Shown here: positions 1-64,000 of the stretch, one piece after another | How the letters are laid out: each line of letters opens with the position of its first letter | Numbering within the stretch: the stretch's first letter is position 1 | DNA from: Naegleria gruberi | Lineage: Eukaryota | Reading direction: 5' to 3' (one strand) | Assembly: GCA_000004985.1 (NCBI GenBank) | Contig: GG738918.1 | DNA: 64,000 nucleotides | The notes under the pieces: generated by a model | The model's database searches: none | What the model saw: only the letters and a program-made list of their open reading frames with translations | Told to the model about the DNA's origin: nothing | Made by a program: the position numbers and the translations under genes

Positions 1-1503
1 GAATGCATTATTGAAAGCATCCTTCTTTGATTTACCTCTTGCTGTTGTAATGTAGGATTCTCCAATTTTGACCACGACTTGGAAATGTGGTTTTGGTTCT
101 GCATCAATAATTTCATATTCCTCACATAGAAATTCTCTCTTTCCAAGATTTAATAAGGTAATAAGAAATACCATTGCTTCCTTTGTTGGAATATTATCAA
201 TGTTAATCTTTGGAAATCCATTTTCCATTTCAGCTTTCTTCTTTGAATTGGATGTTTCAGTATCTTCATTTTCACCTTGCTTGAAATCCTTAATATAATC
301 AGAATATAATGAAGATAGGAACTTGACATTGATTTTCATTTCACTTGGCTGTTTCAAATCATAATGTATTAAATACTCTCTATTTTCTGAATACTTTTGG
401 TGAGCAATATATCTATCCATAAATAATTTAATATCAAATCTTCTCGGTTTAGAAATATAATCATTTCCACATAGAATAAATAAAAAGGTCATATCTGTAA
501 TAATTCTCGATAAATCTTCATCTGATTTAGTTCTACATCGACGAGCAATTTGTTCCTTTAGTTTGGTAACATCATATAATTGATAAAAACCAGGCATATC
601 TTTCACAAGAGTAATATGTCTATTGCGTGGTAAATTGAGAGCATATAAAACAAAATCTGAATCTCCAGAAACAATCAAATCTCTCTTCTCCTCCTTTTTG
701 TGATTGTTTTTCTCTGATGAATAAATATGTTCAAGGATTTTAAACTCTCCCTCACCTTCTCTCCCAGCAGGTGAATGATAGAATGCAAGATTATTATTAA
801 AAGTAGGATTTGTTAGCACCAATGCACCCAATTGCCAAATAACTAGTGAAACTTCTTGCATTAAATTTGTTCCTGGAACAAACCAAACAGAACTAATTGC
901 CTTCTTTTCATTTCTTTCATTAATTACATTTTTCTGAATGAGTTTCAGGTAAATCTTTTGCACTTCAGTGAGAACAATCTCTTCATCCATATCTGATAAA
1001 TTAATAAATGAAACAAACGTATTTCCAGTATTTGTCATTGCACTATTCAAATATCTTCTAACTTTTTGTGTAATTAATTTACTTCTAGGTGCAGGACCAT
1101 CCACAGAAAAGAATAAACTTTCTCTAGCATCAAAATGATTCAAATATCTCATTACTCCCTCCAAAACAACAGAATGAAAAACCATTCTAGTATCTTGTGG
1201 AATTTCTTCATCTTCTCCTTCTATCTTTGTACCATTATCCTTTTCTGTTGTTGAATCTTGTTCCAAAATTGATTCCTTTCCTTGATTCATTACATTTTGA
1301 TGGTATTTCATCCTATTCATTATCTTTCTAGAACCATGTGTTGATTTATACAGCAGAGTATTAAAATCAAAATAAATATTATCATAAACATCCTCTGGTT
1401 TAATTGAATTATTCCTCCTCGTATTATTTAATTCATCTTTTGTGATGATGAAAGATTCTCCGAAGAGAATTGATAAAGTTTTGTAGAATGAATTAATTCC
1501 CAT
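1..1503 (-). CDS. XRN-family 5'-3' exoribonuclease-like protein (catalytic core CR1) with a C-terminal dsRBD-like segment. Partial: it starts at the ATG at 1503 and runs off the window start.
   Basis: A hand translation of the minus strand from the ATG at 1503 is open all the way to position 1. It reads MGINSFYKTLS..YDNIYFDFNTLLYKSTHG..SVDGPAPRSK..QKVRRY..GREGEGEFKI..SGDSDFVLYALNL..CGNDYISKP. These match the conserved acidic motifs of Xrn1/Rat1 (MGxPxFF, DxLYLDMN, IDGVAPRAK, PGEGEHKI, LDADLIML, GNDFLP). Near positions 1-120 the reading is EYEIIDAEPKPHFQVVVKIGESYITTARGKSKKDAFNNAF, which fits the dsRBD consensus (P.H...F.....G.....G.SKK.A...AA). The ORF track does not list this ORF because it is incomplete. 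Confidence 0.6.
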   Translation of the reverse strand, partial: MGINSFYKTLSILFGESFIITKDELNNTRRNNSIKPEDVYDNIYFDFNTLLYKSTHGSRKIMNRMKYHQNVMNQGKESILEQDSTTEKDNGTKIEGEDEEIPQDTRMVFHSVVLEGVMRYLNHFDARESLFFSVDGPAPRSKLITQKVRRYLNSAMTNTGNTFVSFINLSDMDEEIVLTEVQKIYLKLIQKNVINERNEKKAISSVWFVPGTNLMQEVSLVIWQLGALVLTNPTFNNNLAFYHSPAGREGEGEFKILEHIYSSEKNNHKKEEKRDLIVSGDSDFVLYALNLPRNRHITLVKDMPGFYQLYDVTKLKEQIARRCRTKSDEDLSRIITDMTFLFILCGNDYISKPRRFDIKLFMDRYIAHQKYSENREYLIHYDLKQPSEMKINVKFLSSLYSDYIKDFKQGENEDTETSNSKKKAEMENGFPKINIDNIPTKEAMVFLITLLNLGKREFLCEEYEIIDAEPKPHFQVVVKIGESYITTARGKSKKDAFNNAF

Positions 1504-1715
1504 TGTTGTTTGTTTTTCAAAAATTTATTCTCAAAAGATTCAAATTGTTTCTACAGTAGAATCGGAAATTGATTGGATTTTAAAAACAATCAATTTCTTC
1601 AATGTGTTTGAATTAAAACAATTTTTTTTAAAATTTAAAATTTTACAAATTAATTTAATAAATACAGAGTGTGGTGTGATTGTTGTACAGCAAAGAAATA
1701 TAATGGTGTGTTAAA

Positions 1716-3173
1716 TTAATCGTTGAATTGAACAATAATATTAACACCACGATCGGCAATAACTTCAGTATCAGTAGCATAAAGTTCAGTTCCTGTATGG
1801 AATAATTCCTTGACCTTCTTCTTCAAGTTTGGTTCAGTCATTTGTCTGAGAGTTGCAGGTTTAGTCAAATACAAAGTTTGGTCACTAGTCAAATTACGTA
1901 ATGAAGCATTGTTGAATTGAATTGACTTGTCGGTTCTCAAAATATCTCTAAATTCATCCAAAGTAATATCTGATGAACAAGTAATTGTCTTTGAAACACC
2001 AGCAGGACCACATTGCAAACAATCTGGCTTTCTTTCATTCTTATAAGTGAATGTATAAATACCTTCACTTCCGTTAAACATCATGTAATCATCCAAGAAT
2101 GGAGTACAGAAAGTAGCCAATTTGAATGCTTCATTTGTACATGATGAAGCAATAATAGCATTGGTGGAGGCAATAGCAGGAATGATACCCTTGATGACAC
2201 CTTGTGTTAAACGGAATGTAACACCAGCAATACCAAAGTTCTTGGCACGTTCCAAAGACTTTTCATAGATCCATTGAACGTGTCTTGGATTATCACCATC
2301 AACTTGTTCATCATCAGGAATACCTTCCTTTCCTTTACAATTACGCCATTCTTCAATATAACAATATTGAATACAATGTTCAGGAAGACGTGGAGTTGTC
2401 TTTAAAGTACACATTGGATAATTTGTTTCATCAGTAGGGAATAAATCCAAAGTACATTCATAACAAGATGTAACACCTGGCAAGATAACTCTAGATTGTC
2501 CTTTAAAGCCTTCAGTACCACCATCAACCAAGGAAATCATGGAACTCATATCAACTTCAGTCTTTTCATCATCAACATATTGAATCAAAGAGAGGAGAGT
2601 ACTATTGATCCAACGACGAGCTGGAATAGAATCCAAACCAGCAATAATAATTCCAAATGATCTATAGAAATCAACAGACTTTTCTTGGATTGCACAAATG
2701 TGTGCTGTAACTTTAACACCTGGCACTCTTTCATTGACAAATCGAGCAGCAACTTCAGCCTTCATCTTACCAACATCACCATCACGGAACAAAAATTGTC
2801 TATTCAAATTACTTGTACTGATGGTATCCATATCAATGATATCAATATTACGGAAGCCACTCATTGCCAAATTCTTCACCAAATCGCAACCAAGACCACC
2901 AGCTCCAATAATTAAAACTTTGCAAGAATCTTGTAAAAATTGTTTAGTTTCATCACCAGCTTGGAAATCTGCTGGAGCAAATGGACCTGATCTCTTCAAA
3001 ATATAATCAAGATCTTTCCATCTTTCTGCTTCAATTTCAGGAGGGAATGATGTATCTACAACGCTGGCCATTTTTTTTCTATGTATTGAATTGATCAAAC
3101 TTGCAGAGAACTTGAGTTTATTTTTAAATCCAAAGTTGCTGCTTTGAAAGGCTTGGGATGAACTCAACAACAT
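1716..3173 (-). CDS. uba3: NEDD8-activating enzyme E1 catalytic subunit (UBA3). The likely true start is the MASVVD methionine at 3071.
   Basis: It carries the ThiF/MoeB-type E1 fold motifs VLIIGAGGLGCDLVKNLAMSGF..IDMDTISTSNLNRQFLFR, the catalytic Cys region and a C-terminal NEDD8-E1 domain. It aligns along its whole length to UBA3. Confidence 0.85.
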   Translation of the reverse strand: MLLSSSQAFQSSNFGFKNKLKFSASLINSIHRKKMASVVDTSFPPEIEAERWKDLDYILKRSGPFAPADFQAGDETKQFLQDSCKVLIIGAGGLGCDLVKNLAMSGFRNIDIIDMDTISTSNLNRQFLFRDGDVGKMKAEVAARFVNERVPGVKVTAHICAIQEKSVDFYRSFGIIIAGLDSIPARRWINSTLLSLIQYVDDEKTEVDMSSMISLVDGGTEGFKGQSRVILPGVTSCYECTLDLFPTDETNYPMCTLKTTPRLPEHCIQYCYIEEWRNCKGKEGIPDDEQVDGDNPRHVQWIYEKSLERAKNFGIAGVTFRLTQGVIKGIIPAIASTNAIIASSCTNEAFKLATFCTPFLDDYMMFNGSEGIYTFTYKNERKPDCLQCGPAGVSKTITCSSDITLDEFRDILRTDKSIQFNNASLRNLTSDQTLYLTKPATLRQMTEPNLKKKVKELFHTGTELYATDTEVIADRGVNIIVQFND

Positions 3174-4444
3174 TGAGAAATATTGTTGAACACAAGTGAA
3201 ACAATTTACAATGAATGATAGAGAGAGTTGGGGTTTTGAATTTGAATTTGTAATGGTGTGAATTTTTAAAAGAGATGATCAACTTTTGAAGTTATTGCCA
3301 ACAACATATTGTAGTTTTCCAGAAACCATGACATAAATTTTTTCACCTCAACACCGATCATTTTTCCATCTCATCCATGTTGATCGATTAAAATCCATCT
3401 ATTCAATCTGTTTTTTGATCAATCTATCAAACAATCGATCATGATTAATCAACAATTTCAATCATATTGAATAAAGACTTGATGTTATTTGAAAAGGCTC
3501 AATTTTCAACTAATTATCAAAAGATGTTGTTTGATTTCTTGTGATGTTTCAAAATAAAGAACTTTAAAACACAAAAAGTTGTTTTTCCAAGTTGCTTAAA
3601 ATCATGTTAGAAGCCAATCTCCTCCGATGTGGCATTTGAATATAAATTTCTTATAATCCTTTCTGAGCTCAATGACAGAGGGTTGCTCCCTTTTTCCAAG
3701 AATATGTCAAGTGCTCACTCTTGATTTTAATTTGGGATATGGATATTGCAATATTACATAAGAGTGTTGGTTCTTGGTTAATGATTGCTTACACAAGTTT
3801 GGACGTTGTTGCTCCTGAACATGTGGTTTTGTTCAAAGAACACCTTATCAAATTTGCTTTCATTCTCTCCCTTTGTCATTAATTAAGGCAGTGAATACTG
3901 GAAACCTTTTTTCAAGTGTTGTATTTATCATGTCAAGTTCTTGAGAAACTCGATTGATGTAGTAGAAGATCCACTAGTAATTCAGTAAGATACAAATCTA
4001 TCTAAGTTGTAACCCAGCATTTCTTCGAAAATGTCGAATTCATTGTAAAGAAATTAAAACATTCAAACTTAATGAATCGTTCACGATACCACCCCCACTT
4101 GATATGGAATTAAGTAATACCAATAAGGTGATTTTCAAGACACTCTATACTGACATCCAACCAAGGGTTGATTTAAAATGAAAAAAGGAGCAATTTGGAG
4201 AAGCCATTTCCAAGCTTAGTGATATAATTTAATTAAGGGAGAATGAAATCTGTGACTCTAAAAATAATTGAAAAACCAAAAAACAACTCTCAAAAAGGCA
4301 AGAAAAAAATCAAACCTGAACTGGAAGAACAAAAGAAATCATCAAAATCAAAGTCTCAAGCTCAGTTCAATGAGGATTTCGAGATATCTGATGAAAACAT
4401 TGATAGATCGATCGATTGATCGATCAATTAATTGATAAAATTCT

Positions 4445-6961
4445 ATGTTTCATCCATTCAATCGATCATTTTCCATCTCGATCAATCATCGATGGGTAAA
4501 AAAAATCCATCTAAAAATTTATGTCATGGTTTCTCCAAGATCAAAAAAAATGCCAAGATCATCCACTCCAACCAAAAGGAAAACCATTCAACAGCCATTA
4601 ATATTTCAACCCACTTTGAAGAAAACTAAATCATCCGAAACAACGTTGAATTCTCCTATTACTATTAGTGATGATGGTGAGAATGAGGATTTATTGTTAT
4701 CAGCTGATGGAGATCAAGCACATGATGATGATATTGAAATATCAACAGAGACTGTTTCGGATTCATCAAGCAAATATTCAATTATTAGAACACCTATTAA
4801 TGATTCATCGACAGTGGATGAATTGGGATTGGAAAGTGTTGAAGCTCATGAACTTCAACAATATTTCAATGCTGAGAAATATTTAGCTAAAGAAAAAGGT
4901 AAATGTAAAAAGATTTATTGCATAGATAGAGGATCTTCATTTACAAAGGGTAACAAGTTTGATATTTTAGAAAAGAGAGTCAAACCAACTATATTAAAAT
5001 TTGGACATAAGGAAAAGACACAATTTTTACCTTCTCAAACATTTTACAATTTACAAAAAGGTCAAGTGAAGATGGGTAAATTTGAGGTTAGTAATGAATG
5101 GGAAGAATTGGAAAATTTGAAAAAGATATTCATGGTGAGTGAGTTATTGGAAATTGGATTAAAATCTGAGAAGAAGAAACTTAGAGTATCTCACATTATT
5201 TATTTAATGATTAGAGATTTAATATCTCAATTATTAACAACTAAAAAACAAGATTCTAATTATTTGGAAGGTATTGGTGCATGGATATTTACATGTCCAT
5301 CAGGAACAAGTGTATTTACTAAATTAATATTTAGAAATTGTATATTTAAAGCATATAATAGTTTAAACATTAATGAAAATAATCCATTACAAATAGATGA
5401 CATATATGTTATTGAGGAATGTACATTATTGAAATATTTTGCCAACAATCAAGAAAAAACATCTACAATGTTTGTTGATTTGGGTCATTTAACACTTGAT
5501 GTCGTTGTGATGGATTTAATTGATGGTGAATATATTGTAACATTTAAAAATGGTGAATCTAGTGGAATGTCACTCATACATCAATTATTAAAAGATAATG
5601 GATTAGATTCAATTAAGGAAATGGAAAATTTATTTGATAATTATCATGATTCTAATGAATTACCACCATCTTTATTACCTCTTAAAAATCAAATTGATGA
5701 AACATTGAAAACTATTACAAAACCTCTATGTATGATGATATTACAAAAGCAAGTAGATTCTATTCACTTTTCAGGTGCTATTACACGAGTTGCTTATTTT
5801 CAAAGAAAATTACAAGAAAATATTAGTTATGTACGTTTACAAAATATTAAGAATGAGCTACTTCCATATTTAAAAGAAGAATTCAAGAATAGAGATATAC
5901 CTATTATTGAATTTTTATGTGAAACTACAGGTGAAAGTGCTTTACTATCAGGTGCAGAAGAAATGATTAATTGTTCTTTAATGAAAATTTCACAAAATGA
6001 ACTCGATTGTAATGTTCCAATTATATTTAAGGAGAAATCTATTAGTGAACAAGTACTTAGTGAACCCTCAATATCATCAATACCAGAAATGAATGAACAA
6101 ACACTACCAACTACTATTGATTGTTTATTATCATCTATTAGTTATAATGACAGTAATAATATTGAGCAGTATGTACCTGCCATGCTATTTGACCATTGCA
6201 ATAGTGGAAGGGTCGAAAAAAAAATGTTATTGGGAAATGTTTTACTAGACATGAATATTAAACAAGATACTGAAATATTTTTAATCAAGTTTAGTCCACT
6301 CATTGATACTAAATTAATATCAACTATTGATTATGAAAATTTTGAAAAAGTGGGAATTATTGAATTCATTAGATTTACCAATTTAATCATTTGTTTTGAT
6401 TGTAATCACATTAAAACTACTACCAATTTACACTTTTATATGAAGTTGGATTTGGAAGATGATTTCTTATTAGTTAGAATTTATTATACTAAAGGTAAAT
6501 CCTTTTTTAAAACTATTACACGAATTGAAAGAAAAGGAAGAAATGAAAGAATTTCCATTAATGATTCTGCTCAACTAATTTTTAAAACAAAAGAAGATGA
6601 AGTAAGAACATGGTATGGTGTATATTATGATACTTTGAGTATTGTATCCAGTTTTTCAAGTATTTCCATTAAATATGCAGAATTAGAAAACGAAATTGGA
6701 GTTGAAAAAGCAAAGGGATTACATGTTGGTAGCAAGCAGCTATCTATTCCAAGTATTGGATCAAAAGATAAGGAATTTGTAAGAAAACACCTTTCTAAAT
6801 GTTCTGTTTGTCAATGCGAAATTAAGAAGGTGCATGCTTGTATTTCTTATAACAAACTACCAATATTTAGAAAAGTATTTGATGATAATTCCATTAATCT
6901 TGGAAATTGTTGTAGTCCTTGTTATAGAATCTATAATGATTTAAAAAAGGAAGAAAAATAG
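4445..6961 (+). CDS. HSPA12-like atypical Hsp70/actin-fold (ASKHA) protein, with degenerate phosphate-binding loops and a Cys-rich C-terminal motif.
   Basis: IYCIDRGSSFTKGNKF resembles the HSPA12 phosphate-1 motif AIDFGTTSSGYA. FVDLGHLTLDVVVMDLIDGEYIVTFKNGESSGMSLIHQLL resembles the HSPA12 phosphate-2/connect motif VVDCGGGTVDLTVHQI..LYKASGGPYGSLGVD. The conserved glycines are replaced (DRGSS, DLGHLT). The C-terminus has a CSVCQCEIKKVHAC...CCSPC cysteine cluster. The true start is probably downstream, at MVSPRSKK (4526) or MPRSS. Confidence 0.45.
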   Translation: MFHPFNRSFSISINHRWVKKIHLKIYVMVSPRSKKMPRSSTPTKRKTIQQPLIFQPTLKKTKSSETTLNSPITISDDGENEDLLLSADGDQAHDDDIEISTETVSDSSSKYSIIRTPINDSSTVDELGLESVEAHELQQYFNAEKYLAKEKGKCKKIYCIDRGSSFTKGNKFDILEKRVKPTILKFGHKEKTQFLPSQTFYNLQKGQVKMGKFEVSNEWEELENLKKIFMVSELLEIGLKSEKKKLRVSHIIYLMIRDLISQLLTTKKQDSNYLEGIGAWIFTCPSGTSVFTKLIFRNCIFKAYNSLNINENNPLQIDDIYVIEECTLLKYFANNQEKTSTMFVDLGHLTLDVVVMDLIDGEYIVTFKNGESSGMSLIHQLLKDNGLDSIKEMENLFDNYHDSNELPPSLLPLKNQIDETLKTITKPLCMMILQKQVDSIHFSGAITRVAYFQRKLQENISYVRLQNIKNELLPYLKEEFKNRDIPIIEFLCETTGESALLSGAEEMINCSLMKISQNELDCNVPIIFKEKSISEQVLSEPSISSIPEMNEQTLPTTIDCLLSSISYNDSNNIEQYVPAMLFDHCNSGRVEKKMLLGNVLLDMNIKQDTEIFLIKFSPLIDTKLISTIDYENFEKVGIIEFIRFTNLIICFDCNHIKTTTNLHFYMKLDLEDDFLLVRIYYTKGKSFFKTITRIERKGRNERISINDSAQLIFKTKEDEVRTWYGVYYDTLSIVSSFSSISIKYAELENEIGVEKAKGLHVGSKQLSIPSIGSKDKEFVRKHLSKCSVCQCEIKKVHACISYNKLPIFRKVFDDNSINLGNCCSPCYRIYNDLKKEEK

Positions 6962-7074
6962 TAAATGAATTTATTTCTTTTTCACTTTCTAATAACTTCA
7001 TAGTGTGGATGATTTCAGAATTAAAAATCAATATCAGACTTGGCATTAAGAATGGTTTTGACAAAAAACAATTC

Positions 7075-9525
7075 TCAATTTCCAGACAGGTTGTTAATGT
7101 GATTCTTATAGATAGAGATTAGTTCTAAAACTTGTCTAACTTCTTGGAAGTTGATAGTGTTGTGAGTAGTTGATGGATTTTCACGATTACTAAATGAGAG
7201 ATTTCTCCAATAATTTGCAACATTAACATCTGCACAATTTTGTTCCTTTCTAAACTTTTTCAAATTATAGAAGAGTCCAACAAGATTCCCTCTAAGGTAT
7301 TTCTTTGCAGTCTCATTGAATTGTTTGATATCTTGTTCAATAGATAAAAGTTGCTCATTGTAAAAAATGTTGATGGATTGGCAGAGTTCTATGTATATAT
7401 TTTTGAATTGTGAAAATGGTTTGGTGAAGAGGGGATTGAGATTGTTCACTAAATGATCTTCATTCACTTGATTAGAGAATTTACTTTGCATGATGGATGA
7501 AACTATTCTTGTATCATTATATTTTGATGAGGTCAACTCGTATGGAGGATTTTCTAGAACATACTTGTCCAGTTTTGAGACTAAATAATTGACATTACAC
7601 AATCTGAGAGAGGGAATATTTGAGTGAAGAGATGACTTCAATATAAAACATTTGTATGGTTGTTTGAAATTGACAAACTCTAGTCCTTCATATTCGAGGG
7701 GTGAGAACTTTTCAAAATCATTCACAAAATCCTGAAGGTCCAAAAATCCTATATCTGAATATGATTTAACAAAGTCGTTCCAATTATATTTTGTAGAAAA
7801 ATCAATCCAATTTTCATATTCCATCATAGATTCTAGATTTCTACTCCCACAATAAATAATTCTATTACTATTTTTCTGATAAATGAAGAAAAAGTTCAAC
7901 ATTTGATCTTCATGGGATGGATACTTCATTCCAATTCTTTCAAACAGATTTTCAAATTCCTGTTCAGTTTGACTCATATCAAAATTCTTGAGAATCCATT
8001 TGGAAATCCAATTGTCCTTTTCATCATCAAAGACAAACCTCCACTCACCAGAATAAAAGAAAAGCGAACACCTTATCCCAACTGGCCTTTCTAGAATTTG
8101 AATTGAGCTCATGTCAATATCTGAAAAATAGTCACTACCAACTTTTTCTAGTATGAAATTATAATCCATAGCATAGAATCTAGGAACACATACAGGAGTG
8201 TAAACTATCTTTCCATTATCATCAATATTATAAGATAGTACTGTTCCATTACATTCCAAGTAGGACCTACATTCTAAGAAAAGTTTACACAATTCTAAGG
8301 AAATATATTCCATATCACAATCTATCTTGAATAGTTGAGAACTATTAGGATTAAGATGCTCCTCTTTGGATCTAATAATTGGTGTCACATTCACTGAAAG
8401 TAATCTCATCAAGCTGTATGGACCGTATTTGTAGTGGTGTGAAAAGTCTAGTTCATAATTATGCTCTACAACCATTATTAATTCACTAAACAGTGGATTA
8501 TCCTTTTCAAAGCCTGAAGAATATGTATTCAGGAAGTTTTGAATACCCAATGAACTATTGCTTTCTGAGTTTTTACATTTGAAAAGGGCATCTTTGATAA
8601 TATTCTTCAGATCATCTTTTAATTGTTCCTTCCATGTCTTATAGAGTGCATCACTAATTTGTTTATACTCATTCCAAGAACTAAATGAATCAGTATGAAA
8701 TACAATGCTGTCATAGAGTTTGTTAGTTTCGGTATAATCATATATAATACCTGAATTAACAAATTGATAAGCATATTTCGAGTATCTAATACCATGAGCT
8801 AGGTTTTTCTTCACCTTCTTTAGAGTACTTTTCCTTTCACTTTCATCCTTGCAAAGTTTGTTCTCCAAAACATTCCAAAATCTAAATGCCTTATTAAAGC
8901 AATGATGAAGCTCGTGAAGGAATGAATTTTTAGTTCTAGAAATTCTCAAAAACCACAAACTCCAATGATGCCTCCATAATTTCATCTTTTCATCCTCAAA
9001 CAGAACAAATGATGAATTTGGTTGCAGAACAGATAGCATGAATATTGGCAATTGTAAATAAACATGGTCCACAAAGAATGAAGTTTCCATAATGTGCACT
9101 TCCATATCGTATTCCTTCTCTTCTAATTTACCCTCCTCATCATCACAATTACACTTAATAGAGCTTTTCAATAAATATTGTAAATTATTAGAATATCTCG
9201 TTTCATAATCAATACAATGAGAGTAAAAATCATCAACAATCATTATTAAATCAAAATCAGAATCGTTTACATTGGTTTTTGAAACTCTTGATCCGAACAC
9301 GTAAATTCCTCTAATCGAATCATCACGATATAAAACCTTGTCCTTCAACAAGCCTTCTTCAGAAATTGTAATAAAATTGCGAATATGATAAATTAATTCA
9401 TCACTTGAGAAGGGAAATTTAAATTGATTTTCATGGAAATGATGTGATTGCCAATATTGACTCGGTCCAGTACTCTCTTTATCATAACGGAAATTATTAA
9501 TGGTGCATTTTGGAAATTGTTGCAT
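7075..9525 (-). CDS. Large (816 aa) protein with an N-terminal Pol-beta/Cid1-GLD2-like nucleotidyltransferase motif and a ~600 aa uncharacterised C-terminal region.
   Basis: The N-terminus reads GIYVFGSRVSKTNVNDSDFDLIMIVDD, the [F/Y]GS...SD[FI]D[LI] signature of non-canonical poly(A) polymerases/TUTases and other Pol-beta-fold NTases. A candidate third acidic residue (YDMEVHIME) lies about 55 aa downstream. I recognise no other domain. Confidence 0.4.
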   Translation of the reverse strand: MQQFPKCTINNFRYDKESTGPSQYWQSHHFHENQFKFPFSSDELIYHIRNFITISEEGLLKDKVLYRDDSIRGIYVFGSRVSKTNVNDSDFDLIMIVDDFYSHCIDYETRYSNNLQYLLKSSIKCNCDDEEGKLEEKEYDMEVHIMETSFFVDHVYLQLPIFMLSVLQPNSSFVLFEDEKMKLWRHHWSLWFLRISRTKNSFLHELHHCFNKAFRFWNVLENKLCKDESERKSTLKKVKKNLAHGIRYSKYAYQFVNSGIIYDYTETNKLYDSIVFHTDSFSSWNEYKQISDALYKTWKEQLKDDLKNIIKDALFKCKNSESNSSLGIQNFLNTYSSGFEKDNPLFSELIMVVEHNYELDFSHHYKYGPYSLMRLLSVNVTPIIRSKEEHLNPNSSQLFKIDCDMEYISLELCKLFLECRSYLECNGTVLSYNIDDNGKIVYTPVCVPRFYAMDYNFILEKVGSDYFSDIDMSSIQILERPVGIRCSLFFYSGEWRFVFDDEKDNWISKWILKNFDMSQTEQEFENLFERIGMKYPSHEDQMLNFFFIYQKNSNRIIYCGSRNLESMMEYENWIDFSTKYNWNDFVKSYSDIGFLDLQDFVNDFEKFSPLEYEGLEFVNFKQPYKCFILKSSLHSNIPSLRLCNVNYLVSKLDKYVLENPPYELTSSKYNDTRIVSSIMQSKFSNQVNEDHLVNNLNPLFTKPFSQFKNIYIELCQSINIFYNEQLLSIEQDIKQFNETAKKYLRGNLVGLFYNLKKFRKEQNCADVNVANYWRNLSFSNRENPSTTHNTINFQEVRQVLELISIYKNHINNLSGN

Positions 9526-9745
9526 TTTTTTTTAATAATTAATTTCAATATTTTATTTAAGGAAAGATTACAACAAGTATTATACGATATTATTTAGAGA
9601 TGATAATTATTCTGTAAGGAATATTTAGGGGAGTGTTTTCAATAGTGAATTTTTCTTTTTAGAGGCGGAAATTAAAGACTTGAAAAATGGCGGGAAAACT
9701 ATTAAGGATTAGTTTTTGTGCAAATTATCCAAAAATAAGAAATGA

Positions 9746-11440
9746 TTGACAAATTACTTCGATATTTATCATGTGATCTATATCTTAGCTAGCTGTATCT
9801 CTCACAGGATATCATCTCTCGACCCGTCAATGTCCATTAGTATCATTAGAAAAAAAAACGAATCTTATATCATGAACGAAACCTTTCTCTACAACAATAC
9901 AGCCTTCTCTTCATGTCCCAGTTGGTTTCCTTATCACCTCGTCGACCCATCCACTCTATCTAATAACAATACACTCGATATGGAATGTCCTGATACAATT
10001 CTCGTTCCAATAACAAGTGGAATTTTATATGGATCTTATTTAATATTATTTTTAATTTGTTTAATTTTTCTAATTTGGAAGAGGAAGGCATCTACTATCA
10101 AGGCCAGATCGCCCGTCATTTTATCTTTTGGATTAGTTGCAAATTTTACCTTAGTTTCCCTAGCATTAATTCGGTGCATTGTTGGAAAAACTGATTTTCC
10201 ATGTTTTTTATTTTCGATATTTTACTTTATTTTAGGACCGTGTTTTGTGGTGCCGTCAATTATTAGAGGAATTGAACTGATTATTCAATATAAGGTCAAT
10301 TTATTGAGAGCTAAGAGTATTTCTAGATGTAATCTTTCGAATAATTATTCGACACAGGTGCAGGATGTTAAGAGTGATGTTGTGAGTGAGAAGACTGAAA
10401 CTCAATCAGAATGTGGAACTTCATATAAGGAAACTAGATCAGTACGAGTATTGACAACTTTGAATAGAATACTGCAGAGTGCTATATTTCATTTGTGTTT
10501 TACTTTATTCTTGTTGATATTTCATTTGGGCATTTGGTTATGTTCTGGGTTGATTGAAGATGGTTTCTATTCGAAACACAGATTTTTCATGACTAATGCC
10601 AGTATTTTGAGTGTTGGAGGATGTTATTCATCTACTGGAAGTTCGATTGCCATGGCTGTGTTTGTTGGATTATATTTTATCATTGACTTGATAATTAATA
10701 TTATATGTTTGACAATTGACAATGACACATTCAACATCAAGATTGGAAATCTAGGCATGACAGTAGTAAGAATACTATGTGGTATATTTTACCTTGTATT
10801 TTCACAAGTTCCAGTTTTAAGATCTACTGGCAGAATCATTCCTTCTATTTATGTATTTATCCTAAACTGTATTGTTGAACTAATTGTCACAATTCTCATT
10901 CCATCCATTAAAGATTGTATAGATAAGATGAAATACCAATCAAAATACAACCAATCAGAAATTGAATGTGTTTTAAATGACCAAAAACTTTTCAATATTT
11001 TAATTGATTTTTCAAGAAGAAGTTACAGCCCTGAAAGTGTTTTATTTTACAAAGATATTCAACATTACAAACAATTGGTGGCAAAGCTTGAAATGATGGA
11101 AAATGGAGCTTTTCAACATGTTGAGTCAATTAAGAATTTACGTGTGAAAATTACACGTTTCGTTCAGAATATTGTTCATGTTTATTTATGTGAAGGAAGT
11201 GTTAATGAATTGAATATTCCTAATTTGAAAATGAAGAAATTGGAATTGACCAACAAGATTGCTGCATGTATAGAATTTGAATCTAATAGATTTACCAGGG
11301 ATTTATTCGATTCAATCTTGGTAGAATCAATGCTCACTCTGATGGAAGTGTATCATCGATTGAAACAACAAAACCCCACCATACGACAATTCTCCCTACA
11401 TTGGAAAAATGATCAAGACAAGCTCAACAATTCACTGTAA
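9746..11440 (+). CDS. Seven-transmembrane receptor with a C-terminal RGS domain (7TM-RGS, AtRGS1-like architecture).
   Basis: Seven hydrophobic segments follow an N-terminal Cys-containing ectodomain (CPSWFPYHL..LDMECPDTILVPI). The C-terminal RGS domain reads SVLFYKDIQHYKQ..VYLCEGSVNELNIPNLK..LFDSILVESMLTLMEVYHRL. The likely true start is MNETF at about 9872. Confidence 0.7.
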   Translation: MTNYFDIYHVIYILASCISHRISSLDPSMSISIIRKKNESYIMNETFLYNNTAFSSCPSWFPYHLVDPSTLSNNNTLDMECPDTILVPITSGILYGSYLILFLICLIFLIWKRKASTIKARSPVILSFGLVANFTLVSLALIRCIVGKTDFPCFLFSIFYFILGPCFVVPSIIRGIELIIQYKVNLLRAKSISRCNLSNNYSTQVQDVKSDVVSEKTETQSECGTSYKETRSVRVLTTLNRILQSAIFHLCFTLFLLIFHLGIWLCSGLIEDGFYSKHRFFMTNASILSVGGCYSSTGSSIAMAVFVGLYFIIDLIINIICLTIDNDTFNIKIGNLGMTVVRILCGIFYLVFSQVPVLRSTGRIIPSIYVFILNCIVELIVTILIPSIKDCIDKMKYQSKYNQSEIECVLNDQKLFNILIDFSRRSYSPESVLFYKDIQHYKQLVAKLEMMENGAFQHVESIKNLRVKITRFVQNIVHVYLCEGSVNELNIPNLKMKKLELTNKIAACIEFESNRFTRDLFDSILVESMLTLMEVYHRLKQQNPTIRQFSLHWKNDQDKLNNSL

Positions 11441-11591
11441 TTAAGCGTAACAGGATTCGAAGAGATTGGAAACAAAAAACCTTGTTAAAAAAAGTAAAAA
11501 AAACCCTTAAATACTAACCATTCTCTAAGGAGCAAATTGAAGTTGTAAAGGAAGAAGTTATATTTGACAACATTTTCCAATTTCTTGATCC

Positions 11592-11686
11592 GAATCTAAT
11601 TGAACCGTGCAAGAAATCTAGCCATGACCGACAGCGAATTTTATAAAAAGATACTGGTTGAGATTCAAGACGGTTCAATTAGATTC
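11592..11686. repeat. 17-bp perfect inverted repeat (GAATCTAATTGAACCGT / ACGGTTCAATTAGATTC) with a 61-nt spacer. It lies in the convergent intergenic region between the RGS gene and vps11.
   Basis: I compared the two strands directly: 11592-11608 against 11670-11686. Confidence 0.8.
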
Positions 11687-11826
11687 AAGTCGTGCGATAG
11701 AAAAAGAAATTTTGGAATAGTTAAAGTTGAGGAAGAAGATGATTGTTCTCCACAACACAAAAAGACTAAATTGTGAGGGATATCAAGTTGAATGAAGATA
11801 TCTCATCCAAATAATAATTTAATAAT

Positions 11827-14800
11827 TTATTCTAAAAGTCTTCTTCTTCTATCGATATCATCATCCTCATCATCACTTGTAAAATTGCTAACATCATCCT
11901 CATCTTCCTCTTCATCCTCATCAGCTATTGCTGGTATTGACACTTCCTCAATATCTGCCAATAATTTAGCTTTAGTGAAAACTGTACCAATACCACGTCC
12001 AAAATATTCACAAACCAGAGAATAACCATCCAACTTCTTGGTATTAAGTTGCTTAAAGAAGGATTCGTGTTGTTCACTCGACTCTTCGAATTTTCTCTTT
12101 CTTTGGAGAATATCTCTGTGCTTATCAGAACAAACTCTACATTCACCTTCATTACCAACAAGGAGACATCTTTGATGGTATGAGTGATTACACATGAAAT
12201 GTACAGCAGGCAAGTCCAATTGAGCATTACAGAAAGTACAAGTGGTAGCTTGGAAAGTTTTGGCACTGGTTTGTAAATCGTAAATTTCCTTTCTCATTTG
12301 AGCAGTTTCAGTTTGGAATTCCTTGATCTTTTCTACATCTTCTCTTATCATTTCTTGTTCTTTTTGAATTTTAGAAATCAGATAGTCCTTTACAGAATAG
12401 AGTTTGGTCTTTTCATTCTTACCAAGAATTTGAACAACCAGTAATGGAGGTAAAATTTCATCCTTTTCAATCTTTTCTAATACAATAGCTAATTCTTCTT
12501 CAACATTATCATCCAATGTGGCAAAATATGTGAGAACTTGAACCCACAAATTTGGATCCTTGTCACCATATTGATTAACAGAGGCGATTACATTCTTGTA
12601 ATCACGTTGCTCCATATAATATTGGATAATATAATAGTGAAGACCCAAAGTATCATAAATCTTGAGTACACCTTCTTTAAAGTTTTGTGATTGGACAAGA
12701 ACAAGAACGTGCTCCTTATCATAGTTAGATTGTGGATGGTCGAGTGTATAAAGCAATCTATCTTTAAAGCTCAAATTGGCAATATCTGTGCTTGGTGGCT
12801 GAATTTCATATCTATCAGAAATGCCTTGAGTTTGCTCAAGTTCTGGTCTTTTCTTAGAATCAGTATCCAAATATTTAAGATAAAGTTCAATGAGCGTATT
12901 GTACACAACCTTGGAATGTGATGTATCTGGTCGAAGAGTTCTCCAAATAACATTTTCCAAAAATATCATTAACCAGTATTGATCCTTACTTGGGAAGCAA
13001 TGAATATATGACTCTGGTTTTGGTTTAGCATGTTCAATGTGTTGATTATTATACATATCTTCATATCCGGTAGTTTTAACAATTTGAGATTCAAGATTAG
13101 CAGATGATTGTTTCAAACCTAGAAGTACATTCAGAATACCCCCTTCTTTCTTCTTTTCTGCTTGGTTGCTTGAATCATTGGAGTTTGGTATAATTCTAAG
13201 CTTGTAATTATCAATGATTCTCTTTTGAGTTAACTTGATATCACTATCCAAAACTCTATTTGTTTCAGCAGGGTGAATTGGGAAATATTCTGTACACAAT
13301 CTTATGAGAGCGTTAGTAGTCTCTTTTGGTAAATGTGAAATGAGTGTTTTACCATAGGTTTTCAGATAACTTTCAGCTTCAGGTAAGGCAAGAGATTCAA
13401 TATATTTGAGCGCTCTTCTAAAGTTCTCTTTAGAATCAACCTTCTCGCCATTATCCTTGTCCAAATTATCTGTATCAAAGTCCTCCAAGTGAATCTTAAT
13501 GTACCAATCGTGTTGTTTGTGTTTCATGGCCAAAATGAGGGCATGTTCCTTGTAGCCGGCTTTTCTACAAACTCTAATAGCTGTCTCTACATCGTACATA
13601 AGCTTATCTTGCATACTGATAAACTTGTCGAGTTTTTCCTTTCTTTCATCCTTCAATTTGGTGTAACAGTTTAACAAGAGGGTTGTGTGATCAGAGGTGG
13701 CAAGACGTTTTTCGTGAAGGGTTTCAAGATATTCTGTAAGGTTACGAATTCTGTTTGCATCCAAGAATTTTCTGATAACATAGGATGGTTCCAATCTACC
13801 AATAGTTCTACAAAATTGTTTCATAGCTCCATCATAATCTTTCTTTGAATACAAGTGATCACCATATTGTTTTGAAATTTCAAACAAGTAATTACTGTCA
13901 AGTTGTTCACTATCAACTAAACTGATGGCAATCGAATAAAAGTTCTTTTGTAAAAGCAATTCCAACTTGGATTGGGTATCTTTTTCTTCCAAAAGGAACA
14001 TTTGTTGTTCAGATTTGTTTTCATCAATATTCGACAATAAAAAGACATTACCCCATTCTTGAAGAATATGTGTAATGTGTAATTTGTCACTCGAATATCT
14101 AAAGGCAATATACTTGTTTTTCAAATCATAAATAGTAATAACTTGTTGAGATTTGCTACTGGTTGTGTTAATATCTGAACTAATAACAATTAAATAATTT
14201 CTGAACCAATGTGACAAGATCTTTTTACCTTCAAAAGCAAAACAAGATCCTTTTCCTTCAGGTTTAAAGAACCAAACAGCAGATTTAGAAGAAACCACAA
14301 AATCTCCATCATTACTCAAAGTACTACATCCAACTTCACATCCAATAGTGTCATCTAAAATTACTTTTGATTGTTCAAGTGCTCTTTGTGATGTACTGCT
14401 ATTAGTATTAATAGAATATTTAAAAACTTGAGTAAGTGAACAACAGAATAAAGTATAATCATTAGGTGAATTACCATATCTCTTAAATCCTAATCCTGTT
14501 ATTCTCTCATTTGGAGCACCATCCAATAAAAACACTTTGTGTGATGACTTTCCTCCTTGTTTTGTAAAATCACCTTCAAATATAATAATTTTACCATTTC
14601 CTAAACCAAGTGCAATACAATTAAAATCTTGATTTGCTTCAAAACAACACACCGGATAAGGTTCCATATCTTTGATCTGACTAAATATCTTGATATCTCT
14701 TACTAATTGATATTGACCAAAACTTGTGTGACCTTCCTTTGTGTGTTCTTTATACTTGTCAAGAGAATAAATTTTCAATACATCCTGATAGGCTTCTCCA

Positions 14801-15126
14801 CCATCATCACCAACAACAACTAAACAATTAGATTTAGCAATATGTTTGATGTGATTAACTCTTGCTTCAAAGGCTTTACATTGACGTGTATTTAAATTTT
14901 TATCCATAACATGAAAAGTACCACGATTATCTCCGAATATAATATTACTTCTTCCGCTAGTACAACAAGTTACATTGGTCTGAGAGAAAAATTTTGATGA
15001 TTTCTCATCACTCACTGTATGCTTGTCAAAGAAGTTGAATTTCTTCCACATTTTTTTTTGATGAAAAGATTTTTTAGTTTTTAAAAATTGATGATCCCGA
15101 ATAGAATATGCAATTCTGTCGTTCAT
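11827..15126 (-). CDS. vps11: Vacuolar protein sorting 11 (HOPS/CORVET core subunit), with an N-terminal beta-propeller, an alpha-solenoid and a C-terminal RING-H2.
   Basis: CFAFEGKKILSHWFRNYLIVIS and GDHLYSKKDYDGAMKQFCRTIGRLEPSYVIRKFLDANRIRNLTEYLETLH are nearly identical to human VPS11. The C-terminal RING reads CTFCNAQLDLPAVHFMCNHSYHQRCL. The homologous start is probably MWKKFNFFDK (ATG at 15053). Confidence 0.9.
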   Translation of the reverse strand: MNDRIAYSIRDHQFLKTKKSFHQKKMWKKFNFFDKHTVSDEKSSKFFSQTNVTCCTSGRSNIIFGDNRGTFHVMDKNLNTRQCKAFEARVNHIKHIAKSNCLVVVGDDGGEAYQDVLKIYSLDKYKEHTKEGHTSFGQYQLVRDIKIFSQIKDMEPYPVCCFEANQDFNCIALGLGNGKIIIFEGDFTKQGGKSSHKVFLLDGAPNERITGLGFKRYGNSPNDYTLFCCSLTQVFKYSINTNSSTSQRALEQSKVILDDTIGCEVGCSTLSNDGDFVVSSKSAVWFFKPEGKGSCFAFEGKKILSHWFRNYLIVISSDINTTSSKSQQVITIYDLKNKYIAFRYSSDKLHITHILQEWGNVFLLSNIDENKSEQQMFLLEEKDTQSKLELLLQKNFYSIAISLVDSEQLDSNYLFEISKQYGDHLYSKKDYDGAMKQFCRTIGRLEPSYVIRKFLDANRIRNLTEYLETLHEKRLATSDHTTLLLNCYTKLKDERKEKLDKFISMQDKLMYDVETAIRVCRKAGYKEHALILAMKHKQHDWYIKIHLEDFDTDNLDKDNGEKVDSKENFRRALKYIESLALPEAESYLKTYGKTLISHLPKETTNALIRLCTEYFPIHPAETNRVLDSDIKLTQKRIIDNYKLRIIPNSNDSSNQAEKKKEGGILNVLLGLKQSSANLESQIVKTTGYEDMYNNQHIEHAKPKPESYIHCFPSKDQYWLMIFLENVIWRTLRPDTSHSKVVYNTLIELYLKYLDTDSKKRPELEQTQGISDRYEIQPPSTDIANLSFKDRLLYTLDHPQSNYDKEHVLVLVQSQNFKEGVLKIYDTLGLHYYIIQYYMEQRDYKNVIASVNQYGDKDPNLWVQVLTYFATLDDNVEEELAIVLEKIEKDEILPPLLVVQILGKNEKTKLYSVKDYLISKIQKEQEMIREDVEKIKEFQTETAQMRKEIYDLQTSAKTFQATTCTFCNAQLDLPAVHFMCNHSYHQRCLLVGNEGECRVCSDKHRDILQRKRKFEESSEQHESFFKQLNTKKLDGYSLVCEYFGRGIGTVFTKAKLLADIEEVSIPAIADEDEEEDEDDVSNFTSDDEDDDIDRRRRLLE

Positions 15127-15205
15127 GAAACTGTGATGATTAGTAATGGATTAACAAAATGTTTAAAGTCAAGCTATTGAGAATGCAAAGATGACAGTGA
15201 AGGGT

Positions 15206-17741
15206 TTATTTTGCATCTATTTTTCGTTTGGATTTTCGAAGTAAATTGCTAACAATTTTACATGGAGTGATGAGCGATAATCTTTCACAAATGTCATACA
15301 TGGCTCTGTAATTGTTTTGAAACATGTAATCTTGAGCCAGTTCCAAATCTTTAGAAACTTTGATTTGTAAATCAGTTGCATCAGTTCTTGCACTTTCTAA
15401 ACTGTATATTCTTGTTGGTGTTTCTTTTCCCTTTAGTAAAATGTAATCAGCAAAATAGCAAACAAATTCATTCTTCACATGTTGATAGGTATTCTCACTG
15501 ATTAGAATATTGGAACCATAATATCTATTCAAAGATTGAAGCTTGGATCCAATATTAACATCATCTCCAATAGCTGTGAAATTCAATCGATTCTCACTTC
15601 CCATACTGCCATACATCATATTTCCACTGCTGACACTAACGTAAATTGAGAGATCAATATCAATTTGTCTTTCATTCCTCCACATTATATTTAATTCATC
15701 GATAATCTCCAAAGCTTCCATTGCAGCTTTGCAAGCTCTCACTTCATGCTCCTCAACTGGCATTGACGAATCATTCCAAACAGCTTGTAATCTATCTCCA
15801 TTTATCATATCAATTAATCCTCTATGATCTTCCATTGCCTTTGTTAAACTTCCAAAATAATCAGTCATCACAGATACAAATATTGATGTTTCAGTTAACT
15901 CTGCCAATTGAGTAAAATCCTTAATACTAGAAACAAGAATTGTCATATTTTGAAGTGTCAATCCAACATCTAAATAATGTTCGTCACTAATCACTTTTTT
16001 CATTATTGTAGGTGAAACAAATTTAGAAAATGCTGAAACTCCTCTCTTTAGAGAATTAATTCCATTCTCCATCTCTCCAATATCATAGAATATTTGACCA
16101 GCAGTTGTGATTTTGGTATTATCACTTTCGCTCGCAAGACTCTTATCACTCAATATCTTGGAGAGTTTCTTGTGAACATGATTTAAGGGTTGTGTGAAAA
16201 GTTGAACAATTACAAAAAGACACAACGTTCCAGCAACGAGAATAACAATGAATACCACTACAGATGTCATACCACTTGAGAGAATTTCTGCAAATATATC
16301 TGCATCTACTGATCCAATAACCAATGCCAAACTCAATCCATATGGATCAACTACTGGAGTTATCACAACATTCTTTCCACGATATTTCAAACTGATTGGT
16401 ACGTTAGAGGTAATGTTTTTCAGTAACTCCTTATCTTGTATATAATTAGCAATTTCAAAAATTTCACCATCTCCAGTATGGACAGTGAACTTGGTTGTGT
16501 TATATCTACTTGAGGCAATAACATTTCCATTCGTTTCCATGATGAAACTATAGCTAATGAAATTGTAAGATCTTGAAGTAGAATTCAGGAAGGAATTCAA
16601 TCCTTTCAGTGCAAACACCTCAGCAACAGCTCCAAATAAATGATCCTTATGTTTAAAATTCGTTATGCTTATATCAATAGAATCAATGCTCTTTCCTGTC
16701 TTACAAGCTTGTGTGATATTCTCTTTTACATAGATAGGATAAGCAATACTAATGGATGGCTCACCAATAGTTGAAATGTAAAGCTCAGTCCATCTCTGCC
16801 CAGTTGCTAATCCTTCCTTGAAAGGATAGTACCACGGTCTTAAATGTAAATCAAAGGCTACTCTCATTTAATATACTCAATTAGTATTGGGAATACTTAC
16901 TAAAAGGCTCAACAAACAAAAAGAGGTTGTCTTTGAGTGGATTCTCAAATGGATTTTCTGAAATATGGTAATAGTACATCGCAGTTCCTGTTCCATTTAT
17001 CAGTAGAACATATGGTGTAGAAATATCCAGTGTTCCAGCATAATTCCTCAAATAATTTCCGTATTGAATTGTTGTGAGTGGTGATTTGTGAATATAGACT
17101 GATCTGAGATATTTGAGAAAAATTGCCCACTCGGTAATATTTTTCAATGGAAATCCATTCTCTACTTCCATTTTTACCTGTTGGATTATCAGATTTGAAG
17201 TGTTGATGATTTTTCCAATTTCAAATGTTACATAACTTTGAGTTTGTTGAGCTTGAAATCTCGAAACTCGCAAAAGAACACTATTTCCAGACGTGTACAT
17301 TAGTATGAAAGAAGGAATCAATCCAATGAGTCCCTGAATAATGAAGAGAACCAACAGGACATGACTAATTCTCAATCCTCTCGAACAATTATACATTCTT
17401 GGTTTTTTGTTTTCTTGTGTTTCTGGCATGTGACGTAAATGTTCTTCCCCATGACGTGACTCCTCGAATGTGAAAACAGTATTTCTCCTTCCATAGATTG
17501 GATCTGGTTTGGTGGTTGGATGAATAATGGATGAGGTGGTACTGTTACCATGGGAAGGTCTTCTATGCAGAGGGGGTGGTGTGTTTCTTTCGACATGTAT
17601 TGTTCTCTCAAATGGATCTTCATCAACAATTTCGATGGGTGTAGATGTTTTCGACTCCTCAATTGTGATTTCCTCTTGAATTGATGATGAGGGAGGTACC
17701 TTCCTAGAAACCAAAAGATCCTCACTATTGTTTGGAATCAT
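15206..17741 (-). CDS. Receptor-type class III adenylyl/guanylyl cyclase, organised as cytosolic N-terminus, TM, extracellular Cache-like sensor domain (RPWYY motif), TM and a single cyclase catalytic domain. It spans two ORF-track ORFs joined by a 40-nt intron (16861-16900).
   Basis: The cyclase domain reads LVSSIKDFTQLAE...INGDRLQAVW...NFTAIGDDVNIGSKLQS, with both metal-binding Asp residues present. The extracellular region reads LHLRPWYYPFKEG, a Cache signature. Two TM helices are present. The minus-strand intron GTAAGTATTCCC...AATGAGAG fuses ...LFVEPF to (I)AFDLHLRPWYY in frame. Confidence 0.7.
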
Positions 17742-17931
17742 TTTTTGTTAGTCGGTTAGTGGGATTAATAAACTTAATTGGATGCAAGCACCGGCTAGTT
17801 CAGTTTTGGTAAATTGCTAAAAAAGACTTAAATCCCTATCCAACTCTTAGAATGGCAAGTAGATGTTGTTTCAATATAAAAATTGATTGTTTTTAATGGT
17901 TGTTACTTGCTGATTGGAAAATCTTAATAAT

Positions 17932-19191
17932 TTAATAGAGTCCATGTGTAGTTAATAGATTTCTTAAACGAGAACACATTTTGAAAGCATTGGTGAGATG
18001 ATCCAAACCAGATGAGAAACTGGCAACAGTAATTTTTGAAATATACTCCTCACTAAAATATCCAATTTCATTATCTTCAGTGATAAAATGTCTATGTCGA
18101 GAGTCGCTACTTAAATTTGAGTTCTTTAGTTGTGTTACAGAGGATGTAGCAATAGAAGTATAACTCAAACCATAAACTCCTACATGAAGTTGAGCATTTG
18201 TAATTGAAAATTCAATTAATGTTTCCTTAGGTAAACGAGGATGGAATGATTGTTGAAGAAGTTCAATATTAGCTTTTTCGGATATTGAGCTTGATAGTCT
18301 ATATTCATCAGTCAAAAATCTCAATCCACCATATGTTGTCAATTGTTCTCTTCCTTGTTGCACCAATATCATTACACGTTCCAAAATTGTTAAAATAGTA
18401 GTGACATCTCGTTCAATTTTAGATGTTGTTTTCGATAAATATGTACTGTTCATAAGATCAACTTCATCATCTCCTTCCAACACAATATTTGAATTTTCAG
18501 AATATTTCTCAATGTCAATGTTTTTCATCTTATTTAAAGCATAATCAGCCATGTGGTGAGCCCTTTGAATTTGGCTTAAAGTATACGGATCATTTGGTCT
18601 GATTTCGGCTTCACATGATTGTTTCATTTTGTGAAGCTTAAAATTAATTTTACCTCCCAAGATACGATATCCGTCCACTAGTAAATATCCTTTTAAAATA
18701 GCGTGATTTTGGTCATTAATATGTAATTGTATACGTTCGGCATTGTTTTTTGCTCTAAAACTATTAGTAGCATTAAATTTAGTTGGGGTAGCGGGTATTC
18801 CTGGTGTTGAAGGTGTTTGAGGTTCGTCTTTTGGATTATCTTGTTGTTGATCCGATGATGAGGCTATTGTACTTGTTGGTTGTTGATTATTATTATTGGA
18901 ATTATTATTACTATTATTTTCCATAGATTGAAGGTGTTTAACTTCACCTCCTAAAAGACCAACAGCTTGTTGAATTTCATTGATAATTTTACTCCATTGT
19001 TGTGGAACAATATCGTAGAGAAGGTGTCGAAGCTCCTTCATCATTGTTTCTTGTTCTAAAGAAGCGATCTCCTCCTCTTTCATGTTCTTTACATCTTTCA
19101 ACATACTATTCGATGTTGTTGAAGATGTGTTGATATTACTCGTGTTGATACTAATATTGTTGCTTCCCGTCGATGGCGATGATGACCACAT
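17932..19191 (-). CDS. rogdi: Rogdi/Rav2-like protein (RAVE/rabconnectin-associated).
   Basis: It is collinear with human ROGDI: LRHLLYDIV is like EEFRWLLHDEV, IQRAHHMADYAL like IQDARNHVSQAIYLL, and ILERVMILVQQGREQLTT like LMDAVMLQLTRARNRLTT. There is a poly-N/S low-complexity insert. Confidence 0.5.
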   Translation of the reverse strand: MWSSSPSTGSNNISINTSNINTSSTTSNSMLKDVKNMKEEEIASLEQETMMKELRHLLYDIVPQQWSKIINEIQQAVGLLGGEVKHLQSMENNSNNNSNNNNQQPTSTIASSSDQQQDNPKDEPQTPSTPGIPATPTKFNATNSFRAKNNAERIQLHINDQNHAILKGYLLVDGYRILGGKINFKLHKMKQSCEAEIRPNDPYTLSQIQRAHHMADYALNKMKNIDIEKYSENSNIVLEGDDEVDLMNSTYLSKTTSKIERDVTTILTILERVMILVQQGREQLTTYGGLRFLTDEYRLSSSISEKANIELLQQSFHPRLPKETLIEFSITNAQLHVGVYGLSYTSIATSSVTQLKNSNLSSDSRHRHFITEDNEIGYFSEEYISKITVASFSSGLDHLTNAFKMCSRLRNLLTTHGLY

Positions 19192-19297
19192 CTTGGGTAT
19201 TTTTATTTTAATTTAAAATTAAAATTTCCAAGTCCGAATTTGGTTCTGATGATAGACAACCAACACAACAGCAAGATTTTAAAATTCTATTAGATAT

Positions 19298-21980
19298 TTA
19301 TTGTTTGAAATACGAACCAACGTAACCTCTTCCCGATCTTGAGGCTGGCACTCCTCTCTCTGTTGATTTAGCTCTGTGGCCAGGTGCAGTAGCTTTAGAG
19401 GAAAGAATTGATTTGGATTCATTGTTGGCAACTTGACTATTTGCAACCATTGACTTTAACTGACTTCTTTCTTCAATTAATCGTTTAAGGCTTTCTTTAC
19501 ATTGGTTATATTCTTTTTGAAGGTTATTTACATATTCAACAGCTTGTTGCAAAAGGGTTTCTTTTTCTTCTAATCTAGTTGACATCTTTCTGTTAAATTC
19601 TACTGAAATGTTGAGTTGAATTCTAGTATCTAGGAGTTTAGTCTTAGCATCCATAGCAAGAGCAATATCATGCAATTGTTTCAATACTTCTTGACTTGAT
19701 TCCATATCTTCGCTCTTCAGTAGTTCCAAAACTCTGTCTAATCCCATATGAATTTCAGAAAGTTCATTTCTTGTGGATCCTAGCTCTCTTTGCATTTCTT
19801 TTACAACCTCGTTGTGCAATGCAATTCTAGAAGAGGCTTGTTTAATCTCTTTTTCAATACCTGTTTGTGGGTTTGGTTCGATGAGGTCCTTTCTTTCCTC
19901 TAACAATAATTCAATTTCTTTCTTCATCTCTTCAATTACTGCAATGTGTTCAGATCTTTCCTTATTGATGGCATCTTGGAGCTCTTTCTTATGAGCCATG
20001 TTTGAATCGTTCAAGTTTTGTTGTGTAGCTTCTAATTTCTTTTCAAGTGCATCAATTAATTCTTGCTTCTTTGCAACTAGTTGTCTCAAGTTGGAATCGA
20101 GTTCAAGCTCCTCAATTCTTTCCTTGAATAAAGAATTTTCTTCTTTCAACACCTCAACTTCCATTTCCAAGTTTGAAATCTTTTCTTTGAGTAACCTCTC
20201 AGATCCAGCCTTGCTTAACTTGGCAGATTCCTCTTCTTCGTACTTTTTCTTAAGCTTTGCAACAAGCTCGTCAGCTTGGTCTTGCAATTGGAGATTCATA
20301 TTCTTTAATTCGTCATTTTCATTTTGAAGTAATTTTACCTCTTCTTCGTCAACCCCTGATGATGGATCTTGCAATAATTTCGCATACTTTTCTGAAACCA
20401 ATTTGTGTGCTTCTTTTTCAGTATCAAAATCCCTTGCCAAGTCTTCCGTCTTTTCCAAGAGTTGGTTGTAATCGGTGGTGAGAGTATTGAGCTCGTATTG
20501 GTACATTTCACATTGGTTTTGAATATCAGTCTTTTCCTTTTCTAACTTTTCAATCATTTCGTTAACTGGAGAGGAGTCGGCTTGAGAGGATTTAAATTCC
20601 TCTATTTGCAGATTCAAGTCGAGAATTTTACTCTCTAACTCTTGAATTTGCTCCTCCTTCTCGTTGAGTTGTTCCTTATTTACCTTAAATTCTTCCTCTA
20701 AAAATTGAGTATTCTCAGATAATTTCTTTAATCTTGACACTTCATCTTGTAATATTCTTAACTTATCATCAGTATCGATAGAAACTCTTGGTGTTCTGAC
20801 AGACTTCTTCAGTTCGTCATTTTCTGCCAATAGTGATTCTATTTGTTGCTGTTGTGAGTTAAGCAATGTGAGATACTCTTCTTCGTTAGAGTTTTCCTTG
20901 AGGTGCTCTTGAATGATTGAAACAGTCTTGTTCACATTATCTGCATTAGTCAACAGTTGACTGAGATTTGTACTATTTTCAACAATTGGTTCTCTTTCTT
21001 TTTCGGCTTCCTTTGCATAGAAAGCTGATAATTCTGCTGTTAGGTTGTGATTTTCTTCCTCAATTTGTCTCTTTTCGACTTCTCTAGCATTCAACAAGTC
21101 TTGCTTTTCAAGTAATTGTCTCTTGATTTCTGCAAATGCTTGATTAGTTTCTTCCATTTCTAGAATGGTCTTGGAGTATAAATCTCTCAATTCCTTGTTT
21201 TCTCTCAAGAGTGCAGCTTCATCCCTTCCTTCATTCTTAGGTTTTGATTTTTCATTATCATATTGAGAAAGAAGATCATCATACTTGGATCTGAGTGATG
21301 TTAATTCGTCCATTAATTCTTGTCGTTTCAAAGTTGCAATCTCTGCCTCCTTTCTGTATTTCTCCTTCTTTTCTTGCAGTACCTTGAATTCATCTTCCAT
21401 ATCTTTTACATTGAGTTGGAGTTTTTCAATTTCTGCTTGTCTTTGTTCTCTTTCCTTTTCTTGAACTGATATAATATTCCTGATTAATGTAAATTAGAAG
21501 AGTGATGATATTTACATACCTTTGATTGACGAGTTCCTTCTCAGAAATGTCCAAAACCTTTGAAATTTCAACAACTTGACCTCTCAGGGTTTCATTCTCT
21601 TCTCCTACAAGGTTCATATGCTCCTCTATGGTTTTATTCCTATCAGAGAGAATTTTAATTTCCTTATTATATTCTAACTTAATTTGATTAATATCAGAGA
21701 GTTGAGATTCATTATTAGAGAGTCTTGATATTGATTCCTTTTGTTTTTGTATTTCCTCCTTCAACTTTTTAATATCATTTTCTCTTCTAGAATTGATGGT
21801 TCTTAAGGCTTCGGCCTTTAATGATGATCAGCATTAAATTGTATTTGCCTTAATACCTACCTCCTTCTCTGCAAAAAGTACCTCTTCTACTAAGACCGAT
21901 AGATCCTTCTTCCTGCTGATTAACTCTCCTTCCAACTCTTGGATTCGGTAGTTTGCCTCTTCTAAGGATTTAACTGGCAT
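19298..21980 (-). CDS. Long coiled-coil protein (E/K/L/Q-rich heptad repeats over about 850 aa). It has three exons, with introns at 21816-21860 and 21480-21519.
   Basis: The ATG is at 21980. Canonical GTAGGT...AG (45 nt) and GTATGT...AG (40 nt) introns join the ORF-track ORFs 21426..21764 and 19298..21400 in frame. The coiled-coil character is apparent from the sequence composition. Confidence 0.6.
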
Positions 21981-22095
21981 ATTATTGTTGGCGCTTTTTT
22001 TAAAATGATAAAAATTTTATGCGTAACGGTCTGTAACAACAACATGTTCGGTTCAATGAATAAGTTAGTGATAGTTGATGGTGCATTGGCTTGTC

Positions 22096-23157
22096 CTATT
22101 GATTAGTAGTATCAAAGGAGCCAGGACTAGCTAGGCAAACCAAATGCATCGAGGAGTAATCAGAAAAGAGTAATCTTCCTCCCTTATTGTCTATATGAAT
22201 ACCAATTGGATTAATTATTGAGCCATGAGTAATTTTCTTGACGAGTTCTCCTGTTGGGGTGAACACTTGAATGGCATTGGCAAAATCAGATGCATATATA
22301 TAATCATTAGAGTAGTCGATTGACAAGCCATAAATATCCTTAAATGTTCCAAACGAATTCACTACTGTGTAAGAGTCACCATCTTGTCTCAACACAAATA
22401 TCTTTCTTTTATCACAATCTCCAATAATTAAATCTCCCAAGCTATTGAATGATATTGACCAAGGACCAAGTAAATCCGAGGCAAGGCTTATGCTTCTCAA
22501 AACTGAACCAGTATTCGAATCCAAAAATTGAATTTGTTTCTCAGTCTTCTCACAAACCAATATCAGATTCTGATTGTATGGTCTATATTTTATGGTTAAT
22601 CCCTGTGGATCAGTTACTTTTCTTGTCCATTCCTTTATATCTGGAACTGCAAATTTATCTTTCGAATCACACAACAATGTAGACAATTTACATTTTACAA
22701 CTCCAAATTTTGTGTTGGTAAAATACAAGTACAATTCTCTAGAATCAATAATCTCAATGGCCATATATCTTGGTCGAACAGAATCAGAATGCCAATCAAT
22801 TACTTTCTTTTGTTTTAAGGTATTATAATCAAATACAACAATTCTATTCTTCAATTGATCACAAACCAAAATACACTGATAATCAGTTGAAATTTTAACA
22901 TCCAATGGATAGGACATGTTGTCTCCATTCAATTTTCCAACATTTGCATCAAAACGTTGATAATCAAATCCAACATATTTTGCATATTTTCTCATCTTTG
23001 ATTGAAGAAATCTAAATAATGGTCGTGTGTGCTCTAAATCCTGCTCCGAATCGTCAATTTTTGAAACGTGATCAAGAAGATACATCCGATCAGAAGTAAC
23101 AAAATCGACAAGTTGCACCACAACACATCCAAGGTTAGTTATCAAGTTTGTCGACAT
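22096..23157 (-). CDS. NHL-repeat beta-propeller protein.
   Basis: It has repeated NHL-like blades, such as NRIVVFDY, GDLIIGDCDKRKIFVL and IYASDFANAIQVF. Confidence 0.55.
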   Translation of the reverse strand: MSTNLITNLGCVVVQLVDFVTSDRMYLLDHVSKIDDSEQDLEHTRPLFRFLQSKMRKYAKYVGFDYQRFDANVGKLNGDNMSYPLDVKISTDYQCILVCDQLKNRIVVFDYNTLKQKKVIDWHSDSVRPRYMAIEIIDSRELYLYFTNTKFGVVKCKLSTLLCDSKDKFAVPDIKEWTRKVTDPQGLTIKYRPYNQNLILVCEKTEKQIQFLDSNTGSVLRSISLASDLLGPWSISFNSLGDLIIGDCDKRKIFVLRQDGDSYTVVNSFGTFKDIYGLSIDYSNDYIYASDFANAIQVFTPTGELVKKITHGSIINPIGIHIDNKGGRLLFSDYSSMHLVCLASPGSFDTTNQ

Positions 23158-23354
23158 TTTTTTTTCTATTTTTAAATTTCATTATTTCTTAATAAAAACT
23201 GGGAGAGAACAAGGAAATTGAGAGAAAAAGGTTGAATTGAAGAAAAGTTATTCGAAAAATATAAGGAAATTATAGGACAAATAGATGGAATGGTTCGCAA
23301 TTATTTTAACTAAATATCTCTCAATCAAGGCTTATCATTTTTGGTCAACTAATA

Positions 23355-24959
23355 TTGAAAACAATGTCTCTACGACTATTCGAAAGCAAAATGATCTACC
23401 ACTCTGTAGATCAATCATCAAATTCTTCATCAAATTCAACAACGATCAATAGCTACAGTGCATGTCCCGATTGGTTTCCTTATCATTTAGCACTGAATTT
23501 AAATTCAAGTAATTCTTTGAATATGGAATGTCCTGATACTATAGTTGTTCCTATATTTGCTGGAGTTGTTTTATTCTGTTTTATTATATTCACTGTAACT
23601 GGTTTAATTTGTTTATTTTGGAAGAGAAATTCTGCCTACATTAGAGCTAGGTCATTCTCTTCATTGCTAATGACCATTTTGTCAAACACGTTGATTTATG
23701 GCATGGTTTCAATGAGATGCTTGATTGGAAAGGATGATTTTCCTTGTTTTTTAATGTCATTGTCGACCTTCCTTATTGGACCTTTATTTTCCATTCCTTC
23801 AATTGTCAGAGGAATTCGATTAATTATATTATACAGGACTACATTGGAAAGAACAAAGACTTTCAATAACACGGACACCTCTTCCATGAATAAGGTTGAG
23901 AATTTTAATTGTGGAGAAACAACAGTTACTAATTGGTCAGACGAAGTGGAAAAGAGAGATTCCAAGCAACTGAAATATCTTAATCTTGCCAATCGATTAT
24001 TACAAAGCCATTTGTTTACAATAGTATTTACAACCTTGATGCTTTTTTTGCATATTCTTATTTGGATGACTATTGGACTGATTGAGGATCAATACTATTC
24101 CTCTAATAGATTCATCACCACAAATAGTAGTATGTTTAATTATAAGGGGTGTTACTCAAGTGGACCTTCTGGAATTATAATCACTTCCTTTGTTGCGTTT
24201 TATCTGGCAATTGATTTGATTGTAATTATTGTCTTATTCTTTACAACAGAAAAAGATACATTTAGAATCAAATCAGAGTTGATCATCCTGTCAGTTTCGA
24301 GATTGTTTCTTGTTGTGATTTATTTCATAGCTACCCAAGTTCAGTTTTTCAAATATCTGGCAAGAATTATTCCAAACAATCACATTTTTCTTTCGTATGC
24401 TTTCGTTGAGATTATTATTTCAATTCTGTGGCCTGTTTTCAGAGAATCAATGCAGAAACGAGGTGAGCATAAAGTGTTGGAAAGTGAAATTGAATCCGTG
24501 CTCAACAACAAGGAAACTTTGAAGGTTTTGTTGGATTTTGCAAGGAGAAGTTTTTGTCCTGAAGGAATTCTATTTTACAAAGATGTGCAACATTACAAAA
24601 AATTGGTAATCAAGTATCAAGATCATGAATTCAATACAGCATTTCATAACACAGAAACAATCAAGAAACATCGATCAAATGTGCAAAAGTTAGTTTCGAA
24701 TATTGTGAAAAGCTACTTGGCTGAAGGAAGTGTCAATGAATTGAATTTGCCAAATGTCAAAATATTGAGGAATGACATTAATGCTAAACTAGCAGAATTG
24801 GAACATAACCATTCACCTTATCCCGTCGATTTATTTGATTCTGCTCAAGTGGAAACATTACTTACAATTCTTGGATTATACGAAAGATTGAAATATTCCA
24901 ACAAGTCAATTCTAGACTATTCTACACATTGGAGATCAAAAACAACTCCTCACATCTGA
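23355..24959 (+). CDS. 7TM-RGS receptor, a paralogue of the gene at 9746-11440.
   Basis: The conserved ectodomain reads CPDWFPYHL..LNMECPDTIVVPI. The TM topology is the same, and the C-terminal RGS domain reads GILFYKDVQHYKK..SYLAEGSVNELNLPNVK..LFDSAQVETLLTILGLYERL. Confidence 0.7.
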   Translation: MKTMSLRLFESKMIYHSVDQSSNSSSNSTTINSYSACPDWFPYHLALNLNSSNSLNMECPDTIVVPIFAGVVLFCFIIFTVTGLICLFWKRNSAYIRARSFSSLLMTILSNTLIYGMVSMRCLIGKDDFPCFLMSLSTFLIGPLFSIPSIVRGIRLIILYRTTLERTKTFNNTDTSSMNKVENFNCGETTVTNWSDEVEKRDSKQLKYLNLANRLLQSHLFTIVFTTLMLFLHILIWMTIGLIEDQYYSSNRFITTNSSMFNYKGCYSSGPSGIIITSFVAFYLAIDLIVIIVLFFTTEKDTFRIKSELIILSVSRLFLVVIYFIATQVQFFKYLARIIPNNHIFLSYAFVEIIISILWPVFRESMQKRGEHKVLESEIESVLNNKETLKVLLDFARRSFCPEGILFYKDVQHYKKLVIKYQDHEFNTAFHNTETIKKHRSNVQKLVSNIVKSYLAEGSVNELNLPNVKILRNDINAKLAELEHNHSPYPVDLFDSAQVETLLTILGLYERLKYSNKSILDYSTHWRSKTTPHI

Positions 24960-25117
24960 TCATGATTCAAATAATTGCATCATTCTCATATGCTTCCTTT
25001 TAACTTTCAACTTTGAATTTTAACAAGTTGTTCAAAGTTCATCCTTAAACTATTTTCAAATTTCTATTTCAGAATTGAAATAGTTTACTTCAATTTCCCT
25101 CCCACCTATCTAAAAAA

Positions 25118-25417
25118 ATGGTCAACTGCCCCAAGACGATCAATGCCTATTGTGTCAAGTGTAAAACACATAAAGAACACAAAGTTTCACAATACAAGGC
25201 AGGTAAAACAAGACGTACAGCTAAAGGTCAAAGATTTTATGTCATTAAACAGAAAGGATATGGTGGACAGACAATGCCAATCTTTCACAAGAAGGCAAAA
25301 ACCACCAAAAAGATTGTTTTGAAATTGTATTGTAAAGATTGTAAAAGATGTAATCAGAGATGTTTGAAAAGATGTAAACATTTTGAGATTGGTGGAAGAA
25401 AGAAGAGTGAAATGTAA
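25118..25417 (+). CDS. rpl36a: Ribosomal protein eL42 (L44e/RPL36A), unusually divergent.
   Basis: MVNCPKT...KVSQYKAGK...[25 protein letters not shown]...[10 protein letters not shown] matches the eL42 zinc-ribbon protein. The normally invariant stretch SLFAQGKRRYDRKQSG reads [17 protein letters not shown] here. Confidence 0.8.
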
Positions 25418-25708
25418 AATGTGGAATTGGAGAAATATAATGGAGATTTTAGAGTGCTTTGGATATGAAATTGTGTTATTCGAAATAGTGGAAATTGCAT
25501 TCGAATGCAATTTAATATTTGGAGAAAATGATTCATCAGAATTAGGATCATTGAAATTAGTAAACACTAATTGAATCAATTTCAAAAACTTATAATTCCT
25601 CTTCTAAGCCTAATCCAAATTTGTTAATTCTACATTTTTAACACTTTAATACTTTAGAATATTTCCAACCGAATCATTCTAAACTCAGAAATTAAACTCA
25701 AAAAGAAA

Positions 25709-27338
25709 ATGAAGATCCCCATCGAATCAATTTGGAAACAATCTTTCAAACAGTCTCAAACTCAATTTCCCAAACTCAGTGGATTAGGTCCAGAGGTGGT
25801 AAATTTCATTCATTTTAAATTATTCGAAATAATGTTTTTTGTTATTTAAGGATGTTTGTGTTGTGGGAGGAGGTGTATTTGGCTTACAAACAGCATTGAA
25901 ATTAGTGGAGAAGGGTAAGAAGGTTGCAATTGTTGAAAGTGGACAAGTTGGTTCTGGAGTTTCGAATAACACAACAGCTAAGGTTTCTGCACTTCATTCC
26001 ATTATTTATTCGAAAATTGAAAAGAAATTTAATAGAAGTGTTTCCTCCCAATATGCCCAAATGAACATGGCAGGCGTGAGAGAAATGGGAAATACTATCA
26101 AGAAGTATGGTATCGAATGTGATTGGACTAAATCAGATTCGTATACTGTTGCCCTTTCAGATAGCGAATTGAGAATTGTTCAAGATGAAATTGACGCTGC
26201 CAATCATGCTGGTCTATACGGAGTAGATTACATCTATCCAGATCATTTAAAAGAAATACCATTTCCAAATAAGGGAGCCATTCGTCTAAAAGATCAATAT
26301 GTCTTCAACTCATTTGCCTATTGCCAAGGTTTAGCCAAAGCATTAGAAAAGAGTGGTGTCTTTATTTATGAGAATTCTCGTGTGCATGGTGTAGAATATG
26401 CCTCTCCGCACATTATTTCAACCAATGAAGGAAATGTAATGGCAGATAAAGTTGTCATTGCAACACATTTACCAATTTTAGATAGATCTGGACACTTCTC
26501 AGTGATTGAAGCACAATCTTCCTATTGTGTTGCATTCAAAATGAAAGAAGGAGTCAAAGCACCTATTGGAAACTATATAACTATTGGAAAGTGCGACGAA
26601 TTTGGAATCAAGTCAATCAGAAGTGCAGAAAATGGTAAAATCCTCATTATTGCTGGTAATAGCAACAAGTGTGGTGAATTCCATCCAACAGGAAACAGCC
26701 AAGATATTTACGATAATTTAATCGAATTTGGTTTTAATAATTTCAAAGTTGAAAAGGCAATTTGTGGTTGGTCAGCTCTTGATTACTTTACTGCAGATAC
26801 GATTCCATACTTTGGATTATTGCATCATGGTATTAATACTGTTTATACGGCAACTGGTTGTAGAAAGTGGGGTTTCTCCAATTTGAGTGCTGCCTCATTA
26901 ATCGTTTCAGATATGATATGCGAAACTCTTGATCCAGACACAACTGGCCTGTGGTCTCAAACATTCGATGCCAGAAGATGGGATCTCACCAAATCAACCC
27001 TCTCAATGGTCAAATTCCAATCCAATGTTGCCAAACATTTCGTCGCCACCAGAATTCGTGATGTTATTAAGGCAAGAACAATAGATGAATTGGGAATTGA
27101 AGATGGTGGAATTTGTAAACAAGGATTAGAAACAATAGCTGCATATAGAGATGGTAAGGGTGAATATCATCTCTTCCATCCAACATGTACTCATTTGGGA
27201 TGTCATTTGGATTATAATAATGCTGAAAAGACATTTGACTGTAGTTGTCATGGAAGTAGATTTAAGGCAACTGATGGAGAAGTAATTCATGGACCAGCTG
27301 TGAAGCCATTAACTCCATTACCTTTGAATAAATTGTAA
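25709..27338 (+). CDS. FAD-dependent oxidoreductase (DAO family) fused to a C-terminal Rieske [2Fe-2S] domain, a bacterial YhfW-like architecture. It has two exons, with an intron at 25799-25850.
   Basis: The N-terminal Rossmann motif reads [23 protein letters not shown]. The C-terminal Rieske boxes read CTHLGCHL and CSCHGSRF. Exon 1 (ATG at 25709, [13 protein letters not shown]...GLGPEV) joins through GTAAAT...TTTAAG to DVCVVGGG in frame. The ORF-track start at 25839 is a TTG. Confidence 0.7.
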
Positions 27339-27764
27339 TTCATAGTATTAAATATAATATTTAATAGAGTTTACAATTTATTGCAATGACAATTTAGATG
27401 TTAAAAATTTGAATAGTTTTAGATATTGAACCTATCTCGGGATGATTATCAATTTAATTCTTCTTCAATAACTTTCTTCTCAATTACATTAGAAACTTAA
27501 CTTAACTAAACGAATTGACCAATATCCACATTCTTATCAAATAAATCAACAATTAATGCACTCATACGACTGTTAATGGTCGTAATTTGAAAATAACAAA
27601 ATCGGTGATGTGAATATGTCATCATCCAACATCACAAACGTCAAGAGCAATAAAAAAAAAGCTGTCACTCATCAATTTTAATTAAAAATTACACTGAAAA
27701 GATATTGTATTTAAAACACATAACACAGTGAGCATCTACACAATAGAAAACGAACCTTTTCAAA

Positions 27765-28580
27765 ATGGATCCAAAGAAGAAGGGTGAATTATTAGCCCCA
27801 ACTTTTGACAAACTTCAAAAGTTTTCTGAAATGATTACAGCTGCCCTATTCACAGCTCCAATTCATTGTCAGATATATAAACAAAAACTTAGACAAGCTG
27901 CTGAGGTGGAGAGAACAGTCGAGTCTGAGAATCAGGTACAATTGGTTTCTGCCTCCTCACCAACACCAACCACTAATCTTTTATCGACACCATCAGGTTT
28001 ATCAGGTGGAAGTGTGAGTTCTCCAGTGTTGGCTGGTACCTCTCCATTGATTGTTGGTGTTTCCACGTTGAATATTACTAGTGGTGATGATGGTGCTTCT
28101 TCTAATAATAATTCGGCAACATCACCTTCATCTTCATCTTCTACAACAACAACAAATAATTTGCAACCTTCTACAACAACAACATCAGCATCAGCATCAA
28201 CAACAACAGAAGTTGTAGCAAATAGTGATGAAAAGTTAGTTGAGAATAGTTTGAATGGTGGTACCACCACAGTAGAGGCCTCTGCAACAACAACTCCTTC
28301 TATTACTACTACAACAACAACAACAACAACAGCAGCAAATATTGTTGAAGAAGAAGAAGATAAATTTGAGGCTAGAAAAATTGAGGTCGAAGTTGATTGG
28401 GAGAGTTTTAACGAATTGTTTAATACATTGTTTAATGAGGGAGCTCCTGAGGTGATTGATACAATTTTGAATTCATTCCTTTCAAAGTCTTGTGCTGCCT
28501 CTCTGATTGGTACTTTAATATCACAATACTGTAAACCACCACAAAATCGTAAGTTATTTTCTAATAATTGGTTCATGTGA
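27765..28580 (+). CDS. Hypothetical Ser/Thr-rich low-complexity protein (poly-T and poly-S tracts).
   Basis: It is a long ORF with ordinary codon usage and homopolymeric T/S runs. The antisense ORF 27932..28576 is a composition artefact. Confidence 0.4.
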   Translation: MDPKKKGELLAPTFDKLQKFSEMITAALFTAPIHCQIYKQKLRQAAEVERTVESENQVQLVSASSPTPTTNLLSTPSGLSGGSVSSPVLAGTSPLIVGVSTLNITSGDDGASSNNNSATSPSSSSSTTTTNNLQPSTTTTSASASTTTEVVANSDEKLVENSLNGGTTTVEASATTTPSITTTTTTTTTAANIVEEEEDKFEARKIEVEVDWESFNELFNTLFNEGAPEVIDTILNSFLSKSCAASLIGTLISQYCKPPQNRKLFSNNWFM

Positions 28581-28869
28581 TGTATATAATAATAATTATA
28601 TGTTTAATTAATTAACAATATTGTATATGAATACAAAACGACAAAACGACCACTATTGATCTCGTATATATTATTAAATTGTATTCATCCACATACTAAT
28701 TGTATCTCTCGTTAATCATGATAATACAACAATAATATCAAAATGACAATATTAAATTAATACTAATAATATTGTGAATAATAATAATAATAACAACAAA
28801 TAACAACAAATTATAATAGATAATGAAAAATCAAAACACGTATATATTAGAGATTTTCTTCAACAAAAC

Positions 28870-30924
28870 TTGAAAAAGTACGTGATTAAATACAGTGATG
28901 ATCCACGTGATGTTGGATATTATAAAGATGGTGTTATTGTTGATGTGGTTGAAATTGAAGTTACTCAAGATGAAACTATTCAATGGATATTTAGAGATAT
29001 AACTAAAAACCTTGACAGATGTACAGATATTCAACAATTTATCATTGAAAAGTATTATATTCCAGAGTTTGAGAGAAGAATTTTGAATGAATTTTTGCAT
29101 CCACTCAAATTACAAGTGAATTGGGATCACATGAAATATGCTGCCTTTGATTATCCACGTGCAGTTGAGAGAATTTACAAGGAACAATCACAATGTGTTC
29201 TAGAACAAGTTTATTTAGCAATGAGTGATATTTGTGCATATGAGGAGGATGATCTAGTTGATGCTCTTTCACTTGGTTTAACAACAATTGCTATTACTCT
29301 TCAACCAAGTCCACACTCTGGCACAGGAGAAAGACCAAAGAAGGATTTTGACATTCATGAAGCAACTAGAACACTTACATTACGTTTGGTTTTAGAAGGA
29401 CATGATATGAATGGCATGTTCTTTAGAGATGAATTAAAGCCAATTATCAAATTGGCTGGTTTGTACAGTACAGATATTACACCACTTTTCAAATTTGAAA
29501 TTTTAGCTTCTGCAGCTCAATTGTATAAAGTACGCGAATATGCTGATTTGAGTGGTATGAAGAGATTACTTTCTAGACCAGATTTGAATTGGTGGACTCC
29601 AACTGAAGTTGAAAAATCAATCATTGATAAGGCACGTGTCTTTATCAATGAAAATATTCGTAGACGTGACTCAAAGAAGAGTGGTTCACAACATTCCAAC
29701 GATGAAAATATCATGAATAATTATGAAGATGATGGTATGGGAGAGGATGAAGGTTATGATGACGATGAAAATATGAATAATCCATATCATGAAGAAATTA
29801 TTAAGGGATGGCATGTTATCAAAGTTAACAAACATCAAATCAATCAAGATCGTTATTTAATTTTGACTGACAAGGCATATTGGACATTAAAATATGATGC
29901 CAAGACAGGTTTTGATCCAAAACACTTCAAGAGACACGATATTTGCAATTTCTATTTCACAGAACAAGGTGATATTGAAAATACAAAGAATGGTGCCATT
30001 CAAGCTCTTAAAGTTTACTTGCATGAAAAGAGAAAGAAGGGCATGATTTCTGCTGAAGAATCTGCTGCCATTGTAGGCAATGGAAGAAAGGGTTCTATCA
30101 GTGTTCGTGCCTCTATGAAGTTTACAACCTCTGCTGCAGGTCAACAATTTGCCTTCTTGCAAACATTGAGTTATCAATTATTGCAGGACAGTGGCATTCC
30201 TAGAACTCGTGTGAAAAAGAAGAAGGCCGAAAGAGCACGACCAGAAAGAAATAAGGATGTAACTGAATATGCTAGTTTATTCTTACCTCACAGTGAGGAA
30301 AAGGAGTTTGATGTTGAGGATATTAAGAGTATTCTGACGGAAATTTCTTGGTGTTTGTTTGCTGTTGCCAATGCAAACTCTAAGAGAATTCACCCTAACT
30401 ATAAGGTCATCGAGCCATTCTTCTCAATCAAAGATTTTACAGTTCCAAAATCAAAGTGGTTCTCTCCATTTGTTAACATGTTTAAGAGTCCTAAGAAAAC
30501 ATCAACAACAACTACCACCAAGGAGAAGAAGATTGCCCGTAAGGATCACGGAAAATCTGGACATACTGATCCAACAAAAGAAGATGAAGAAGAAGGACAA
30601 ACTTCAACAACTTCTGGAGAATTCGTCACAAAGAAACAACCACTTCCAGTTGACAAACAACAACATACCAAACCAATTCTTAAAATCAGACAAGAAGAAC
30701 AAAGAATTAGTTTCAATCCAAACTTTAGAGCACCAGCAACTACAGGTTACACACCGACTGGTGTCATTATCACTAAGGAGGATGAGGAAAAAGGTCAAAG
30801 CCGAAGAATTACCTTCAAGGCAACAGCTAGAGTATTCTACACTGGTAATGAAGAAGATCAAAATACTGGTTTCTATGCTGTAGAGGAAGATTTAATTGAC
30901 GAAGAAGTAGATGAGGTTCAATAA
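28870..30924 (+). CDS. Hypothetical protein with acidic and basic low-complexity segments and a possible PH-like/hSac2-like region (RYLILTDKAYWTLKYD). The 5' end is uncertain because the ORF-track start is a TTG.
   Basis: It is a long ORF. The first in-frame ATG is internal (MKYAAF, about 29132). I recognise no confident domain. Confidence 0.4.
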   Translation: MKKYVIKYSDDPRDVGYYKDGVIVDVVEIEVTQDETIQWIFRDITKNLDRCTDIQQFIIEKYYIPEFERRILNEFLHPLKLQVNWDHMKYAAFDYPRAVERIYKEQSQCVLEQVYLAMSDICAYEEDDLVDALSLGLTTIAITLQPSPHSGTGERPKKDFDIHEATRTLTLRLVLEGHDMNGMFFRDELKPIIKLAGLYSTDITPLFKFEILASAAQLYKVREYADLSGMKRLLSRPDLNWWTPTEVEKSIIDKARVFINENIRRRDSKKSGSQHSNDENIMNNYEDDGMGEDEGYDDDENMNNPYHEEIIKGWHVIKVNKHQINQDRYLILTDKAYWTLKYDAKTGFDPKHFKRHDICNFYFTEQGDIENTKNGAIQALKVYLHEKRKKGMISAEESAAIVGNGRKGSISVRASMKFTTSAAGQQFAFLQTLSYQLLQDSGIPRTRVKKKKAERARPERNKDVTEYASLFLPHSEEKEFDVEDIKSILTEISWCLFAVANANSKRIHPNYKVIEPFFSIKDFTVPKSKWFSPFVNMFKSPKKTSTTTTTKEKKIARKDHGKSGHTDPTKEDEEEGQTSTTSGEFVTKKQPLPVDKQQHTKPILKIRQEEQRISFNPNFRAPATTGYTPTGVIITKEDEEKGQSRRITFKATARVFYTGNEEDQNTGFYAVEEDLIDEEVDEVQ

Positions 30925-31330
30925 TCATTTTGTAATTATTAAATTTTAGGACAAATTCAAATCCAAATATATTGAATATAGCACTCATTGTACGTGCCAT
31001 TATTGTTGTCTACTGTAATAGATGACACACCTTGTGAGTGCACGTTGTAAAGTATGATCCCAACAGACAACCCTCCTCTACAAAAATTAAAAAGAATTCC
31101 AATCAAGTTATGATTCAAATAAAATACAAATTATTTAAAATTGTTGTGAAAATTTGTAAAAATTCAATTTATTACACGTTCAATGAAAATTGAAAACAAA
31201 CCATTGAAGCCAAACAAAACTTTTCATTGTAAAATTTTCAGTTCTCTTTGTCGCTTATTTAAATTAATTTAAGCGCTAGCTATTTTAATTCATTTCATCC
31301 AATTTTAGAATCATTTCCAAGACAAAAAAA

Positions 31331-32073
31331 ATGGTTGCACAAAACTTGATTCTCATTGTTGGTGATTATGGTGAGTGTTCATTCCTTGCTGATGATGATG
31401 ATTTATTAAATTTTAATATTATTTATTATTGAATAAATTTAATGGATGAATTGACAATTAATTCATTATCGGATTAATCAATTAATTTAATTAATGATGA
31501 TGATGATCGGATCAAATAGTTGAGGACTATGAAGCTATGGTTCCTTATCAAGCCTTGACCATGGTTGGTCACTCTGTTAGTGTCATTTCTCCAGGAAAGA
31601 AGAAGGGTGATAAGGTTGTCACTGCAATTCATGATTTCTTACCTGGTGAACAAACTTACACTGAATTGAAGGGACATAATTTTGCTATTACTGCTGATTT
31701 TGATGATGTTCTCTCAAATTTGGATAATTTTGGAGGGTTGATTCTTCCTGGAGGTAGATGTTCTGAATATTTGAGATTGCATGATAATGTTTTGACAATT
31801 GTCAAGCATTTCCTTGAAAAGAAAAAGCCAATTGCTGCCATTTGTCATGGACCTTTGATTTTGACACCATTCCCAGAACATTTGAAGGGAAAGAGAATTA
31901 GTGCCTATTTTGCTTGTAAACATGATATTCAAAATACTGGTGCTGAATATGTTCAATGTGGAGCTGAAGATGCCGTAGTTAGTGATAATATTGTCACTGG
32001 TGTTGCTTGGCCTGGACATCCAAAGTGGTTGAGAGCATTCTTGGATTTGTTAGGTACTACCATTACCTTATAA
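31331..32073 (+). CDS. DJ-1/PfpI family (class I glutamine amidotransferase-like) protein. It has two exons, with an intron at 31371-31519.
   Basis: Exon 1 reads MVAQNLILIVGDY. It joins through GTGAGT...AAATAG to VEDYEAMVPYQAL, the canonical PfpI/DJ-1 N-terminus. The nucleophile-elbow motif IAAICHGP is present. Confidence 0.8.
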
Positions 32074-32329
32074 ATTATTTCTCAATTATTTCGAATAGAA
32101 TTAAACACACTTTGATTTTTTATGATGCATCATTTTGGAGCTAGGTCAAGAGTTTCCGAAATACCTGGAAATGTGAATATCAATATTACAATTCATTACT
32201 TTGGCAGCTATTTGTAGTTTGAAAAGTAATGATGATACCAATGGGTTTGATGGTACCTGTTTGCTTTTGTGTAAATTTCAATAGAACTCCATTTCTTTTA
32301 TGCTTCAAATTCAATTCTAAAAAAATAAG

Positions 32330-33799
32330 ATGACGACCTCTCTTCCCAAAAGCCATCATTTATTGCTCCTTGCACTCATCATCATCATCTTGGTGTCTGT
32401 TATATCAACAAATTGTGAATTATCCTCCCAACAACCAACCATCAAAATTAAAGATGAAAAATTGAGAAAGTTATTGAACAGAGATCGGATTGAAATTGGC
32501 CAATTATTCAACATGTATCAAGGAAGAAAGGATATCAAATTTGTTAATAGTAATAATAAGAAGGCAACTGATGCCAAGTTTTCACCATTGATTGCTGTAG
32601 GAGGGTTGGGTGGATCTGCACTCATGTCCAAGAGAGATCATGCTGTGAATGAACCTCATTGGTGGTGTGAAAAGACAACCAGAGATCCATTTCAAATTTG
32701 GATGTCTTTGGAAGAGTTAGTTCCATTCTTTACTGAGGATTGTTTCGTTCATGACATGTCTATTGAGTTGAAAGATGGATTGTTGAGACAGAAAGATAGT
32801 GGAGTGAGAATTTTTGGAAAGGACATTGGTGGAATGGGTGGTTTGGAATCAGTTTTTGCTCAATTGGAAAGTAAGGCCTACTATATGAAATATTTATCTG
32901 ATTATTTGGTCAAGTATGGAAATTTTCAAATTGGAAAGAGTTTGAGAGGTCTCACAATTGATTGGAGATTGGGTGTTAAAGAATGGTCCAATAATAATAA
33001 CACAATTGGAGGTGATTTTTACACATTGAAATCATTGGTTGAGGATACCTATTACAAGAATGGAAATTTGAAAGTTTCCCTTCTTGGGCATAGTATGGGA
33101 GGTCCTTTCTTACAATATTTTTTGGCAAACTTTGTCAACCAAGTGTGGAAAGATCAATATATTTCAAATTTCATTCCACTATCTGGTGCTTTTGATGGTA
33201 GTCCAATTGCATTGATATTGTACATGACAGGAACCAATTGGGGACTTCCAATATTCGAATTGGAAAATGCCAGAAAGATTCTTCACCAATATCCATCACC
33301 ATTGTACATGTCTCCAAATTATTCACCATTCCAGTATCCATTTTTCACATATAACAATACTAAAGTGGTCAAGAATTATGAATCTTCTTCATTGGCAGAC
33401 ATTGAAAAATTCATGACAGATGCCAAAATTAAGAATGGTTTCGAATTGTATCAACATGAATACTCTGCTTATAAGTATAATAAGATTGCTGCTCCAAATG
33501 TCACCACTCATTGTTTGTATGGATATGGCATCCCAACTATCACTCACGTTGAATATTCAGGTCCAAAGGAAATGAGTGAATTGAATTTCAATGACCTAGT
33601 TCATGGAATGAATATTTTGAAAGTGGAAGATGGAGATGGAGTTGTTCCATCCTATTCTCTTCAAATTTGTGATGAATTTGCTAAATATCAGAAACAACCA
33701 GTTTATATTCATCGTTTCTTCAATGCAAGTCATACTGGAATTATTTATGAAGAAAAAACATTTGAAACTTTATTGGAAATATTGAAAGTTAATAATTAA
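32330..33799 (+). CDS. LCAT-family phospholipase/acyltransferase (lysosomal PLA2 / PLA2G15-like), secreted.
   Basis: There is an N-terminal signal peptide. The lipase motif reads LLGHSMGG and the catalytic His/Asp region reads EDGDGVV. It is collinear with the LCAT/LPLA2 family. Confidence 0.75.
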   Translation: MTTSLPKSHHLLLLALIIIILVSVISTNCELSSQQPTIKIKDEKLRKLLNRDRIEIGQLFNMYQGRKDIKFVNSNNKKATDAKFSPLIAVGGLGGSALMSKRDHAVNEPHWWCEKTTRDPFQIWMSLEELVPFFTEDCFVHDMSIELKDGLLRQKDSGVRIFGKDIGGMGGLESVFAQLESKAYYMKYLSDYLVKYGNFQIGKSLRGLTIDWRLGVKEWSNNNNTIGGDFYTLKSLVEDTYYKNGNLKVSLLGHSMGGPFLQYFLANFVNQVWKDQYISNFIPLSGAFDGSPIALILYMTGTNWGLPIFELENARKILHQYPSPLYMSPNYSPFQYPFFTYNNTKVVKNYESSSLADIEKFMTDAKIKNGFELYQHEYSAYKYNKIAAPNVTTHCLYGYGIPTITHVEYSGPKEMSELNFNDLVHGMNILKVEDGDGVVPSYSLQICDEFAKYQKQPVYIHRFFNASHTGIIYEEKTFETLLEILKVNN

Positions 33800-33873
33800 T
33801 GTACTTTAATTCAATGTAATTTTATAAACAAATTAATCTCTCAGAAAGAAATGAAATCAATTATTTGAAATGA

Positions 33874-34748
33874 TTAGTCATTATCGTATGGATTGATATA
33901 TTGTAAAACTCGGGCAACATTTTTGGAAACAATATTCTTTACAACCTTGTTAAGTGGATTCTTTCTCAAGGAATAATCCAATTCGAATCTGATATCTTCC
34001 TTTACTTTCTCTGCAATTTCAATTAATTTCTTATCAGATTTCAAACTATCAGAAGCAAATTTAAGTGCATTTCCATCTTGTAAAATTGCTTTCAGAACTA
34101 TCTCTCTATTATTTCTCATATCATTTGAAGCAAATTTTAAAGCACTTCCCTTATTCGAAACTGCTTCCAAAACAACACGTCTGTCCTTTCTCAATTTCTT
34201 TGAAGCAAACTCCAGATTATTTCCATTAATTTTTACAACTTTTAAAACCAATTCCAAATCATTTTTCAATTCACTTGAAGCATATCTGAAAGAATTAGTA
34301 ATACAACGAGTTTCAACACGAAATACTTATCATTTCGTAAAATAGGTGAAGCATATTCAAACGCATGATAATTTTGCTTTACAGCTGCCAAAACAATATC
34401 CCTGTCATTTCTCAAACTGTCAGATGCAAATTGAAGAGCACTTCCATATTGAGAAACAGCCAACTTGACAATTTCTTTATCATTTTTCAATCTATCAGAA
34501 GCATAGGATAGTGAATATCCATTTCTTTTAACAGCTTGTGAAATAATTTGTCTATTGTTTCGTACATCATGAGGAGCATTTTTCAACACATGAACATTAC
34601 TCACAATGCGACTTGAATAATCATCAATCGATTCTGGAATTTCGGAAGATGTGAAATTATGTGCAATGATCGGAACTAGATGATGATAGATTTGCTCTAA
34701 TCTATTTCTTCTCATTTTTTTTTGTAAAATAATTTGAAGGTTTTTCAA
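33874..34748 (-). CDS. DUF4116 repeat protein, with at least five approximately 36-aa repeats (LKFAS..L+.D+EIVLKAV.Q.G.AL). It has two exons, with a 41-nt intron at 34286-34326.
   Basis: The repeated motif reads YASDRLKNDKEIVKLAVSQYGSALQFASDSLRNDRDIVLAAV... The minus-strand intron GTATTTCGTG...TTTCAG joins ORFs 34266..34748 and 33874..34269 in frame (...ILRND-K-YASSELKND...). The real ATG is probably MRRNRLEQ at 34715; the ORF-track start is a TTG. Confidence 0.6.
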
Positions 34749-34927
34749 AGAGTTGCCAGCTCACCACCGAGGAAACAATTCACTGATCAAGATCCAATCT
34801 TTGTGTAAAATCCATTAAAAAATCCATTAAAATAGAAATTTTAAAACCAGAACATGCGAATGGTGGTTCAAGTTCAACGCCTTAATAATCAATTTAAGAA
34901 AAAAAAAATCACAACTCGATCTTTGGA

Positions 34928-35326
34928 ATGTCCTCCTCCATTATTATTACTGGTTCAAACACCATCATCACTCTTGAAAGTTTGAAAAGAGGCCAATCGG
35001 AACTGAATTCTCTGAAAAGAAGTGATTATTGTGAAATGGTGTCGTTTTTAAAACCTCCTGCTAGGGTTCAAATTATTTTCACTCTTGTGATGATCTTGTT
35101 GGGAAGGGAAGGAACATTCACAAGTGAGGGATGTTATGAATGGAATGACATGAAGAAGGATATTCATTCTCTTGAATTCCCCCTACTGCTCCAGAGAGTT
35201 GAAGTTGTTTCTAAGGAAACTCTTGATAAGGCCAATGAATTTATCAAGAATCATCGTGATGTGCTTAATCGTTCTGTTTATGCTCCAATGTCATTGGTTG
35301 CGGAAAGAATGTGTGTTTGGGCATGA
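34928..35326 (+). CDS. Small (132 aa) protein resembling the base of the dynein heavy-chain microtubule-binding stalk (Pfam MT-region start).
   Basis: SFLKPPARVQIIFTLVMILLGREG...W.DMKK....LEF...L......SKETLDKANEFIKNHRDV....Y.PMSLVAERMCVWA parallels the dynein HC segment LKSxxxPPxxVxxVxxAVxILLG...W..AKK...-.FL..L..FDK..I........S.AA..LC.W that sits immediately before stalk CC1. It has a true ATG start. Confidence 0.4.
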   Translation: MSSSIIITGSNTIITLESLKRGQSELNSLKRSDYCEMVSFLKPPARVQIIFTLVMILLGREGTFTSEGCYEWNDMKKDIHSLEFPLLLQRVEVVSKETLDKANEFIKNHRDVLNRSVYAPMSLVAERMCVWA

Positions 35327-35366
35327 ATTTTTTCCTCCTTTCTTTATTCGAAATGTTCTTTGGTGT

Positions 35367-37103
35367 TTATTGATTTGATAAGAGTGGTTTAACATGATCT
35401 CTTGGGATGAAATAGACTGGATTCTTATTCATATCAATATAGAACATGGATTGATCAGTTTCCATCTTTGGAAATTCATTTGGATTTTCGTGAACTAATC
35501 TGAAATGTCTAACAATATTAATCAATGAAAATAGAATTTCAGTAGTGGCCACTCTAGATCCAGGACATTTTCTAGCTCCCAAACCAAATGGATTGTGTAC
35601 ATAGTTATTGATTGGGCGACATTCATGACTCTTTTCATATCTTTCTGGAATAAACTCCATCGAATGTGGAATAAACTTTTCAGAATACTTTGGACTCTCA
35701 AAAAAGTGCACGAATGAACCTTTAGGAATCTTATATCCAGCAATCTCCAAATCCTTACTTAAAACTCTCAAACTTGAAGTGTCTATGACGTGATTCAATC
35801 TCATTGATTCATCAATAAAGTTTCTACAAAATTTAAGCTTCTTGAATTGCTCTGCTGTGATAAGCAGATTTCCATTCGTAATTTCATCAATTGATGGCTC
35901 TCCGAAAACTTTGACTAATTCCTCATAGAGTTTCTCCTGATATTTAGTTTCGTGAGCTATTCTATACATGGTAATGGCCATAACTCTGGCTGTGATATCG
36001 ACACCAGCTAAAAGGAAGGAACTGAGTGTGATGGTTGCCATCTCATTACCACGTTCATATTCCTTCGCCTTTTCTTCAATCAATTCTTTCAATCGAGGCA
36101 TTCCAGAAGGATTAGATTCAGTAAATAAATTAATACACATTTTACATCTCTCTATAATGGAAACATAGAGTGTTTTCAATTCTAAATAGTCCTTTCTACG
36201 TAAATACTTGAAGAATGGAATATCAAAAACTGTACGTGTACCAATATCTAAAAATCTCAGTGCATCCTTCACGAATAGATCTCTATCGAATGGTAAGATT
36301 AGAGATTTATCATAGAAATTGGCACCTAAAAAGACCTTTGAAACTGCGTTAAAGGTATATCTGGAGATGAATTGAGTTGGATTTACAATTTGAAAAACAG
36401 GAGAATTGGCAATTGACTTTTTGAAATCTTCATCTTGGATTTGATTCATGGTTGACTGAATGTTTTCAGTTTTTTTCAAATGTTCAATCAAACAATTCAT
36501 AAAACCAGAATTCAATTGAGTCAACTGTGGTAAAGAAATGCTTTCTGACAAATCAGGACGCATGGCAATGTTAAATAAACTTCTAACATCTTGCCAGTTT
36601 TCGTCTGGTTTCATCTCAACTGGGGCCATGATCATATTTTCATCCAATTTAACTTGTCTGAAACCTTTCACATAGAATCTACCTTCATCTTGTTGGGCAA
36701 CCTCTTTCACATAGATTGGATTTGATAGAATGACATTGTTAGCTCCTAACAATTCAAACTTTACAACTTCTCCGTATTCCTTTACCAATTTTTCAAAGTA
36801 AGCTTGTGAATTCTGTGAATGTTTGAAGAATTCCAAAGCATCACCAATTAATGGATATCCTTTAGGTCCTGGAATACTACTATATGGTTTTACCTCTTTC
36901 TTCTCTTTGGAATGATTTCCTGCAAAGGGACATGCTCCTTCATGTTGTTCTAGTTGACCATCTAATTTTGCTGCTGTATTACTGTAAAATCTTACAACAT
37001 TACCACTAAGACATGCATGTTTTGTAACTGATAATCTCTTCAATGCAGAGCAAGGGATCTGATATCTAATCATTTTCTTTCTTTTGTCCATTTGGCTTGG
37101 CAT
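35367..37103 (-). CDS. Cytochrome P450 monooxygenase.
   Basis: The heme-binding Cys loop reads NPFGLGARKCPGSRVA, the K-helix ExxR reads ESMRL, and the I-helix reads AGVDITA. The N-terminus looks like a targeting presequence. Confidence 0.85.
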   Translation of the reverse strand: MPSQMDKRKKMIRYQIPCSALKRLSVTKHACLSGNVVRFYSNTAAKLDGQLEQHEGACPFAGNHSKEKKEVKPYSSIPGPKGYPLIGDALEFFKHSQNSQAYFEKLVKEYGEVVKFELLGANNVILSNPIYVKEVAQQDEGRFYVKGFRQVKLDENMIMAPVEMKPDENWQDVRSLFNIAMRPDLSESISLPQLTQLNSGFMNCLIEHLKKTENIQSTMNQIQDEDFKKSIANSPVFQIVNPTQFISRYTFNAVSKVFLGANFYDKSLILPFDRDLFVKDALRFLDIGTRTVFDIPFFKYLRRKDYLELKTLYVSIIERCKMCINLFTESNPSGMPRLKELIEEKAKEYERGNEMATITLSSFLLAGVDITARVMAITMYRIAHETKYQEKLYEELVKVFGEPSIDEITNGNLLITAEQFKKLKFCRNFIDESMRLNHVIDTSSLRVLSKDLEIAGYKIPKGSFVHFFESPKYSEKFIPHSMEFIPERYEKSHECRPINNYVHNPFGLGARKCPGSRVATTEILFSLINIVRHFRLVHENPNEFPKMETDQSMFYIDMNKNPVYFIPRDHVKPLLSNQ

Positions 37104-37142
37104 TCATGCTGTTTTTATATAAAGTTGAAATGGAAGAGCAAG

Positions 37143-38137
37143 TGCACTGAGAAAATCGTCACTCCGGTCAATGTGCTTTGTTTCTGAGTGGATTATGATT
37201 GACCAATGGTTCTAATTGCGATTGGAGATGAGATTTTTGCAACACCGACAATAAGTTTAAATTCAAATTTGAAACTGTTTTTTTCAAGGTCAGTTTTTGG
37301 AGGTAATTTTGTTTTGGCAAATTAATTGATTGGTTAAGTTGAATAACCAATTTATTTCCTTAGTATTCTCTAAGAAAAATTGGAAGAAGAAAATCAATTA
37401 TTTTGAATGCGGAAGAATGTTTTCTGATAATTTCCAAGTTTCCAGAATGTTTGGATTATTTTAATATTGTTTTCTTGTTGATTCTTATTAAAAGTATTTA
37501 TTTGTATGATAGATATTTCATTGTGTGAATGATAAATGAAAACATGTATCACATTTTGAATTTATGCGAGTGATTGACATGTCACATGTTGAGTCATATG
37601 TGAATGATAAAATTGGCTAATAGAGTACATGTGAATGATTCACATATACTGTATGTGAATGTATAAACAACTCACATAATGTGTTTATTCAATCACAATT
37701 GAAACAATACATTACAATTATCCAGATAAATGGTGGAGCAAATATTCTGAAAATCATCACAGGAAATATTCATGAATCTATTATGGGGTACGTGATGGGT
37801 TTGTTATTTAGTATTATATTAATTTAACTTATTGTGTTTTTTATCTAAAAAAGGGTGGACAAAATGCACCATTGACCGTTGATGTTGGTGTTTCAGGAAT
37901 TGTTAAAATTCTTGATAACTTTAAGGATGAACAAAATGGTACTTTCATTCAACATGATGGAACTCCATTGAATTGGTAATTGATTTTATAAAGTAATCTC
38001 TTTGATTTATCAAATTTTCAATTTTTTAGGATAGGCAGTTATTGAATTAGTTTGGATTGTTGACTATAATTAAAGAGAAAGGTTTATGCAACCAACACAG
38101 AAACAAAGCATTAGGTGGTGACGATTTTCTCAGTGCA
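37143..38137. mobile_element. A ~995-bp segment bounded by a 20-bp perfect inverted repeat (TGCACTGAGAAAATCGTCAC at 37143-37162, GTGACGATTTTCTCAGTGCA at 38118-38137). It contains five or more copies of the motif (C/T)ATGTGAATGA(T) at 37500-37660. It is a candidate MITE or TIR-element relic, or else a structured regulatory module.
   Basis: I compared the two strands directly. No ORF of transposase size lies inside, and no clear target-site duplication is visible. Confidence 0.4.
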
Positions 38138-38274
38138 TTTCAAATATTTATAGCAAGAAGCAACACTTTTTTTAGGTAGCTCAGATAAATGCAAAAAACA
38201 ACTATGGAAATTATGAATACCGATGTATGGTATATTTCATATTAGTCTGATCTTGATCAGTGTGATGGAATGGT

Positions 38275-39939
38275 TCAATGGTTTTGGATTGAAGGTCTGT
38301 AATTAATGAAATAGTCTTTGGAGTGTTCTATTTTGATTCCCTTCTCAACAGTAATATAATTGTAAACACTGGGGTAAGATTTTTTTGGAATCCAAAATAA
38401 TGTCTTTTCCAAGTCTTGTTCAATGCCAGGTACGTTACTAATAAAAATCAAGCCCAGACTTGTTGCAGCAAGTTCCTTATCTTTGCCAGTTAAATATTGG
38501 TTGACAAGTTCTTCATATCCCAGTAGTAGATTGGATTCTAAAAGGCCAGGAATTCCAATAATTTGTTTTCTTGCAATCCAAATAATTGCTAAAGGATATT
38601 CATATTTGTTTTTCAATTGACTGAAAACTTGGAAGGAATCAATCATGTCAATTTCTAAACCTGAAGCCCACAACAATGCCTTGATATTTGATTCATCCAA
38701 GTGATTACTGATATATTTGAAAAAGTTCAAACACTCTTTGTTTCCTTTTCTTGCTGATATAAAGGCATTAAAAAATACTTGTTGAGGAATTCCACATCCA
38801 AACTTGATTTCTTCGATTTTCTTGCTATTTTGTTCATACTCATAAATTTCATTATAAACTATATTAAGGATGTCAGTGTTATAGTTGCTCTCTTCAGATT
38901 CATTTGAAAATAATGACCGACACCAGTACATTCGAATTGGAGTTGATTTTAAACCATTAATATTATTAATTAAACATTCTCTACTATCATCACTAAAATC
39001 TCCTTCATGATCGACAATACTAAACTCTGAAAGGAAATCTGAAATGATTTCTGTCAATCCACGAGATACTGTGAAATAACAGGCCCCAATAAAAGTAATA
39101 ATCTTGTCATCCCTTCTTCCAATAACTGATGATAAGAAAATGTTGCATAATTCTCTGGCAGATTCATTTCCATTTCGAGCTAATCGACACATGTCCAAGA
39201 AACCAGTGCTTACCGATCTAATGTAGTCATAAATTGGAAATCTCACCGATTTCTTTAACTTTTTCATATATTGTTCACATATTCCTTGAATTTGTTTCGA
39301 ATAGTCTCGTTGTGAAATTTCAATTTCCAATATCTTGGAAACTGTCTCTTCAATGGAAGGAATTGTTTTAAAACTTCCTTCAATTTTAAAATTTGATAAA
39401 TCACAAGCATATTGATTGCAATTATTCCTTGCTTCATGAAACAATTTTTGATAACATGAAAGAACAGTTGGTGAAGATTTACAACTGATAGTATCCGAGT
39501 GATAGAGCATTTCTGGATATTCCTCTGTTAAAACGAACAACTTTCCAACAAGTTCCTTCATTGAATGTTTGCTTAGTTCATGTTGAAATTCACCTCCATC
39601 TACAATAAATTGGCACAACACTTGCTTGGAAGTATAAGTTTTCCAAACAAGCTGATAACGGTAATTAGGAAATGTTTCGAACAAGACACAAAAACATTCA
39701 TCCCTTTCGTTCCATTCAATATGAAATGCTCTTCTTTCTTCTCCCGCATCATTTCTTATGCTCAAGTTCTTCCTAATGTTTCCGATATTATCATCCAACT
39801 GTTGTGATGGCTTTGCTAATTTATGATCGACAAATAGCAATGCAAACTCAGCTACAAACATTGAAGCTGATGTTTTACGTTTGGAAAATACAAACAAGCC
39901 TCCTTTTTCTTTTGCTTTGATAGCTTTGAATTTGAACAT
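38275..39939 (-). CDS. Hypothetical protein (554 aa) with no recognisable domain.
   Basis: It is a long ORF with coding-like composition and an ATG start. Confidence 0.45.
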   Translation of the reverse strand: MFKFKAIKAKEKGGLFVFSKRKTSASMFVAEFALLFVDHKLAKPSQQLDDNIGNIRKNLSIRNDAGEERRAFHIEWNERDECFCVLFETFPNYRYQLVWKTYTSKQVLCQFIVDGGEFQHELSKHSMKELVGKLFVLTEEYPEMLYHSDTISCKSSPTVLSCYQKLFHEARNNCNQYACDLSNFKIEGSFKTIPSIEETVSKILEIEISQRDYSKQIQGICEQYMKKLKKSVRFPIYDYIRSVSTGFLDMCRLARNGNESARELCNIFLSSVIGRRDDKIITFIGACYFTVSRGLTEIISDFLSEFSIVDHEGDFSDDSRECLINNINGLKSTPIRMYWCRSLFSNESEESNYNTDILNIVYNEIYEYEQNSKKIEEIKFGCGIPQQVFFNAFISARKGNKECLNFFKYISNHLDESNIKALLWASGLEIDMIDSFQVFSQLKNKYEYPLAIIWIARKQIIGIPGLLESNLLLGYEELVNQYLTGKDKELAATSLGLIFISNVPGIEQDLEKTLFWIPKKSYPSVYNYITVEKGIKIEHSKDYFINYRPSIQNH

Positions 39940-40036
39940 TTTTTTATTAAGGAAACACCATGTTGCTGCAGTTTGTAGCGTTCTAGATAGTTAACGCAGC
40001 GAATAATATTGATAAACATAAAGTTAAGAAAGTGAA

Positions 40037-40155
40037 TGGCTACGGCCATATCACGATGAATGCACCTCATCCCGTCCGATTTGAGAAGTTAAGCATCGTA
40101 GAGCCACATCAGTACTGAGGTTGGAGACAACTTGGGAACCTGTGGTGCTGTAGTC
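40037..40155 (+). rRNA. 5S ribosomal RNA gene (nuclear type), followed by a TTTTT Pol III terminator.
   Basis: GGCTACGGCCATATCACGATGAATGCACCTCATCCCGTCCGATTTGAGAAGTTAAGCATCGTAGAGCCACATCAGTACTGAGGTTGGAGACAACTTGGGAACCTGTGGTGCTGTAGTC contains the universal 5S blocks (GGCCATA.CAC, CCCGTCCGAT.TG, GAAGTTAAGC, AGTAC, GGGAAC). The terminal helix I is complementary and a T5 run follows immediately. The ends are accurate to about 3 nt. Confidence 0.85.
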
Positions 40156-40220
40156 TTTTTATGATTATTTATTGAATTCAAATTACAATTCAAAAATGTT
40201 GAAATATAATTATTTCATTG

Positions 40221-40859
40221 TTAATGTTGTCCTGAAACAGCTTTCCATGAAGGTCTTGATGAAATCTTTTCCCACCAAGCTTTAACATGTGGACGATCCA
40301 ATAACAAATTACCCAATCCAATGGCAAACAACAAGTTTCCGTATGGCAAATGATACAAATCGGCTAAGGTAAATTGATTTCCACCAATGAATTCTTGTTT
40401 GGCCAATACTCTTTCATAGGCATCCAAATTGAGAGACAACTTTTCACTCAATTGCTTGACACGAGCTTCGTCGGCAGCTCCATATCCCATCATTCCCTTA
40501 AATAACTTTTCAAAGACTAAACCAGATGCGTTAGAATCAAAGTAAGCAGTTTCAATGGAAGCTCCTTGTTCAAATAAACCCAAAGCTTTGAGCTCAGTTG
40601 GAATAAGTTCAGTTCCTTTACTCTTGTGTTTGGCTTCCAAATAACGACAGATGGCTCGTGATTCATAAATCAAGAAACCATCATCTTCCAAGACTGGAAT
40701 GACACCAAATGGGTGCTTTTCCAAGTAGGATGGTGATTTATGTTCTCCCTTCATCAAATCAACTGGTACAAGTTCGAATTCTAAACCTTTCTCTTTAATT
40801 GTTGTCAAAACACGTTGAACACAAGTAGATTGAGCAGCACCATAAATTTTGTAGACCAT
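40221..40859 (-). CDS. Glutathione S-transferase (cytosolic, theta/phi-like).
   Basis: The N-terminal thioredoxin-like GST domain reads MVYKIYGAAQSTCVQRVL...HPFGVIPVLEDDGFLIYESRAICRYL. A C-terminal helical domain follows. Confidence 0.8.
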   Translation of the reverse strand: MVYKIYGAAQSTCVQRVLTTIKEKGLEFELVPVDLMKGEHKSPSYLEKHPFGVIPVLEDDGFLIYESRAICRYLEAKHKSKGTELIPTELKALGLFEQGASIETAYFDSNASGLVFEKLFKGMMGYGAADEARVKQLSEKLSLNLDAYERVLAKQEFIGGNQFTLADLYHLPYGNLLFAIGLGNLLLDRPHVKAWWEKISSRPSWKAVSGQH

Positions 40860-41031
40860 TTTGTTGTAGTAATGTAAAGTTGTTTTTTTTGTGATTAGAA
40901 ATGCATGCTATTGAAATGCCATTTATGGTGGATTCTGTATCCGAAACCAAAGCGCTATCGTGAGCACTAATTTTAATGATCTTAGGAAATGTCGCAATAA
41001 ATGGTTTGCATTACATCCTCTTTGAAACAAC

Positions 41032-42423
41032 ATGTCTTTGAAATTGATCATGTATTCAATTATTATTGTAAACTGTTGTTTATTCAATTTCCACTGTTTG
41101 TTTGAAAAATTAACAAAAAAAAATGAGCAAACGAAGCAGACAATTTATAAATTAATTGATTCGGAGGAAATATTCACTCTCAATAATAACAGAACAGAAG
41201 AGAAAGCAAAAAAGAAAAAACTCCAAGAAATATTCTCCAATGATGTTCTTTCAGAAATTGTATCTTTTAATAATGATTTTAAATTCGGAGTGATGACTTG
41301 TGCATTGGTTTCAAAGCAATGGTTTTCTGTTGTGAAGGAACGATCGAAACTTTCACTGCTATGTAAAAGTATTAAGAAATTACAAGGTGAATTTTTGGAG
41401 AATATTGAAAATTTGCGATTGGAAAGAAATAATAGATTCTTTGATTGTCAAATAATTGGATTGATGAAAGGATTGACAGTTCTCAGTGCTGAAAATTGTA
41501 TTGGTACAGAAGGGGTCAAGCATATTTGTAAAATGAACAATTTAACAAAACTGAATATCGAGAGAAATGAAATTGGTGAAGAAGGAGCCAAGTACATTAG
41601 CAAAATGAAACAATTAACTGAGCTCAACGTTGGATGGAACGGTATTGGTAAAGAGGGGGTTGAATTTATCAGTGAATTGAAAAATTTGACCTTACTTGAA
41701 ATTGAAGCTTGTAGGATTTGTGACGAAGGGGCTAAATCTATAAGCGAATTGAAGCAATTGACCCATCTCAATATTTCTTACAATAATATTAGTAATTTAG
41801 GATCAAAATATTTAACTGAATTGAAACAACTGACAGTTCTTACTCTTTGTGACTGTAATATTAGTGAAGAAGGATGCAAATATATTTCTGAGTTGAACCA
41901 ATTAACTGACCTCGATATTAGTAACAATGATATTGGATGCAACGGAGTTGAATATATTAGTGGAATGAAACAATTACTTTTCCTGTATATTTATGGAACT
42001 AATATGTACCCTACTGAACTTCAAAAGATCAGTGAAATGAAACAAGTAACAAACCTTAATATTTCATGGAATTATGTTGGAGATGAAGGAGCTAAATATA
42101 TTAGTGATATGAAACAATTGACTAAACTTGAGGTTGTAAGAAGTGATATTTCTACAGAAGGGGCTAAGCACATTAGTGAATTGAAACAATTGACTGATCT
42201 TAACATTGGTGAGAACAATATTGGTGGTGAAGGAGCAATTGCCATTAGCAAAATGAATCAATTGCGTATTCTAGATATTAGTGATAATAACATTGGTGGA
42301 ATAGGCGCAGAACACGTAAGCCAAATGAAACAATTAACTCATCTTGATATTAGCCACAATTGTATTGGAAATTATGGAGCTAAACGAATCAATACAATGA
42401 AACTGGTATTTCTTAGCAAATAA
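41032..42423 (+). CDS. F-box-like / RNI-type leucine-rich-repeat protein (about 13 LRRs of 28 aa).
   Basis: The repeats fit L..L.I..N.IG.EGAK.IS.MKQLT. The N-terminal F-box-like segment reads VLSEIVSFNNDFKFGVMTCALVSKQWFSVV. Confidence 0.7.
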   Translation: MSLKLIMYSIIIVNCCLFNFHCLFEKLTKKNEQTKQTIYKLIDSEEIFTLNNNRTEEKAKKKKLQEIFSNDVLSEIVSFNNDFKFGVMTCALVSKQWFSVVKERSKLSLLCKSIKKLQGEFLENIENLRLERNNRFFDCQIIGLMKGLTVLSAENCIGTEGVKHICKMNNLTKLNIERNEIGEEGAKYISKMKQLTELNVGWNGIGKEGVEFISELKNLTLLEIEACRICDEGAKSISELKQLTHLNISYNNISNLGSKYLTELKQLTVLTLCDCNISEEGCKYISELNQLTDLDISNNDIGCNGVEYISGMKQLLFLYIYGTNMYPTELQKISEMKQVTNLNISWNYVGDEGAKYISDMKQLTKLEVVRSDISTEGAKHISELKQLTDLNIGENNIGGEGAIAISKMNQLRILDISDNNIGGIGAEHVSQMKQLTHLDISHNCIGNYGAKRINTMKLVFLSK

Positions 42424-42816
42424 GGAGCTAACTAAAGATGAAGCCTGGTAAAAAGTCGCTCGCAAACCTTAAACAAATGAAAAAGTTACAATTATGGAAT
42501 GTGAGTTCAAGAAAATGGTTTAATTTGGAGAAGTAACACTTTGACCAAAATACACTATGGTGGGGAGAGTTCAATATGATTCTAGTAGTACGCATAGAGT
42601 TTAGTATTCTCTGATAAAAATGAAACGAAAATTGCAAGCATCAGGCTCAACAATTCACAATGCTGATAAATCAAAGAAGAAGAAGAAAAACCTCCAGAAG
42701 GGTGTCTATTTGGATCAGCAAGAACAAACTTTCGCAATTCTCAAACAATCATGAGTACAACCCCACTTCGGAAGAGGAAGAGGAAGAGGAATTTAATGTG
42801 GAAGAGATAGGAAGAG

Positions 42817-43077
42817 ATGATGCAGATTGGATATAACTTTAAAGATGGAGAGGATGAACAAGATTGTTTAAAAGCAATGGAATGTTTTATGAAGGTTGCT
42901 TTTAAAGATGATAGATCTATCATCATTGCCGAGGCACAATTTGAAATTGGATGTTTTTATGATCTTGGTTGGGGAGTTGAAAAGGATTATGTCAAATCAT
43001 TTGAATGGTATATAAAAGCTCAAACAACAATTCAACCAAGATCAGATTTAATAATCAAAATATTACCTTCAATTTGA
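42817..43077 (+). pseudogene. Sel1-like repeat fragment (GWGVEKDYVKSFEWYIKA) within a region of short, interrupted ORFs. It is either a decayed gene or exons of a multi-intron gene.
   Basis: One Sel1/TPR-like repeat is recognisable. The surrounding region 42424-43080 shows coding-like stretches broken by stops. Confidence 0.25.
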
Positions 43078-43385
43078 AACAATGCATCATTGGCCATGAC
43101 ATTCTTGTCAAAATTAACTGTTCTCAAAACCTTGAAATATTAAGAGGAAGTAAGGTTTTTATTTATTTAAGCAAAGAATGAAAATAATTTTGCAATTTGG
43201 TTGGAATATTTTTCAAGTATCGAAAACAGTGACACTCTATTCCTATTCTTAATAAGAAGAACAGAGATTGATCAATTCAACTGGTGCTTTTGTAAATGTG
43301 GAATATTGATATTTCAATAATTTTCTCACTCTTTCCAATGATTTTGATTTAAAAAAAAATATCAAAACGTTGTTGACACTGTCAA

Positions 43386-43436
43386 ATGGCAAGAACCAAA
43401 TATACGGGCCGAAAATCAACAGGTGGTAAAAGACCA
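43386..43436 (+). pseudogene. Histone H3 N-terminal tail relic (MARTKYTGRKSTGGKRP compared with H3 MARTKQTARKSTGGKAP). No histone-fold exon follows.
   Basis: 14 of 17 residues are identical to the invariant H3 tail, starting at an ATG. Downstream, the ORF runs into unrelated sequence and then a stop. Confidence 0.35.
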
Positions 43437-43728
43437 ATGTATAGTCGTTCCTTTTTTATTGTTCAACTTTCTGAATTGATGAAATTTCCAATTTGTAAAA
43501 GTAATTTTTGAACAATTAATAATTTAATTATGTTGTAAATAATTATTTGATAACAAATTAGATTCAGAAAATAATGAAAGACAATCAAGAGAGGCATTGA
43601 TTGATATTTCATTGGAGATTGGTCCTCTAACTCCGTTCGGAAGTAAAATTGAATCTTTCAACTATGGTATTGGAAATTAATGGAAAGTTAGGATTTAAGC
43701 AATTCAATGAAGAGAGATTACGTTCTGC

Positions 43729-44127
43729 TTGTCCTGTCTAGAAGGTTATCGGACAATTTATAAACAGTTATTGGACTATCTCTTTGAAAGATGTAATTGT
43801 GAAATGGATCAAAATGTAATATTATTTGATGGAGAATCCATTCATGTGATTAGTGAAATGGTTGTTTTTCAAAATATGTTTGAATATCTGGATCCATTAT
43901 CATCAGTCAATCTGGCACTAACTTGTAAATCATTTTATGAAAAGATTTTCATTGAGGAAAGATTTACCTTTCCTTCTCTTGTATTATTTTCTGTTCCCTA
44001 TAGAAGGCGATATGTTTCCTATAATTCATCAGATGATGATAGGTATTTTCAGTATTCTGAAGAATCTGAGTATGATGATGATGATCGATCCGAAGAAAGA
44101 ATAACAAAACAACCAAAACTGGAATAA
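43729..44127 (+). CDS. Hypothetical protein with an F-box-like segment (MFEYLDPLSSVNLALTCKSFYEKI) and an acidic tail.
   Basis: It has an ORF and an ATG start. The F-box resemblance is weak. Confidence 0.35.
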   Translation: MSCLEGYRTIYKQLLDYLFERCNCEMDQNVILFDGESIHVISEMVVFQNMFEYLDPLSSVNLALTCKSFYEKIFIEERFTFPSLVLFSVPYRRRYVSYNSSDDDRYFQYSEESEYDDDDRSEERITKQPKLE

Positions 44128-44300
44128 TTCACAATCGTTTACACTGATTTGATTTGATAACAGTGACTTTAGACGGAAGATCATTATTTAAATCTATCAT
44201 TGTTTGCTCTTGATGTATTTGAACAGTTCATTGTAAACTTGCAAAATTGATCACAAGTTCAGCTTTAAAAAAAAAAAAGGAAGTTCAGCTTTAAAAAAAA

Positions 44301-45239
44301 ATGTCAAAAACAACTGTGACCCTGATCGACTTTGTTCCATCTTCATCGATTCCAAATCACGAATTATTAAATTTCCTGAAATATTCGCTCCGAGCTAAAC
44401 AATACAAGAAATTTTCCATGAATTTTAATTTGATAGGAAAATTGAAAGGAACTAAAGGCGAGTACATGTATGATTTGGGCTTATCCGATTGTTTTAATAA
44501 GATTATTGTTGGAAATCAGCATTATTTAGAGGTTTTTGAAAGAGGAGGAGCAGAATATTATCGGAATCAACCAAGTGATTTCTCTCCTCTGTTTTCAGTT
44601 TCGTATGAACATCATGGAGAGTTTCATTGTTTGCGAGTGGTGAATGAGAATGGACACGAGTTTATCTATGCAACGACTAATAAGGGATTAATCAAGATTA
44701 GAGTACAAGATTTAATGAATAACAAGTCGAAAGTGGAATGGGTTTTTAAAAAGAATAGTTATTGTAATATTTGGGGATTGGATGTTATTGGAACGAGAGT
44801 TTACTATTTGGATTTTAACAATTCATCTCTCTTCTCATTGAATAGAAATACTGGTACTGAAGTGGAAGAAGAAAAACTTAAAGACCTTACAATGGGTTAT
44901 GGTTTGCAGTTTTTGAGTGAAAATAAGATACTAACCTCTCATGGAAATTGTTTGGAAATTTTAGAAAAGAAAGAGAATCAATGGGTTTCATTGAAAAAAG
45001 GAACAAGTCTTGAAACTAGTTGCCTGTACTCTATGTTTTATGAAAAGGAGTCAGGTTTAATTTATACATCAAATACCACAGAAGGACATGTAGTAATTGC
45101 AGATTTGGAACATCTTTCACTTGTGAAAAAGTGTGAAAATAGTTTGTTTAATTGGAATTATGGCATTATAGTTGATAGCAAAACTGGATTGTTATATATT
45201 TGCAATAGAACAACCAACCATATTTTAATCTTTGAATAA
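44301..45239 (+). CDS. Hypothetical protein, possibly a beta-propeller (NHL-like blades such as GLLYICNRTTNHILIF).
   Basis: It is an ORF of 312 aa with an ATG start. Confidence 0.4.
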   Translation: MSKTTVTLIDFVPSSSIPNHELLNFLKYSLRAKQYKKFSMNFNLIGKLKGTKGEYMYDLGLSDCFNKIIVGNQHYLEVFERGGAEYYRNQPSDFSPLFSVSYEHHGEFHCLRVVNENGHEFIYATTNKGLIKIRVQDLMNNKSKVEWVFKKNSYCNIWGLDVIGTRVYYLDFNNSSLFSLNRNTGTEVEEEKLKDLTMGYGLQFLSENKILTSHGNCLEILEKKENQWVSLKKGTSLETSCLYSMFYEKESGLIYTSNTTEGHVVIADLEHLSLVKKCENSLFNWNYGIIVDSKTGLLYICNRTTNHILIFE

Positions 45240-45919
45240 TTTATCTAATTGTGAATATTTGTAAATTTTCTGAATTAATCAATAATAAGCCATACATTAA
45301 CACCTCATCCACTTGTTTATTCTTATTCGAATTGGTGTCTATTAATGGTTCTTCTTTTTATTTTAATGAACAATTAAAAGATTACAATGAAATATATATT
45401 GCAATCTACTGTAATTGAATTTGATGGGAATTATTTGTTTTCTCCTCTCTCAAACCATTCAATTTTCCTTAGCACAGTCAATTGTCCAATTATTCCACCT
45501 ACCTCTTTCACCACTGTTCACTCTTTCCATTGTAATCTCCTTCTCACTTTTGAAAAATAGAGCGAAATTTTACAATAAATTCTCCAAAGCATTCACAACT
45601 TTGGTCTAAAATTCGCGAAAATCTCTCCAAAACTCTCCACTCACACACAATTGCAAGGAGAACTAATTTGGCCTTGATAAGTAGATCATCATCATTGAGC
45701 GACTGACTATTAATATAATTTTCCTTTGATTACTACAACAAAAAAAACACCTCAACATCACTTGACCTTTTTTTCCCCGATCAAGAGAGAACCATAAACT
45801 GATCACAAATTGAGAAGATTTTGTTTAATAGATTTTGAATAGATTTTGTAGATACTTTTGTATATAAAAACCATCAATAATAATTAGTAAATATTGCAAA
45901 GATTTTAAACTTGTAAAAT

Positions 45920-47420
45920 ATGAAGAGAATTAGTAAACAAATACAATCCATTGGTAAATATCAAGGATCATGGAGAAGTTATAATACTTGTATGATTGAT
46001 AGATCTCCCACCTCCGATAAACATCATCATTCTTCCTCTTCTGCTGGTAATGTAACAACTCACACAATTAAAGGTGCTGATCATAAGGAGCACATGATAA
46101 AGAATCTGATAACCTTTAATCCAACGTATCATGGAAGTCAAGAAGGTTCTTCAAAGAAAACACAGGGTAGTGTTGATTTGTCGACTGTTTATGATTTTGC
46201 CAAACAGCCTCCATCTTCAATTTCATTGAAAGTATGTGATTTTCAAAAATAATTCGAATATTTAACATTTTAGATGATTATGAATTTTGGAATGAAATTG
46301 AACAAGCAAACACTTTTAACATCATCAGATTGGTTGAAAGAAGAATTGCCGAAAAGATTGGGAAGACAGATAAGACAATTGGACAATTTGCCGAAAGGTT
46401 TGAATTTAATGCCATCTGTCAGACTTGTAAGAGTATGTTTTTTAATGTGAATTATATGTTTGTTAATATTGTTGTGCTATCAATTTAGGATTGGTATATG
46501 GCATCATTTAATGATTTATACTATAGTAAGAAACCTAAAACATTTGAAGAAGAATTGCAATTTACCAAAATGCTTGAAGGAGTTTATACAAGACACAATC
46601 CAACATTAATTAGCGTTGCTAAAGGTGTAAACGAATTGAAAAGCAAAATGAAGGAATCTATTTATCTGAGTGATGCTAACTTTGATTTGGCAGAATTTTC
46701 TGAACTTCATCAAGCTTTGGATGCCTTTTATATTAACAGAATCGGAATGAGAATGTTAATTGGACAACATTTGGCATTACATGAGCAATTGACCAAGCCA
46801 GTTAAAGATTATTCTGGGTTAATTTGTATGAATACCAATCCTTACAAGGTAGCCAAAGATGCTGCTGAGGATGCTGCTGAATTATGTAGAATGACATATG
46901 GAGATGCTCCAAGTATTGAACTAATTGGAAAGTTAGATTTACAATTCCCATATGTACCTTCCCATTTGTATTATATCTTCTTTGAATTATTAAAGAATTC
47001 AATGAGAGCTGTAGTTGAAAATCACCAAAAGGCCAAACATTTACCGAAAGTTCGAATGGTTATTGCTGATTCTGCCGATAAGGAGCATATTTCTATCAAA
47101 ATTAGTGATGAAGGAATGGGTATCCCCAGAAAGGATTTGCACAAGATTTGGTCTTATTTGTATACTACTGCAAGTATGTATTTATTTAATAATCAATTAT
47201 TTTAACAATTCTTCAAGATGTAATGGATGATGTCAGTAAGATTGAAGAATTCTCAGACAGTCATGCACCATTGGCTGGATTGGGCTATGGTTTGCCATTA
47301 TCTAGATTGTATGCTAAATATTGGGGAGGAGATTTGACTATTCAATCTTTGGAAGGATATGGTACAGATGCCTACATTTATCTTCATTGTCTTGGTGATA
47401 AGGAAGAACCTTTACCTTAA
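45920..47420 (+). CDS. pdk: Mitochondrial pyruvate dehydrogenase kinase (PDK/BCKDK family, GHKL ATPase). It has four exons, with introns at 46232-46273, 46433-46488 and 47174-47217.
   Basis: Exon 2 reads [16 protein letters not shown] and continues in exon 3 as DWYMASF, matching PDK's [49 protein letters not shown] and [35 protein letters not shown] are near-identical to the PDK signature motifs. All splice sites are GTATGT...AG and preserve the reading frame. Confidence 0.85.
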
Positions 47421-47683
47421 TATTAACCTAAATTGGGTTGGAACTAAGTTATTTCAGTATATTTATGTTGTAGAAAAATCATATGGAATGAGAATAGAAT
47501 TGTTCAGATATAAAGAATAATCTTTGCTTTTTTATTCTAATTACAATTTTTCTCAATTCTTCGTCCTCTTTTGCTTATTAATCACAAAAAACAACGCTAA
47601 ATTCTGAAGAGTAGTTTTAATCCAATTACAAAATTACTAATAATTGAAGGTGAAGTAATTTGGAATTTTAAATTTAAAAAAAA

Positions 47684-49234
47684 ATGTTGAACAATAAACG
47701 AAGCAATCCATCATCATCCTCATCATCAGGAAATGTTGGATCAATGTTACCTCCAACAAAGAAGCCTAAAACACCATCGGTTGCTTCATCATCATCATCA
47801 TTGGGTGTTGTCGGATCATCAACATTTAATTTAAAACAACATTTTCAACTTGTTAAGAAACAAATAGACTTGTGCATACAACAATATGAAAAGAATGTTG
47901 ATATTAAAGATTTACTAGTACAATTGAACGAGTTTATAATAACTTTGAATGAAAATTTGTCAACACAAATAGATTTGTTGATTAATTTTGTTAAAGATTT
48001 GAATGGATTGCAAATATTTATTAAAATTATTGAATATGATTATATTTTCAATGCTGATTTGGACTTGTATTTGAATATATTTAAATTATTTAAAGAAATA
48101 ACACAAGAGGAATCAAATCAAGAGGAATATAATCAATATATTGTATTTATGGATACTTTATCTCAAGATGAATATTTTATTAGTTTATTTATTGATTTTA
48201 TATTGAAATATTTGAAAGATGAAGATTTTATTAATGAAATATTCCCATTTTTAGAAAATATGATTGAATATGATGATGAAACTCTAAAATTTATTTCTAA
48301 AGATAATATTAAATTATTGCTCGACTTTTTAGTTAATAATTTGAATAATAATGAATACTCAAGCTATACACAATTATATTTTTATGAAATTCTGTTTTTA
48401 TTAATATCAACTAGTAATCCAAATATTGAAGCTACATTAGTAGAAAACAAGGAATATATGGATAAATTATTAATATTATTAAATGAATTCAGAAATATCA
48501 AGAATGATACTAATATGGAAGTTGATGAAATGGTAGAAAATTTATTCAATATTCTAAGTGGAATTTTAATTAAGAATGAAAAGTTTAAGGAATACTTAAA
48601 TGAATTTGAAGGAATTGAACTAATGATAGCAATAATTAAAGATAAAAAGAAATATAGATTAGGAAGTATTAAAGTATTAAATAATTCTATGGATAATTGT
48701 CAATTAAACATTTCACAATTTGTGCAAAGTGGAGGATTAAAGACATTATTTGCTCTGTTCAGTAGATTGAAAGATTCAGATGACGATGTTATGGAAACTA
48801 ATTTAATTAATATTTTTGTAAATTTACTAAACTCAAAGGATGATCTTTCTCAAAGACTTTCTGCTAAATTTGAGGAAAACCAATTTGAAAAACTCAAAAT
48901 CCTAAACCAGTTATTGTACAAATATTACAAAAAGGTTTATATTTTCGATCAACAAATTGAAAATGAGGATTTATTACAAGAAATGTTCCCAGACCAAACA
49001 TTAGAGGAAATTACAGAACAGGACATTGCACTTAAAAGATTAGATATTGGTTTGGAAGTTTTACAGAGAATATGCTTTGTTTTGGCTCACCTATGCTCTG
49101 CAAGTGAAAAGGTGAAACAATTTGCCAAGGACAATCTTTCAGAAAAGTATAAGATTTCGCTGGAAACATGCAAAGTTCTTTTACAAGATTCCATCTTAGA
49201 TGTTCCAGAAGCATTGCTAAATAATCTCGATTAG
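47684..49234 (+). CDS. ctnnbl1: Beta-catenin-like protein 1 (CTNNBL1) homologue (ARM-like).
   Basis: EGIELMIAIIKDKKKYRLGSIKVLNNSMDNCQ..FVQSGGLKTLFALF resembles CTNNBL1's GMEVLAHLIKRKQMSRYGALKMLDHAM...NCHKFVDILGLRTIFPLF. The N-terminus is basic and S-rich, consistent with an NLS. Confidence 0.45.
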   Translation: MLNNKRSNPSSSSSSGNVGSMLPPTKKPKTPSVASSSSSLGVVGSSTFNLKQHFQLVKKQIDLCIQQYEKNVDIKDLLVQLNEFIITLNENLSTQIDLLINFVKDLNGLQIFIKIIEYDYIFNADLDLYLNIFKLFKEITQEESNQEEYNQYIVFMDTLSQDEYFISLFIDFILKYLKDEDFINEIFPFLENMIEYDDETLKFISKDNIKLLLDFLVNNLNNNEYSSYTQLYFYEILFLLISTSNPNIEATLVENKEYMDKLLILLNEFRNIKNDTNMEVDEMVENLFNILSGILIKNEKFKEYLNEFEGIELMIAIIKDKKKYRLGSIKVLNNSMDNCQLNISQFVQSGGLKTLFALFSRLKDSDDDVMETNLINIFVNLLNSKDDLSQRLSAKFEENQFEKLKILNQLLYKYYKKVYIFDQQIENEDLLQEMFPDQTLEEITEQDIALKRLDIGLEVLQRICFVLAHLCSASEKVKQFAKDNLSEKYKISLETCKVLLQDSILDVPEALLNNLD

Positions 49235-49243
49235 ATTCTCCTT

Positions 49244-51263
49244 TTATTCTTTCTTTGAATAAATTTCTTTAATTCTTGTTAATTCTTGAACAAGATCAGA
49301 AGCAATAATTCTAGACTTTGGATCTATAACTAGGATCTTCCTCAATAATTGAATAAACTCTTCGGCAGCATCATTCTTGTAAATTTTTCTGATTTCTCCT
49401 TCAATTACATTTTTCATGTAAGTGTCACGATTGTAACTTGCCAAATAAGCATGATTCAATTGGTCTTTATCAATTTTTAAAGTTAACAACTCGTACAAAA
49501 TAATACCAAAAGACCAAATGTCAACTTCAAATCCGTAAACACTAACATCATTGACAAGTGCAATTTCAGGTGCAGTATATCCGAAATTCACAATCTTTGT
49601 AATACCTCCAATAATTGAAAGTGTGTTATTGATGGCTTTAGCAAATCCAAAATCTCCAATTTTTAATACTTTTTCTCCACTACTTGTTGTGGTTGTGCCA
49701 TTACTAGTACTTGTACTTGTATTACTGAGACCAAAATAGATATTATTTGGTTTTAAACTTCTGTGCATAATCGAGTGATCATGTAAAAATTGTACACCTT
49801 TAGCAATTTGTAAAGCATAATCACTGATTCTACGTAAAGTCAAGTGAATATTCTTTTTCTTAACCTTGCACATAAAATCATATAGAGAACCTTCATCATA
49901 GAAAGGTGTGACATAGCAAACAAAGAAAATGCTGCCTAGTATTTCATTGGTTGTAATATCAATAAACATATCCTCATAACTAATTAAATGGTCAAATTGT
50001 AATTCTAATAGCGGCCAACTTTCTTTAATTGCATCATTGGCATTCATAATAGTTTCACATTTAATTTTTTTCAATATCTTTGCCTTGTTAAACTTCAAAT
50101 CCATAATTTTATACAACATTGATTCACCTGATTTTGATGCTTGATTTGAAATGTATTGTACAATTTTGTATCTTCCATTTTGAATGAGTGTATCATTTGG
50201 TAATATTAAAGATGTTTGTTCATTGAATACATCAAATACATTGAATATTCCTGATGAAGATGATGGTGAGCTTAAATTTGGTGTTGTTGTGTTAGGTGTA
50301 TTTAATGTACTTTCTTCATTTCCTATTTGATTCATATTTAATTGTGCATCAGTAGAATCGTGAATAATTATTGACAAATCCACTTGTCCAGTAGTATTTC
50401 CTGTTAAATGTATTGATAATGGATTTTCTCTATTTCTTAACAATGTCTATTTTATCCAAGTATTTAATGGTCATGTATTAAATTAACATTATAATAAATA
50501 TTTAAACATTTAAAGTGAAAACACATACCTGTAAATTAATATTTTTAACACCTAACAATTCATCAGTCTTGAAAGTGTGTTTAGCCCAAACTTGCATAAT
50601 TATATTCTCGTGTATTACATATTTCTGATCATTATTGTTAGTAACATGAATATCAAAAATAAACAATTCATTCCAAACAGGACTTGTAGATCTAATTGCA
50701 TTGGATTTTAATGTTCTTCTATTATAACCTCTAATATTATTAGAACCACTGCTATTATAATTGGAAGAATCAAATTCACTCAATTTAGAACAAGCAATAG
50801 AACAAATAAAAACAACATAGGTATTACATGGTGATAATTGTTGTTGTTGTTGTTGTGTTTGTTGAACTGTAATAGTTGATGTATTAGATTGTACCGAACG
50901 TTCATAGATGTGTGATCCTTGCTTGAGATAAATTTCAATGTGTGGAACAAGAATATTATTATTGGTAGCCTTCTTCTTACTCGTATATAAATTATGTTGT
51001 CTTCTATTAATTATTGTATTGGATTGATTGGATAAATAACTACTGATCGATGCTGTGCTGATCAATGATGATGTAGAGGAAATATTATTTGGAAGTGTTG
51101 AAAAACTATTGGTGTGGTGGTGATGAGGAGATGACGATGAAGGAAGCCCAACAGGACTACTCGATCCAGTCAGAGAACTTAACGATGTAGTGCTGGATGA
51201 TGTTGTAGGACTGTGTCCTAACAAGTGATGAGAAATATTACCAGATGATGATGAAAAATTCAT
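49244..51263 (-). CDS. Protein kinase-like protein with an HRD-to-HRS substitution in the catalytic loop (possible pseudokinase) and an S/T-rich N-terminal region. It has two exons, with an intron at 50447-50528.
   Basis: The kinase subdomains read HRSLKPNNIYF (VIb), KIGDFGFA (VII), TAPE-like (VIII) and DIWSFGIILYELLT (IX). There is no clear Gly-rich loop. The minus-strand intron GTATGTG...AAAATAG joins ...NINLQ to TLLRNRENPL in frame. Confidence 0.65.
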
Positions 51264-51531
51264 ATTTTCTCTCTCGTCTGTTGTTACTCGTTAATATATT
51301 ACAAATAGGTTCAAAAAAGAATTGTATAATCCTATTAATTATTATTATTAAATTGTTGTTTGTTGATTCCGCTTGTTTGCTGACTTTGCCCAAGAGAATG
51401 GAAATTTTCGCTGCAGCAAAAGAAGGGAATTTTTTATAATTTTTTAAAAAACAAAAAAAATGCTTGAAATTGGAACTTTTCGGACAAAATGTTTCTTTAA
51501 TTTGTAATTTTTGTTAATAATATTTGATAAA

Positions 51532-52548
51532 TTACAAATCAGTGATGGCCAGTCTTCCTTTGATATCTTTATCATTAATGTGGATGTATCTTTCGACTGG
51601 AATTAACAAATCTTTGGTTTTCAAATATTCTGCATGTTGTTCGTGGACGTATTTAGTAATATCCTCTATTTTCTTACAGGCACCAGATTTACACATTGAT
51701 CTTAAAAATGATCCTTTGACTCCTATTTGAATTGCTCTGGTTAAACCTCCATTAATATTTCCGAATGCAGGTGTATGATATGGATCCCACTATTATTTAA
51801 AATTAATTTAGAATTAAAATTCAATTAAAAGAATATTAAAATTAAATATAATACGGAAACATACCTGCACTCTTGCAAAGCAAACATTATCTGTCATAAT
51901 GGTATCAGTATCATTCTTATTCATTAATTGAGCTACTTTTTCTTTCATTTGAGAACAATTGACTTTCCATTCTTTTTGTGATTTGTAATAACCTTCCAAT
52001 TCAGGATAATACATTGCACACACAGCATGTTTCAGTAATTCTTCTTCAAATGATTTTCTAGTGATGAATAGAGCCAAAATATTAGTTTGATTTTTAGCAG
52101 TGGCATATTCAGATCTGTACATCATCCACAAATAATTTGGTTTAATCCAACTCATTCGTTTCTTATCAAAATTTGGACATTCATCAAATGTTTGATTTTT
52201 AACCACCCAATCAGCAATTCCCGAATTATAGGCCTGATAAAATACAATACATTCTTCATCGTCGATTGTAATAATTGATCCAGTAACTTGTTGTGTAATC
52301 ATGATACCCAAAGTTGATGATTCATCGGCAGAAGATGGTTGTGTCGATGAAAAAGTGAGTGGAGATTTAAAATAGTGTCGTGTTGAATTTTCAAAGCTTT
52401 CTTTTGGTAATTGATCAAAGTATGATGGCATTGTTGAGGATTGTTGTGTTGAATAGAATTTTTGTGTTGCAAAATTACAAGAATAATTGATCGGAGAGAA
52501 AGTAAGATTCTTCAATGATTGATGACCAATTTTGCTTATTTTTTTCAT
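51532..52548 (-). CDS. DUF4291-family protein. It has two exons, with an intron at 51790-51874.
   Basis: The conserved core reads MSWIKPNYLWMMYRSEYATAKNQTNILALFITRKSFEEEL. GTATGT...AATAG splicing extends the ORF through WDPYHTPAFGNINGGLTRAIQIGVKGSFLRSMC...ERYIHINDKDIKGRLAITDL. The family assignment is from memory of the motif. Confidence 0.45.
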
Positions 52549-52743
52549 GATGAAAAGTTGTTAATTTGAAAATCTGGATTTCATCAATTTATTGGAGATT
52601 CATTCTTGAAATTGATACCATACTCAAATCAAAATCATAAATGCACTTTAATTGGTTGAGTTACTCCATCGTTGTTCAACTAATTATTAAGATTTTACAT
52701 TGATCTTAATGATGATGATGATGTAGTACAATACCACAACAAT

Positions 52744-53070
52744 TTATTTGAATATAGTCGATGTAATTTCTTGTTTGATAGTATTCACTTTGAATAGTAA
52801 ATAAAAAGTCTCAGATTTGGATTTAAATGGCAAGATTATATAAAACTCTTCTCTATTCTTGTCATCAACTTTTGTAATCAAATCTTTAAATATTTCATTC
52901 CTATTCAAATACTCTATTAATAATTCTTGATACTCATTCGAGAGGAGTACAATTTTCTTATCCTTTATGAAGGTATTTAATGGATCTGGTAAGAAACGAT
53001 TCAAATCCTTTCCATCCACTGAGAATGATTCAAAATCTGATTCATTCATTCTTTCTATTAATTGACTCAT
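52744..53070 (-). CDS. Small hypothetical protein (108 aa from MSQLIERMNE).
   Basis: It is an ORF with an ATG at 53070. I recognise no family. Confidence 0.3.
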   Translation of the reverse strand: MSQLIERMNESDFESFSVDGKDLNRFLPDPLNTFIKDKKIVLLSNEYQELLIEYLNRNEIFKDLITKVDDKNREEFYIILPFKSKSETFYLLFKVNTIKQEITSTIFK

Positions 53071-53963
53071 TTTGATGATGAACAATGCACAACTGCAAAA
53101 CTTTAAGCATAAAGAACAACAAGGTTTGAAGAATATTCTGACGGTTAGAGTTGTGTTTGTTTTTTTAAATTGAATTCATTCATCAAATGACCTCTTCTTG
53201 TTATTTAGGAAGGTAGGATAGTCTAAATGAGGATTCTTATCAAATGTTTTGAGATTTATCGCTATATACTTGATAAGGTTTTTTATAATTGAGATTAGTG
53301 GCCATTGTGCATGGCATTAAAATTCCCTCGTGAAAGTCAATTAGTTTATGTGAAAAGCAAAGAGTCACATTAAGAATCTTGTGATTCTCGAATATTGTTT
53401 ATTTGGAATGGTTATGGATACTGTTTGGATAATAGTATGTTACTCATGAAAGTTTGTTGTTTGGATGTCAACAATGGAAAAGATTATGAACTGAATAAGA
53501 TGAGAGATAAGAAATGATTCGAAGAATTCAGATTATTCTTCATGTTCATGCTGTGATCTCTAATTTCGATAAACATATATTTGATACAGGGCTCAATTTA
53601 ACAACTAGATTATGCAAACAACAATTGCATTTTGTTTTGCAGTATTCGATAAGCAATTGGTTGTGTTAATAACATCCAGTTTCCTTATTATTTGTGAGAA
53701 ATTTAAACTAATTCAATCTATTTGATTGAAGTGAACCTGGTGCTGGATTGATTGGTTTGATTCCAGGTTAACTGATCACTCAATTGAGATGCTTATGATT
53801 TTTCTGATCTAATTGAAGGTCCTCTCAATTATGCGCAATTCTTCCTTCTTTCTGTGCTCGGGTTTGAAAAATTATTAATAACCACAGCAACAGAAATTTA
53901 AAAAATCAAATTTAAAAAAATTTTCATCACCAACAACAACTTAATCTCGTCTCTTGCTTCAAA

Positions 53964-56900
53964 ATGATGGAAACTTCAACAGCAATAGCAACAACAGGAC
54001 AGGAGGTAGAGCTTGGATACAACTCTCAACTTCCATCTTTTGTTAGGGACGGTATCAAGGAGGAAATTTCTAATTGGAAGAATGAAATTATTGAAGGCTT
54101 TAAAAAAGTTGATGGATTATTGTTGAGTTCGGATGAAAAAGATGAAAATACGATCAAGCCTAAATGGTTTACTATTTTAAATTCATCTATCAAATTATTT
54201 CATAGATATATAACTAATACAAAGTATCCACTAAATGTTTCTGAAAGAGTAGTCATATTTGAACTTGCTCTTAATATTCTCATCAACAAGCAATTAGATT
54301 TATATTTGGAATTAAAAGCAAAGTTAGCTAATTTAATCATTATTTTGATGAAAAACAAGTACCATAAATTATTACAACAAAATATAAAACCAATCACTTG
54401 TTGGAAGAGATTATACGAAATGTTAAGAAGTGTTTATTTTACCAAGAATAGATGTATTAGTTATAATCCATCAGGATCTTTCGGAAAGTCTATTGTCAAA
54501 CTTGTTTGTAAATTGAGAAATAATTTTGCAAGTGAAACTACTGAGGAAGTTTTGAATGAATTTACCCCAAGACTCTATTTCAGGTATGTAAATCAAATTT
54601 TATGTCCAATAGTTTACCTTTAATACTAGTGACTCAGAGTTCTTTATTTCTCAAGCATTTTTATGCTTATTCTTGCCTTCCAATACTTCTGTTGAAGTTA
54701 TTGACAAGTGGTTCAATCAAGTATTGGCCATGTGGGATTGGAGATCAAATTCACCATTCTATGATTTAAATATTGTTTCTTTATTGTACAGATTGGTAAA
54801 AGACCAAGATGGTAAAATTGATTTCAAACCTCATTTAGATTTAATATTTACTAGAATGTTACGATCAATGGATTTAAACATTGGGTCTAATATTACAAGT
54901 AGCAGTGTTGCATCTGGTGTTGCAACTTCTAAACTTGCTAAAAATGTGCAAGGAGGATCACAAAACTCAACAGCTGGCATGATTCAAGTTTTAACAGCTG
55001 CCAGTGGATATTCATATCATAGCTATCCAAATAATAATTGTTCAATCTTCTGGAAATTGTCCGATTTGAAGAACTTGCTAATGCAATATAACTCTCAACT
55101 AATTTCATATTTATTACTATCATTCCCTACTGAAACTTTAACTTATTTAAGAAGATTATTCCAATCTATTGACCAATACTATTACCCAAGTAATAATGGT
55201 GAATGGTCTAGACCATTGAGTATTTTCATTTCAGAACTATTCCGTAATGTTTCTTTGAACACTAAAGAAAGTAGCAAAGATCTAGTGGTCAGTGACGACA
55301 CTATTGAAGAATTAATTAGAATAGTTTTCCCTTCATGTAAAATGGCTCTCTTCTCCAAGTCAGTTAAGGTTTCAAAGAATGCTATTCAAGCTATCAAACA
55401 TATTTGTTTTATTAGACCATCATGTATTGTACAGGAATTGTTTGAAATTGTTTTCCATGCTTTGCAAACTTTGACTGAAGTTCACCAAATCTCAGTTGCT
55501 TTGGAACTGTTAAATACCATTATTATACCATTATTGTACCATTCTATTCCAGAAGTTAAAGATTATATGGCTGATTTGTTGAATATGGCACTTTTGGGTA
55601 TCGATACAAACGATAGCCAAAAAACCTCTCTCACAATTTCCTTCTTGAACACTCTATTCTCAATTATGCCTATTATTTCCAACAACCAATTTGTTGAAGG
55701 AACTCCATACGTAGTTGAATTGTATCAAGATTTTGCTTTAGAGTTTGTGAGAAGAGTTTTGCATGTTATGGGCGAAATGACGACACACAAGGAAGAAAGT
55801 AAGGAACAAAAGGAAGTTTACAATCACTTGTCTAAATCAATTGTATTATTCTTCCAACAATTGTCTCCAAACTTGCACAAGCAATGTCTCAACAAGATAA
55901 TTTCCTATTTACAAGACGAGTTTAAACCTGCTGCTGTAAAGCAAATTGGTGAAATTGCTAATTGTTCCGTTAATTATTTCAATAATGGAGATGATACCTA
56001 TGATCCATTTGGATTGATGATGAACTCTCTTATTTCCAGAATCACTAATCAAAAAGGTGAATTGAAGGATTTACATGATAATGAAATGGATTACTATGTT
56101 CACTTGTTAGCTAAAGTTGTTAAGGGAAATAATCAAACATTCAAACATTGCGATAAGCTTTTGCAAATCTTGAAGCTCACTTGGAATTCTGAATCCAAAT
56201 CCATTGTTAAATCATCTGGCAAACTTTTGAAGAATATTTTGCAAAGTTTAACAACAGTTTACATTTTAGAAAAGAGAAGTGTACCTCCAAATGTTTGGCG
56301 TAGTGAAGATTTCCAAAAGAACCACTTTAAATATTGGGGTCAGCTCTACAATTCCAAGAATGTTGATGCTCAATGGCACGTTCCGAATGAATCTGAACTT
56401 GAAAAGGCAACCACTATTTTCAATGATTATTCAAGGGAGTGCTTTACCACTATCAAGAATGCTACAACCAATCAGGTTACTAGAGATCAATTGCTCAATG
56501 CCTTGTTGAAGGCTAAATATATTCTCAAGGGTGCCTCTTTAATGTTAGATGAAATTAGAGATGGTCAACTTCCAGAATATACCAAACAAATTGTCAAAGA
56601 TTTCTCAAACACCAATGCTGGTTGTATTGTTATTCCGAATGACAAGTTGGAATTCACCAGAAACGACATACTTGTATTATTACAAAAATTATTGGCTGAC
56701 TTTGTTCAAAATCAATCAGTTACCAGTGACGACTCAAAGAAGAATGATGTTAGAGTCTTGATTGCGTTAACCAAGGCTATTCATATTTGTGCTGCCTATA
56801 GAAGTTTGAGCTTTACTAAAATGGTGAATATGGCAAAGATTTGGTCACTTTTGAAGCTTCACTTCTTTAAGAGTACTGTCAAGAAGTTGTTCCCAAGATG

Positions 56901-59649
56901 TTTCATCTTGGATAGATGCCAAATGTTATTCATTTCAAGAGTTTTCCAAAGAACTATTCCATGTACACAAGTTCACTTGGATGCCTTGGAAAGCTTGAAA
57001 ATTCTCTCTACCAGTTGTGAATATGCCAAAGTAAGATCAAGAGCACAAACATCTTTCATTGGAATTTTGAAGTTGTTTAACAATTCTACATTCGAAAAGT
57101 TTGTTACACCAATTATTGAAACACTTTCAAATAGGGATTCTACACATGCTATGATTAATGGTTCCATTTTCCTTTTGGAAAAGTCTTCAGTTATTAGAAG
57201 AGTAACAGATAGTTGGGTTTTAATTTCTAAACTCCTTCCATCGATCTGTAATTGTTACCATGTCGACAAATCATCAATCCAGAAGAGATTGTATGGACTC
57301 TATATGCAATATAGCACAGCATTCAAAGAGTTACCAATTAATAATCAAAAGACATTGCAATACTATAATGATACAGTGAACAGCTTGGTTAATTTATCAT
57401 ACCAACTATCACAATCATTATTCTGGAACTATCAATTGATTACTATTTCATGCTTGAATTTATTGATTCGTTCTGATAAGTCAATTATTTTACCTATTGA
57501 AGCAATCAAATGTTTCATGAATAATCTTGTCAGTGATCATGTACCGCTCAGATTACTGTGTATGAAGGCATTAGATTTTATTTTCACTCAATATAAGCCT
57601 ATTCAACCTAGAATTGAAATTACTGATTCAACACAAATCGAAAAGGTTGCTAGACATCACAAAGCTAGTGCTACCATTCAAGATATTGCTACCCAAGAAG
57701 AATTTGAAAAGACCTTGTTCCTTGACAAGTATTATATTGGCTGGAATGCTATGCCAAAGAGTATGGTCACCTATGATTACACTAAGGAAAGAATTTTCAA
57801 AGATGAAACTGTGCAATTACAACAACTGATTCGTAACACCATGTTCCAAGAAGAATATCTTTCCAAAGTGTTTTCATACTTCTCAGATGATACAAATGGA
57901 CAATCTAACAATAGAGCATTCACTAAAGCTCACGCTCAAATGTTCAAAGGTTTCTTCCAAATTATGGGAATTGAAGGTTTGAAGGTTATTGAAAAACATT
58001 TTGAACATTTGCTTTCAGCTTCTGGCACTGGTAATGCTGACGAATTTTCAAAGATTTGTTTTGCTTCTGAAATATTTGCAGGTGTTTGCAGAGGAAGCAA
58101 ACATTGGAAATTTAATGACAGAAAACAAGCTCAAGACTACTTGTTCGAAAAGATTTCAACTGTAATTGATTCTTGTTCACCTCAATGTATTGAAAGTGGT
58201 TTGAGATCATCCTTCCATTTCTGCATGTTTGATGCTGACGGCAGAAGAACCAAGCCATTGGTAGACTTCCTAACTGGAAAAGTTAACTTGGATTATGGTC
58301 TTGCTGCTGTTCAAATGAAGGTATTACAGTTGGTATTCTTCACCCTCGCCGAACTTGATTGGAGACTTGTTAAACTTTTGGAAAATTTCATTGAAGAAAA
58401 GCTTTTTAACCATCTCTCACATCCATACCAACAAATCAGAGAGCTTATTGCAAGAAATGTATCTCTTGTATTTTTGAAGTCTTGGAATCCTGTTAGAGAT
58501 GAAAACTATTTGCCAAAGTCACCATCCAGTGGAGGTCAACAAAGTCTATTTGCCCAATTCTTGAATGAATTAATCTCCAACAATGCTACTAAATTCAATA
58601 TGGATGAGAATGGATTGCTTTCTCTTCCAAGTAATATTTTCAATATTGTACAAACAGATATGAACAGATCAGAATTTATCCAAAACAAACTCATTCCAAA
58701 ATTGCAAACAGAATTCAGCAAACTCTATCAAGAATATACTCAAAAATTGTCTGAAAAATCTGCCGAACAATCACACAAGACAAAACCATCTCAAGAAGAA
58801 ATGACATTCAAATCACTTTGTAAGACAATTATTGAATCCATTGGAACTTCGATGATGTTTGGAATTACTGTCACCCTACCTTACTTTAATTCAATTCTCC
58901 CACTTTTCTTGCAATGCTTCACATGCTCAAATGATACTGACATTACTATTAGTGCTTCAGGAATTATTGCAAGAATTGGTGCATTCTTAATTCCTGCCTT
59001 TATGGTCAAGGAATTATTGTACAGTTTAATGTTTATTCAAAAGTTGCTCATGACCAATCAAGCCAACACCTCAAGTAGAAAGGCCAGATTAGTTCTTTGT
59101 TTCTTCCTTCAAAAGTTTGCCTTTAAACATCAATTCTTTATTTTAGGAACCTCAGCTGAGAATGATTTCTATAACCATTTACTCTTGTTGCTCAAGGATA
59201 AGACTGTTGAAGTTAAGGATATGGCATGCAACACATTGGCTGGTTTCATCAAAATTGCATCCGATGATAGAGTTGAAATTATCAATGCTCATTTCTCTGC
59301 CGAACATCAAAAGCATTTTGCCACTAAAAAGTCAGGCAACGTTGAACAAATTCAAAAGTTGGACGCAAACTATGTTTCTGTTGGTTTGAGTGCTTTGGCT
59401 AAAGCTTTCCCATACAGCATTCCACCATTTGTTCCACAAGTACTTGTGAAATTATCAAGATTCAGTTCTTATCAAAAATCGGAACAAGAAACTGTTGATA
59501 TTCAATTCTTGAGTGATACTATTAAGAATACTTTTACTCAATTCATGAAGACTCACCACGAACAATGGGAAGAACACAAAAAACAATTCACAGAAGATGA
59601 GCTCTACACTGTTAATCAACTTTTATATTCACCAGTTTATTATGCTTAA
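53964..59649 (+). CDS. psme4: Proteasome activator PA200/Blm10 (PSME4) homologue of about 1880 aa. It has two exons, with a 46-nt intron at 54584-54629.
   Basis: It is a HEAT-like solenoid of the right size and ends with the ...SPVYYA-stop motif characteristic of Blm10/PA200. GTATGT...ATACTAG splicing joins ORFs 53964..54623 and 54673..59649 in frame (...TPRLYF-S-DSEFFISQAF...). Confidence 0.7.
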
Positions 59650-61802
59650 ATTTGTAGTGAAGAAAGTATTTTCGAAACTGTTGGATGACCTAATAAAATC
59701 AAATACATAAATTCTCTATTTCCACTTGTGAATTGAGGTAAACGAGTGCCAACTTTCTTTGCAAGTGATTGTAAAATGGAGGCACACTTCTTTTGGAATT
59801 TGAGAGAATCGCAACCCTTCTTGCTTTCGTCCACCATATTACTATCATCAGTTGGAGTCTCCGTTGAGAAACAGCCATCATAGCCATCATATATTTCTTC
59901 AATATCATTCTTTTCATCATAATCTTCAGCATCTTCGAATAAACTTTCTGATTGTTTCATAAATATGTTCAATTCACCTCCTTCTACATTCTTATCTTTT
60001 TCATTCTCTTTCACTTGTTGTAAAATTAAATAAGGATATTGCTCTATTCTATTGTACAAGTTTGATTTCCAAACTATCAGTGTAATTAATTTATCTATAC
60101 ATCCATTACAAGCACTAATAGTTTCCAATAATTGTGTATTGTTTGTAAACTCGACTAATTTAGATAAAAAGTTGATTGAACTCATTCTACAGAGAAGTTC
60201 AATATCTGTGAGCCTAGAAGTAAGTGATTTTTGTTTTTGTTTCTCAACAGTTTGAATTTCTTCCTTGTTTTCATTAGTTTCATCCTCGTCTTCAGGTTCG
60301 CCTTCAACTTTTTCCTCTTCATAATCAATTTGGTTTTCAGACTTGATAAATGCTGGAGATTGTAAAAACCCAATAATAGTTTCAATAATTTTAGGGTTGT
60401 TTTGTAAAACATTTTCAATAGTAGATAAATTATTCTTGCCCTTTAAAACATAATTTAAAGTCTCCAAGCAACTGGCAGAAAGTAGCATGGAATCGTTTTC
60501 CTTAGAGTCCAATGTATTAGAAATAAATCTTGCAAGAATATCATTTGCAGAAAAGTCTACAAACTCTGATACATTGATGATAATGTCTACTAATCTTAAT
60601 CTCCATTCCATATGTAAAATATCATTAATATTGTTTCTCAAAAAGAATACAAGTATGTCCATAAGAGAATTTGATTTTCCAATAGAAGGTTGATTGTCAG
60701 GGAGAAAAGAGGCATTTCTTAATAGGGTTATAACCATGAAGGCCTTGTGTTGAGATTCCAAATATTCTTGATTTTTTAAATTGAAGATATCTCCATCCTC
60801 CATAGCATTTTGTTTTTCGACTTGAGTTGCGTAGTCCAATAAATATTCTTCACAAACATCAACCAAAGTAGGAATATGATGACATCTGAATGTTTCAAAT
60901 TGAGACAATCTAAGAACTTGATAAAGAGCCCATTCCTTCAAATTTTGATCCTCAGATTTGAATCCACAATCAATTCTTCTGGCATATTCTATTTCCTTCA
61001 GTATATTTTCATCAGTGACATCTGCTCTATTAAAGAACCCGTCGCTATAATGCTCAAAAGCACCAGCAAGAGACTGTATAGTCAGAACGCTATGATCATG
61101 TTCAGCTTGCTTTCGATTATTTAAAGCATGCTGGTTAGATTGAAGTAATGAGTGGAAATTTAAAATTGAATTTGAAGGTTTCTTTCTAACTTCTCTTTCA
61201 ATCTTTCTAGATTTTGGTGCCATTGAAGATGTTGATGGTGGAGGTCTCTTTTTTGGTGCAGCTATTTTCTTGACAGTGGTTGTTCCAGATGCTTGTTGTT
61301 TTTGTTGTTCAAGTACGTGTGGTGTTTGTTTTTGAATCGGATCAGCCTTTCCTAACTTCATCACTTGTTCAAAAGAGTACAACCACTTTTGATAGTACAT
61401 CTTTAAACTGTATGATGCACTGGTACAAGTCTTAGGTACTTGATAGGAATCTCTCACTTCAGTCCATTGTTTATTCTCACAAACAGCCTCATAGCCTCCT
61501 CTTCCCCACACCTGAAGCCATAATTTATAAACATTCAATCGACGACCTCCAAGTTGTGGCAAGTTATCGTGAGGGATCGGAGTACCTCTCTTTTCCATAA
61601 ATTCGTTAACCTCCCTATAGAATTTATCCCTCTCTTCTGCGTCCACATCTTCATTATCACCAAATGCGTCTTCCTCTTCTTCCTCCTCTAATACTGATTT
61701 CTTTTTTCTTGGCATTTTTTTTTTAAAATTAAAATTAAAATTCGTGATGACGGAAGAAATTATTTGATGAAGAAAAATTGTTACCGACTTTTTATTCTTC
61801 AA
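59646..61802 (-). CDS. ARID/BRIGHT DNA-binding domain protein (probable chromatin-remodelling subunit).
   Basis: The ARID domain reads ERDKFYREVNEFMEKRGTPIPHDNLPQLGGRRLNVYKLWLQVWGRGGYEAVCENKQWTEV..YYQKWLYSFEQ. The probable start is MPRKKK (about 61715), since the ORF-track start is a TTG. An ARM/HEAT-like C-terminus follows. Confidence 0.65.
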   Translation of the reverse strand: MKNKKSVTIFLHQIISSVITNFNFNFKKKMPRKKKSVLEEEEEEDAFGDNEDVDAEERDKFYREVNEFMEKRGTPIPHDNLPQLGGRRLNVYKLWLQVWGRGGYEAVCENKQWTEVRDSYQVPKTCTSASYSLKMYYQKWLYSFEQVMKLGKADPIQKQTPHVLEQQKQQASGTTTVKKIAAPKKRPPPSTSSMAPKSRKIEREVRKKPSNSILNFHSLLQSNQHALNNRKQAEHDHSVLTIQSLAGAFEHYSDGFFNRADVTDENILKEIEYARRIDCGFKSEDQNLKEWALYQVLRLSQFETFRCHHIPTLVDVCEEYLLDYATQVEKQNAMEDGDIFNLKNQEYLESQHKAFMVITLLRNASFLPDNQPSIGKSNSLMDILVFFLRNNINDILHMEWRLRLVDIIINVSEFVDFSANDILARFISNTLDSKENDSMLLSASCLETLNYVLKGKNNLSTIENVLQNNPKIIETIIGFLQSPAFIKSENQIDYEEEKVEGEPEDEDETNENKEEIQTVEKQKQKSLTSRLTDIELLCRMSSINFLSKLVEFTNNTQLLETISACNGCIDKLITLIVWKSNLYNRIEQYPYLILQQVKENEKDKNVEGGELNIFMKQSESLFEDAEDYDEKNDIEEIYDGYDGCFSTETPTDDSNMVDESKKGCDSLKFQKKCASILQSLAKKVGTRLPQFTSGNREFMYLILLGHPTVSKILSSLQI

Positions 61803-61818
61803 TTTTATATTAAAAGCA

Positions 61819-62289
61819 ATGACAAGTAGTAGTGGTTTTTTAACGTTTTTATTGTCCTCGGTGGCTCAGTTTGTTATGAATGCTCATACTTCTCAAGTGG
61901 CACAGGCTACTACAACAACTTCATCTTCAACTGTTGATTCATTGTTATCGGGAAAGATGATCATGAACAGCAATAATACTGATGTTCAGCCGTTTGTTGA
62001 GTGTGCTGCCAAGCCTTTCCGAAAGCCTAATATCATTAAATCATTATCAATTGATAATCATCAAAACAATGTAAATAATAGAACAAGACAACATAATAAT
62101 CATCAACACAACACTCGAGTTAATACTAATAATAATAACTATCATGGAAGTATGGGAATTATAGAAATGAAAGGACACAATAATCCAATGGAACTATCAA
62201 CACAACATTTAGAATCAACACTTCCATTCCTTCACGAACAAGCAAACATTTTAAATACAATTCTTCAGAATAGAAATGGAAATTTGTAA
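61819..62289 (+). CDS. Hypothetical N/T/H-rich low-complexity protein.
   Basis: It is an ORF with an ATG start. Its composition is typical of low-complexity proteins in AT-rich protists. Support is weak. Confidence 0.25.
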   Translation: MTSSSGFLTFLLSSVAQFVMNAHTSQVAQATTTTSSSTVDSLLSGKMIMNSNNTDVQPFVECAAKPFRKPNIIKSLSIDNHQNNVNNRTRQHNNHQHNTRVNTNNNNYHGSMGIIEMKGHNNPMELSTQHLESTLPFLHEQANILNTILQNRNGNL

Positions 62290-62296
62290 TGTTTAA

Positions 62297-63727
62297 TTAC
62301 ATTAATTGGTTGTACAGACTGGAAACGTAATGCATTGGACCAAGTGGTGGATGAGGAGCATGTGTAAATTGAGTAAAGTTTGGTTTCATATCTGAACCAT
62401 TGAATCTAATGAAAGCACCCTTGTTACCAACAGAGTCACAATAATTTGGTGCAGAGAAGATAGTTATCAGTCTATTGTTTGCTTCAACTTCATAACCTGC
62501 CATCTTGACTTCGTGAGATCTAATCAATAATTCGAGACCATTGTCATCCAAAAATTTCTTTGTGACATCAGGACCAAATACTCTTGAAACACCTCTCTTA
62601 TTGAGTCCGAGCCCATTGAGTTTTTGTGGATCAGACCAAAGAATGTCGCACATTAAACCATCTTCTGGAATATCTCTCATTCTATCAATATTTTCAATAT
62701 CTTGAAGTGTAACACCTGGTTCCTTAAATCCTATACCACCGTGTAAAACAAGTACCTTACTATTAATAACACAAGCCAATGGAAGATAATTGAAAACTTC
62801 TTGGAAGAGTTCATAAACTTCACCATTGTACTTCTTGACAGTTTCAGCTTCAAATCCATAAATTTGGTTAAGATGACGACTTTCGTGATTACCTCTAGTC
62901 AAATACATGCATTCAGGATCATGTAACTTGTATGCCAATAAAGTGAAAATAACTTCACATGAGAATGAACCTCTATCAACAAAATCACCATTGAATAAAA
63001 ATGGATTTTCCTTTGATGGTCTTCCATTCAATTCGAAAATCTTTAAAAGATCATAATATTGACCATGAGTATCACCACAAACTGTAATATGTCTATCTTC
63101 TGGAACATTAATACGGAAGAGTGATTTTTCATTCTTCAATAATTTGCTAGCCATGACAAGAATTTCCATAGCATACTTGATGTGAATTTTCTTTTGATTC
63201 TTAAATCTTTCAACCATATCTTCAACAAATTCCTTTGTAATAACTTCACCTAATCTTACACCATCATATGATTCTTCAACATCAATTACGTTATAGTTAA
63301 TTTCTTCGGAAATATGAGTTTTTGTACCACCAATAGCTTCCATAAATTTCTGATGTTTCAACTCCTTTTTACATTGAGCAACTCTTTCTTTAATTAATTT
63401 ATCATTAGGATGAAGTTTAAGAGCATCATTAAAATCTGTTAAAGCATCTTCCAATTTGGATAAACCAATATGGGCCATTCCGCGTCTATAGTAAGCCTTT
63501 GTGTTTTGTGGATCAAGGCTGATAGCCTTTGCAGCATCATCAAGAGCTGCTCCGTAATTTTCCAAGTGAGTATTGGAAAGAGCACGATTACAATAGAAAA
63601 CAGCATCTTCATAAAGTTCTATAGCCTTTGTATAATAATCAATACTCTCCTCATACTTTTTCTCTTTGAAAAATTGATTTCCTTTAGCTTTAAATTCTTC
63701 AGCAGCTTGTTTTTTTGATTCCTCCAT
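62297..63727 (-). CDS. ppp5: Serine/threonine protein phosphatase 5 (TPR repeats plus a PPP catalytic domain).
   Basis: There are three N-terminal TPRs (AEEFKAKGNQFFKEKKYEESIDYYTKAIEL...). The PPP motifs read GDTHGQ, GDFVDRG, GNHE, HGG, RG and H. The C-terminal alphaJ helix is present. Confidence 0.9.
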   Translation of the reverse strand: MEESKKQAAEEFKAKGNQFFKEKKYEESIDYYTKAIELYEDAVFYCNRALSNTHLENYGAALDDAAKAISLDPQNTKAYYRRGMAHIGLSKLEDALTDFNDALKLHPNDKLIKERVAQCKKELKHQKFMEAIGGTKTHISEEINYNVIDVEESYDGVRLGEVITKEFVEDMVERFKNQKKIHIKYAMEILVMASKLLKNEKSLFRINVPEDRHITVCGDTHGQYYDLLKIFELNGRPSKENPFLFNGDFVDRGSFSCEVIFTLLAYKLHDPECMYLTRGNHESRHLNQIYGFEAETVKKYNGEVYELFQEVFNYLPLACVINSKVLVLHGGIGFKEPGVTLQDIENIDRMRDIPEDGLMCDILWSDPQKLNGLGLNKRGVSRVFGPDVTKKFLDDNGLELLIRSHEVKMAGYEVEANNRLITIFSAPNYCDSVGNKGAFIRFNGSDMKPNFTQFTHAPHPPLGPMHYVSSLYNQLM

Positions 63728-64000
63728 TTGTATTATAACTGTTTATTGCACTATTAACACAACAATTAAATGATGATGATGATGACGACGAATATATTCT
63801 CTCTGAAAAAAACAGCACTGCTCCGAGGTTTTCTTACGACGCCGCCGAGAAGATGATGGTGTTTGTATTTTTTTTGTTTCAAAAATCCAATAAATTGTTT
63901 TTATTGTTTTTTCTTAAATTTTTATTACTCCTCTCCGTGATGAAGATAACAACAACGTAGAGATGACATTAAGTAGTGTTACCATAATATAATGGATTAG

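Follow-up and report, generated by a model that had tools for sequence, protein, structure and literature searches.

The window that we analyzed is a 64,000-nucleotide stretch of Naegleria gruberi DNA, and its first 1503 positions hold the beginning of a minus-strand gene (1..1503, codons 1–501) that is cut by the window edge. The gene encodes a protein in which an XRN nuclease core is combined with a dsRBD, termed XRN-dsRBD protein here. Its frame starts with an ATG at 1503–1501 and is open over 501 codons; upstream of the ATG there are three in-frame stops, all at most 13 codons away. The 5′ intergenic and leader region, from the stop codon of a UBA3-like upstream gene to the XRN start codon, covers 1504..1715 (minus strand). 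The window translation is 100% identical to residues 1–501 of an N. gruberi database protein (P0001, "predicted protein", 643 aa), and beyond residue 501 the N. gruberi sequence was taken from this database protein alone, outside the window. Orthologues have 765–803 aa, compared with which the 643-aa model looks 3′-incomplete. Organellar targeting of the protein was considered and rejected, given the stops just upstream of the ATG and an XRN-type MGI N-terminus directly at the start.

XRN enzymes are universal eukaryotic machines of 5′→3′ RNA decay and processing. A Pfam search of the reading frame, as suggested in the first-pass annotation, yielded an XRN_N match with 113.2 bits (E = 1.8e-32, cutoff 22.9 bits), its best stretch being residues 96–301 (window 601–1218); orthologues scored 108–125 bits. 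From the XRN_N match and from alignments to Rat1 and Xrn2 structures we assigned residues 1–352 to CR1 of the XRN core (448..1503, minus strand, as all features below). CR1 begins with an N-terminal MGI helix and contains a Naegleria-specific acidic insert at residues 60–104. At residues ~150–205, it includes a tower-equivalent segment that aligned with the tower stretch of Rat1, i.e., the usual tower region is not missing, as had been supposed.

Seven acidic residues in CR1, D46, D135, E251, E253, D281, D283, and D348, correspond to D35, D86, E176, E178, D206, D208, and D291 of K. lactis Xrn1. We obtained this assignment by aligning the family profile with 3pie_A, the numbering of which is native across the aligned range, and by reading the codons; it bears out the initial observation that every catalytic acidic motif is present in the minus-strand frame from 1503. 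D46 (1366..1368) is invariant in four orthologues. In the ten-sequence family alignment A3, it lies outside the invariant and near-invariant columns, and two N-terminally truncated sequences do not reach it. D135 is near-invariant in A3 and the other five residues are invariant, i.e., E251 and E253 in the motif EGEGEFK (745..753), aligned with GEG(E/Q)HK of 3pie_A, D281 and D283 in SGDSDF (655..663), and D348 in GNDY (460..462). D135 shares the motif VDGPAPRSKLITQKVRR (1054..1101) with the 5′-monophosphate pocket. The pocket residues K142, Q146, R149, and R150 (motif PRSKLITQKVRR) are equivalent to K93, Q97, R100, and R101 of Xrn1 and at least 90% conserved in A3. From the base-stacking pair (His41/Trp540 in Xrn1, His61/Trp706 in CtXrn2), the tryptophan is represented by an invariant W574 outside the window. 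At the position of His41, the profile alignment with 3pie_A placed Tyr52 in Naegleria (1348–1350), and Willaertia and Planoprotostelium have His at this position; being aromatic, Tyr52 is probably stacking-competent.

In phmmer searches, the N. gruberi protein matched Rat1, Xrn2, and Xrn1 structures, Rat1 at only E ~1e-7. The A3 profile found C. elegans XRN2 (5fir) with E = 7.5e-65 in two stretches, CR1 (positions 1–341) and CR2 (positions 473–573), and K. lactis Xrn1 (3pie) with E = 1.4e-63. Foldseek with a full-length AlphaFold model returned 27 Rat1/Xrn1/Xrn2 chains as top matches. This model had a mean pLDDT of 51, poor because the underlying alignment had only four sequences, and we used it solely for secondary structure and the coarse fold match. 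We conclude from the sequence comparisons that the N. gruberi protein is an XRN-family member with a predicted complete two-metal active site, a 5′-monophosphate pocket, and a CR2 stacking tryptophan.

CR1 is followed by the proximal CR1–CR2 linker (residues 353–435; 199..447), which consists of poorly conserved helices and then a low-complexity Lys/Glu-rich stretch. It was modeled with low pLDDT and is 14–33% identical between Naegleria species, compared with 60–70% in the core. The linker leads into a nested dsRBD at residues 436–507, of which residues 436–501 lie in the window (1..198) and about six last residues of helix α2 outside. A dsRBD had been proposed near the window start, and GKSKKDAFNNAF at window 36–1 is indeed part of this segment. 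An AlphaFold2 model of the segment (pLDDT 79, pTM 0.70) had α-β-β-β-α topology (H6–16, E25–33, E39–46, E49–56, H59–73), which also occurs in the full-length model; in the protein, we place α1 at 440–450, β1 at 459–466, β2 at 473–480, β3 at 483–490, and α2, starting with GKSKKDAF, at 493–507. The top 50 Foldseek matches of the segment model were almost exclusively dsRBDs (TRBP, DHX9, ADAR1, Staufen, RNase III, Drosha, PKR) with a probability of ~1.0 and TM values of at most 0.65. Comparison by hhalign with a manually compiled alignment of ten classical dsRBDs gave a probability of 90.2% (E = 1.5e-6). Moreover, the top three PDB matches of the A2 profile were dsRBDs, and the only non-XRN matches of the A3 profile were TARBP2, ADAR2, and STAU1 (E ~4e-4), at insert positions 359–450. 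Between Naegleria species, the insert is 40–45% identical, compared with 14–19% for the adjoining low-complexity linker. Pfam dsrm, in contrast, reached only 18.7–19.0 bits in the N. gruberi protein (cutoff 23) and was undetected in the orthologues of N. lovaniensis, N. fowleri, and Willaertia. To call the dsRBD well formed was hence somewhat generous. We conclude that a predicted dsRBD-fold domain is inserted in the CR1–CR2 linker, inside the catalytic core.

We compared the insert with three dsRNA-contact motifs, i.e., E/Q in helix α1, GPxH in loop 2, and KKxAK in α2. In N. gruberi, loop 2 reads P-K-P-H, and S-K-K-D-A-F stands where α2 begins. N. gruberi shares the loop-2 His with N. lovaniensis; N. 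fowleri and Willaertia lack it, and it is not conserved family-wide. Of the KKxAK lysines, only the first position stays basic in all four orthologues, and the third Lys is replaced by Phe, Leu, or His. Across the family, the best-conserved dsRBD element is G-x-G-x-(S/T)-K-K-x-A...AA at the start of helix α2, the main phosphate-contacting region in RNA-binding dsRBDs.

The dsRBD is followed by CR2 (P0001 residues ~563–640, outside the window) and by an additional conserved C-terminal region. P0001 residues 564–629 aligned (E = 2e-4) with CR2 in a protein that contains XRN_M, and CR2 of the family profile aligned with residues 415–507 of 5fir_A; the XRN_M motif used for CR2 was Y-x-E-G-L-x-W-V-L-x-Y-Y. 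Pfam XRN_M had no detectable match in the N. gruberi protein itself and scored above threshold in the relatives P0008, P0009, P0028, and P0034. Because a recognizable CR2 continues past the window, the dsRBD is nested between CR1 and CR2 and is not a C-terminal fusion. The proposal of a compact core with a dsRBD instead of CR2 therefore has to be abandoned. In contrast, its placement of the XRN core and the dsRBD in a single ORF was correct: neither a stop codon nor an intron separates the nuclease and dsRBD parts in N. gruberi or in N. fowleri (locus L001, 6001–7914), where the frame is uninterrupted over CR1, dsRBD, and CR2 for 637 codons.

The order XRN_N–dsrm–XRN_M recurs in Heterolobosea, Amoebozoa, and uncultured eukaryotes, and sub-threshold in a cryptophyte; more than ten distant homologues have the XRN/dsRBD domain order in common. 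Pfam dsrm lies above cutoff between XRN_N and XRN_M in three relatives (P0009, 28.7 bits; P0028, 26.0 bits; P0034, 36.6 bits). This wider family was found by an exhaustive HMMER search, and word-indexed searches with the single sequence, A1, or A3 yielded almost only the four Heterolobosea orthologues. In a neighbour-joining tree of 103 XRN representatives, dsRBD-bearing proteins were concentrated near the Naegleria clade, on long branches that do not permit monophyly to be claimed. We searched the literature for XRNs carrying a dsRBD and came upon no description, in line with the first-pass annotation, which had recognized no described family. The protein is however not an isolated oddity, as its layout is kept in several protist lineages. 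Judged by these searches, the XRN-dsRBD layout belongs to a conserved, so far unstudied protist and amoeba group. The protein modifies the plan of a well-known enzyme, and the family overturns no principle.

To our knowledge, canonical XRN1 and XRN2 lack any dsRBD, as had been stated at the outset, and accessory RNA-binding elements of XRNs known so far are few, i.e., the zinc finger of Xrn2 and the C-terminal domains of Xrn1. With XRN2/Rat1 and XRN1 (PF03159 and PF17846) the XRN-dsRBD protein shares the CR1 and CR2 core, the seven acidic ligands, the K/Q/R/R pocket, the CR2 Trp, and the N-terminal MG(I/V) helix. Identity is only ~16–19%, and the XRN-dsRBD protein is much shorter (~640–800 aa). 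It has Tyr in place of the stacking His, a folded dsRBD in the CR1–CR2 linker, no CCHC zinc finger, and no Pfam match to the Xrn1 C-terminal domains: at E ≤ 1, Pfam found only XRN_N and weak dsrm in the four orthologues and no Xrn1-type extension (D1–D4, SH3-like). C. thermophilum Xrn2 has a disordered CR1–CR2 linker and carries a zinc-finger insertion that raises RNA affinity and speeds decay of stable stem-loop substrates (PMC9512700). This CCHC zinc-finger loop, which metazoan Xrn2 also has, is likewise a small nucleic-acid-binding module on a flexible tether in an XRN core and is the best functional analogy to the nested dsRBD. It differs in being a zinc knuckle located inside CR1 after the DxD motif, whereas the XRN-dsRBD protein has a dsRBD fold in the CR1–CR2 linker, and the likely ligand is single-stranded RNA for the CCHC loop but, as predicted, helical RNA for the nested dsRBD.

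Extra, highly diverged XRN paralogues are also found in trypanosomes (XRNE and XRNF, also XRNB and XRNC), members like Naegleria of the Discoba supergroup. Going by their published description, they resemble the XRN-dsRBD family in that only XRN_N makes them recognizable and the catalytic residues are retained; XRNE resides in the nucleolus, where it trims pre-rRNA, and outside XRN_N no identifiable domain was reported for XRNE and XRNF (PMC3854532). RNase III family enzymes (RNase III, Rnt1, Dicer, Drosha) likewise pair a ribonuclease unit with a dsRBD, by which helical RNA is positioned; in fold and profile, the nested dsRBD comes nearest to the dsRBDs of RNase III, Dcr1, and TRBP. The RNase III nuclease is however unrelated in fold and chemistry, being a dsRNA endonuclease, whereas XRNs are 5′ exonucleases that thread single strands; moreover, RNase III has its dsRBD at the C-terminus, and in the XRN-dsRBD protein the domain is nested. 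XRNs from giant viruses (Nucleocytoviricota MAGs) are compact CR1 and CR2 proteins of ~470–630 aa that matched the family profile with E-values down to 1e-56. Their CR1–CR2 linker is short, the dsRBD positions of the profile are skipped, and a dsRBD was detected at none of 59 loci. A giant-virus source of the architecture was rejected, since the viral XRNs lack a dsRBD and are no closer to the family than cellular XRNs.

The XRN-dsRBD protein is missing from a published survey, in which other N. gruberi proteins, with far stronger E-values, are given as Xrn1 and Xrn2 homologues; the Rat1 homologue is XP_002679109 (E = 1e-35 versus Rat1p), and there are two Xrn1 homologues (PMC5862402 Table S6). 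As N. gruberi thus has separate Xrn1 and Xrn2 homologues, the XRN-dsRBD protein is an extra paralogue. This bears on the view that it is the Naegleria Rat1/XRN2 orthologue with a lineage-specific insert, doing standard nuclear jobs (termination, rRNA/snoRNA 5′ trimming), for which one may cite Rat1 and Xrn2 chains as best PDB sequence matches, the name RAT1 given to the Acrasis kona homologue by its submitter, and the rRNA job done by the highly diverged XRNE in trypanosomes (PMC3854532). We regard such orthology as unlikely: with XP_002679109 a much closer Rat1 homologue is present, and the family profile scores XRN2 about as high as Xrn1 (E-values given above). Nor is the insert Naegleria-specific, because the family spans Discoba and Amoebozoa, the cryptophyte member being sub-threshold. 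Far more improbable still is an artefact, i.e., an XRN gene joined to an adjacent dsRBD gene by mis-assembly or mis-prediction, or a pseudogene in decay. The only points in its favor are the truncation of the gene by the window edge and the 643-aa model, which looks incomplete at its 3′ end, and against these stand the open frames of 501 (N. gruberi, in the window) and 637 codons (N. fowleri), every catalytic residue intact, and an identical domain order in more than ten distant homologues. Fusion of neighbouring genes is impossible in so far as CR2 follows the dsRBD, which makes it a domain nested in one enzyme core. With open frames and a nested CR2, we consider a gene-fusion or intron artefact effectively refuted.

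We propose, with a probability of about 0.6, that the protein is an active, 5′-monophosphate-dependent third XRN of N. gruberi, with a tethered dsRBD that is predicted to recruit structured or duplex RNA. The enzyme would hydrolyze 5′-monophosphorylated RNA processively, like Xrn1 and Xrn2, while the dsRBD on its flexible low-complexity tethers would grip helical parts of the substrate, so that RNAs with structure or duplex stretches are brought to the nuclease or kept there. As candidate substrates we name pre-rRNA intermediates and the products of cleavage by RNase III or Dicer; the RNAi or rRNA-processing role put forward in the first-pass annotation is speculative. By analogy, the dsRBD may act like the Xrn2 CCHC zinc finger in speeding the decay of stable stem-loops. 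Alternatively, the enzyme could be active and the insert a degenerate dsRBD that does not bind RNA and serves protein contacts (dimerization, partner docking) or as a structural plug of the linker; Staufen dsRBD5 and TRBP dsRBD3 are dsRBDs with such protein–protein contacts. The sub-threshold or undetectable Pfam dsrm in the Naegleria and Willaertia proteins, the only partial retention of KKxAK and GPxH among orthologues, and protein-binding dsRBDs among the Foldseek matches, e.g., the Miranda/Staufen dsRBD5 complex 5cff, are consistent with a degenerate domain. We nevertheless see this as possible rather than probable, because the phosphate-contacting α2 start is the element best conserved family-wide, the first Lys position is basic in four of four orthologues, and canonical dsrm domains that score above threshold occur in several relatives. 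More doubtful is a broader reading of the family as an ancient third eukaryotic XRN class (Discoba, Amoebozoa, possibly Cryptista), lost from animals, fungi, and plants, whose dsRBD might couple dsRNA recognition to 5′→3′ decay in a dedicated scavenger of RNase III/Dicer products or of dsRNA intermediates from viruses or transposons. Were it true, protists would have a previously unrecognized arm of RNA silencing or of antiviral RNA decay.

Since a conserved family places a dsRBD in an otherwise disordered linker, the CR1–CR2 linker can apparently host a functional module, and this arrangement suggests a way to steer a single-strand-threading exonuclease towards structured or duplex RNA. The family is hence a concrete, easily testable candidate for dsRNA- or rRNA-linked 5′ decay in protists. 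Naegleria fowleri and Balamuthia mandrillaris, both of them pathogens, each have a member, in a layout without human counterpart.

The XRN-dsRBD gene opens with a minus-strand ATG at window positions 1503–1501, and its frame stays open for 501 codons to position 1. Three in-frame stops lie no more than 13 codons upstream of this ATG and the product begins with the conserved XRN start MGINSFYKTL, hence the start is well established and the protein carries no targeting peptide. The 501 window-encoded residues are 100% identical to residues 1–501 of P0001, a 643-aa database protein named 'predicted protein [Naegleria gruberi]'. The gene therefore runs on beyond the window edge, and residues after 501 are known from P0001, not from window DNA. 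Its orthologues, i.e., proteins of 803 aa in N. lovaniensis, 798 aa in N. fowleri and 765 aa in Willaertia magna, extend about 150 residues further. In N. fowleri (contig L001) the first exon is a 637-aa ORF (6001–7914) that stops after ...CVSSCVSYK; after a gap of about 200 bp, a second ORF (8119–8532) encodes the conserved C-terminal region (about 137 aa), which implies an intron. This region is included in the 798–803-aa N. fowleri and N. lovaniensis models, and the 643-aa N. gruberi model, which terminates at the matching ...SAK point, probably lacks the last (3') exon after the intron.

Judged by its sequence, the N. gruberi protein is a member of the XRN family. It matched Pfam XRN_N, in conserved region 1 (CR1) of the XRN core, with 113 bits (E = 1.8e-32), and phmmer retrieved crystal and cryo-EM chains of Rat1, Xrn2 and Xrn1. 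A profile of the ten-sequence family alignment A3 matched both C. elegans XRN2 (5fir, E = 7.5e-65) and K. lactis Xrn1 (3pie, E = 1.4e-63). We transferred residue numbers from 3pie_A, where numbering is native over CR1, to N. gruberi via the family alignments. The acidic metal ligands D35, D86, E176, E178, D206, D208 and D291 of Xrn1 correspond to D46, D135, E251, E253, D281, D283 and D348, and the 5'-phosphate pocket K93, Q97, R100 and R101 to K142, Q146, R149 and R150. The stacking His41 is Tyr52 in N. gruberi and His in Willaertia. Five of the seven ligands are invariant and D135 is near-invariant in A3; D46 is invariant in all four orthologues. The CR2 tryptophan, Trp540 in Xrn1, is W574, outside the window and invariant in the ten-sequence alignment. 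Reading the window DNA confirmed the codons of every one of these in-window residues; the first-pass annotation was hence right that all catalytic acidic motifs are present. The first catalytic motif and the CR1 helix that comes after it are separated by an acidic low-complexity insert (EQDSTTEKDNGTKIEGEDEE...; residues 60–104, window 1192–1326, minus strand). This insert occurs in the three Naegleria species, neither in Willaertia nor in any other relative, and is predicted to be disordered (pLDDT 25–43).

A dsRBD is not acceptable from Pfam alone. The dsrm model scored 18.7–19.0 bits on residues 465–500, below its cutoff of 23, and a dsrm search of the other three orthologues reported no match. 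Four independent lines nevertheless back the domain. When all PDB sequences were searched with A2, a profile built from this segment in the four orthologues, the top three matches (E about 0.1 each) were all dsRBDs, i.e., T. maritima RNase III, vaccinia E3 and K. polysporus Dcr1, in β1-β3-α2 register. AlphaFold2 folded the 85-residue segment as α-β-β-β-α with one extra helix (pLDDT 79, pTM 0.70), and the top 50 Foldseek matches of this model in the PDB were nearly all dsRBDs (probability about 1.0, E from 2e-3 upward), including TRBP, DHX9, ADAR1, Staufen, RNase III, Drosha, PKR and mitoribosomal mL44. The poor, low-confidence full-length model likewise had α-β-β-β-α topology at residues 440–507. 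Moreover, hhalign of A2 with ten classical dsRBDs, an alignment that served as a detection device and not as a curated seed, gave 90% probability and E = 1.5e-6. Finally, the sole non-XRN PDB matches of the A3 profile at E ≤ 0.001 were TARBP2, ADAR2 and Staufen1, on profile positions 359–450 between the CR1 and CR2 matches. The motif first noticed, GKSKKDAFNNAF (window 36–1), falls at the β3/α2 junction, through which dsRBDs mainly contact phosphates. The initial description of the domain as well-formed is generous, given its sub-threshold Pfam score.

Contrary to the initial proposal, the dsRBD does not replace CR2. Residues 564–629 of P0001 (DYLVMCAWFMSYIQGKNLGYSQYYKPKSIPS...) align with the CR2 motif of an XRN_N plus XRN_M protein, and the A3 profile aligns the post-dsRBD region to XRN2/Xrn1 CR2, up to an SPIxDFYP-like motif. 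From the N-terminus, the protein thus consists of CR1 (residues 1 to about 352), linker helices with a low-complexity stretch (353–435), dsRBD (436–507), a helical segment (508–562) and CR2 (from 563). Canonical Xrn2 has a long CR1-CR2 linker that is flexible and disordered (PMC9512700), whereas the linker of the N. gruberi protein is predicted to contain a folded domain. A fusion of two genes, the kind of objection that the first-pass annotation had raised with a separating splice site or stop codon, is excluded, since the dsRBD is nested within the core of the enzyme and the reading frame is unbroken in two species.

The nested layout is shared by a family of proteins and is no isolated case. 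With the orthologue profile, an exhaustive HMMER search through 1.84 billion representatives retrieved 3,370 XRN relatives. By the source labels of database entries, the closest non-Naegleria matches were from Acrasis kona (Heterolobosea), the Amoebozoa Balamuthia mandrillaris, Planoprotostelium fungivorum and Acytostelium subglobosum, the cryptophyte Hanusia phi and several environmental eukaryotic contigs. Relatives had the Pfam order XRN_N, dsrm, XRN_M (XRN_M model positions about 190–290). Their dsrm scores were above the cutoff of 23 for P0034 (36.6 bits), P0009 (28.7) and P0028 (26.0), and below it for P0134 from Hanusia phi (21.9), P0027 (19.8), P0040 (15.6) and P0066 from Planoprotostelium (15.2); P0029 from Acytostelium had no dsrm match and 15.0 bits with the related DSRM_2 (below its cutoff of 27). 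An iterated HMM found the insert in at least 11 retrieved proteins, representing 10 distinct family members, and the aligned inserts share the signature G-x-G-x-(S/T)-K-K-x-A...AA...L. Within Naegleria, insert identity is 40–45%, compared with 60–70% in the catalytic core and 14–19% in the adjacent low-complexity linker; standing far above the linker, it indicates constraint on the insert. In a crude, unresolved neighbour-joining tree most dsRBD-bearing proteins lay near the Naegleria clade.

Family members (P0002, P0157, P0004, P0008, P0027, P0028 and P0066) have a short C-terminal tail of basic and hydrophobic residues (A3 columns about 960–1000; e.g., RKFHTLLRRFIK, RVLRLL, NILRILR, RVCHLMRR), preceded by conserved DLYHG...W and QPTxK motifs; the tail may serve to bind a partner or to localise the protein. 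P0020, a close XRN relative from Chloroparvula japonica (964 aa), carries a C-terminal RRM_1 (28.9 bits) and no detectable dsRBD, which suggests that compact protist XRNs gained different RNA-binding modules more than once.

A published survey catalogues two Xrn1 homologues and one Rat1 homologue in N. gruberi and does not list the XRN-dsRBD protein (PMC5862402 Table S6), which is therefore an additional paralogue. It lacks the C-terminal domains of Xrn1 by Pfam and is hence not an Xrn1, nor is it the Rat1 orthologue of this genome. At least 59 Nucleocytoviricota contigs (L003–L061, IMG/VR) encode minimal CR1 plus CR2 homologues of similar size (about 470–630 aa), with matches to the amoebal family profile as strong as E = 1e-56. 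Unlike the family, these giant-virus XRNs have a very short CR1-CR2 linker, and a dsRBD was found in none of the 59 loci; we hence rejected them as an explanation of the architecture.

In this protein the XRN active site and the 5'-phosphate pocket are intact, a dsRBD fold is tethered in the CR1-CR2 linker, and this layout is conserved. It would act as a processive 5'-monophosphate-dependent exoribonuclease, whose dsRBD would bind helical parts of the substrate; RNAs that are structured or contain duplexes would in this way be recruited or retained. Among experimentally studied cases the closest is a CCHC zinc finger that is inserted in CR1 of Xrn2 from C. thermophilum and metazoans. This finger associates loosely with the active-site face, increases the affinity for RNA 1.5- to 3-fold and specifically speeds decay of stable GC stem-loops (PMC9512700). 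The main rival reading, a degenerate dsRBD serving protein contacts, draws on the third lysine of KKxAK and the loop-2 histidine, neither of which is conserved among the orthologues. Candidate substrates would be 5'-monophosphorylated RNase III/Dicer products and pre-rRNA intermediates, and the data favour neither; in trypanosomes a diverged XRN acts on pre-rRNA intermediates (PMC3854532).

RNA enzymes commonly accrete domains. Here the enzyme itself is well understood, and the domain insertion is undescribed yet phylogenetically recurrent. Literature searches for an XRN with a dsRBD found no description, and the first-pass annotation had not recognised a described family either; the database entries are called 'predicted protein', 'hypothetical protein', 'Xrn1 N-terminal domain-containing protein' or, in Acrasis, 'RAT1'. 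No long-standing question depends on the layout; it is clean, conserved, easy to test and found in two amoebic pathogens.

The window (GC about 31%) is dense in long ORFs, which lie on both strands. A Pfam search of the 838-aa ORF at 4445–6961 (plus strand), which has a Cys-rich end (CSVCQC...CCSPC), gave no match at E ≤ 0.001. Directly upstream of the XRN-dsRBD gene and on the same strand lies a gene (1716–3173, minus) whose predicted product is a UBA3-type NEDD8-activating enzyme catalytic subunit (ThiF E = 1.4e-53, E2_bind 3.4e-17); the stop codon of this gene lies only 212 bp from the start codon of the XRN gene.

Follow-up and report, generated by a model that had tools for sequence, protein, structure and literature searches.

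A Naegleria gruberi protein that probably joins an RlaP-like RNA 3'-end nucleotidyltransferase to a degenerate Rnl1-type ligase module

What kind of enzyme is encoded by a long open reading frame of Naegleria gruberi with a nucleotidyltransferase (NTase) signature near its N-terminus, and what is the large C-terminal part of its product? The window analyzed here is a 64,000-nucleotide stretch of contig GG738918.1. The list of its open reading frames revealed a single, uninterrupted frame of 816 residues on the minus strand, and the product was found to be identical to the GenBank protein EFC37450.1 (XP_002670194.1, NAEGRDRAFT_74811). The large protein that an earlier reading made from the letters alone (the sequence-only reading) had placed here is therefore real.

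7075..9525, minus strand: complete coding sequence, 816 residues plus the stop codon (7075-7077), from the list of open reading frames and exact identity to P0007.

Homologues with 33-43% identity were found in N. fowleri, Willaertia magna and a metagenome, which excluded a chance open reading frame, and a truncated gene model of N. lovaniensis showed 50% identity across 54% of the query. The neighboring frame at 4445..6961 on the plus strand was convergent with the gene, as had been described, although the gap between them measured 113 nt and not 114 bp. The description of this neighbor as HSPA12-like was not reproduced, with 0 Pfam and 0 PDB sequence matches at E <= 10.

The N-terminal region contained the features of a Pol-beta-fold NTase, as follows.

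9001..9339, minus strand: Pol-beta-fold NTase core, residues 63-175 (Pfam PF18765; hhalign to the T4 NrdC.11 (RlaP) alignment).
9289..9294, minus strand: hG[GS] motif, G78-S79, invariant in 16/16 NTase-fused relatives.
9250..9258, minus strand: metal-binding D90-F-D92 (DxD), invariant in 16/16 NTase-fused relatives.
9100..9102, minus strand: third acidic residue, E142, invariant in alignments A1 and A3 and E or D in 14 of the 16 fused relatives.

The motif FGSRVSKTNVNDSDFDL contained both G78-S79 and D90-x-D92. Pfam Polbeta (PF18765) matched residues 63-114 with an E-value of 9.7e-7 and 29.3 bits (cutoff, 26.9), and the only above-threshold Pfam matches of the protein were this generic family and NTP_transf_2. 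The GS...SDFDL signature reported earlier was thus present: the hG[GS] and [DE]h[DE]h motifs were both found, as was a third carboxylate, which lies on a later strand. The catalytic triad, whose failure to align had been named as grounds for abandoning the NTase assignment, aligned, so an enzymatic NTase stays the best reading of this domain.

The next question was to which NTase family this core belongs. The sequence-only reading had called the protein Cid1/GLD2-type and had named cGAS/MAB21 and OAS as kin; on such a reading the protein would be a poly(A)/poly(U) polymerase, or a second-messenger synthase like cGAS or OAS, with a novel appendage. The GS/DxD core is common to all these families, and MTPAP-like_central matched weakly in four of the six family members scanned, at a sub-threshold E-value of 0.005 and 17.4 bits (cutoff, 27). 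However, no PAP-associated domain (PF03828) was found after the NTase core, and neither Mab-21 nor OAS1_C was matched, in any of the six family members at E <= 10. Among the PDB fold matches listed for the full model, whose NTase part was of low confidence, there were no cGAS or OAS chains. The helical domain shares a K-N-x-x-H-x-x-R motif with NrdC.11, profile comparison preferred RlaP/NrdC.11, and the appendage is a ligase fold, hence not novel (see below). Neither assignment was borne out, and we consider this alternative very improbable.

Profile-profile comparison revealed that the best match of the NTase was the RlaP/NrdC.11 family of RNA-repair NTases. Upon alignment with the T4 NrdC.11 profile, hhalign paired residues 76-174 with NrdC.11 residues 8-93 at a probability of 94.5% and an E-value of 7.9e-8. 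The word-indexed search with T4 NrdC.11 added little diversity, the matches listed all being phage proteins with at least 77% identity; diverse NrdC.11 homologues for the alignment were drawn from phage records. The NrdC.11 family profile phrog_388 matched the relatives P0013, P0015, P0020 and P0023 with E-values of 4e-8 to 3e-6. The Pfam RlaP family (PF10127) gave no match at E <= 10, either to EFC37450.1 or to any of six close family members, and in distant fused relatives it stayed below its cutoff of 23 bits (P0025, 18.3 bits; P0015, 16.9 bits). The N-terminal half of the AlphaFold model, with pLDDT < 50, was too poor for comparison with an RlaP-like fold. The core is followed by a helical domain that may extend the similarity.

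8491..9000, minus strand: helical domain after the NTase core, residues 176-345 (model helices at 179-335; weak collinear profile matches of relatives).
8785..8811, minus strand: KKNLAHGIR motif (K240-N241-x-x-H244-x-x-R247), near-invariant in 16 fused relatives.

In particular, KKNLAHGIR(Y) aligned with WKALSHACR of T4 NrdC.11. This pairing appeared when the helical region was compared alone, at an hhalign probability of 3%, which is not significant, and relatives showed weak, collinear matches to positions 241-306 of the NrdC.11-family HMM. As in RlaP (T4 NrdC.11 and Pseudomonas PfRlaP/PaRlaP), GS, DxD and a third acid mark the Pol-beta core of EFC37450.1, a long insert separates the DxD strand from the third acidic strand, a helical domain comes after the core, and there is a K-x-L-x-H-x-x-R helix and an association with an RNA ligase. 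RlaP and RNA ligases are known to be partners in operons of bacteria and phages, and the activity of RlaP has reportedly been shown only in a 2025 preprint.

The same features bear on a second alternative, in which the protein would be a generic minimal NTase of the MNT/KNTase kind acting on a protein or small molecule, with the ligase-like domain binding a nucleotide, cap or protein and no role in RNA repair. This appears unlikely: the HEPN partner domain is absent, the 170-residue helical domain and the long insert fit the NrdC.11/RlaP layout, and the fusion to a domain derived from an RNA ligase parallels the known RlaP-ligase linkage. The residues listed above suggest that the Pol-beta core is likely a working enzyme of the RNA-repair kind that adds nucleotides to RNA ends. 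RlaP itself adds one or two NMPs to an RNA 3'-OH and shows genomic linkage with RNA ligases (PMC12776372).

The remaining three-quarters of the protein had been described as matching nothing, with a novel C-terminus of 600 residues. When EFC37450.1 was scanned directly against Pfam, PDB sequences and PHROG, only the short Pol-beta motif was recognized and indeed nothing in the C-terminus, and the Pfam family RNA_lig_T4_1 (PF09511) did not match the protein directly. We found, by fold searches with predicted models, that about 280 residues of this part have the covalent-nucleotidyltransferase fold of RNA ligases, nearest to T4 RNA ligase 1 (T4 Rnl1). Beyond the N-terminal NTase core, the protein thus comprises the helical domain and two further parts.

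7606..8442, minus strand: catalytically degenerate domain with an Rnl1-like adenylyltransferase (ligase) fold, residues 362-640.
7078..7605, minus strand: all-helical C-terminal domain, residues 641-816, located where Rnl1 has its C-domain (model helices; Foldseek).

Foldseek with the full-length model showed T4 Rnl1 as the top match (2c5u, E 4e-6). With the C-terminal model (pTM 0.65), T4 Rnl1 was again at the top with an E-value of 3.8e-8, followed by Rnl3 and Trl1-LIG. The alignments to T4 Rnl1 covered 437-458 columns for a target 367-375 residues long, and the helical domain at the C-terminus was modeled with a pLDDT of 75-91 over much of its length. A covalent-NTase fold, an Rnl1-type N-subdomain and a helical C-domain were all present. 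When the C-terminal alignment was compared pairwise with T4 Rnl1 as a single sequence, hhalign found the correct register at a probability of only 2%, so the link to ligases needed the fold searches together with an exhaustive profile search. The latter, using the C-terminal alignment, collected 68 proteins, and 34 of the 63 that were scanned contained Pfam RNA_lig_T4_1. On these profiles and predicted models, the C-terminus is an Rnl1-type RNA-ligase fold, and the earlier expectation that the appendage would be informative was borne out. Weak matches to the PH0099 2'-5' ligase/2H protein (E 0.49) and to PDK2 (E 0.11) were absent from the fold searches and were taken as chance.

Although the fold is that of an RNA ligase, the active site is not. 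The hhalign, MAFFT and HMMER alignments agreed on the register of the ligase domain, and the remnants of its motifs are as follows.

8245..8256, minus strand: ECNG, counterpart of T4 Rnl1 ECRG, with Arg54 replaced by Asn426 (hhalign, MAFFT).
8077..8097, minus strand: motif I remnant ILERPVG, with Lys99 replaced by Arg480, Asp101 by Val482, and Gly483 kept (hhalign, MAFFT and HMMER agree).
7876..7896, minus strand: motif III remnant NFFFIYQ, with no acidic residue at the Glu159 position (MAFFT, HMMER).
7633..7695, minus strand: motif IV EG kept (E613-G614); motif V FILKS, with Ile628 in place of the first Lys (T4 Rnl1 K240) and the second Lys kept (K630).

Five catalytic residues of T4 Rnl1 are thus substituted (K99 to R480, D101 to V, E159 to F/I, K240 to I and R54 to N). 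In the Rnl1 and Trl1 enzymes, each of these five is essential or contacts ATP or metal, and Arg54 of T4 Rnl1, which contacts ATP together with Lys75, is the residue of the ATP gamma-phosphate (PMC6379707). A KxDG motif with a Lys nucleophile was not found: EFC37450.1 has R480-P-V-G, and its orthologues have K, N or L at the nucleophile position, and the motif I Asp is present in none of them. The set of the motif III Glu, both motif V Lys residues and the Arg54/Lys75 pair was likewise incomplete, with the K242 equivalent and motif IV EG retained. The Lys at the nucleophile position was kept in N. fowleri, Willaertia, P0009, P0010 and P0013.

We also compared relatives with and without the NTase. 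All 23 fused relatives, which span Naegleria, Willaertia, Balamuthia and metagenomes, retained at most six of nine ligase catalytic residues (mean 3.6), whereas 30 of the 43 unfused relatives retained all nine. Fusion to the NTase correlates with decay of the ligase across these relatives, and the residues lost vary by lineage. The C-terminal half of the family nevertheless has 58 invariant columns and 33-40% identity, which indicates that it is maintained and not decaying.

These observations can be set against a bifunctional enzyme that trims or fills RNA ends and seals them, its Pol-beta domain refilling lost 3' nucleotides and its Rnl1-like domain being active through a non-canonical site. 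RlaP and RNA ligases are linked and cooperate in known repair systems (PMC7824862, PMC12776372); in EFC37450.1, the EG of motif IV, Gly483 and the second Lys of motif V survive, and the nucleophile-position Lys of the five relatives named above fits such an enzyme. However, EFC37450.1 itself has Arg for the nucleophile; its motifs I, III and V have lost the Asp, the Glu and the first Lys, respectively, and the Arg54 equivalent is gone as well; no fused relative exceeds six of the nine residues; and losses that differ between lineages point to relaxed constraint rather than to a new conserved active site. We regard this reading as improbable for EFC37450.1. Some members may retain residual or unusual ligase chemistry, given the Lys kept in N. 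fowleri and Willaertia.

Our preferred reading, to which we assign a probability of roughly 0.6, is that EFC37450.1 is an RlaP-like NTase acting on RNA 3' ends that carries a dead Rnl1-type ligase module for RNA recognition. The domain identities and the losses of ligase residues are observed, and the former unknown C-terminus is probably a ligase remnant retained as a putative RNA-binding module. The protein would have four parts, namely an NTase core (63-175), a helical domain (176-345), a decayed ligase domain (362-640) and a C-terminal helical domain (641-816). The Pol-beta domain would be the sole catalytic center and would add nucleotides to RNA 3' ends, while the dead ligase module would recognize the substrate by binding broken RNA. 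Candidate substrates are 5'-phosphate ends or nicked tRNA-like stem-loops, as for Rnl1-type ligases. The pseudo-ligase module might then present the RNA 3' end to the NTase, and sealing, if any, could be left to another enzyme among Naegleria's many stand-alone ligases.

To place this architecture, we compared it with other known systems. T4 RNA ligase 1 (PF09511) and EFC37450.1 share an ECxG element in the N-terminal subdomain, collinear motifs I-V and a helical C-domain after the NTase fold, and intermediate relatives match PF09511. Unlike T4 RNA ligase 1, EFC37450.1 has an additional N-terminal NTase module of 345 residues and the five substitutions described above. The fungal and plant Trl1 (Rnl6) combines an active KxNG ligase with kinase and CPD healing domains, whereas EFC37450.1 combines a dead ligase fold with a Pol-beta NTase and has no kinase or CPD domain. 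In RlaP systems, the ligase is a separate, active protein in an operon; in EFC37450.1, which comes from a eukaryote, the partner is covalently fused and catalytically degenerate. Dead members of the covalent-NTase fold bind other ligands, namely caps (snurportin) and proteins or DNA (poxvirus A22). The m3G-cap-binding domain of snurportin-1 and poxvirus A22 belong to other branches of the superfamily (capping-enzyme-like and DNA-ligase-like, respectively), have no sequence relationship to EFC37450.1 and no NTase fusion, and their ligands (the cap and a DNA polymerase complex) need not hold for EFC37450.1.

The partnership of RlaP and ligase is found here within a single polypeptide of a eukaryote, and all the fused relatives examined have a systematically inactivated ligase half. 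We tentatively suggest, as a possibility that we hold with some doubt, that free-living amoebae of two eukaryotic supergroups share a hitherto unrecognized enzyme class, in which a ligase turned into a dead sensor of broken RNA ends steers a fused RlaP-type NTase, constituting a dedicated eukaryotic pathway that marks or restores the ends of damaged RNA. If true, this would clearly exemplify the conversion of a nucleic-acid ligase into a recognition module, would be the first pseudo-enzyme in the Rnl1 branch and would extend the RNA-repair repertoire of Naegleria, which is unusually large. It would also represent an RNA-damage pathway without a human counterpart and provide a tractable handle on the cellular targets of RlaP-type enzymes.

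The word-indexed homologue search, even with an alignment as the query, revealed heterolobosean proteins only, and scanning the viral contigs of IMG/VR with sequence patterns turned up no relatives, which is a weak negative because the patterns are specific to the Naegleria clade. N. gruberi contains at least four such paralogues, which its published list of Rnl1 ligases does not include; that list gives seven Rnl1 homologues, and EFC37450.1 is not among them (PMC4408790). The NTase-fused family occurs in Heterolobosea (Naegleria and Willaertia) and in Amoebozoa (Balamuthia mandrillaris), and N. fowleri and Balamuthia, both of which infect the brain, are among the amoebae that carry it.

The gene is a single, uninterrupted reading frame, and fold searches together with a profile search divided the part of its product that follows the N-terminal nucleotidyltransferase (NTase) core into three components:

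7075..9525, minus strand: complete ORF, 816 aa
residues 176-345: helical domain
residues 362-640: Rnl1-type adenylyltransferase fold (Foldseek and HMMER/Pfam)
residues 641-816: helical C-domain

The sequence-only reading had left the C-terminal 600 aa uncharacterised. The window protein was a 100% match to EFC37450.1/XP_002670194.1 ('predicted protein NAEGRDRAFT_74811', Naegleria gruberi), which identifies the window as N. gruberi nuclear DNA; a GC content of ~32% and dense, apparently intron-poor ORFs are in keeping with this. A word-indexed search revealed matches in heterolobosean proteins only, with identities of 43% (N. fowleri), 39% (a metagenomic homologue) and 33% (Willaertia magna), as well as truncated models from the N. 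gruberi paralogue EFC45506.1 and N. lovaniensis. Two homologues appear to be truncated gene models: in EFC45506.1 (P0004) the NTase segment with GS/DxD is missing, and N. lovaniensis C9374_010841 (P0006) ends within the ligase-like domain, right after ECNG.

The AlphaFold2 model of the full-length protein was poor overall (pLDDT 57) and reasonable at residues 470-630 and 700-780; its three top Foldseek matches in the PDB were all T4 RNA ligase 1 (E 4e-6 to 7e-6), with archaeal Rnl3 and NgrRnl ranking next. When residues 350-816 were modelled separately (pTM 0.65), T4 Rnl1 was again the best match (E 3.8e-8), ahead of Rnl3, fungal Trl1-LIG and further RNA ligases. The sequence evidence agreed with the fold on the RNA-ligase nature of this region: an exhaustive HMMER search with the C-terminal alignment retrieved 68 proteins among 1.84 billion representatives, and 34 of the 63 scanned matched Pfam RNA_lig_T4_1.

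Three independent alignments (hhalign to T4 Rnl1, MAFFT with 65 relatives, and HMMER profiles to canonical members) gave one register for the active site. The canonical relatives carry ECRG, KFFN, EKxDGS (motif I), FxFE (III), EGFVV (IV) and RVKIKS (V). In the window protein, ECRG is ECNG (Arg54 to Asn426), motif I is ILERPVG (nucleophile Lys99 to Arg480, Asp101 to Val), motif III is NFFFIYQ, with no equivalent of Glu159, and motif V is CFILKS (Lys240 to Ile628, Lys242 retained); motif IV is retained as EYEGLEF. In Rnl1/Trl1 the canonical residues at these positions either make the lysyl-AMP adduct or touch ATP and metal; for T4 Rnl1, both Arg54 and Lys75 are essential (PMC6379707). Judged by its motifs, the ligase domain is degenerate, and an active bifunctional enzyme is unlikely because the nucleophile is replaced by Arg and four further residues are lost. 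The nucleophile position also varies among orthologues (Lys in N. fowleri and Willaertia; Asn in the N. gruberi paralogue and the homologue P0003), which points to relaxed constraint on catalysis.

This decay accompanied NTase fusion. All 23 fused relatives, which have both the NTase module and the ligase-like domain, had no more than 6 of the 9 catalytic residues of the ligase left (mean 3.6), whereas 30 of the 43 unfused relatives kept 9/9 (mean 7.6). The fused set included four N. gruberi paralogues (EFC37450.1, EFC45506.1, EFC43642.1 and EFC38870.1), none on the published list of seven N. gruberi Rnl1 homologues (PMC4408790), together with N. lovaniensis, Willaertia and metagenomic proteins and two genes of the amoebozoan Balamuthia mandrillaris. 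The C-terminal half is nevertheless still conserved (58 invariant columns, 33-40% identity), so it is being maintained for some function. The fused proteins P0029, P0041 and P0067 have a near-canonical motif I (EKVEGS, EKLNGI and ERLDGC) with losses among other motifs, which may make them steps on the way to an inactive ligase.

At the N-terminus, the GS...SDFDL motif noticed in the sequence-only reading was confirmed as FGSRVSKTNVNDSDFDL at residues 77-93, where Pfam Polbeta PF18765 (E 9.7e-7, above threshold) and NTP_transf_2 both match. Neither GS nor DxD varied among 16 fused proteins, the third acid (E142) was E or D in 14 of them, and a K-N-x-x-H-x-x-R helix (K240-R247) was nearly invariant. 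The proposed Cid1/GLD2/cGAS assignment was not supported, since no family member had a PAP-associated, Mab-21 or OAS domain at E <= 10 in Pfam, and the MTPAP-like_central match was sub-threshold (17 bits; cutoff 27). T4 NrdC.11, a bona fide RlaP (PF10127, E 2e-11; phrog_388, E 4e-136), provided a better profile match: hhalign of the 16-sequence N-terminal alignment with an 11-sequence NrdC.11 alignment gave 94.5% probability (E 7.9e-8, residues 76-174). The fused relatives P0013, P0015, P0020 and P0023 matched phrog_388, the NrdC.11 family (E 4e-8 to 3e-6), and P0025 and P0015 matched PF10127, but below threshold. The helical part alone was not significant (3%), although KKNLAHGIRY was paired with NrdC.11 WKALSHACR, and the NrdC.11-family HMM gave collinear two-part matches (core and positions 241-306) in several relatives. 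From these profile matches and sub-threshold scores, we class the module as RlaP-like, outside PF10127 by Pfam's criterion. A generic MNT-like NTase with no link to RNA repair is possible, as the direct matches of the window protein are generic.

RlaP enzymes extend RNA at its 3'-OH end by one or two NMPs, favour damaged RNA and are encoded next to RNA ligase genes (PMC12776372); they are supposed to replace nucleotides lost prior to ligation (PMC7824862). Alongside the observed fold, residue losses and conservation pattern, the most economical reading is NTase-only catalysis with an ex-ligase recognition module. The Pol-beta domain would be the sole catalytic centre, extending RNA 3' ends, and the former ligase, devoid of adenylylation chemistry, would be retained to recognise and position broken RNA; both the RNA substrate and the binding role are putative. 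Dead members of the ligase fold serve as binding modules in snurportin-1 and poxvirus A22. Neither the pairing of RlaP with a ligase nor the Rnl1 fold is new; the literature searched, which did not include the founding RlaP paper, yielded no eukaryotic protein in which the two are covalently fused and the ligase half is systematically inactivated.

Two genes downstream of P0029, a fused homologue in Balamuthia mandrillaris, lies a 619-aa gene (JAVKOQ020000112.1, locus L012, 14583..17173) with matches to AAA_33/Zeta_toxin-type P-loop kinases, a class used in RNA 5'-end healing; in the genome of a eukaryote, such proximity may arise by chance. The neighbours in the window were as follows:

4445..6961, plus strand: 838-aa ORF
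9746..11440, plus strand: 564-aa ORF, divergent from the gene, with a C-terminal Pfam RGS domain (E 1.3e-5)
11827..15126, 1716..3173 and 15206..16867, all minus strand: ordinary eukaryotic genes

The 838-aa neighbour is convergent, as described earlier, at a spacing of 113 nt rather than 114 bp; it had been called an HSPA12-like pseudo-ATPase, and the ORF had no match of any kind in Pfam or among PDB sequences at E <= 10. The 564-aa ORF may encode a membrane-bound RGS protein or one of the GPCR-RGS type, given its RGS domain and an N-terminal half that by eye looks hydrophobic and multi-pass. The three ordinary genes encode a Vps11 (PEP5_VPS11_N, E 3e-80, with RING), a ThiF and E2_bind E1-like enzyme (UBA3/NAE type) and a Cache-domain adenylate/guanylate cyclase.

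Follow-up and report, generated by a model that had tools for sequence, protein, structure and literature searches.

The closest described system is YhfW of Bacillus subtilis, a FAD-linked oxidoreductase that carries a Rieske domain at its C-terminus (PMC7317962). After loss of yhfW in B. subtilis, TCA-cycle metabolites were lowered and nadABC was induced; the phenotypes of the mutant are indirect metabolic ones only (PMC7317962). Prokaryotic proteins of the YhfW type are about 500-530 residues long and combine an N-terminal FAD domain of the DAO family with the Rieske domain in this order. They share invariant FAD and Rieske motifs and a conserved linker with the motif DARRWD. This DAO-Rieske family is presumably the one listed as cd03477 'Rieske_YhfW_C' in CDD. 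Each half has better described relatives: the DAO/GR2 flavoenzymes ThiO glycine oxidase, sarcosine oxidase beta, L-amino-acid deaminase and D-arginine dehydrogenase for the FAD domain, and the Rieske subunits of the cytochrome b6f and bc1 complexes (PetC, QcrA) together with arsenite oxidase AioB for the C-terminal domain.

Rieske-domain proteins of Naegleria have appeared in the literature on horizontal gene transfer before. The PAO/TIC55-like Rieske oxygenases of this genus were proposed as horizontally acquired (PMC6898599, PMC3087521). They belong to an unrelated family, with a Rieske domain and a PAO-type non-heme-iron oxygenase domain but no FAD domain. Neither of the two papers mentions the DAO-Rieske gene of Naegleria gruberi, and nothing on it was found by a literature search with locus tags, accessions, HGT topics and CDD names. 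Public databases already contain the gene together with its domain architecture, and the family as such is known.

The N. gruberi gene lies on the plus strand of an analysed stretch of 64,000 nucleotides from contig GG738918.1 that is referred to here as the window. It consists of two exons with a spliced product of 525 residues (Table 1). As judged from the genomic sequence, it is the locus annotated as NAEGRDRAFT_74818, and the two-exon model is the correct one. Exon 2 has no in-frame ATG upstream of the GxGxxG motif of the FAD domain; thus, an upstream exon is required. The peptide of exon 1 aligns to the N-termini of the orthologues of N. fowleri and N. lovaniensis, of the environmental orthologue P0003 and of the bacterial homologues, and its residue W9 is nearly invariant. 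Exon 1 is 100% identical in L091, a second N. gruberi-like strain, and exon 2 shows 20 synonymous but just 4 non-synonymous changes there, a pattern of substitutions that indicates purifying selection.

Between the exons, a first-pass annotation of the window had placed a GT-AG intron of 52 nt after 30 codons, and the evidence bears this out. The segment has a GC content of 15%, compared with 37% in the exons, and its retention would bring an in-frame TAA at 25847. After its removal the junction GPEV/DVCVVGGG aligns without gaps to N. fowleri, N. lovaniensis and the intronless P0003. GT...AG ends, an interrupted frame on retention and a conserved peptide on removal are the marks of a spliceosomal intron, and splicing of 25799-25850 is predicted on this basis. 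Strain L091 shows a 3-nt indel within the intron and none elsewhere in the gene. The L091 contig (protein P0001; 99% identical) was considered as a spliced transcript, a reading that was rejected: it is genomic DNA with the intron present.

The deposited model is a different one. RefSeq already holds the gene as XP_002670156.1 (UniProt D2W0D3; P0121 in our set), a protein of 561 residues in which the first 66 codons of the neighbouring eL42 gene are joined from a donor at 25316 to the acceptor at 25850, with an implied intron of 535 nt (25316-25850). A true three-part fusion of eL42, DAO and Rieske domains would agree with this record; a GT does exist at 25316, and the acceptor is common to both models. 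However, the fusion leaves only the first 52 of the 76 profile positions of the L44 domain, with loss of the second zinc-binding Cys pair, whereas the open reading frame 25118-25417 gives the entire Pfam domain (positions 1-76 of 76) and then a stop. The fusion also omits the exon 1 peptide, conserved in bacteria, P0003, N. lovaniensis and N. fowleri, and none of the DAO-Rieske orthologues carries an L44 segment. We consider the fusion to have hardly any chance of being real; the two-exon model is better than XP_002670156.1. Two chytrid DAO-Rieske proteins (KAJ3200769.1, KAJ3379885.1) bear the GenBank name '40s ribosomal protein L44e', and for this reason the chimeric model has probably spread as a naming error.

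Table 1 Features of the DAO-Rieske gene of N. gruberi and its upstream neighbour (positions in the window)
Feature	Position	Strand	Remark
eL42/L44e ribosomal protein gene, complete, single-exon (neighbour)	25118..25417	+	Pfam Ribosomal_L44
Exon 1	25709..25798	+	start codon (ATG at 25709) and 29 codons; encodes the conserved N-terminal segment before the FAD fold (S-x-W ... FP-L-G)
Intron	25799..25850	+	52 nt, phase 0, GTAAAT...TTTAAG; predicted from genomic sequence
Exon 2	25851..27338	+	residues 31-525, then TAA stop
DAO-family FAD-dependent oxidoreductase domain, residues 31-384	25851..26912	+	Pfam PF01266, E=3.3e-40, profile 1-352/353
GxGxxG dinucleotide-binding motif, G36-G41	25866-25883	+	G36, G38 and G41 invariant
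Helical linker, conserved, DARRWD motif, residues 385-456	26913..27128	+	R406 invariant; D403 and W407 nearly invariant
Rieske [2Fe-2S] domain, residues 457-518	27129..27314	+	Pfam PF00355, E=5.5e-13
Rieske box I CTHLGC	27186-27203	+	read in sequence
Rieske box II CSCHGS	27240-27257	+	read in sequence

The position of the intron is not shared among relatives. The N. fowleri orthologue has an intron of 119 nt in phase 1, 11 nt upstream of the N. gruberi position, an environmental relative (L095) has one of about 25 nt lying 22 nt downstream, and P0003 and P0004 have none. Hence, the introns are lineage-specific, with three positions in three lineages, all within about 35 nt. The N. gruberi intron would have been gained or moved once this species and N. 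fowleri had gone separate ways.

The gene is a real resident nuclear gene of N. gruberi, as the first-pass annotation had concluded. The eL42 gene adjoins it 291 nt upstream, and the window also contains the VPS11 orthologue (11923-15057), which in N. fowleri is the immediate neighbour of the DAO-Rieske gene. Its GC3 is 0.27, compared with 0.17-0.32 in the other long open reading frames of the window, and its relative synonymous codon usage correlates with that of the pooled other frames at r=0.944, the other frames themselves giving 0.71-0.96; the host-like codon usage claimed before was thus found again. Bacterial contamination or an assembly artefact that introduced non-Naegleria DNA could be suspected from the bacterial-type domain architecture, and we give it practically no credence. 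Against it stand the intron, the GC content of 37%, the host-like codon usage and the presence of eukaryotic genes to either side on one contig. In addition, the orthologues of N. fowleri and N. lovaniensis are located on large scaffolds, and the independent L091 assembly has the same locus with its intron.

The encoded protein is predicted to be a soluble YhfW-type oxidoreductase with two cofactors, in which a DAO-type FAD domain is combined with a Rieske cluster of the kind found in bc1, b6f and arsenite oxidase. The DAO domain with its GxGxxG motif and the Rieske domain are located on the same polypeptide, and both Rieske boxes reported by the first-pass annotation are present (Table 1). 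The residues C476, H478, C481, C494, C496 and H497, which comprise the cluster ligands and the disulfide pair C481/C496, are invariant in 30 homologues. The AF2 model of the 525-residue protein (pLDDT 92.3, pTM 0.92) contains a long helix at residues 409-437 in the linker. By tblastn, the protein is collinear with 80 named prokaryote loci over residues ~6-517 (E 1e-70 to 1e-94). Identity is up to 37% for Actinomycetota and 30-33% for Bacillus species; B. suaedaesalsae, B. pinisoli and Bacillus sp. Xin1 gave 31-32%, and such Bacillus relatives stand in for B. subtilis YhfW in this comparison. The YhfW-like architecture described earlier is therefore supported by the Pfam matches as well as by this collinearity. 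In box II, Naegleria and P0003 have CSCHGS, and almost all other members have CPCHGS. Further differences from the prokaryotic type are the placement in a separate subclade of eukaryotes only (100/100) and the nuclear gene with its spliceosomal-type intron.

In the DAO half, the best folds in the PDB were glycine oxidase 4ysh (E=3e-23), sarcosine oxidase beta, L-amino-acid deaminase, D-arginine dehydrogenase and L-proline dehydrogenase. Foldseek gave E values of about 1e-21 to 1e-23 and target-normalised TM-scores of 0.64-0.82 for the amine-oxidising flavoenzymes. The fold is the same, but the identity is only 12-20%, and the alignments to the solved DAO/GR2 structures extend over about 400 of the 525 residues; none of these structures has a fused Rieske domain. 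The best partial matches in NCBIfam were the L-pipecolate oxidase AmaA and an aminophosphonate oxidoreductase; no NCBIfam model reached its cutoff.

For the C-terminal half (residues ~463-520) the best sequence matches were found among b6f/bc1 Rieske proteins and AioB (PetC, E=7e-13; 5cxm, E=4e-10), with which the pattern CxHxGC...CxCHGS including the disulfide pair is shared. The residue that follows CxCHGS-x is Phe501 and is nearly invariant among the homologues; in bc1 and b6f Rieske proteins a hydrogen-bonding Tyr occupies the matching position. Unlike those subunits, the N. gruberi protein has neither a membrane anchor nor a partner cytochrome b. Assignment as a bc1/b6f Rieske subunit was rejected, as the domain forms one chain with a soluble flavoenzyme and the scores stayed far below the cutoffs (48.3 bits versus 250 with the PetC model, 41.7 versus 97.4 with the proteobacterial Rieske model). 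The alpha subunit of a Rieske non-heme iron oxygenase was likewise rejected: no Pfam match to oxygenase catalytic domains was obtained, and only seven residues follow the C-terminal Rieske domain.

Regarding the relatives, the first-pass annotation had called the family essentially prokaryotic. By numbers this applies: at least 597 loci were prokaryotic among the first 600 pattern matches of a species-level genome scan, and 1248 representatives were obtained at E<=1e-30. Outside the eukaryotes, the family occurs widely in both Bacteria and Archaea. Nevertheless, eukaryotes have the gene too and form a clade of their own. The closest relatives of the N. gruberi protein are encoded on environmental eukaryote contigs (57%, 49% and 45% identity), followed by chytrid and MMETSP proteins (38-41%), whereas the best prokaryote identity is 37% among named genomes and 39% among proteins on Mb-size contigs. 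The best matches are thus not bacterial. The close environmental relatives include P0003 from ERZ27315067, P0004 from ERR14790941, L095 from SRR22387979 and P0006 from SRR32315873. In the neighbour-joining tree (Kimura distances, 252 sequences, 492 columns), the one tree model behind this clade, Naegleria falls among eukaryotes and not within bacteria. It is placed in a clade of 63 sequences (bootstrap 100/100) with all 19 labelled eukaryotes and no labelled prokaryote, the other 44 members being unlabelled metagenome or transcriptome proteins, most of them on mRNA-like contigs of 1.6-2 kb, that were assumed to be eukaryotic. None of the 80 named prokaryote loci had its best match inside the clade. 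With the DAO half alone, 48 of 50 replicates recovered the eukaryote clade; a tree from just the 73 columns of the Rieske domain was without resolution and showed the corresponding split in 3 of 50.

The named members are three Naegleria species, the chytrid fungi Kappamyces, Clydaea and Lobulomyces, Mesostigma with three copies and the chrysophyte Chlorochromonas danica; an MMETSP transcript and environmental contigs are added to these. Eukaryotic neighbour genes occur on environmental contigs (among them PEBP, RasGEF, Gemin2/SIP1, V-ATPase D, proteasome, Nop53, Ras, G-alpha). The distribution over Discoba, Fungi, Streptophyta and Stramenopiles contradicts an absence from other eukaryotes. 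Eukaryote monophyly, which together with broad presence had been named as speaking against a transfer, was found; the presence is patchy and not broad. Neither a third profile search with the Naegleria group at its centre nor the names of the top new matches from an exhaustive HMMER search added any named eukaryote. Gene callers for metagenomes are limited to genes that have few introns or none, and relatives are lost at the word prefilter of the homologue search. Hence, eukaryotes are under-sampled, and absence from other lineages is not claimed.

A horizontal acquisition specific to Naegleria, as supposed by the first-pass annotation, does not agree with these data. The nearest relatives are eukaryotic and the clade is monophyletic; thus, any bacterial origin is old and not specific to Naegleria. 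Direct transfer of a bacterial yhfW-like gene into the Naegleria lineage, with later domestication through an intron and host codon usage, would fit the prokaryotic predominance of the family. It would also fit the lineage-specific introns, which are expected of a gene that arrived intron-free, and the searches run found no orthologue in other named discobid proteomes. We nevertheless regard it as very improbable, with the gap in identity between eukaryotic and prokaryotic relatives, the single clade of all labelled eukaryotes and the missing donor against it. No bacterial group is specifically sister to the eukaryotes; the best candidate, Alphaproteobacteria, reaches 26/100 bootstraps on a long branch, and on these grounds an alphaproteobacterial (mitochondrial) sister is not claimed.

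Vertical descent from the last eukaryotic common ancestor, possibly via the mitochondrial endosymbiont and with loss in most lineages, deserves more weight but is still rather unlikely. Monophyly across four supergroup-level lineages argues for it, and two internal groups, each with a chytrid, are compatible with an old duplication. Alphaproteobacteria are the most frequent single sister, and two members (P0023, P0042) carry long N-terminal extensions rich in Ala, Arg and Ser that resemble organelle-targeting peptides. However, the gene is known from only a handful of named species in the EukProt, NCBI and MMETSP sources, the internal topology departs from the species tree with weak support (group II 43/100), and the alphaproteobacterial sister is unsupported. 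One ancient transfer followed by spread between eukaryotes fits equally well. A related proposal, an amine dehydrogenase of eukaryotic or endosymbiont age with scattered survival in heteroloboseans, chytrids, Mesostigma and chrysophytes, whose Rieske domain would deliver electrons to a respiratory-chain-type acceptor, is more doubtful still. A transfer from a bacterium to a eukaryote at the base of the clade, ancient and with no identifiable donor, is plausible. Within eukaryotes, the gene has thus been passed on from a time before the Naegleria radiation at the latest; the subclade itself may go back either to a single old transfer from bacteria or to the eukaryote ancestor. Taken as a whole, a resident two-exon gene of the YhfW type with an amine-type mechanism, a place in a eukaryote-only subclade and a lineage-specific intron is the explanation we hold to be probable.

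By analogy with the closest structural relatives, the substrate of the FAD domain would be a small amine or a compound resembling an amino acid, dehydrogenated at a C-N bond. The fused Rieske cluster would then re-oxidise the reduced FAD, one electron at a time, and hand the electrons to an external acceptor. In contrast to the DAO/GR2 oxidases, electrons are probably given to the protein's own Fe-S cluster and not to O2. An amine-type dehydrogenase with electron flow from FAD to its own Rieske cluster is therefore the likeliest mechanism by this analogy, from which we also infer the kind of substrate and acceptor. The protein is probably cytosolic, because it has no N-terminal extension relative to the bacterial homologues. 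Gene neighbourhoods in prokaryotes gave no pathway hint: among 133 open reading frames flanking the 80 loci no Pfam family occurred more than twice, so the gene stands alone.

The gene is fairly ordinary and its biological significance modest. Its record XP_002670156.1 / D2W0D3 is a chimera with eL42 and needs splitting in RefSeq and UniProt. The DAO-Rieske gene should be left out of any count of bacterial acquisitions specific to Naegleria. The three nearby intron positions exemplify how introns come and go at the 5' end of a gene in protists with few introns. Furthermore, the patchy yet monophyletic eukaryote clade offers a small test case for ancient origin with loss versus transfer between eukaryotes.

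For the DAO-Rieske gene of N. gruberi, the first-pass annotation proposed a 30-codon first exon, a 52-nt GT-AG intron and a second exon with DAO and Rieske motifs. Exactly this was read in 25709-27338 (see the table). The GC content of the intron is 15% vs 37% in the adjoining coding sequence, and the unspliced exon-1 frame runs into a stop at 25847. The GxGxxG FAD motif starts five codons into exon 2. As the long ORF contains no in-frame ATG ahead of this motif, an upstream exon is required. A protein of 525 aa results from the predicted splice. The exon-1 peptide is kept in N. fowleri (MKLPIGSIWRK...GNGPEV|DVC), N. lovaniensis and the intronless environmental orthologue P0003, more loosely in bacteria, and its W9 is nearly invariant among the homologues.

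Table: Features of the DAO-Rieske locus and of the remaining window
Feature	Position	Strand	Remarks
VPS11 orthologue	11923-15057	-	85% identity with N. fowleri across 1050 aa, single alignment
eL42/L44e gene	25118-25417	+	separate, complete; Pfam L44 profile 1-76 of 76
Exon 1	25709-25798	+	ATG at 25709, 30 codons
Intron	25799-25850	+	52 nt, GTAAAT...TTTAAG
Exon 2	25851-27338	+	frame resumes at 25851; TAA stop 27336-27338
DAO domain	residues 31-384		Pfam E=3.3e-40, whole profile covered
Rieske domain	residues 457-518		Pfam E=5.5e-13
Rieske CTHLGC motif	27186-27203
Rieske box II CSCHGS	27240-27257
Downstream ORF, 271 aa	27765-28580	+	Thr/Ser/Asn-rich low-complexity runs; no Pfam match
5S ribosomal RNA gene	40038-40156	+	Rfam RF00001, 106.5 bits, full length

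Among database proteins, N. gruberi XP_002670156.1 (NAEGRDRAFT_74818, D2W0D3), on a 222-kb scaffold, is closest; thus, the window is N. gruberi DNA and the gene is an already deposited member of a known, uncharacterised family. The deposited model (561 aa) is a chimera of eL42/L44e and exon 2 of the DAO-Rieske gene. Its residues 1-66 belong to the ribosomal protein, which is encoded by a separate upstream ORF, and the GT at 25316 was joined to the acceptor at 25850, so that the real exon 1 was skipped. The Pfam L44 profile is covered completely by the window ORF vs positions 1-52 only by the public model. Since the full L44 domain lies in an ORF complete on its own and the exon-1 peptide is conserved in orthologues, the two-exon model, proposed already in the first-pass annotation, is on sequence grounds the correct one. 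GenBank gives the name '40s ribosomal protein L44e' to two chytrid proteins with only DAO and Rieske domains, KAJ3200769.1 of Clydaea vesicula and KAJ3379885.1 of Lobulomyces angularis. This name was most likely copied from the N. gruberi chimera.

The description as a resident eukaryotic gene with host-like codon usage was confirmed. The gene lies 291 nt downstream of eL42. VPS11, apparently intronless because one alignment spans 1050 aa, directly adjoins the orthologous gene of N. fowleri on its upstream side; in the N. gruberi window it is inverted and about 10.6 kb away, which points to a local rearrangement. GC3 of the gene is 0.27 (0.17-0.32 for the other long ORFs), and its RSCU correlates with that of the pooled other ORFs with r=0.944 (0.71-0.96 for these ORFs themselves). 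In an independent genomic contig of an N. gruberi-like strain (L091), exon 1 is identical and the intron is present with a 3-nt deletion. Exon 2 differs at 20 synonymous vs 4 non-synonymous sites, which indicates purifying selection. Contamination is excluded by the eL42/VPS11 context, the host-like GC3 and RSCU and the same intron-bearing locus in L091. No tRNA genes were detected in the 64-kb window with ARAGORN.

The AlphaFold model of the protein is confident (pLDDT 92.3, pTM 0.92). Over the first ~400 residues it superposes on amine-oxidising enzymes of the DAO family, namely glycine oxidase, sarcosine oxidase beta, L-amino-acid deaminase, D-arginine dehydrogenase and L-proline dehydrogenase (E ~1e-21 to 1e-23); none of the matched solved structures carries a Rieske fusion. 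No NCBIfam model reached its own cutoff, the best partial matches being L-pipecolate oxidase AmaA and an aminophosphonate oxidoreductase. The Rieske domain belongs to the b6f/bc1/arsenite-oxidase type and retains the disulfide cysteines. Because of these two resemblances, the enzyme would most likely dehydrogenate a C-N bond of a small amine or amino-acid-like substrate with FAD. The reduced flavin would then most likely hand single electrons to the fused [2Fe-2S] cluster, which would pass them on to an acceptor. As the protein has no N-terminal extension relative to its bacterial homologues, we infer a cytosolic location. B. subtilis YhfW is the sole studied member of the family, and no reaction is known for it; in its mutant, TCA-cycle metabolites fall and nadABC is induced (PMC7317962). 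Likewise, prokaryotic gene neighbourhoods gave no pathway clue. Box II reads CSCHGS in the three Naegleria species and P0003, and CPCHGS in almost all other members, eukaryotic or prokaryotic.

The exhaustive HMMER search yielded 1248 cluster representatives at E<=1e-30, and a species-level prokaryote genome scan confirmed at least 597 prokaryote loci. Those among the matches listed belong to Actinomycetota, Bacillota (with Bacillus and Paenibacillus, the YhfW group), Cyanobacteria, Planctomycetota, Acidobacteriota, Alphaproteobacteria and methanogenic and halophilic Archaea, with at most 37% identity to the N. gruberi protein. The family, previously called essentially prokaryotic, is so by numbers, but it has eukaryotic members, which include all closest relatives. 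Identity is 60% for N. fowleri and N. lovaniensis, 57% for P0003 (other ORFs of its contig acidic and of low complexity, without Shine-Dalgarno), 49% for the environmental locus L095 (Ras and G-alpha genes alongside), 45% for P0004 (a PEBP neighbour that looks eukaryote-type), 41-43%, varying with alignment, for P0006 and 39-41% for P0007 (TARA contig with RasGEF neighbour). The relatives closer than the prokaryote maximum are thus eukaryotic. A phosphatidylethanolamine-binding protein (PEBP) gene lies directly 3' of the DAO-Rieske gene on the P0004 contig (L003, 1723-2250) and in L095 (7298-7858); this microsynteny is common to the two related low-GC environmental eukaryote contigs and absent in Naegleria.

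The profile search further revealed Mesostigma viride (three paralogues), the Chytridiomycota Kappamyces sp. JEL0680, Clydaea and Lobulomyces, Chlorochromonas (Ochromonas) danica and one MMETSP transcript. Other members, on long metagenome contigs, adjoin Gemin2/SIP1, V-ATPase D, proteasome and Nop53 genes. On the environmental contig L010 with proteasome and Nop53 neighbours, DAO-Rieske genes occur in tandem (8001-9605 and 9943-11556), the second interrupted by a short intron. The gene is present in Discoba, Fungi, Streptophyta and Stramenopiles, but in a patchy manner, in a sample for which intron-rich genes escape the prokaryotic gene callers and some relatives escape the word prefilter.

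The introns differ between lineages. In N. fowleri (L001, 6001-7706) the single intron, of 119 nt and in phase 1, precedes the N. gruberi site by 11 nt and falls within the Gly codon ahead of P-E-V. In L095 (5667-7221) an intron of ~25 nt lies 22 nt downstream of that site, inside the third Gly codon of GxGxxG. None was found in the orthologues P0003 (L002) and P0004 (L003). With three lineages using three positions within ~35 nt, and two further lineages lacking an intron, these 5'-end introns are lineage-specific gains or shifts.

For the phylogeny 252 proteins (all hits and the ORFs from 31 named prokaryote loci) were aligned, trimmed to 492 columns and analysed by neighbour-joining only, with 100 bootstraps. 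All 19 labelled eukaryotes fall into one clade of 63 sequences, most of them unlabelled environmental proteins, and all 39 labelled prokaryotes lie outside it (support 100/100). In two basal members inspected (L093, L094) the start context is A-rich, AATAAA or TGTAA occurs close to the stop, and a Shine-Dalgarno sequence is absent; these contigs look like mRNAs, which is not proof. The clade was recovered with the DAO half alone in 48/50 replicates, and linker plus Rieske domain separated labelled eukaryotes from labelled prokaryotes in 40/50; hence these partial trees give no sign of differing histories of the two halves. By itself the Rieske domain, being too short, resolves nothing. For none of the 80 named prokaryote loci tested did the top BLAST hit belong to the clade (median 312 bits to the clade vs 502 bits outside). 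Within the clade, Naegleria groups with P0003 (100/100), then P0004 (68) and P0006 (67). Both major subgroups contain chytrids: group I (support 100) includes Kappamyces, and group II (support 43) includes Clydaea and Lobulomyces.

Acquisition from bacteria by the Naegleria lineage, proposed in the first-pass annotation, is contradicted by the eukaryotic closest relatives and by the clade: as eukaryote monophyly is strongly supported in the sequence data, the gene is not such an acquisition. Judged from the tree, it came to Naegleria from within eukaryotes, vertically or by eukaryote-to-eukaryote transfer. The clade itself may go back to a single old bacterial transfer or to the eukaryote ancestor. 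Monophyly is found together with patchy instead of broad presence, and the NJ backbone resolves no prokaryote sister, the commonest being three long-branched Alphaproteobacteria in only 26/100 replicates; the data cannot decide between these two origins.

Altogether, the original observation stands, and of its interpretation the gene model, architecture and host character hold, but not the Naegleria-specific transfer. The analysis provides a corrected gene model and a traced annotation error, and it places the gene in a eukaryote-only subclade of the family, not as a recent bacterial import.

Follow-up and report, generated by a model that had tools for sequence, protein, structure and literature searches.

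The 1-kb stretch of DNA that separates a cytochrome P450 gene from its right-hand neighbour in Naegleria gruberi is most likely dead, non-coding inserted mosaic DNA of a known general kind. Our preferred account, which remains tentative and to which we give a probability of roughly 0.45, is that this mosaic insertion was built by template-switching DNA repair or replication. The stretch contains copies of other sequences, in definite orientation and adjacency, together with a sharply bounded piece of a short-chain dehydrogenase (SDR) gene; it has no coding capacity and is bordered by no target-site duplication. It lies in a window of 64,000 nucleotides (the whole stretch of DNA that was analysed, to which all positions refer), which is identified as N. 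gruberi DNA by the 100% identity of the P450 open reading frame (ORF) to an entry annotated 'predicted protein [Naegleria gruberi]'. The features of the spacer and its neighbours, from left to right, are the following:

35367-37103, minus strand: P450 gene, the left neighbour of the spacer, with its ATG at 37103
37140-37194, plus strand: left arm of the inverted repeat, with a perfect core at 37143-37162 and a second identical block at about 37176-37188
37195-37787, no strand assigned: interior without a recognised donor, with stops in all six frames
37522-37685, no strand assigned: cluster of the ATGTGA(ATGA) motif, with four copies on each strand
37788-37853, plus strand: GTACGT...AAAAAAG interval of 66 nt
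37854-37979, plus strand: orphan SDR 3' end, 41 codons and a stop, matching positions 195-236 of a 236-position family profile
38003-38024, plus strand: snippet of the 554-aa ORF, an inverted copy of coding positions 39382-39403 (peptide DLSNFKI)
38060-38086, plus strand: snippet of a GST gene, an inverted copy of N-terminal coding positions 40782-40808 (peptide LTTIKEKGL, conserved)
38090-38140, minus strand: right arm, an inverted copy of 37140-37194, with a perfect core at 38118-38137
38275-39939, minus strand: 554-aa ORF, the right neighbour, with its stop codon towards the spacer and no Pfam domain
40038-40156: 5S rRNA gene, beyond the 554-aa ORF
40221-40859, minus strand: GST gene, two genes away from the spacer

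Genes in the window, whose GC content is about 32% throughout (0.321), are mostly unbroken ORFs with short spacers between them, and the stretches outside ORFs of at least 120 aa have a median length of 197 nt. Against this background the spacer at 37104-38277 (1174 nt) belongs to a group of just four non-coding stretches that exceed 1.1 kb, and without positions 37140-38140 it would measure about 173 nt, a typical length. The P450 gene to its left is one long ORF (Pfam PF00067, E 1e-53) of 578 aa when read from its first ATG, 12 nt further out than the start of the NCBI model (574 aa); the original prediction, which placed the P450 ATG 40 bp from the left repeat, is right for the first of these starts. 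No syntenic or orthologous locus was found in N. lovaniensis, in Willaertia magna or in three Logan/ENA contigs (loci L001-L008).

The inverted repeats at the ends of this extra DNA, described in the original prediction as perfect over 20 bp at 37143-37162 and 38118-38137, are real, non-random and longer than was claimed. Complementarity between the two segments is perfect over 20 nt (96% over 23 nt), and local alignment extends the homology, imperfectly, to 37140-37194 against 38090-38140 (approximately 51-55 nt). The perfect 20-23 nt are followed by a diverged, indel-bearing stretch of 8-11 nt and then by a second identical block of 13 nt, after which the homology tapers off with no sharp terminus. 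The 19-mer core of the arms occurs at two sites only in the window, even with three mismatches allowed, and perfect 20-nt inverted repeats within 3 kb number two in the window, compared with none in 60 simulations under a second-order Markov model of the same DNA. The left arm, 37-91 nt upstream of the start of the P450 ORF and just beyond a TATATAAA box at 37114-37122 (about 20 nt past the P450 TATA box), is probably the native copy; the stop codon of the 554-aa ORF is followed, 135 nt further downstream, by the right arm. An outward extension of the arms as far as the TATA boxes was considered and is unsupported by local alignment; a shared TTGAAATG octamer is suggestive only.

The DNA immediately inside the right arm consists in part of further inverted copies. 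To the right of the SDR stop codon come, in order, the snippet of the 554-aa ORF, the GST snippet and the right arm itself, that is, three short inverted pieces within 138 nt (38003-38140), with the GST snippet ending 3 nt before the arm. The donors of the two snippets are adjacent genes, 1.4 and 2.7 kb away. The GST snippet matches its donor at 25 of 27 positions, including an exact 19-mer (E 8e-5), a score reached by none of 500 shuffles, and the snippet of the 554-aa ORF is identical at 20 of 22 positions with an exact 16-mer, a match that is AT-rich and, taken alone, marginal (E 0.05). Two counts place these matches in context. Perfect 16-mer inverted repeats within 3 kb occur five times in the window (0.35 in simulations), and three of the five have an arm within 38003-38140; exact matches of at least 13 nt between the insert and its flanks of 6 kb on either side number six, with 1.16 expected, and the three longest all fall in 37999-38086 and are all inverted. 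More generally, the spaced local repeats of the window, coding tandem repeats aside, are all inverted.

Because these inverted copies are chained beside the right arm, the apparent terminal inverted repeat can be understood as one member of that chain, and, since the right arm at its inner end adjoins snippets of the immediately neighbouring genes, local template switching is indicated and not the arrival of a transposon from elsewhere. The GST snippet could have come from another GST paralogue instead of the neighbouring gene. A single contiguous donor for the SDR and GST pieces was sought as an SDR-GST adjacency in the loci of relatives and was not found. A longer GST pseudogene (reading 'IYQIF...AVIELV...LLTIIKEKGL' against MVYKIYG...VLTTIKEKGL) was rejected, since only the 27-nt core is significant and 142 of 500 shuffles match the extended alignment. 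On visual inspection of the junctions (38087-38089 and the margins of the pieces), the copies proved too diverged for microhomology to be read.

The position of the arms is also the most direct prediction of a transposon with terminal inverted repeats, and in this respect it counts against the mosaic. On such a reading, the main rival to the mosaic, the stretch would be a decayed non-autonomous cut-and-paste DNA transposon, MITE-like or of the Pack type with captured gene fragments, with the arms of 20-55 nt as its terminal inverted repeats and, perhaps, the ATGTGA motifs in the centre as repeats once bound by a transposase. This gives the simpler account of the boundary, with real inverted repeats exactly at the ends of some 1 kb of extra non-coding DNA whose removal gives back a spacer of typical length; gene fragments inside the repeats are found in Pack-type elements, the motif is present in both orientations, and a second spacer of about 1.2 kb in the window is bounded by inverted repeats. 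We nevertheless regard a transposon as possible but on balance unlikely. Target-site duplications, one of the checks named alongside the original prediction, are absent from the flanks of both plausible terminus pairs, 37140/38140 (...GAAGAGC on the left, CAAATAT... on the right) and 37143/38137 (...GCAAG and TTTCA...), despite arms that are still perfect for 20 nt, and the second element (3321-4534) equally lacks one, with only 'CC' shared. The sole escape would be to take the TGCA palindrome that the repeat contains for a duplication of 4 bp, a reading that is indistinguishable from an extension of the repeat. The arms, moreover, have a diverged, indel-bearing middle and a fading end, and two fragments in the interior have their source in genes directly beside the present site, an unexpected origin if they had been captured before insertion.

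No second copy of the arm or the interior was seen in the 64-kb window, in six heterolobosean loci (about 95 kb) or in metagenome and viral collections, all of them weak tests, and exact scans of the metagenome and viral collections with the 20-mer and the 22-mer gave no match. No transposase remnant was found in the insert by a Pfam search of its ORFs, and there are stops in all frames; non-autonomous elements, however, need not carry such a remnant. The literature yielded nothing usable on Naegleria transposons or MITEs. The original prediction of a MITE or non-autonomous transposon relic is thus matched by the inverted repeats, the non-coding content, the length of about 1 kb and the gene fragments, but not by the missing target-site duplication, the fading arms or the local origin of the snippets. 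With adjacent genes as two of the three donors of the host-gene fragments between the repeats, local templating fits better than unlinked capture.

The third of these fragments is the SDR piece, which had been taken for the second exon of a spliced micro-gene. By homology this 'exon' is the exact C-terminal 41-42 residues of an SDR of the sniffer/C-factor type. A search of PDB sequences matched the 41 residues over their whole length to the C-terminus of Drosophila sniffer (1SNY, residues 227-267; E 1.2e-5). Exhaustive searching with HMMER likewise paired the piece with the C-terminal ends of full-length SDRs, the best of which are heterolobosean. Protein identity is 66% to a Willaertia magna protein (KAL9644423.1), 76% to P0029, an intact paralogue that N. 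gruberi carries on a different scaffold, and 83% to a homologue encoded on a Logan contig (P0028, locus L002). At the nucleotide level 37850-37980 is 82% identical over 131 nt to the end of the intronless P0028 gene, rising to 88% over the last 103 nt, which include the stop codon; upstream of the GG codons, identity drops abruptly to background within 15 nt. Elsewhere the family is absent: when all six frames of 37100-38200 were compared with the family HMM only positions 195-236 were matched, with every other E value at least 0.8 (Z=100), and tblastn with four full-length relatives found nothing beyond the same positions. Neither the HMM nor tblastn detected any trace in 37100-38200 of the TGxxxGxG cofactor motif, NNAG, the catalytic Ser and Tyr-x3-Lys (SxxY/K) or HPGW. 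As nothing else of the enzyme is found and identity collapses upstream of the GG codons, the SDR piece is best described as a sharply bounded gene fragment and not as a decayed full-length gene. Relative to P0028 its dN/dS is 0.10/0.78, which implies that most of the divergence accumulated in functional genes and that the fragment was copied relatively recently from a functional paralogue.

The proposed two-exon micro-gene, encoding MGG-GQNAPL...NW, does not survive these comparisons, and we consider it barely credible. In its favour, the tail lacks stops, lies in an open frame of 55 codons and has a low dN/dS against its homologue. The GT-AG splice that the sequence offers, however, from GT at 37788 (in ATGGG followed by GTACGT) to AG at 37853, gives MGVDKMHH-stop and leaves the SDR tail out of frame, and the in-frame product quoted in the original prediction needs an intron that starts with TA (TA...AG). 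Upstream, the frame of the tail meets a stop at 37809; after splicing it contains no ATG and is interrupted by a stop four codons ahead of the junction. Compared with N. lovaniensis introns, the AAG acceptor is unusual. The peptide would be the last 41 residues, or 17%, of a Rossmann-fold enzyme of about 240 aa, without a catalytic or cofactor motif, and no predicted protein among 5.8 billion sequences, including the N. gruberi proteome, shares words with it (61-aa query). The 66-nt interval may be of a different nature: a homologue in N. lovaniensis has an intron at exactly ...TDM/GG, which makes it possible that 37788-37853 is a relic intron copied together with the last exon. The three closest homologues of the tail are intronless at this ...M/GG position.

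The same site also bears on whether a resident SDR gene decayed in place. Such a unitary pseudogene, with 37200-37980 as its wreck and a promoter at the left arm, would have a suitable length (about 750 nt are needed), a TATA box and then an arm that could have served as promoter and 5' UTR, and, at ...M/GG, a position that is an intron site in the N. lovaniensis homologue, with a donor-like GTACGT following an ATG 66 nt upstream. We strongly doubt this reading: the conserved SDR regions have left no trace even though the tail is still 83% identical at the protein level and stop-free, nucleotide identity falls abruptly and not gradually, and none of the relatives examined has an SDR gene at the syntenic position. 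Three resemblances picked out by eye, 'MVLIAIGDEIF' to VLITGANRGIG, 'YTVCECINN' to YxxSKxxxN and 'ITGNIHESIMGG' to HPGWVKTDMGG, are unsupported by tblastn or the family HMM.

The interior between the left arm and the SDR piece is less readily assigned. Approximately 650 nt (37195-37847), or about two thirds of the insert, have no identified donor, which leaves most of the mosaic unproven and counts against our preferred account. No interior ORF of at least 35 aa in 37195-37787 has a Pfam match, and SDR homology is absent there. Scans of the insert for tRNA genes and tandem repeats found nothing, and Rfam 15 has no family in it, the best hit, snoZ182, scoring 23 bits where the gathering threshold is 80. 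The segment had been called AT-rich, and it is AT-richer than the window, but only mildly so (GC 0.286 in the interior against 0.321); the other long spacers have 0.30-0.32.

Within this interior the motif array reported in the original prediction, with five or more copies at 37520-37660, is in substance confirmed. YATGTGAATGA with at most one mismatch has five matches in 37522-37662, two of them exact and three with one mismatch (one of the latter on the minus strand), and eight in the other 63.8 kb, none exact; in terms of the ATGTGAATGA cluster, 5 of the 13 near-matches of the window, including both exact ones, fall in 140 nt. The shorter ATGTGA/TCACAT occurs seven times in 200 nt, whereas the rest of the window has a maximum of two; seven was reached in none of 200 simulations. 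The cluster includes a near-perfect hairpin at 37620-37654, with 17-nt arms and a 1-nt loop, is in part a palindrome (ATGTGAAT-G-ATTCACAT) and has a slightly stronger fold than shuffled sequences do (z = -2.3). The direct and inverted ATGTGAATGA repeats may have arisen incidentally during snap-back synthesis, may once have been transposase sites, or may belong to the P450 promoter as a genuine cis element.

The last of these corresponds to a cis-regulatory module of the P450 gene, in which homotypic transcription-factor sites would make up the ATGTGAATGA cluster (-420 to -580) and the left arm would be a promoter-proximal element, the right duplicate being incidental or driving an antisense transcript. 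Such a function, compatible with either origin of the DNA, appears improbable to us. The cluster is certainly highly non-random and has the partial palindromy of sites for dimeric factors, the left arm lies 20 nt beyond the P450 TATA box, and two blocks of the arm have been kept around a variable spacer. Spacers in this DNA are typically about 200 nt long, however, so that a cluster of sites at -500 would be unusual, and other copies of TGTGAATG(A) are scattered through the window, one of them within the P450 coding sequence. With no synteny in loci L001-L008, there is no orthologous locus at which conservation could be judged. We know of no factor that binds the ATGTGA motif.

Returning to template switching, we propose the following sequence of events. 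The original site would have been an ordinary spacer of approximately 170-220 nt running from the P450 start to the 3' end of the adjoining gene, in which a broken or stalled DNA end was repaired or restarted with repeated switches to nearby template on the opposite strand. This, the most economical mechanism, would be a process of the filler-DNA or templated-insertion type (MMBIR/FoSTeS/alt-EJ) with at least one ectopic donor in addition. The left arm would be native sequence upstream of the P450 gene and the right arm its inverted copy of 51-55 nt, giving the appearance of a terminal inverted repeat; the GST snippet (27 nt) and the snippet of the 554-aa ORF (22 nt) would have been copied from the opposite strand of nearby DNA, and the last 41 codons of the SDR, perhaps with the last intron, from an ectopic donor gene elsewhere in the genome. 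The remaining 650 nt or so would derive from other donors, and the central ATGTGAATGA direct and inverted repeats may have arisen by snap-back synthesis of the same kind or may constitute a separate cis element. We infer the mechanism, the direction of copying and a single event from the present arrangement of the pieces. Templated insertions on record are usually tens of bases long, against about 950 nt here, and to our knowledge no template-switching repair pathway has ever been studied in Naegleria.

A micro-inversion of the spacer via staggered breaks, an event by which the breakpoint sequence is duplicated in inverted orientation at the two ends of the inverted segment, would also account for one pair of inverted repeats bracketing the stretch; re-inverting the segment places the SDR tail on the strand of its neighbours and turns the snippets into direct repeats of their donors. 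Yet it leaves the extra 950 nt and the snippets unexplained, and the other breakpoint lacks the second duplication that should accompany it, so that we hold this origin to be very doubtful.

The stretch is not the only one of its kind in the window. A second perfect inverted repeat, of 22 nt (3321-3342/4513-4534), bounds a 1.2-kb spacer (3321-4534) that lies between two divergent genes, is likewise among the four longest of the window and has ATCGAT-rich motif arrays inside; as noted above, it is without a target-site duplication. Two structures bounded by inverted repeats within 64 kb, in two of the four longest spacers, suggest a recurrent process, and the second could equally be a sign of two transposon families. 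A wider generalisation, that Naegleria intergenic DNA contains recurrent insertions of about 1 kb that are bounded by inverted repeats, lack target-site duplications and pick up inverted snippets of neighbouring genes, strikes us as rather unlikely at present. If true, it would denote either a mobile element that integrates without target duplication or the footprint of unusually active template-switching repair; in the latter case new spacer DNA, and possibly promoter material, would be built from local coding sequence.

In itself the stretch matters little: it documents how a compact protist genome gains a long spacer, and it corrects a mis-annotation, the tempting 'spliced micro-gene' being an orphan end of a dehydrogenase gene. 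Were the pattern frequent across the Naegleria genome, it would provide a readable record of template-switching repair, or of undescribed mobile DNA, in a deep-branching eukaryote. We are aware of no study so far of either in Naegleria.

Comparison with known systems places the insert between several of them. At about 1 kb it would stand at the upper end of the usual size of MITEs. With Pack-MULE and other Pack-type terminal-inverted-repeat transposons, and with MITEs, it shares its inverted-repeat ends, a non-coding AT-rich interior, its approximate length, fragments of host genes and an intergenic place beside a promoter; unlike them it has no target-site duplication, its arms are short with no defined terminus, and two of its fragments come from adjacent genes. 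The SDR piece resembles SDRs of the sniffer/C-factor type (1SNY; KAL9644423.1; P0029) in that the last 41 residues and the stop align end to end, but differs from an intact SDR gene in comprising 17% of the protein, without catalytic or NAD(P)-binding motifs, and from a processed retrocopy in having no poly-A tract and, possibly, intron sequence before it. As at the breakpoints of staggered-break inversions, a short inverted duplication brackets the segment; unlike at those breakpoints there is one duplication only, and the inversion model has no account of the added DNA.

In yeast, microhomology-mediated template switching at breaks is documented as a source of short inverted insertions of templated origin and of inverted pieces in pairs (PMC11724301). 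The insert described here differs from templated insertions in its length (about 950 nt), in the two thirds that have no identified donor and in being ancient and diverged, with junction microhomology that can no longer be read. It nevertheless resembles templated insertions and filler DNA (MMBIR, FoSTeS, synthesis-dependent alt-EJ and the yeast 'Break-Ins'; PMC11724301) in the absence of a target-site duplication, in its abutting inverted pieces of 16-55 nt drawn from within a few kb, and in the presence alongside them of a piece from an ectopic donor.

The inverted-repeat-bounded spacer of about 1 kb at 37140-38140 is accompanied in the window by a second spacer of this form, and by two isolated palindromes:

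3321-3342 / 4513-4534: second perfect inverted repeat, 22 nt, arms 1170 nt apart
1565-1597: isolated palindrome, 33-34 nt, 88% identity
25492-25513: isolated palindrome, 22 nt, perfect

The non-coding stretch enclosed by the 3321-3342 and 4513-4534 arms is another of the window's four longest, and separates a UBA3/E1-like gene (minus strand, ATG at 3173) from an 838-aa ORF on the plus strand. Inside the right arm lies a possible start codon (ATGGTTTCT). Just inward of the arms are motif arrays rich in ATCGAT and a direct repeat of weak similarity (3341-3401 / 4448-4513). At the outer edges of this inverted repeat only 'CC' is shared, so there is no longer target-site duplication.

To the right of the 37140-38140 spacer the following features were identified:

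38275-39939, minus: uninterrupted 554-aa ORF, no Pfam domain
40038-40156, plus: 5S rRNA gene (Rfam RF00001, 106.5 bits, E 2e-22)
41499-42335: tandem repeat, 72-nt unit (24 codons), at least 8 copies, 62-71% identity

The 22-nt snippet that lies inverted within the spacer (38003-38024) has its donor in the 554-aa ORF. The 5S rRNA gene is solitary, placed between this ORF and a GST gene, and opposite in strand to every protein-coding neighbour. The 72-nt array lies inside a plus-strand stop-to-stop ORF (start 41026, 465 aa) which, with its 24-codon repeats, probably encodes a repeat-domain protein.

A word-indexed protein search with the 61-aa peptide that contains the orphan SDR (short-chain dehydrogenase) tail returned zero candidates. 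Nevertheless, two stretches of this peptide, GGQNAPL and VDVGVSGIVK, also occur in P0029, the intact paralogue from N. gruberi, indicating that a word index can overlook short queries. Further SDR matches, and a repeat protein, are as follows:

about 16541-16723, minus: weak SDR match (tblastn with SDR queries, E 2e-4)
20132-20842, minus: weak SDR match (tblastn with SDR queries, E 0.02)
L003 (ENA metagenome contig) 1-669 and 1173-1889: two tandem SDR genes, same family as the orphan tail
34266-34760, minus: DUF4116 repeat protein near the P450 gene

The two weak matches suggest that the window has further, unrelated SDR genes. In the window, as in the related loci L001 and L004, DUF4116 repeat proteins are found near a P450 gene; in L003 they are found near the SDR genes. 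Because the DUF4116 family is large in these genomes, such proximity is not evidence of synteny. Intron content is variable within the SDR family, since the gene on Logan contig L002 is intronless, whilst that of N. lovaniensis (L007 7001-7986) has three introns and includes a 10-nt mini-exon (GGAGGAAAAG).
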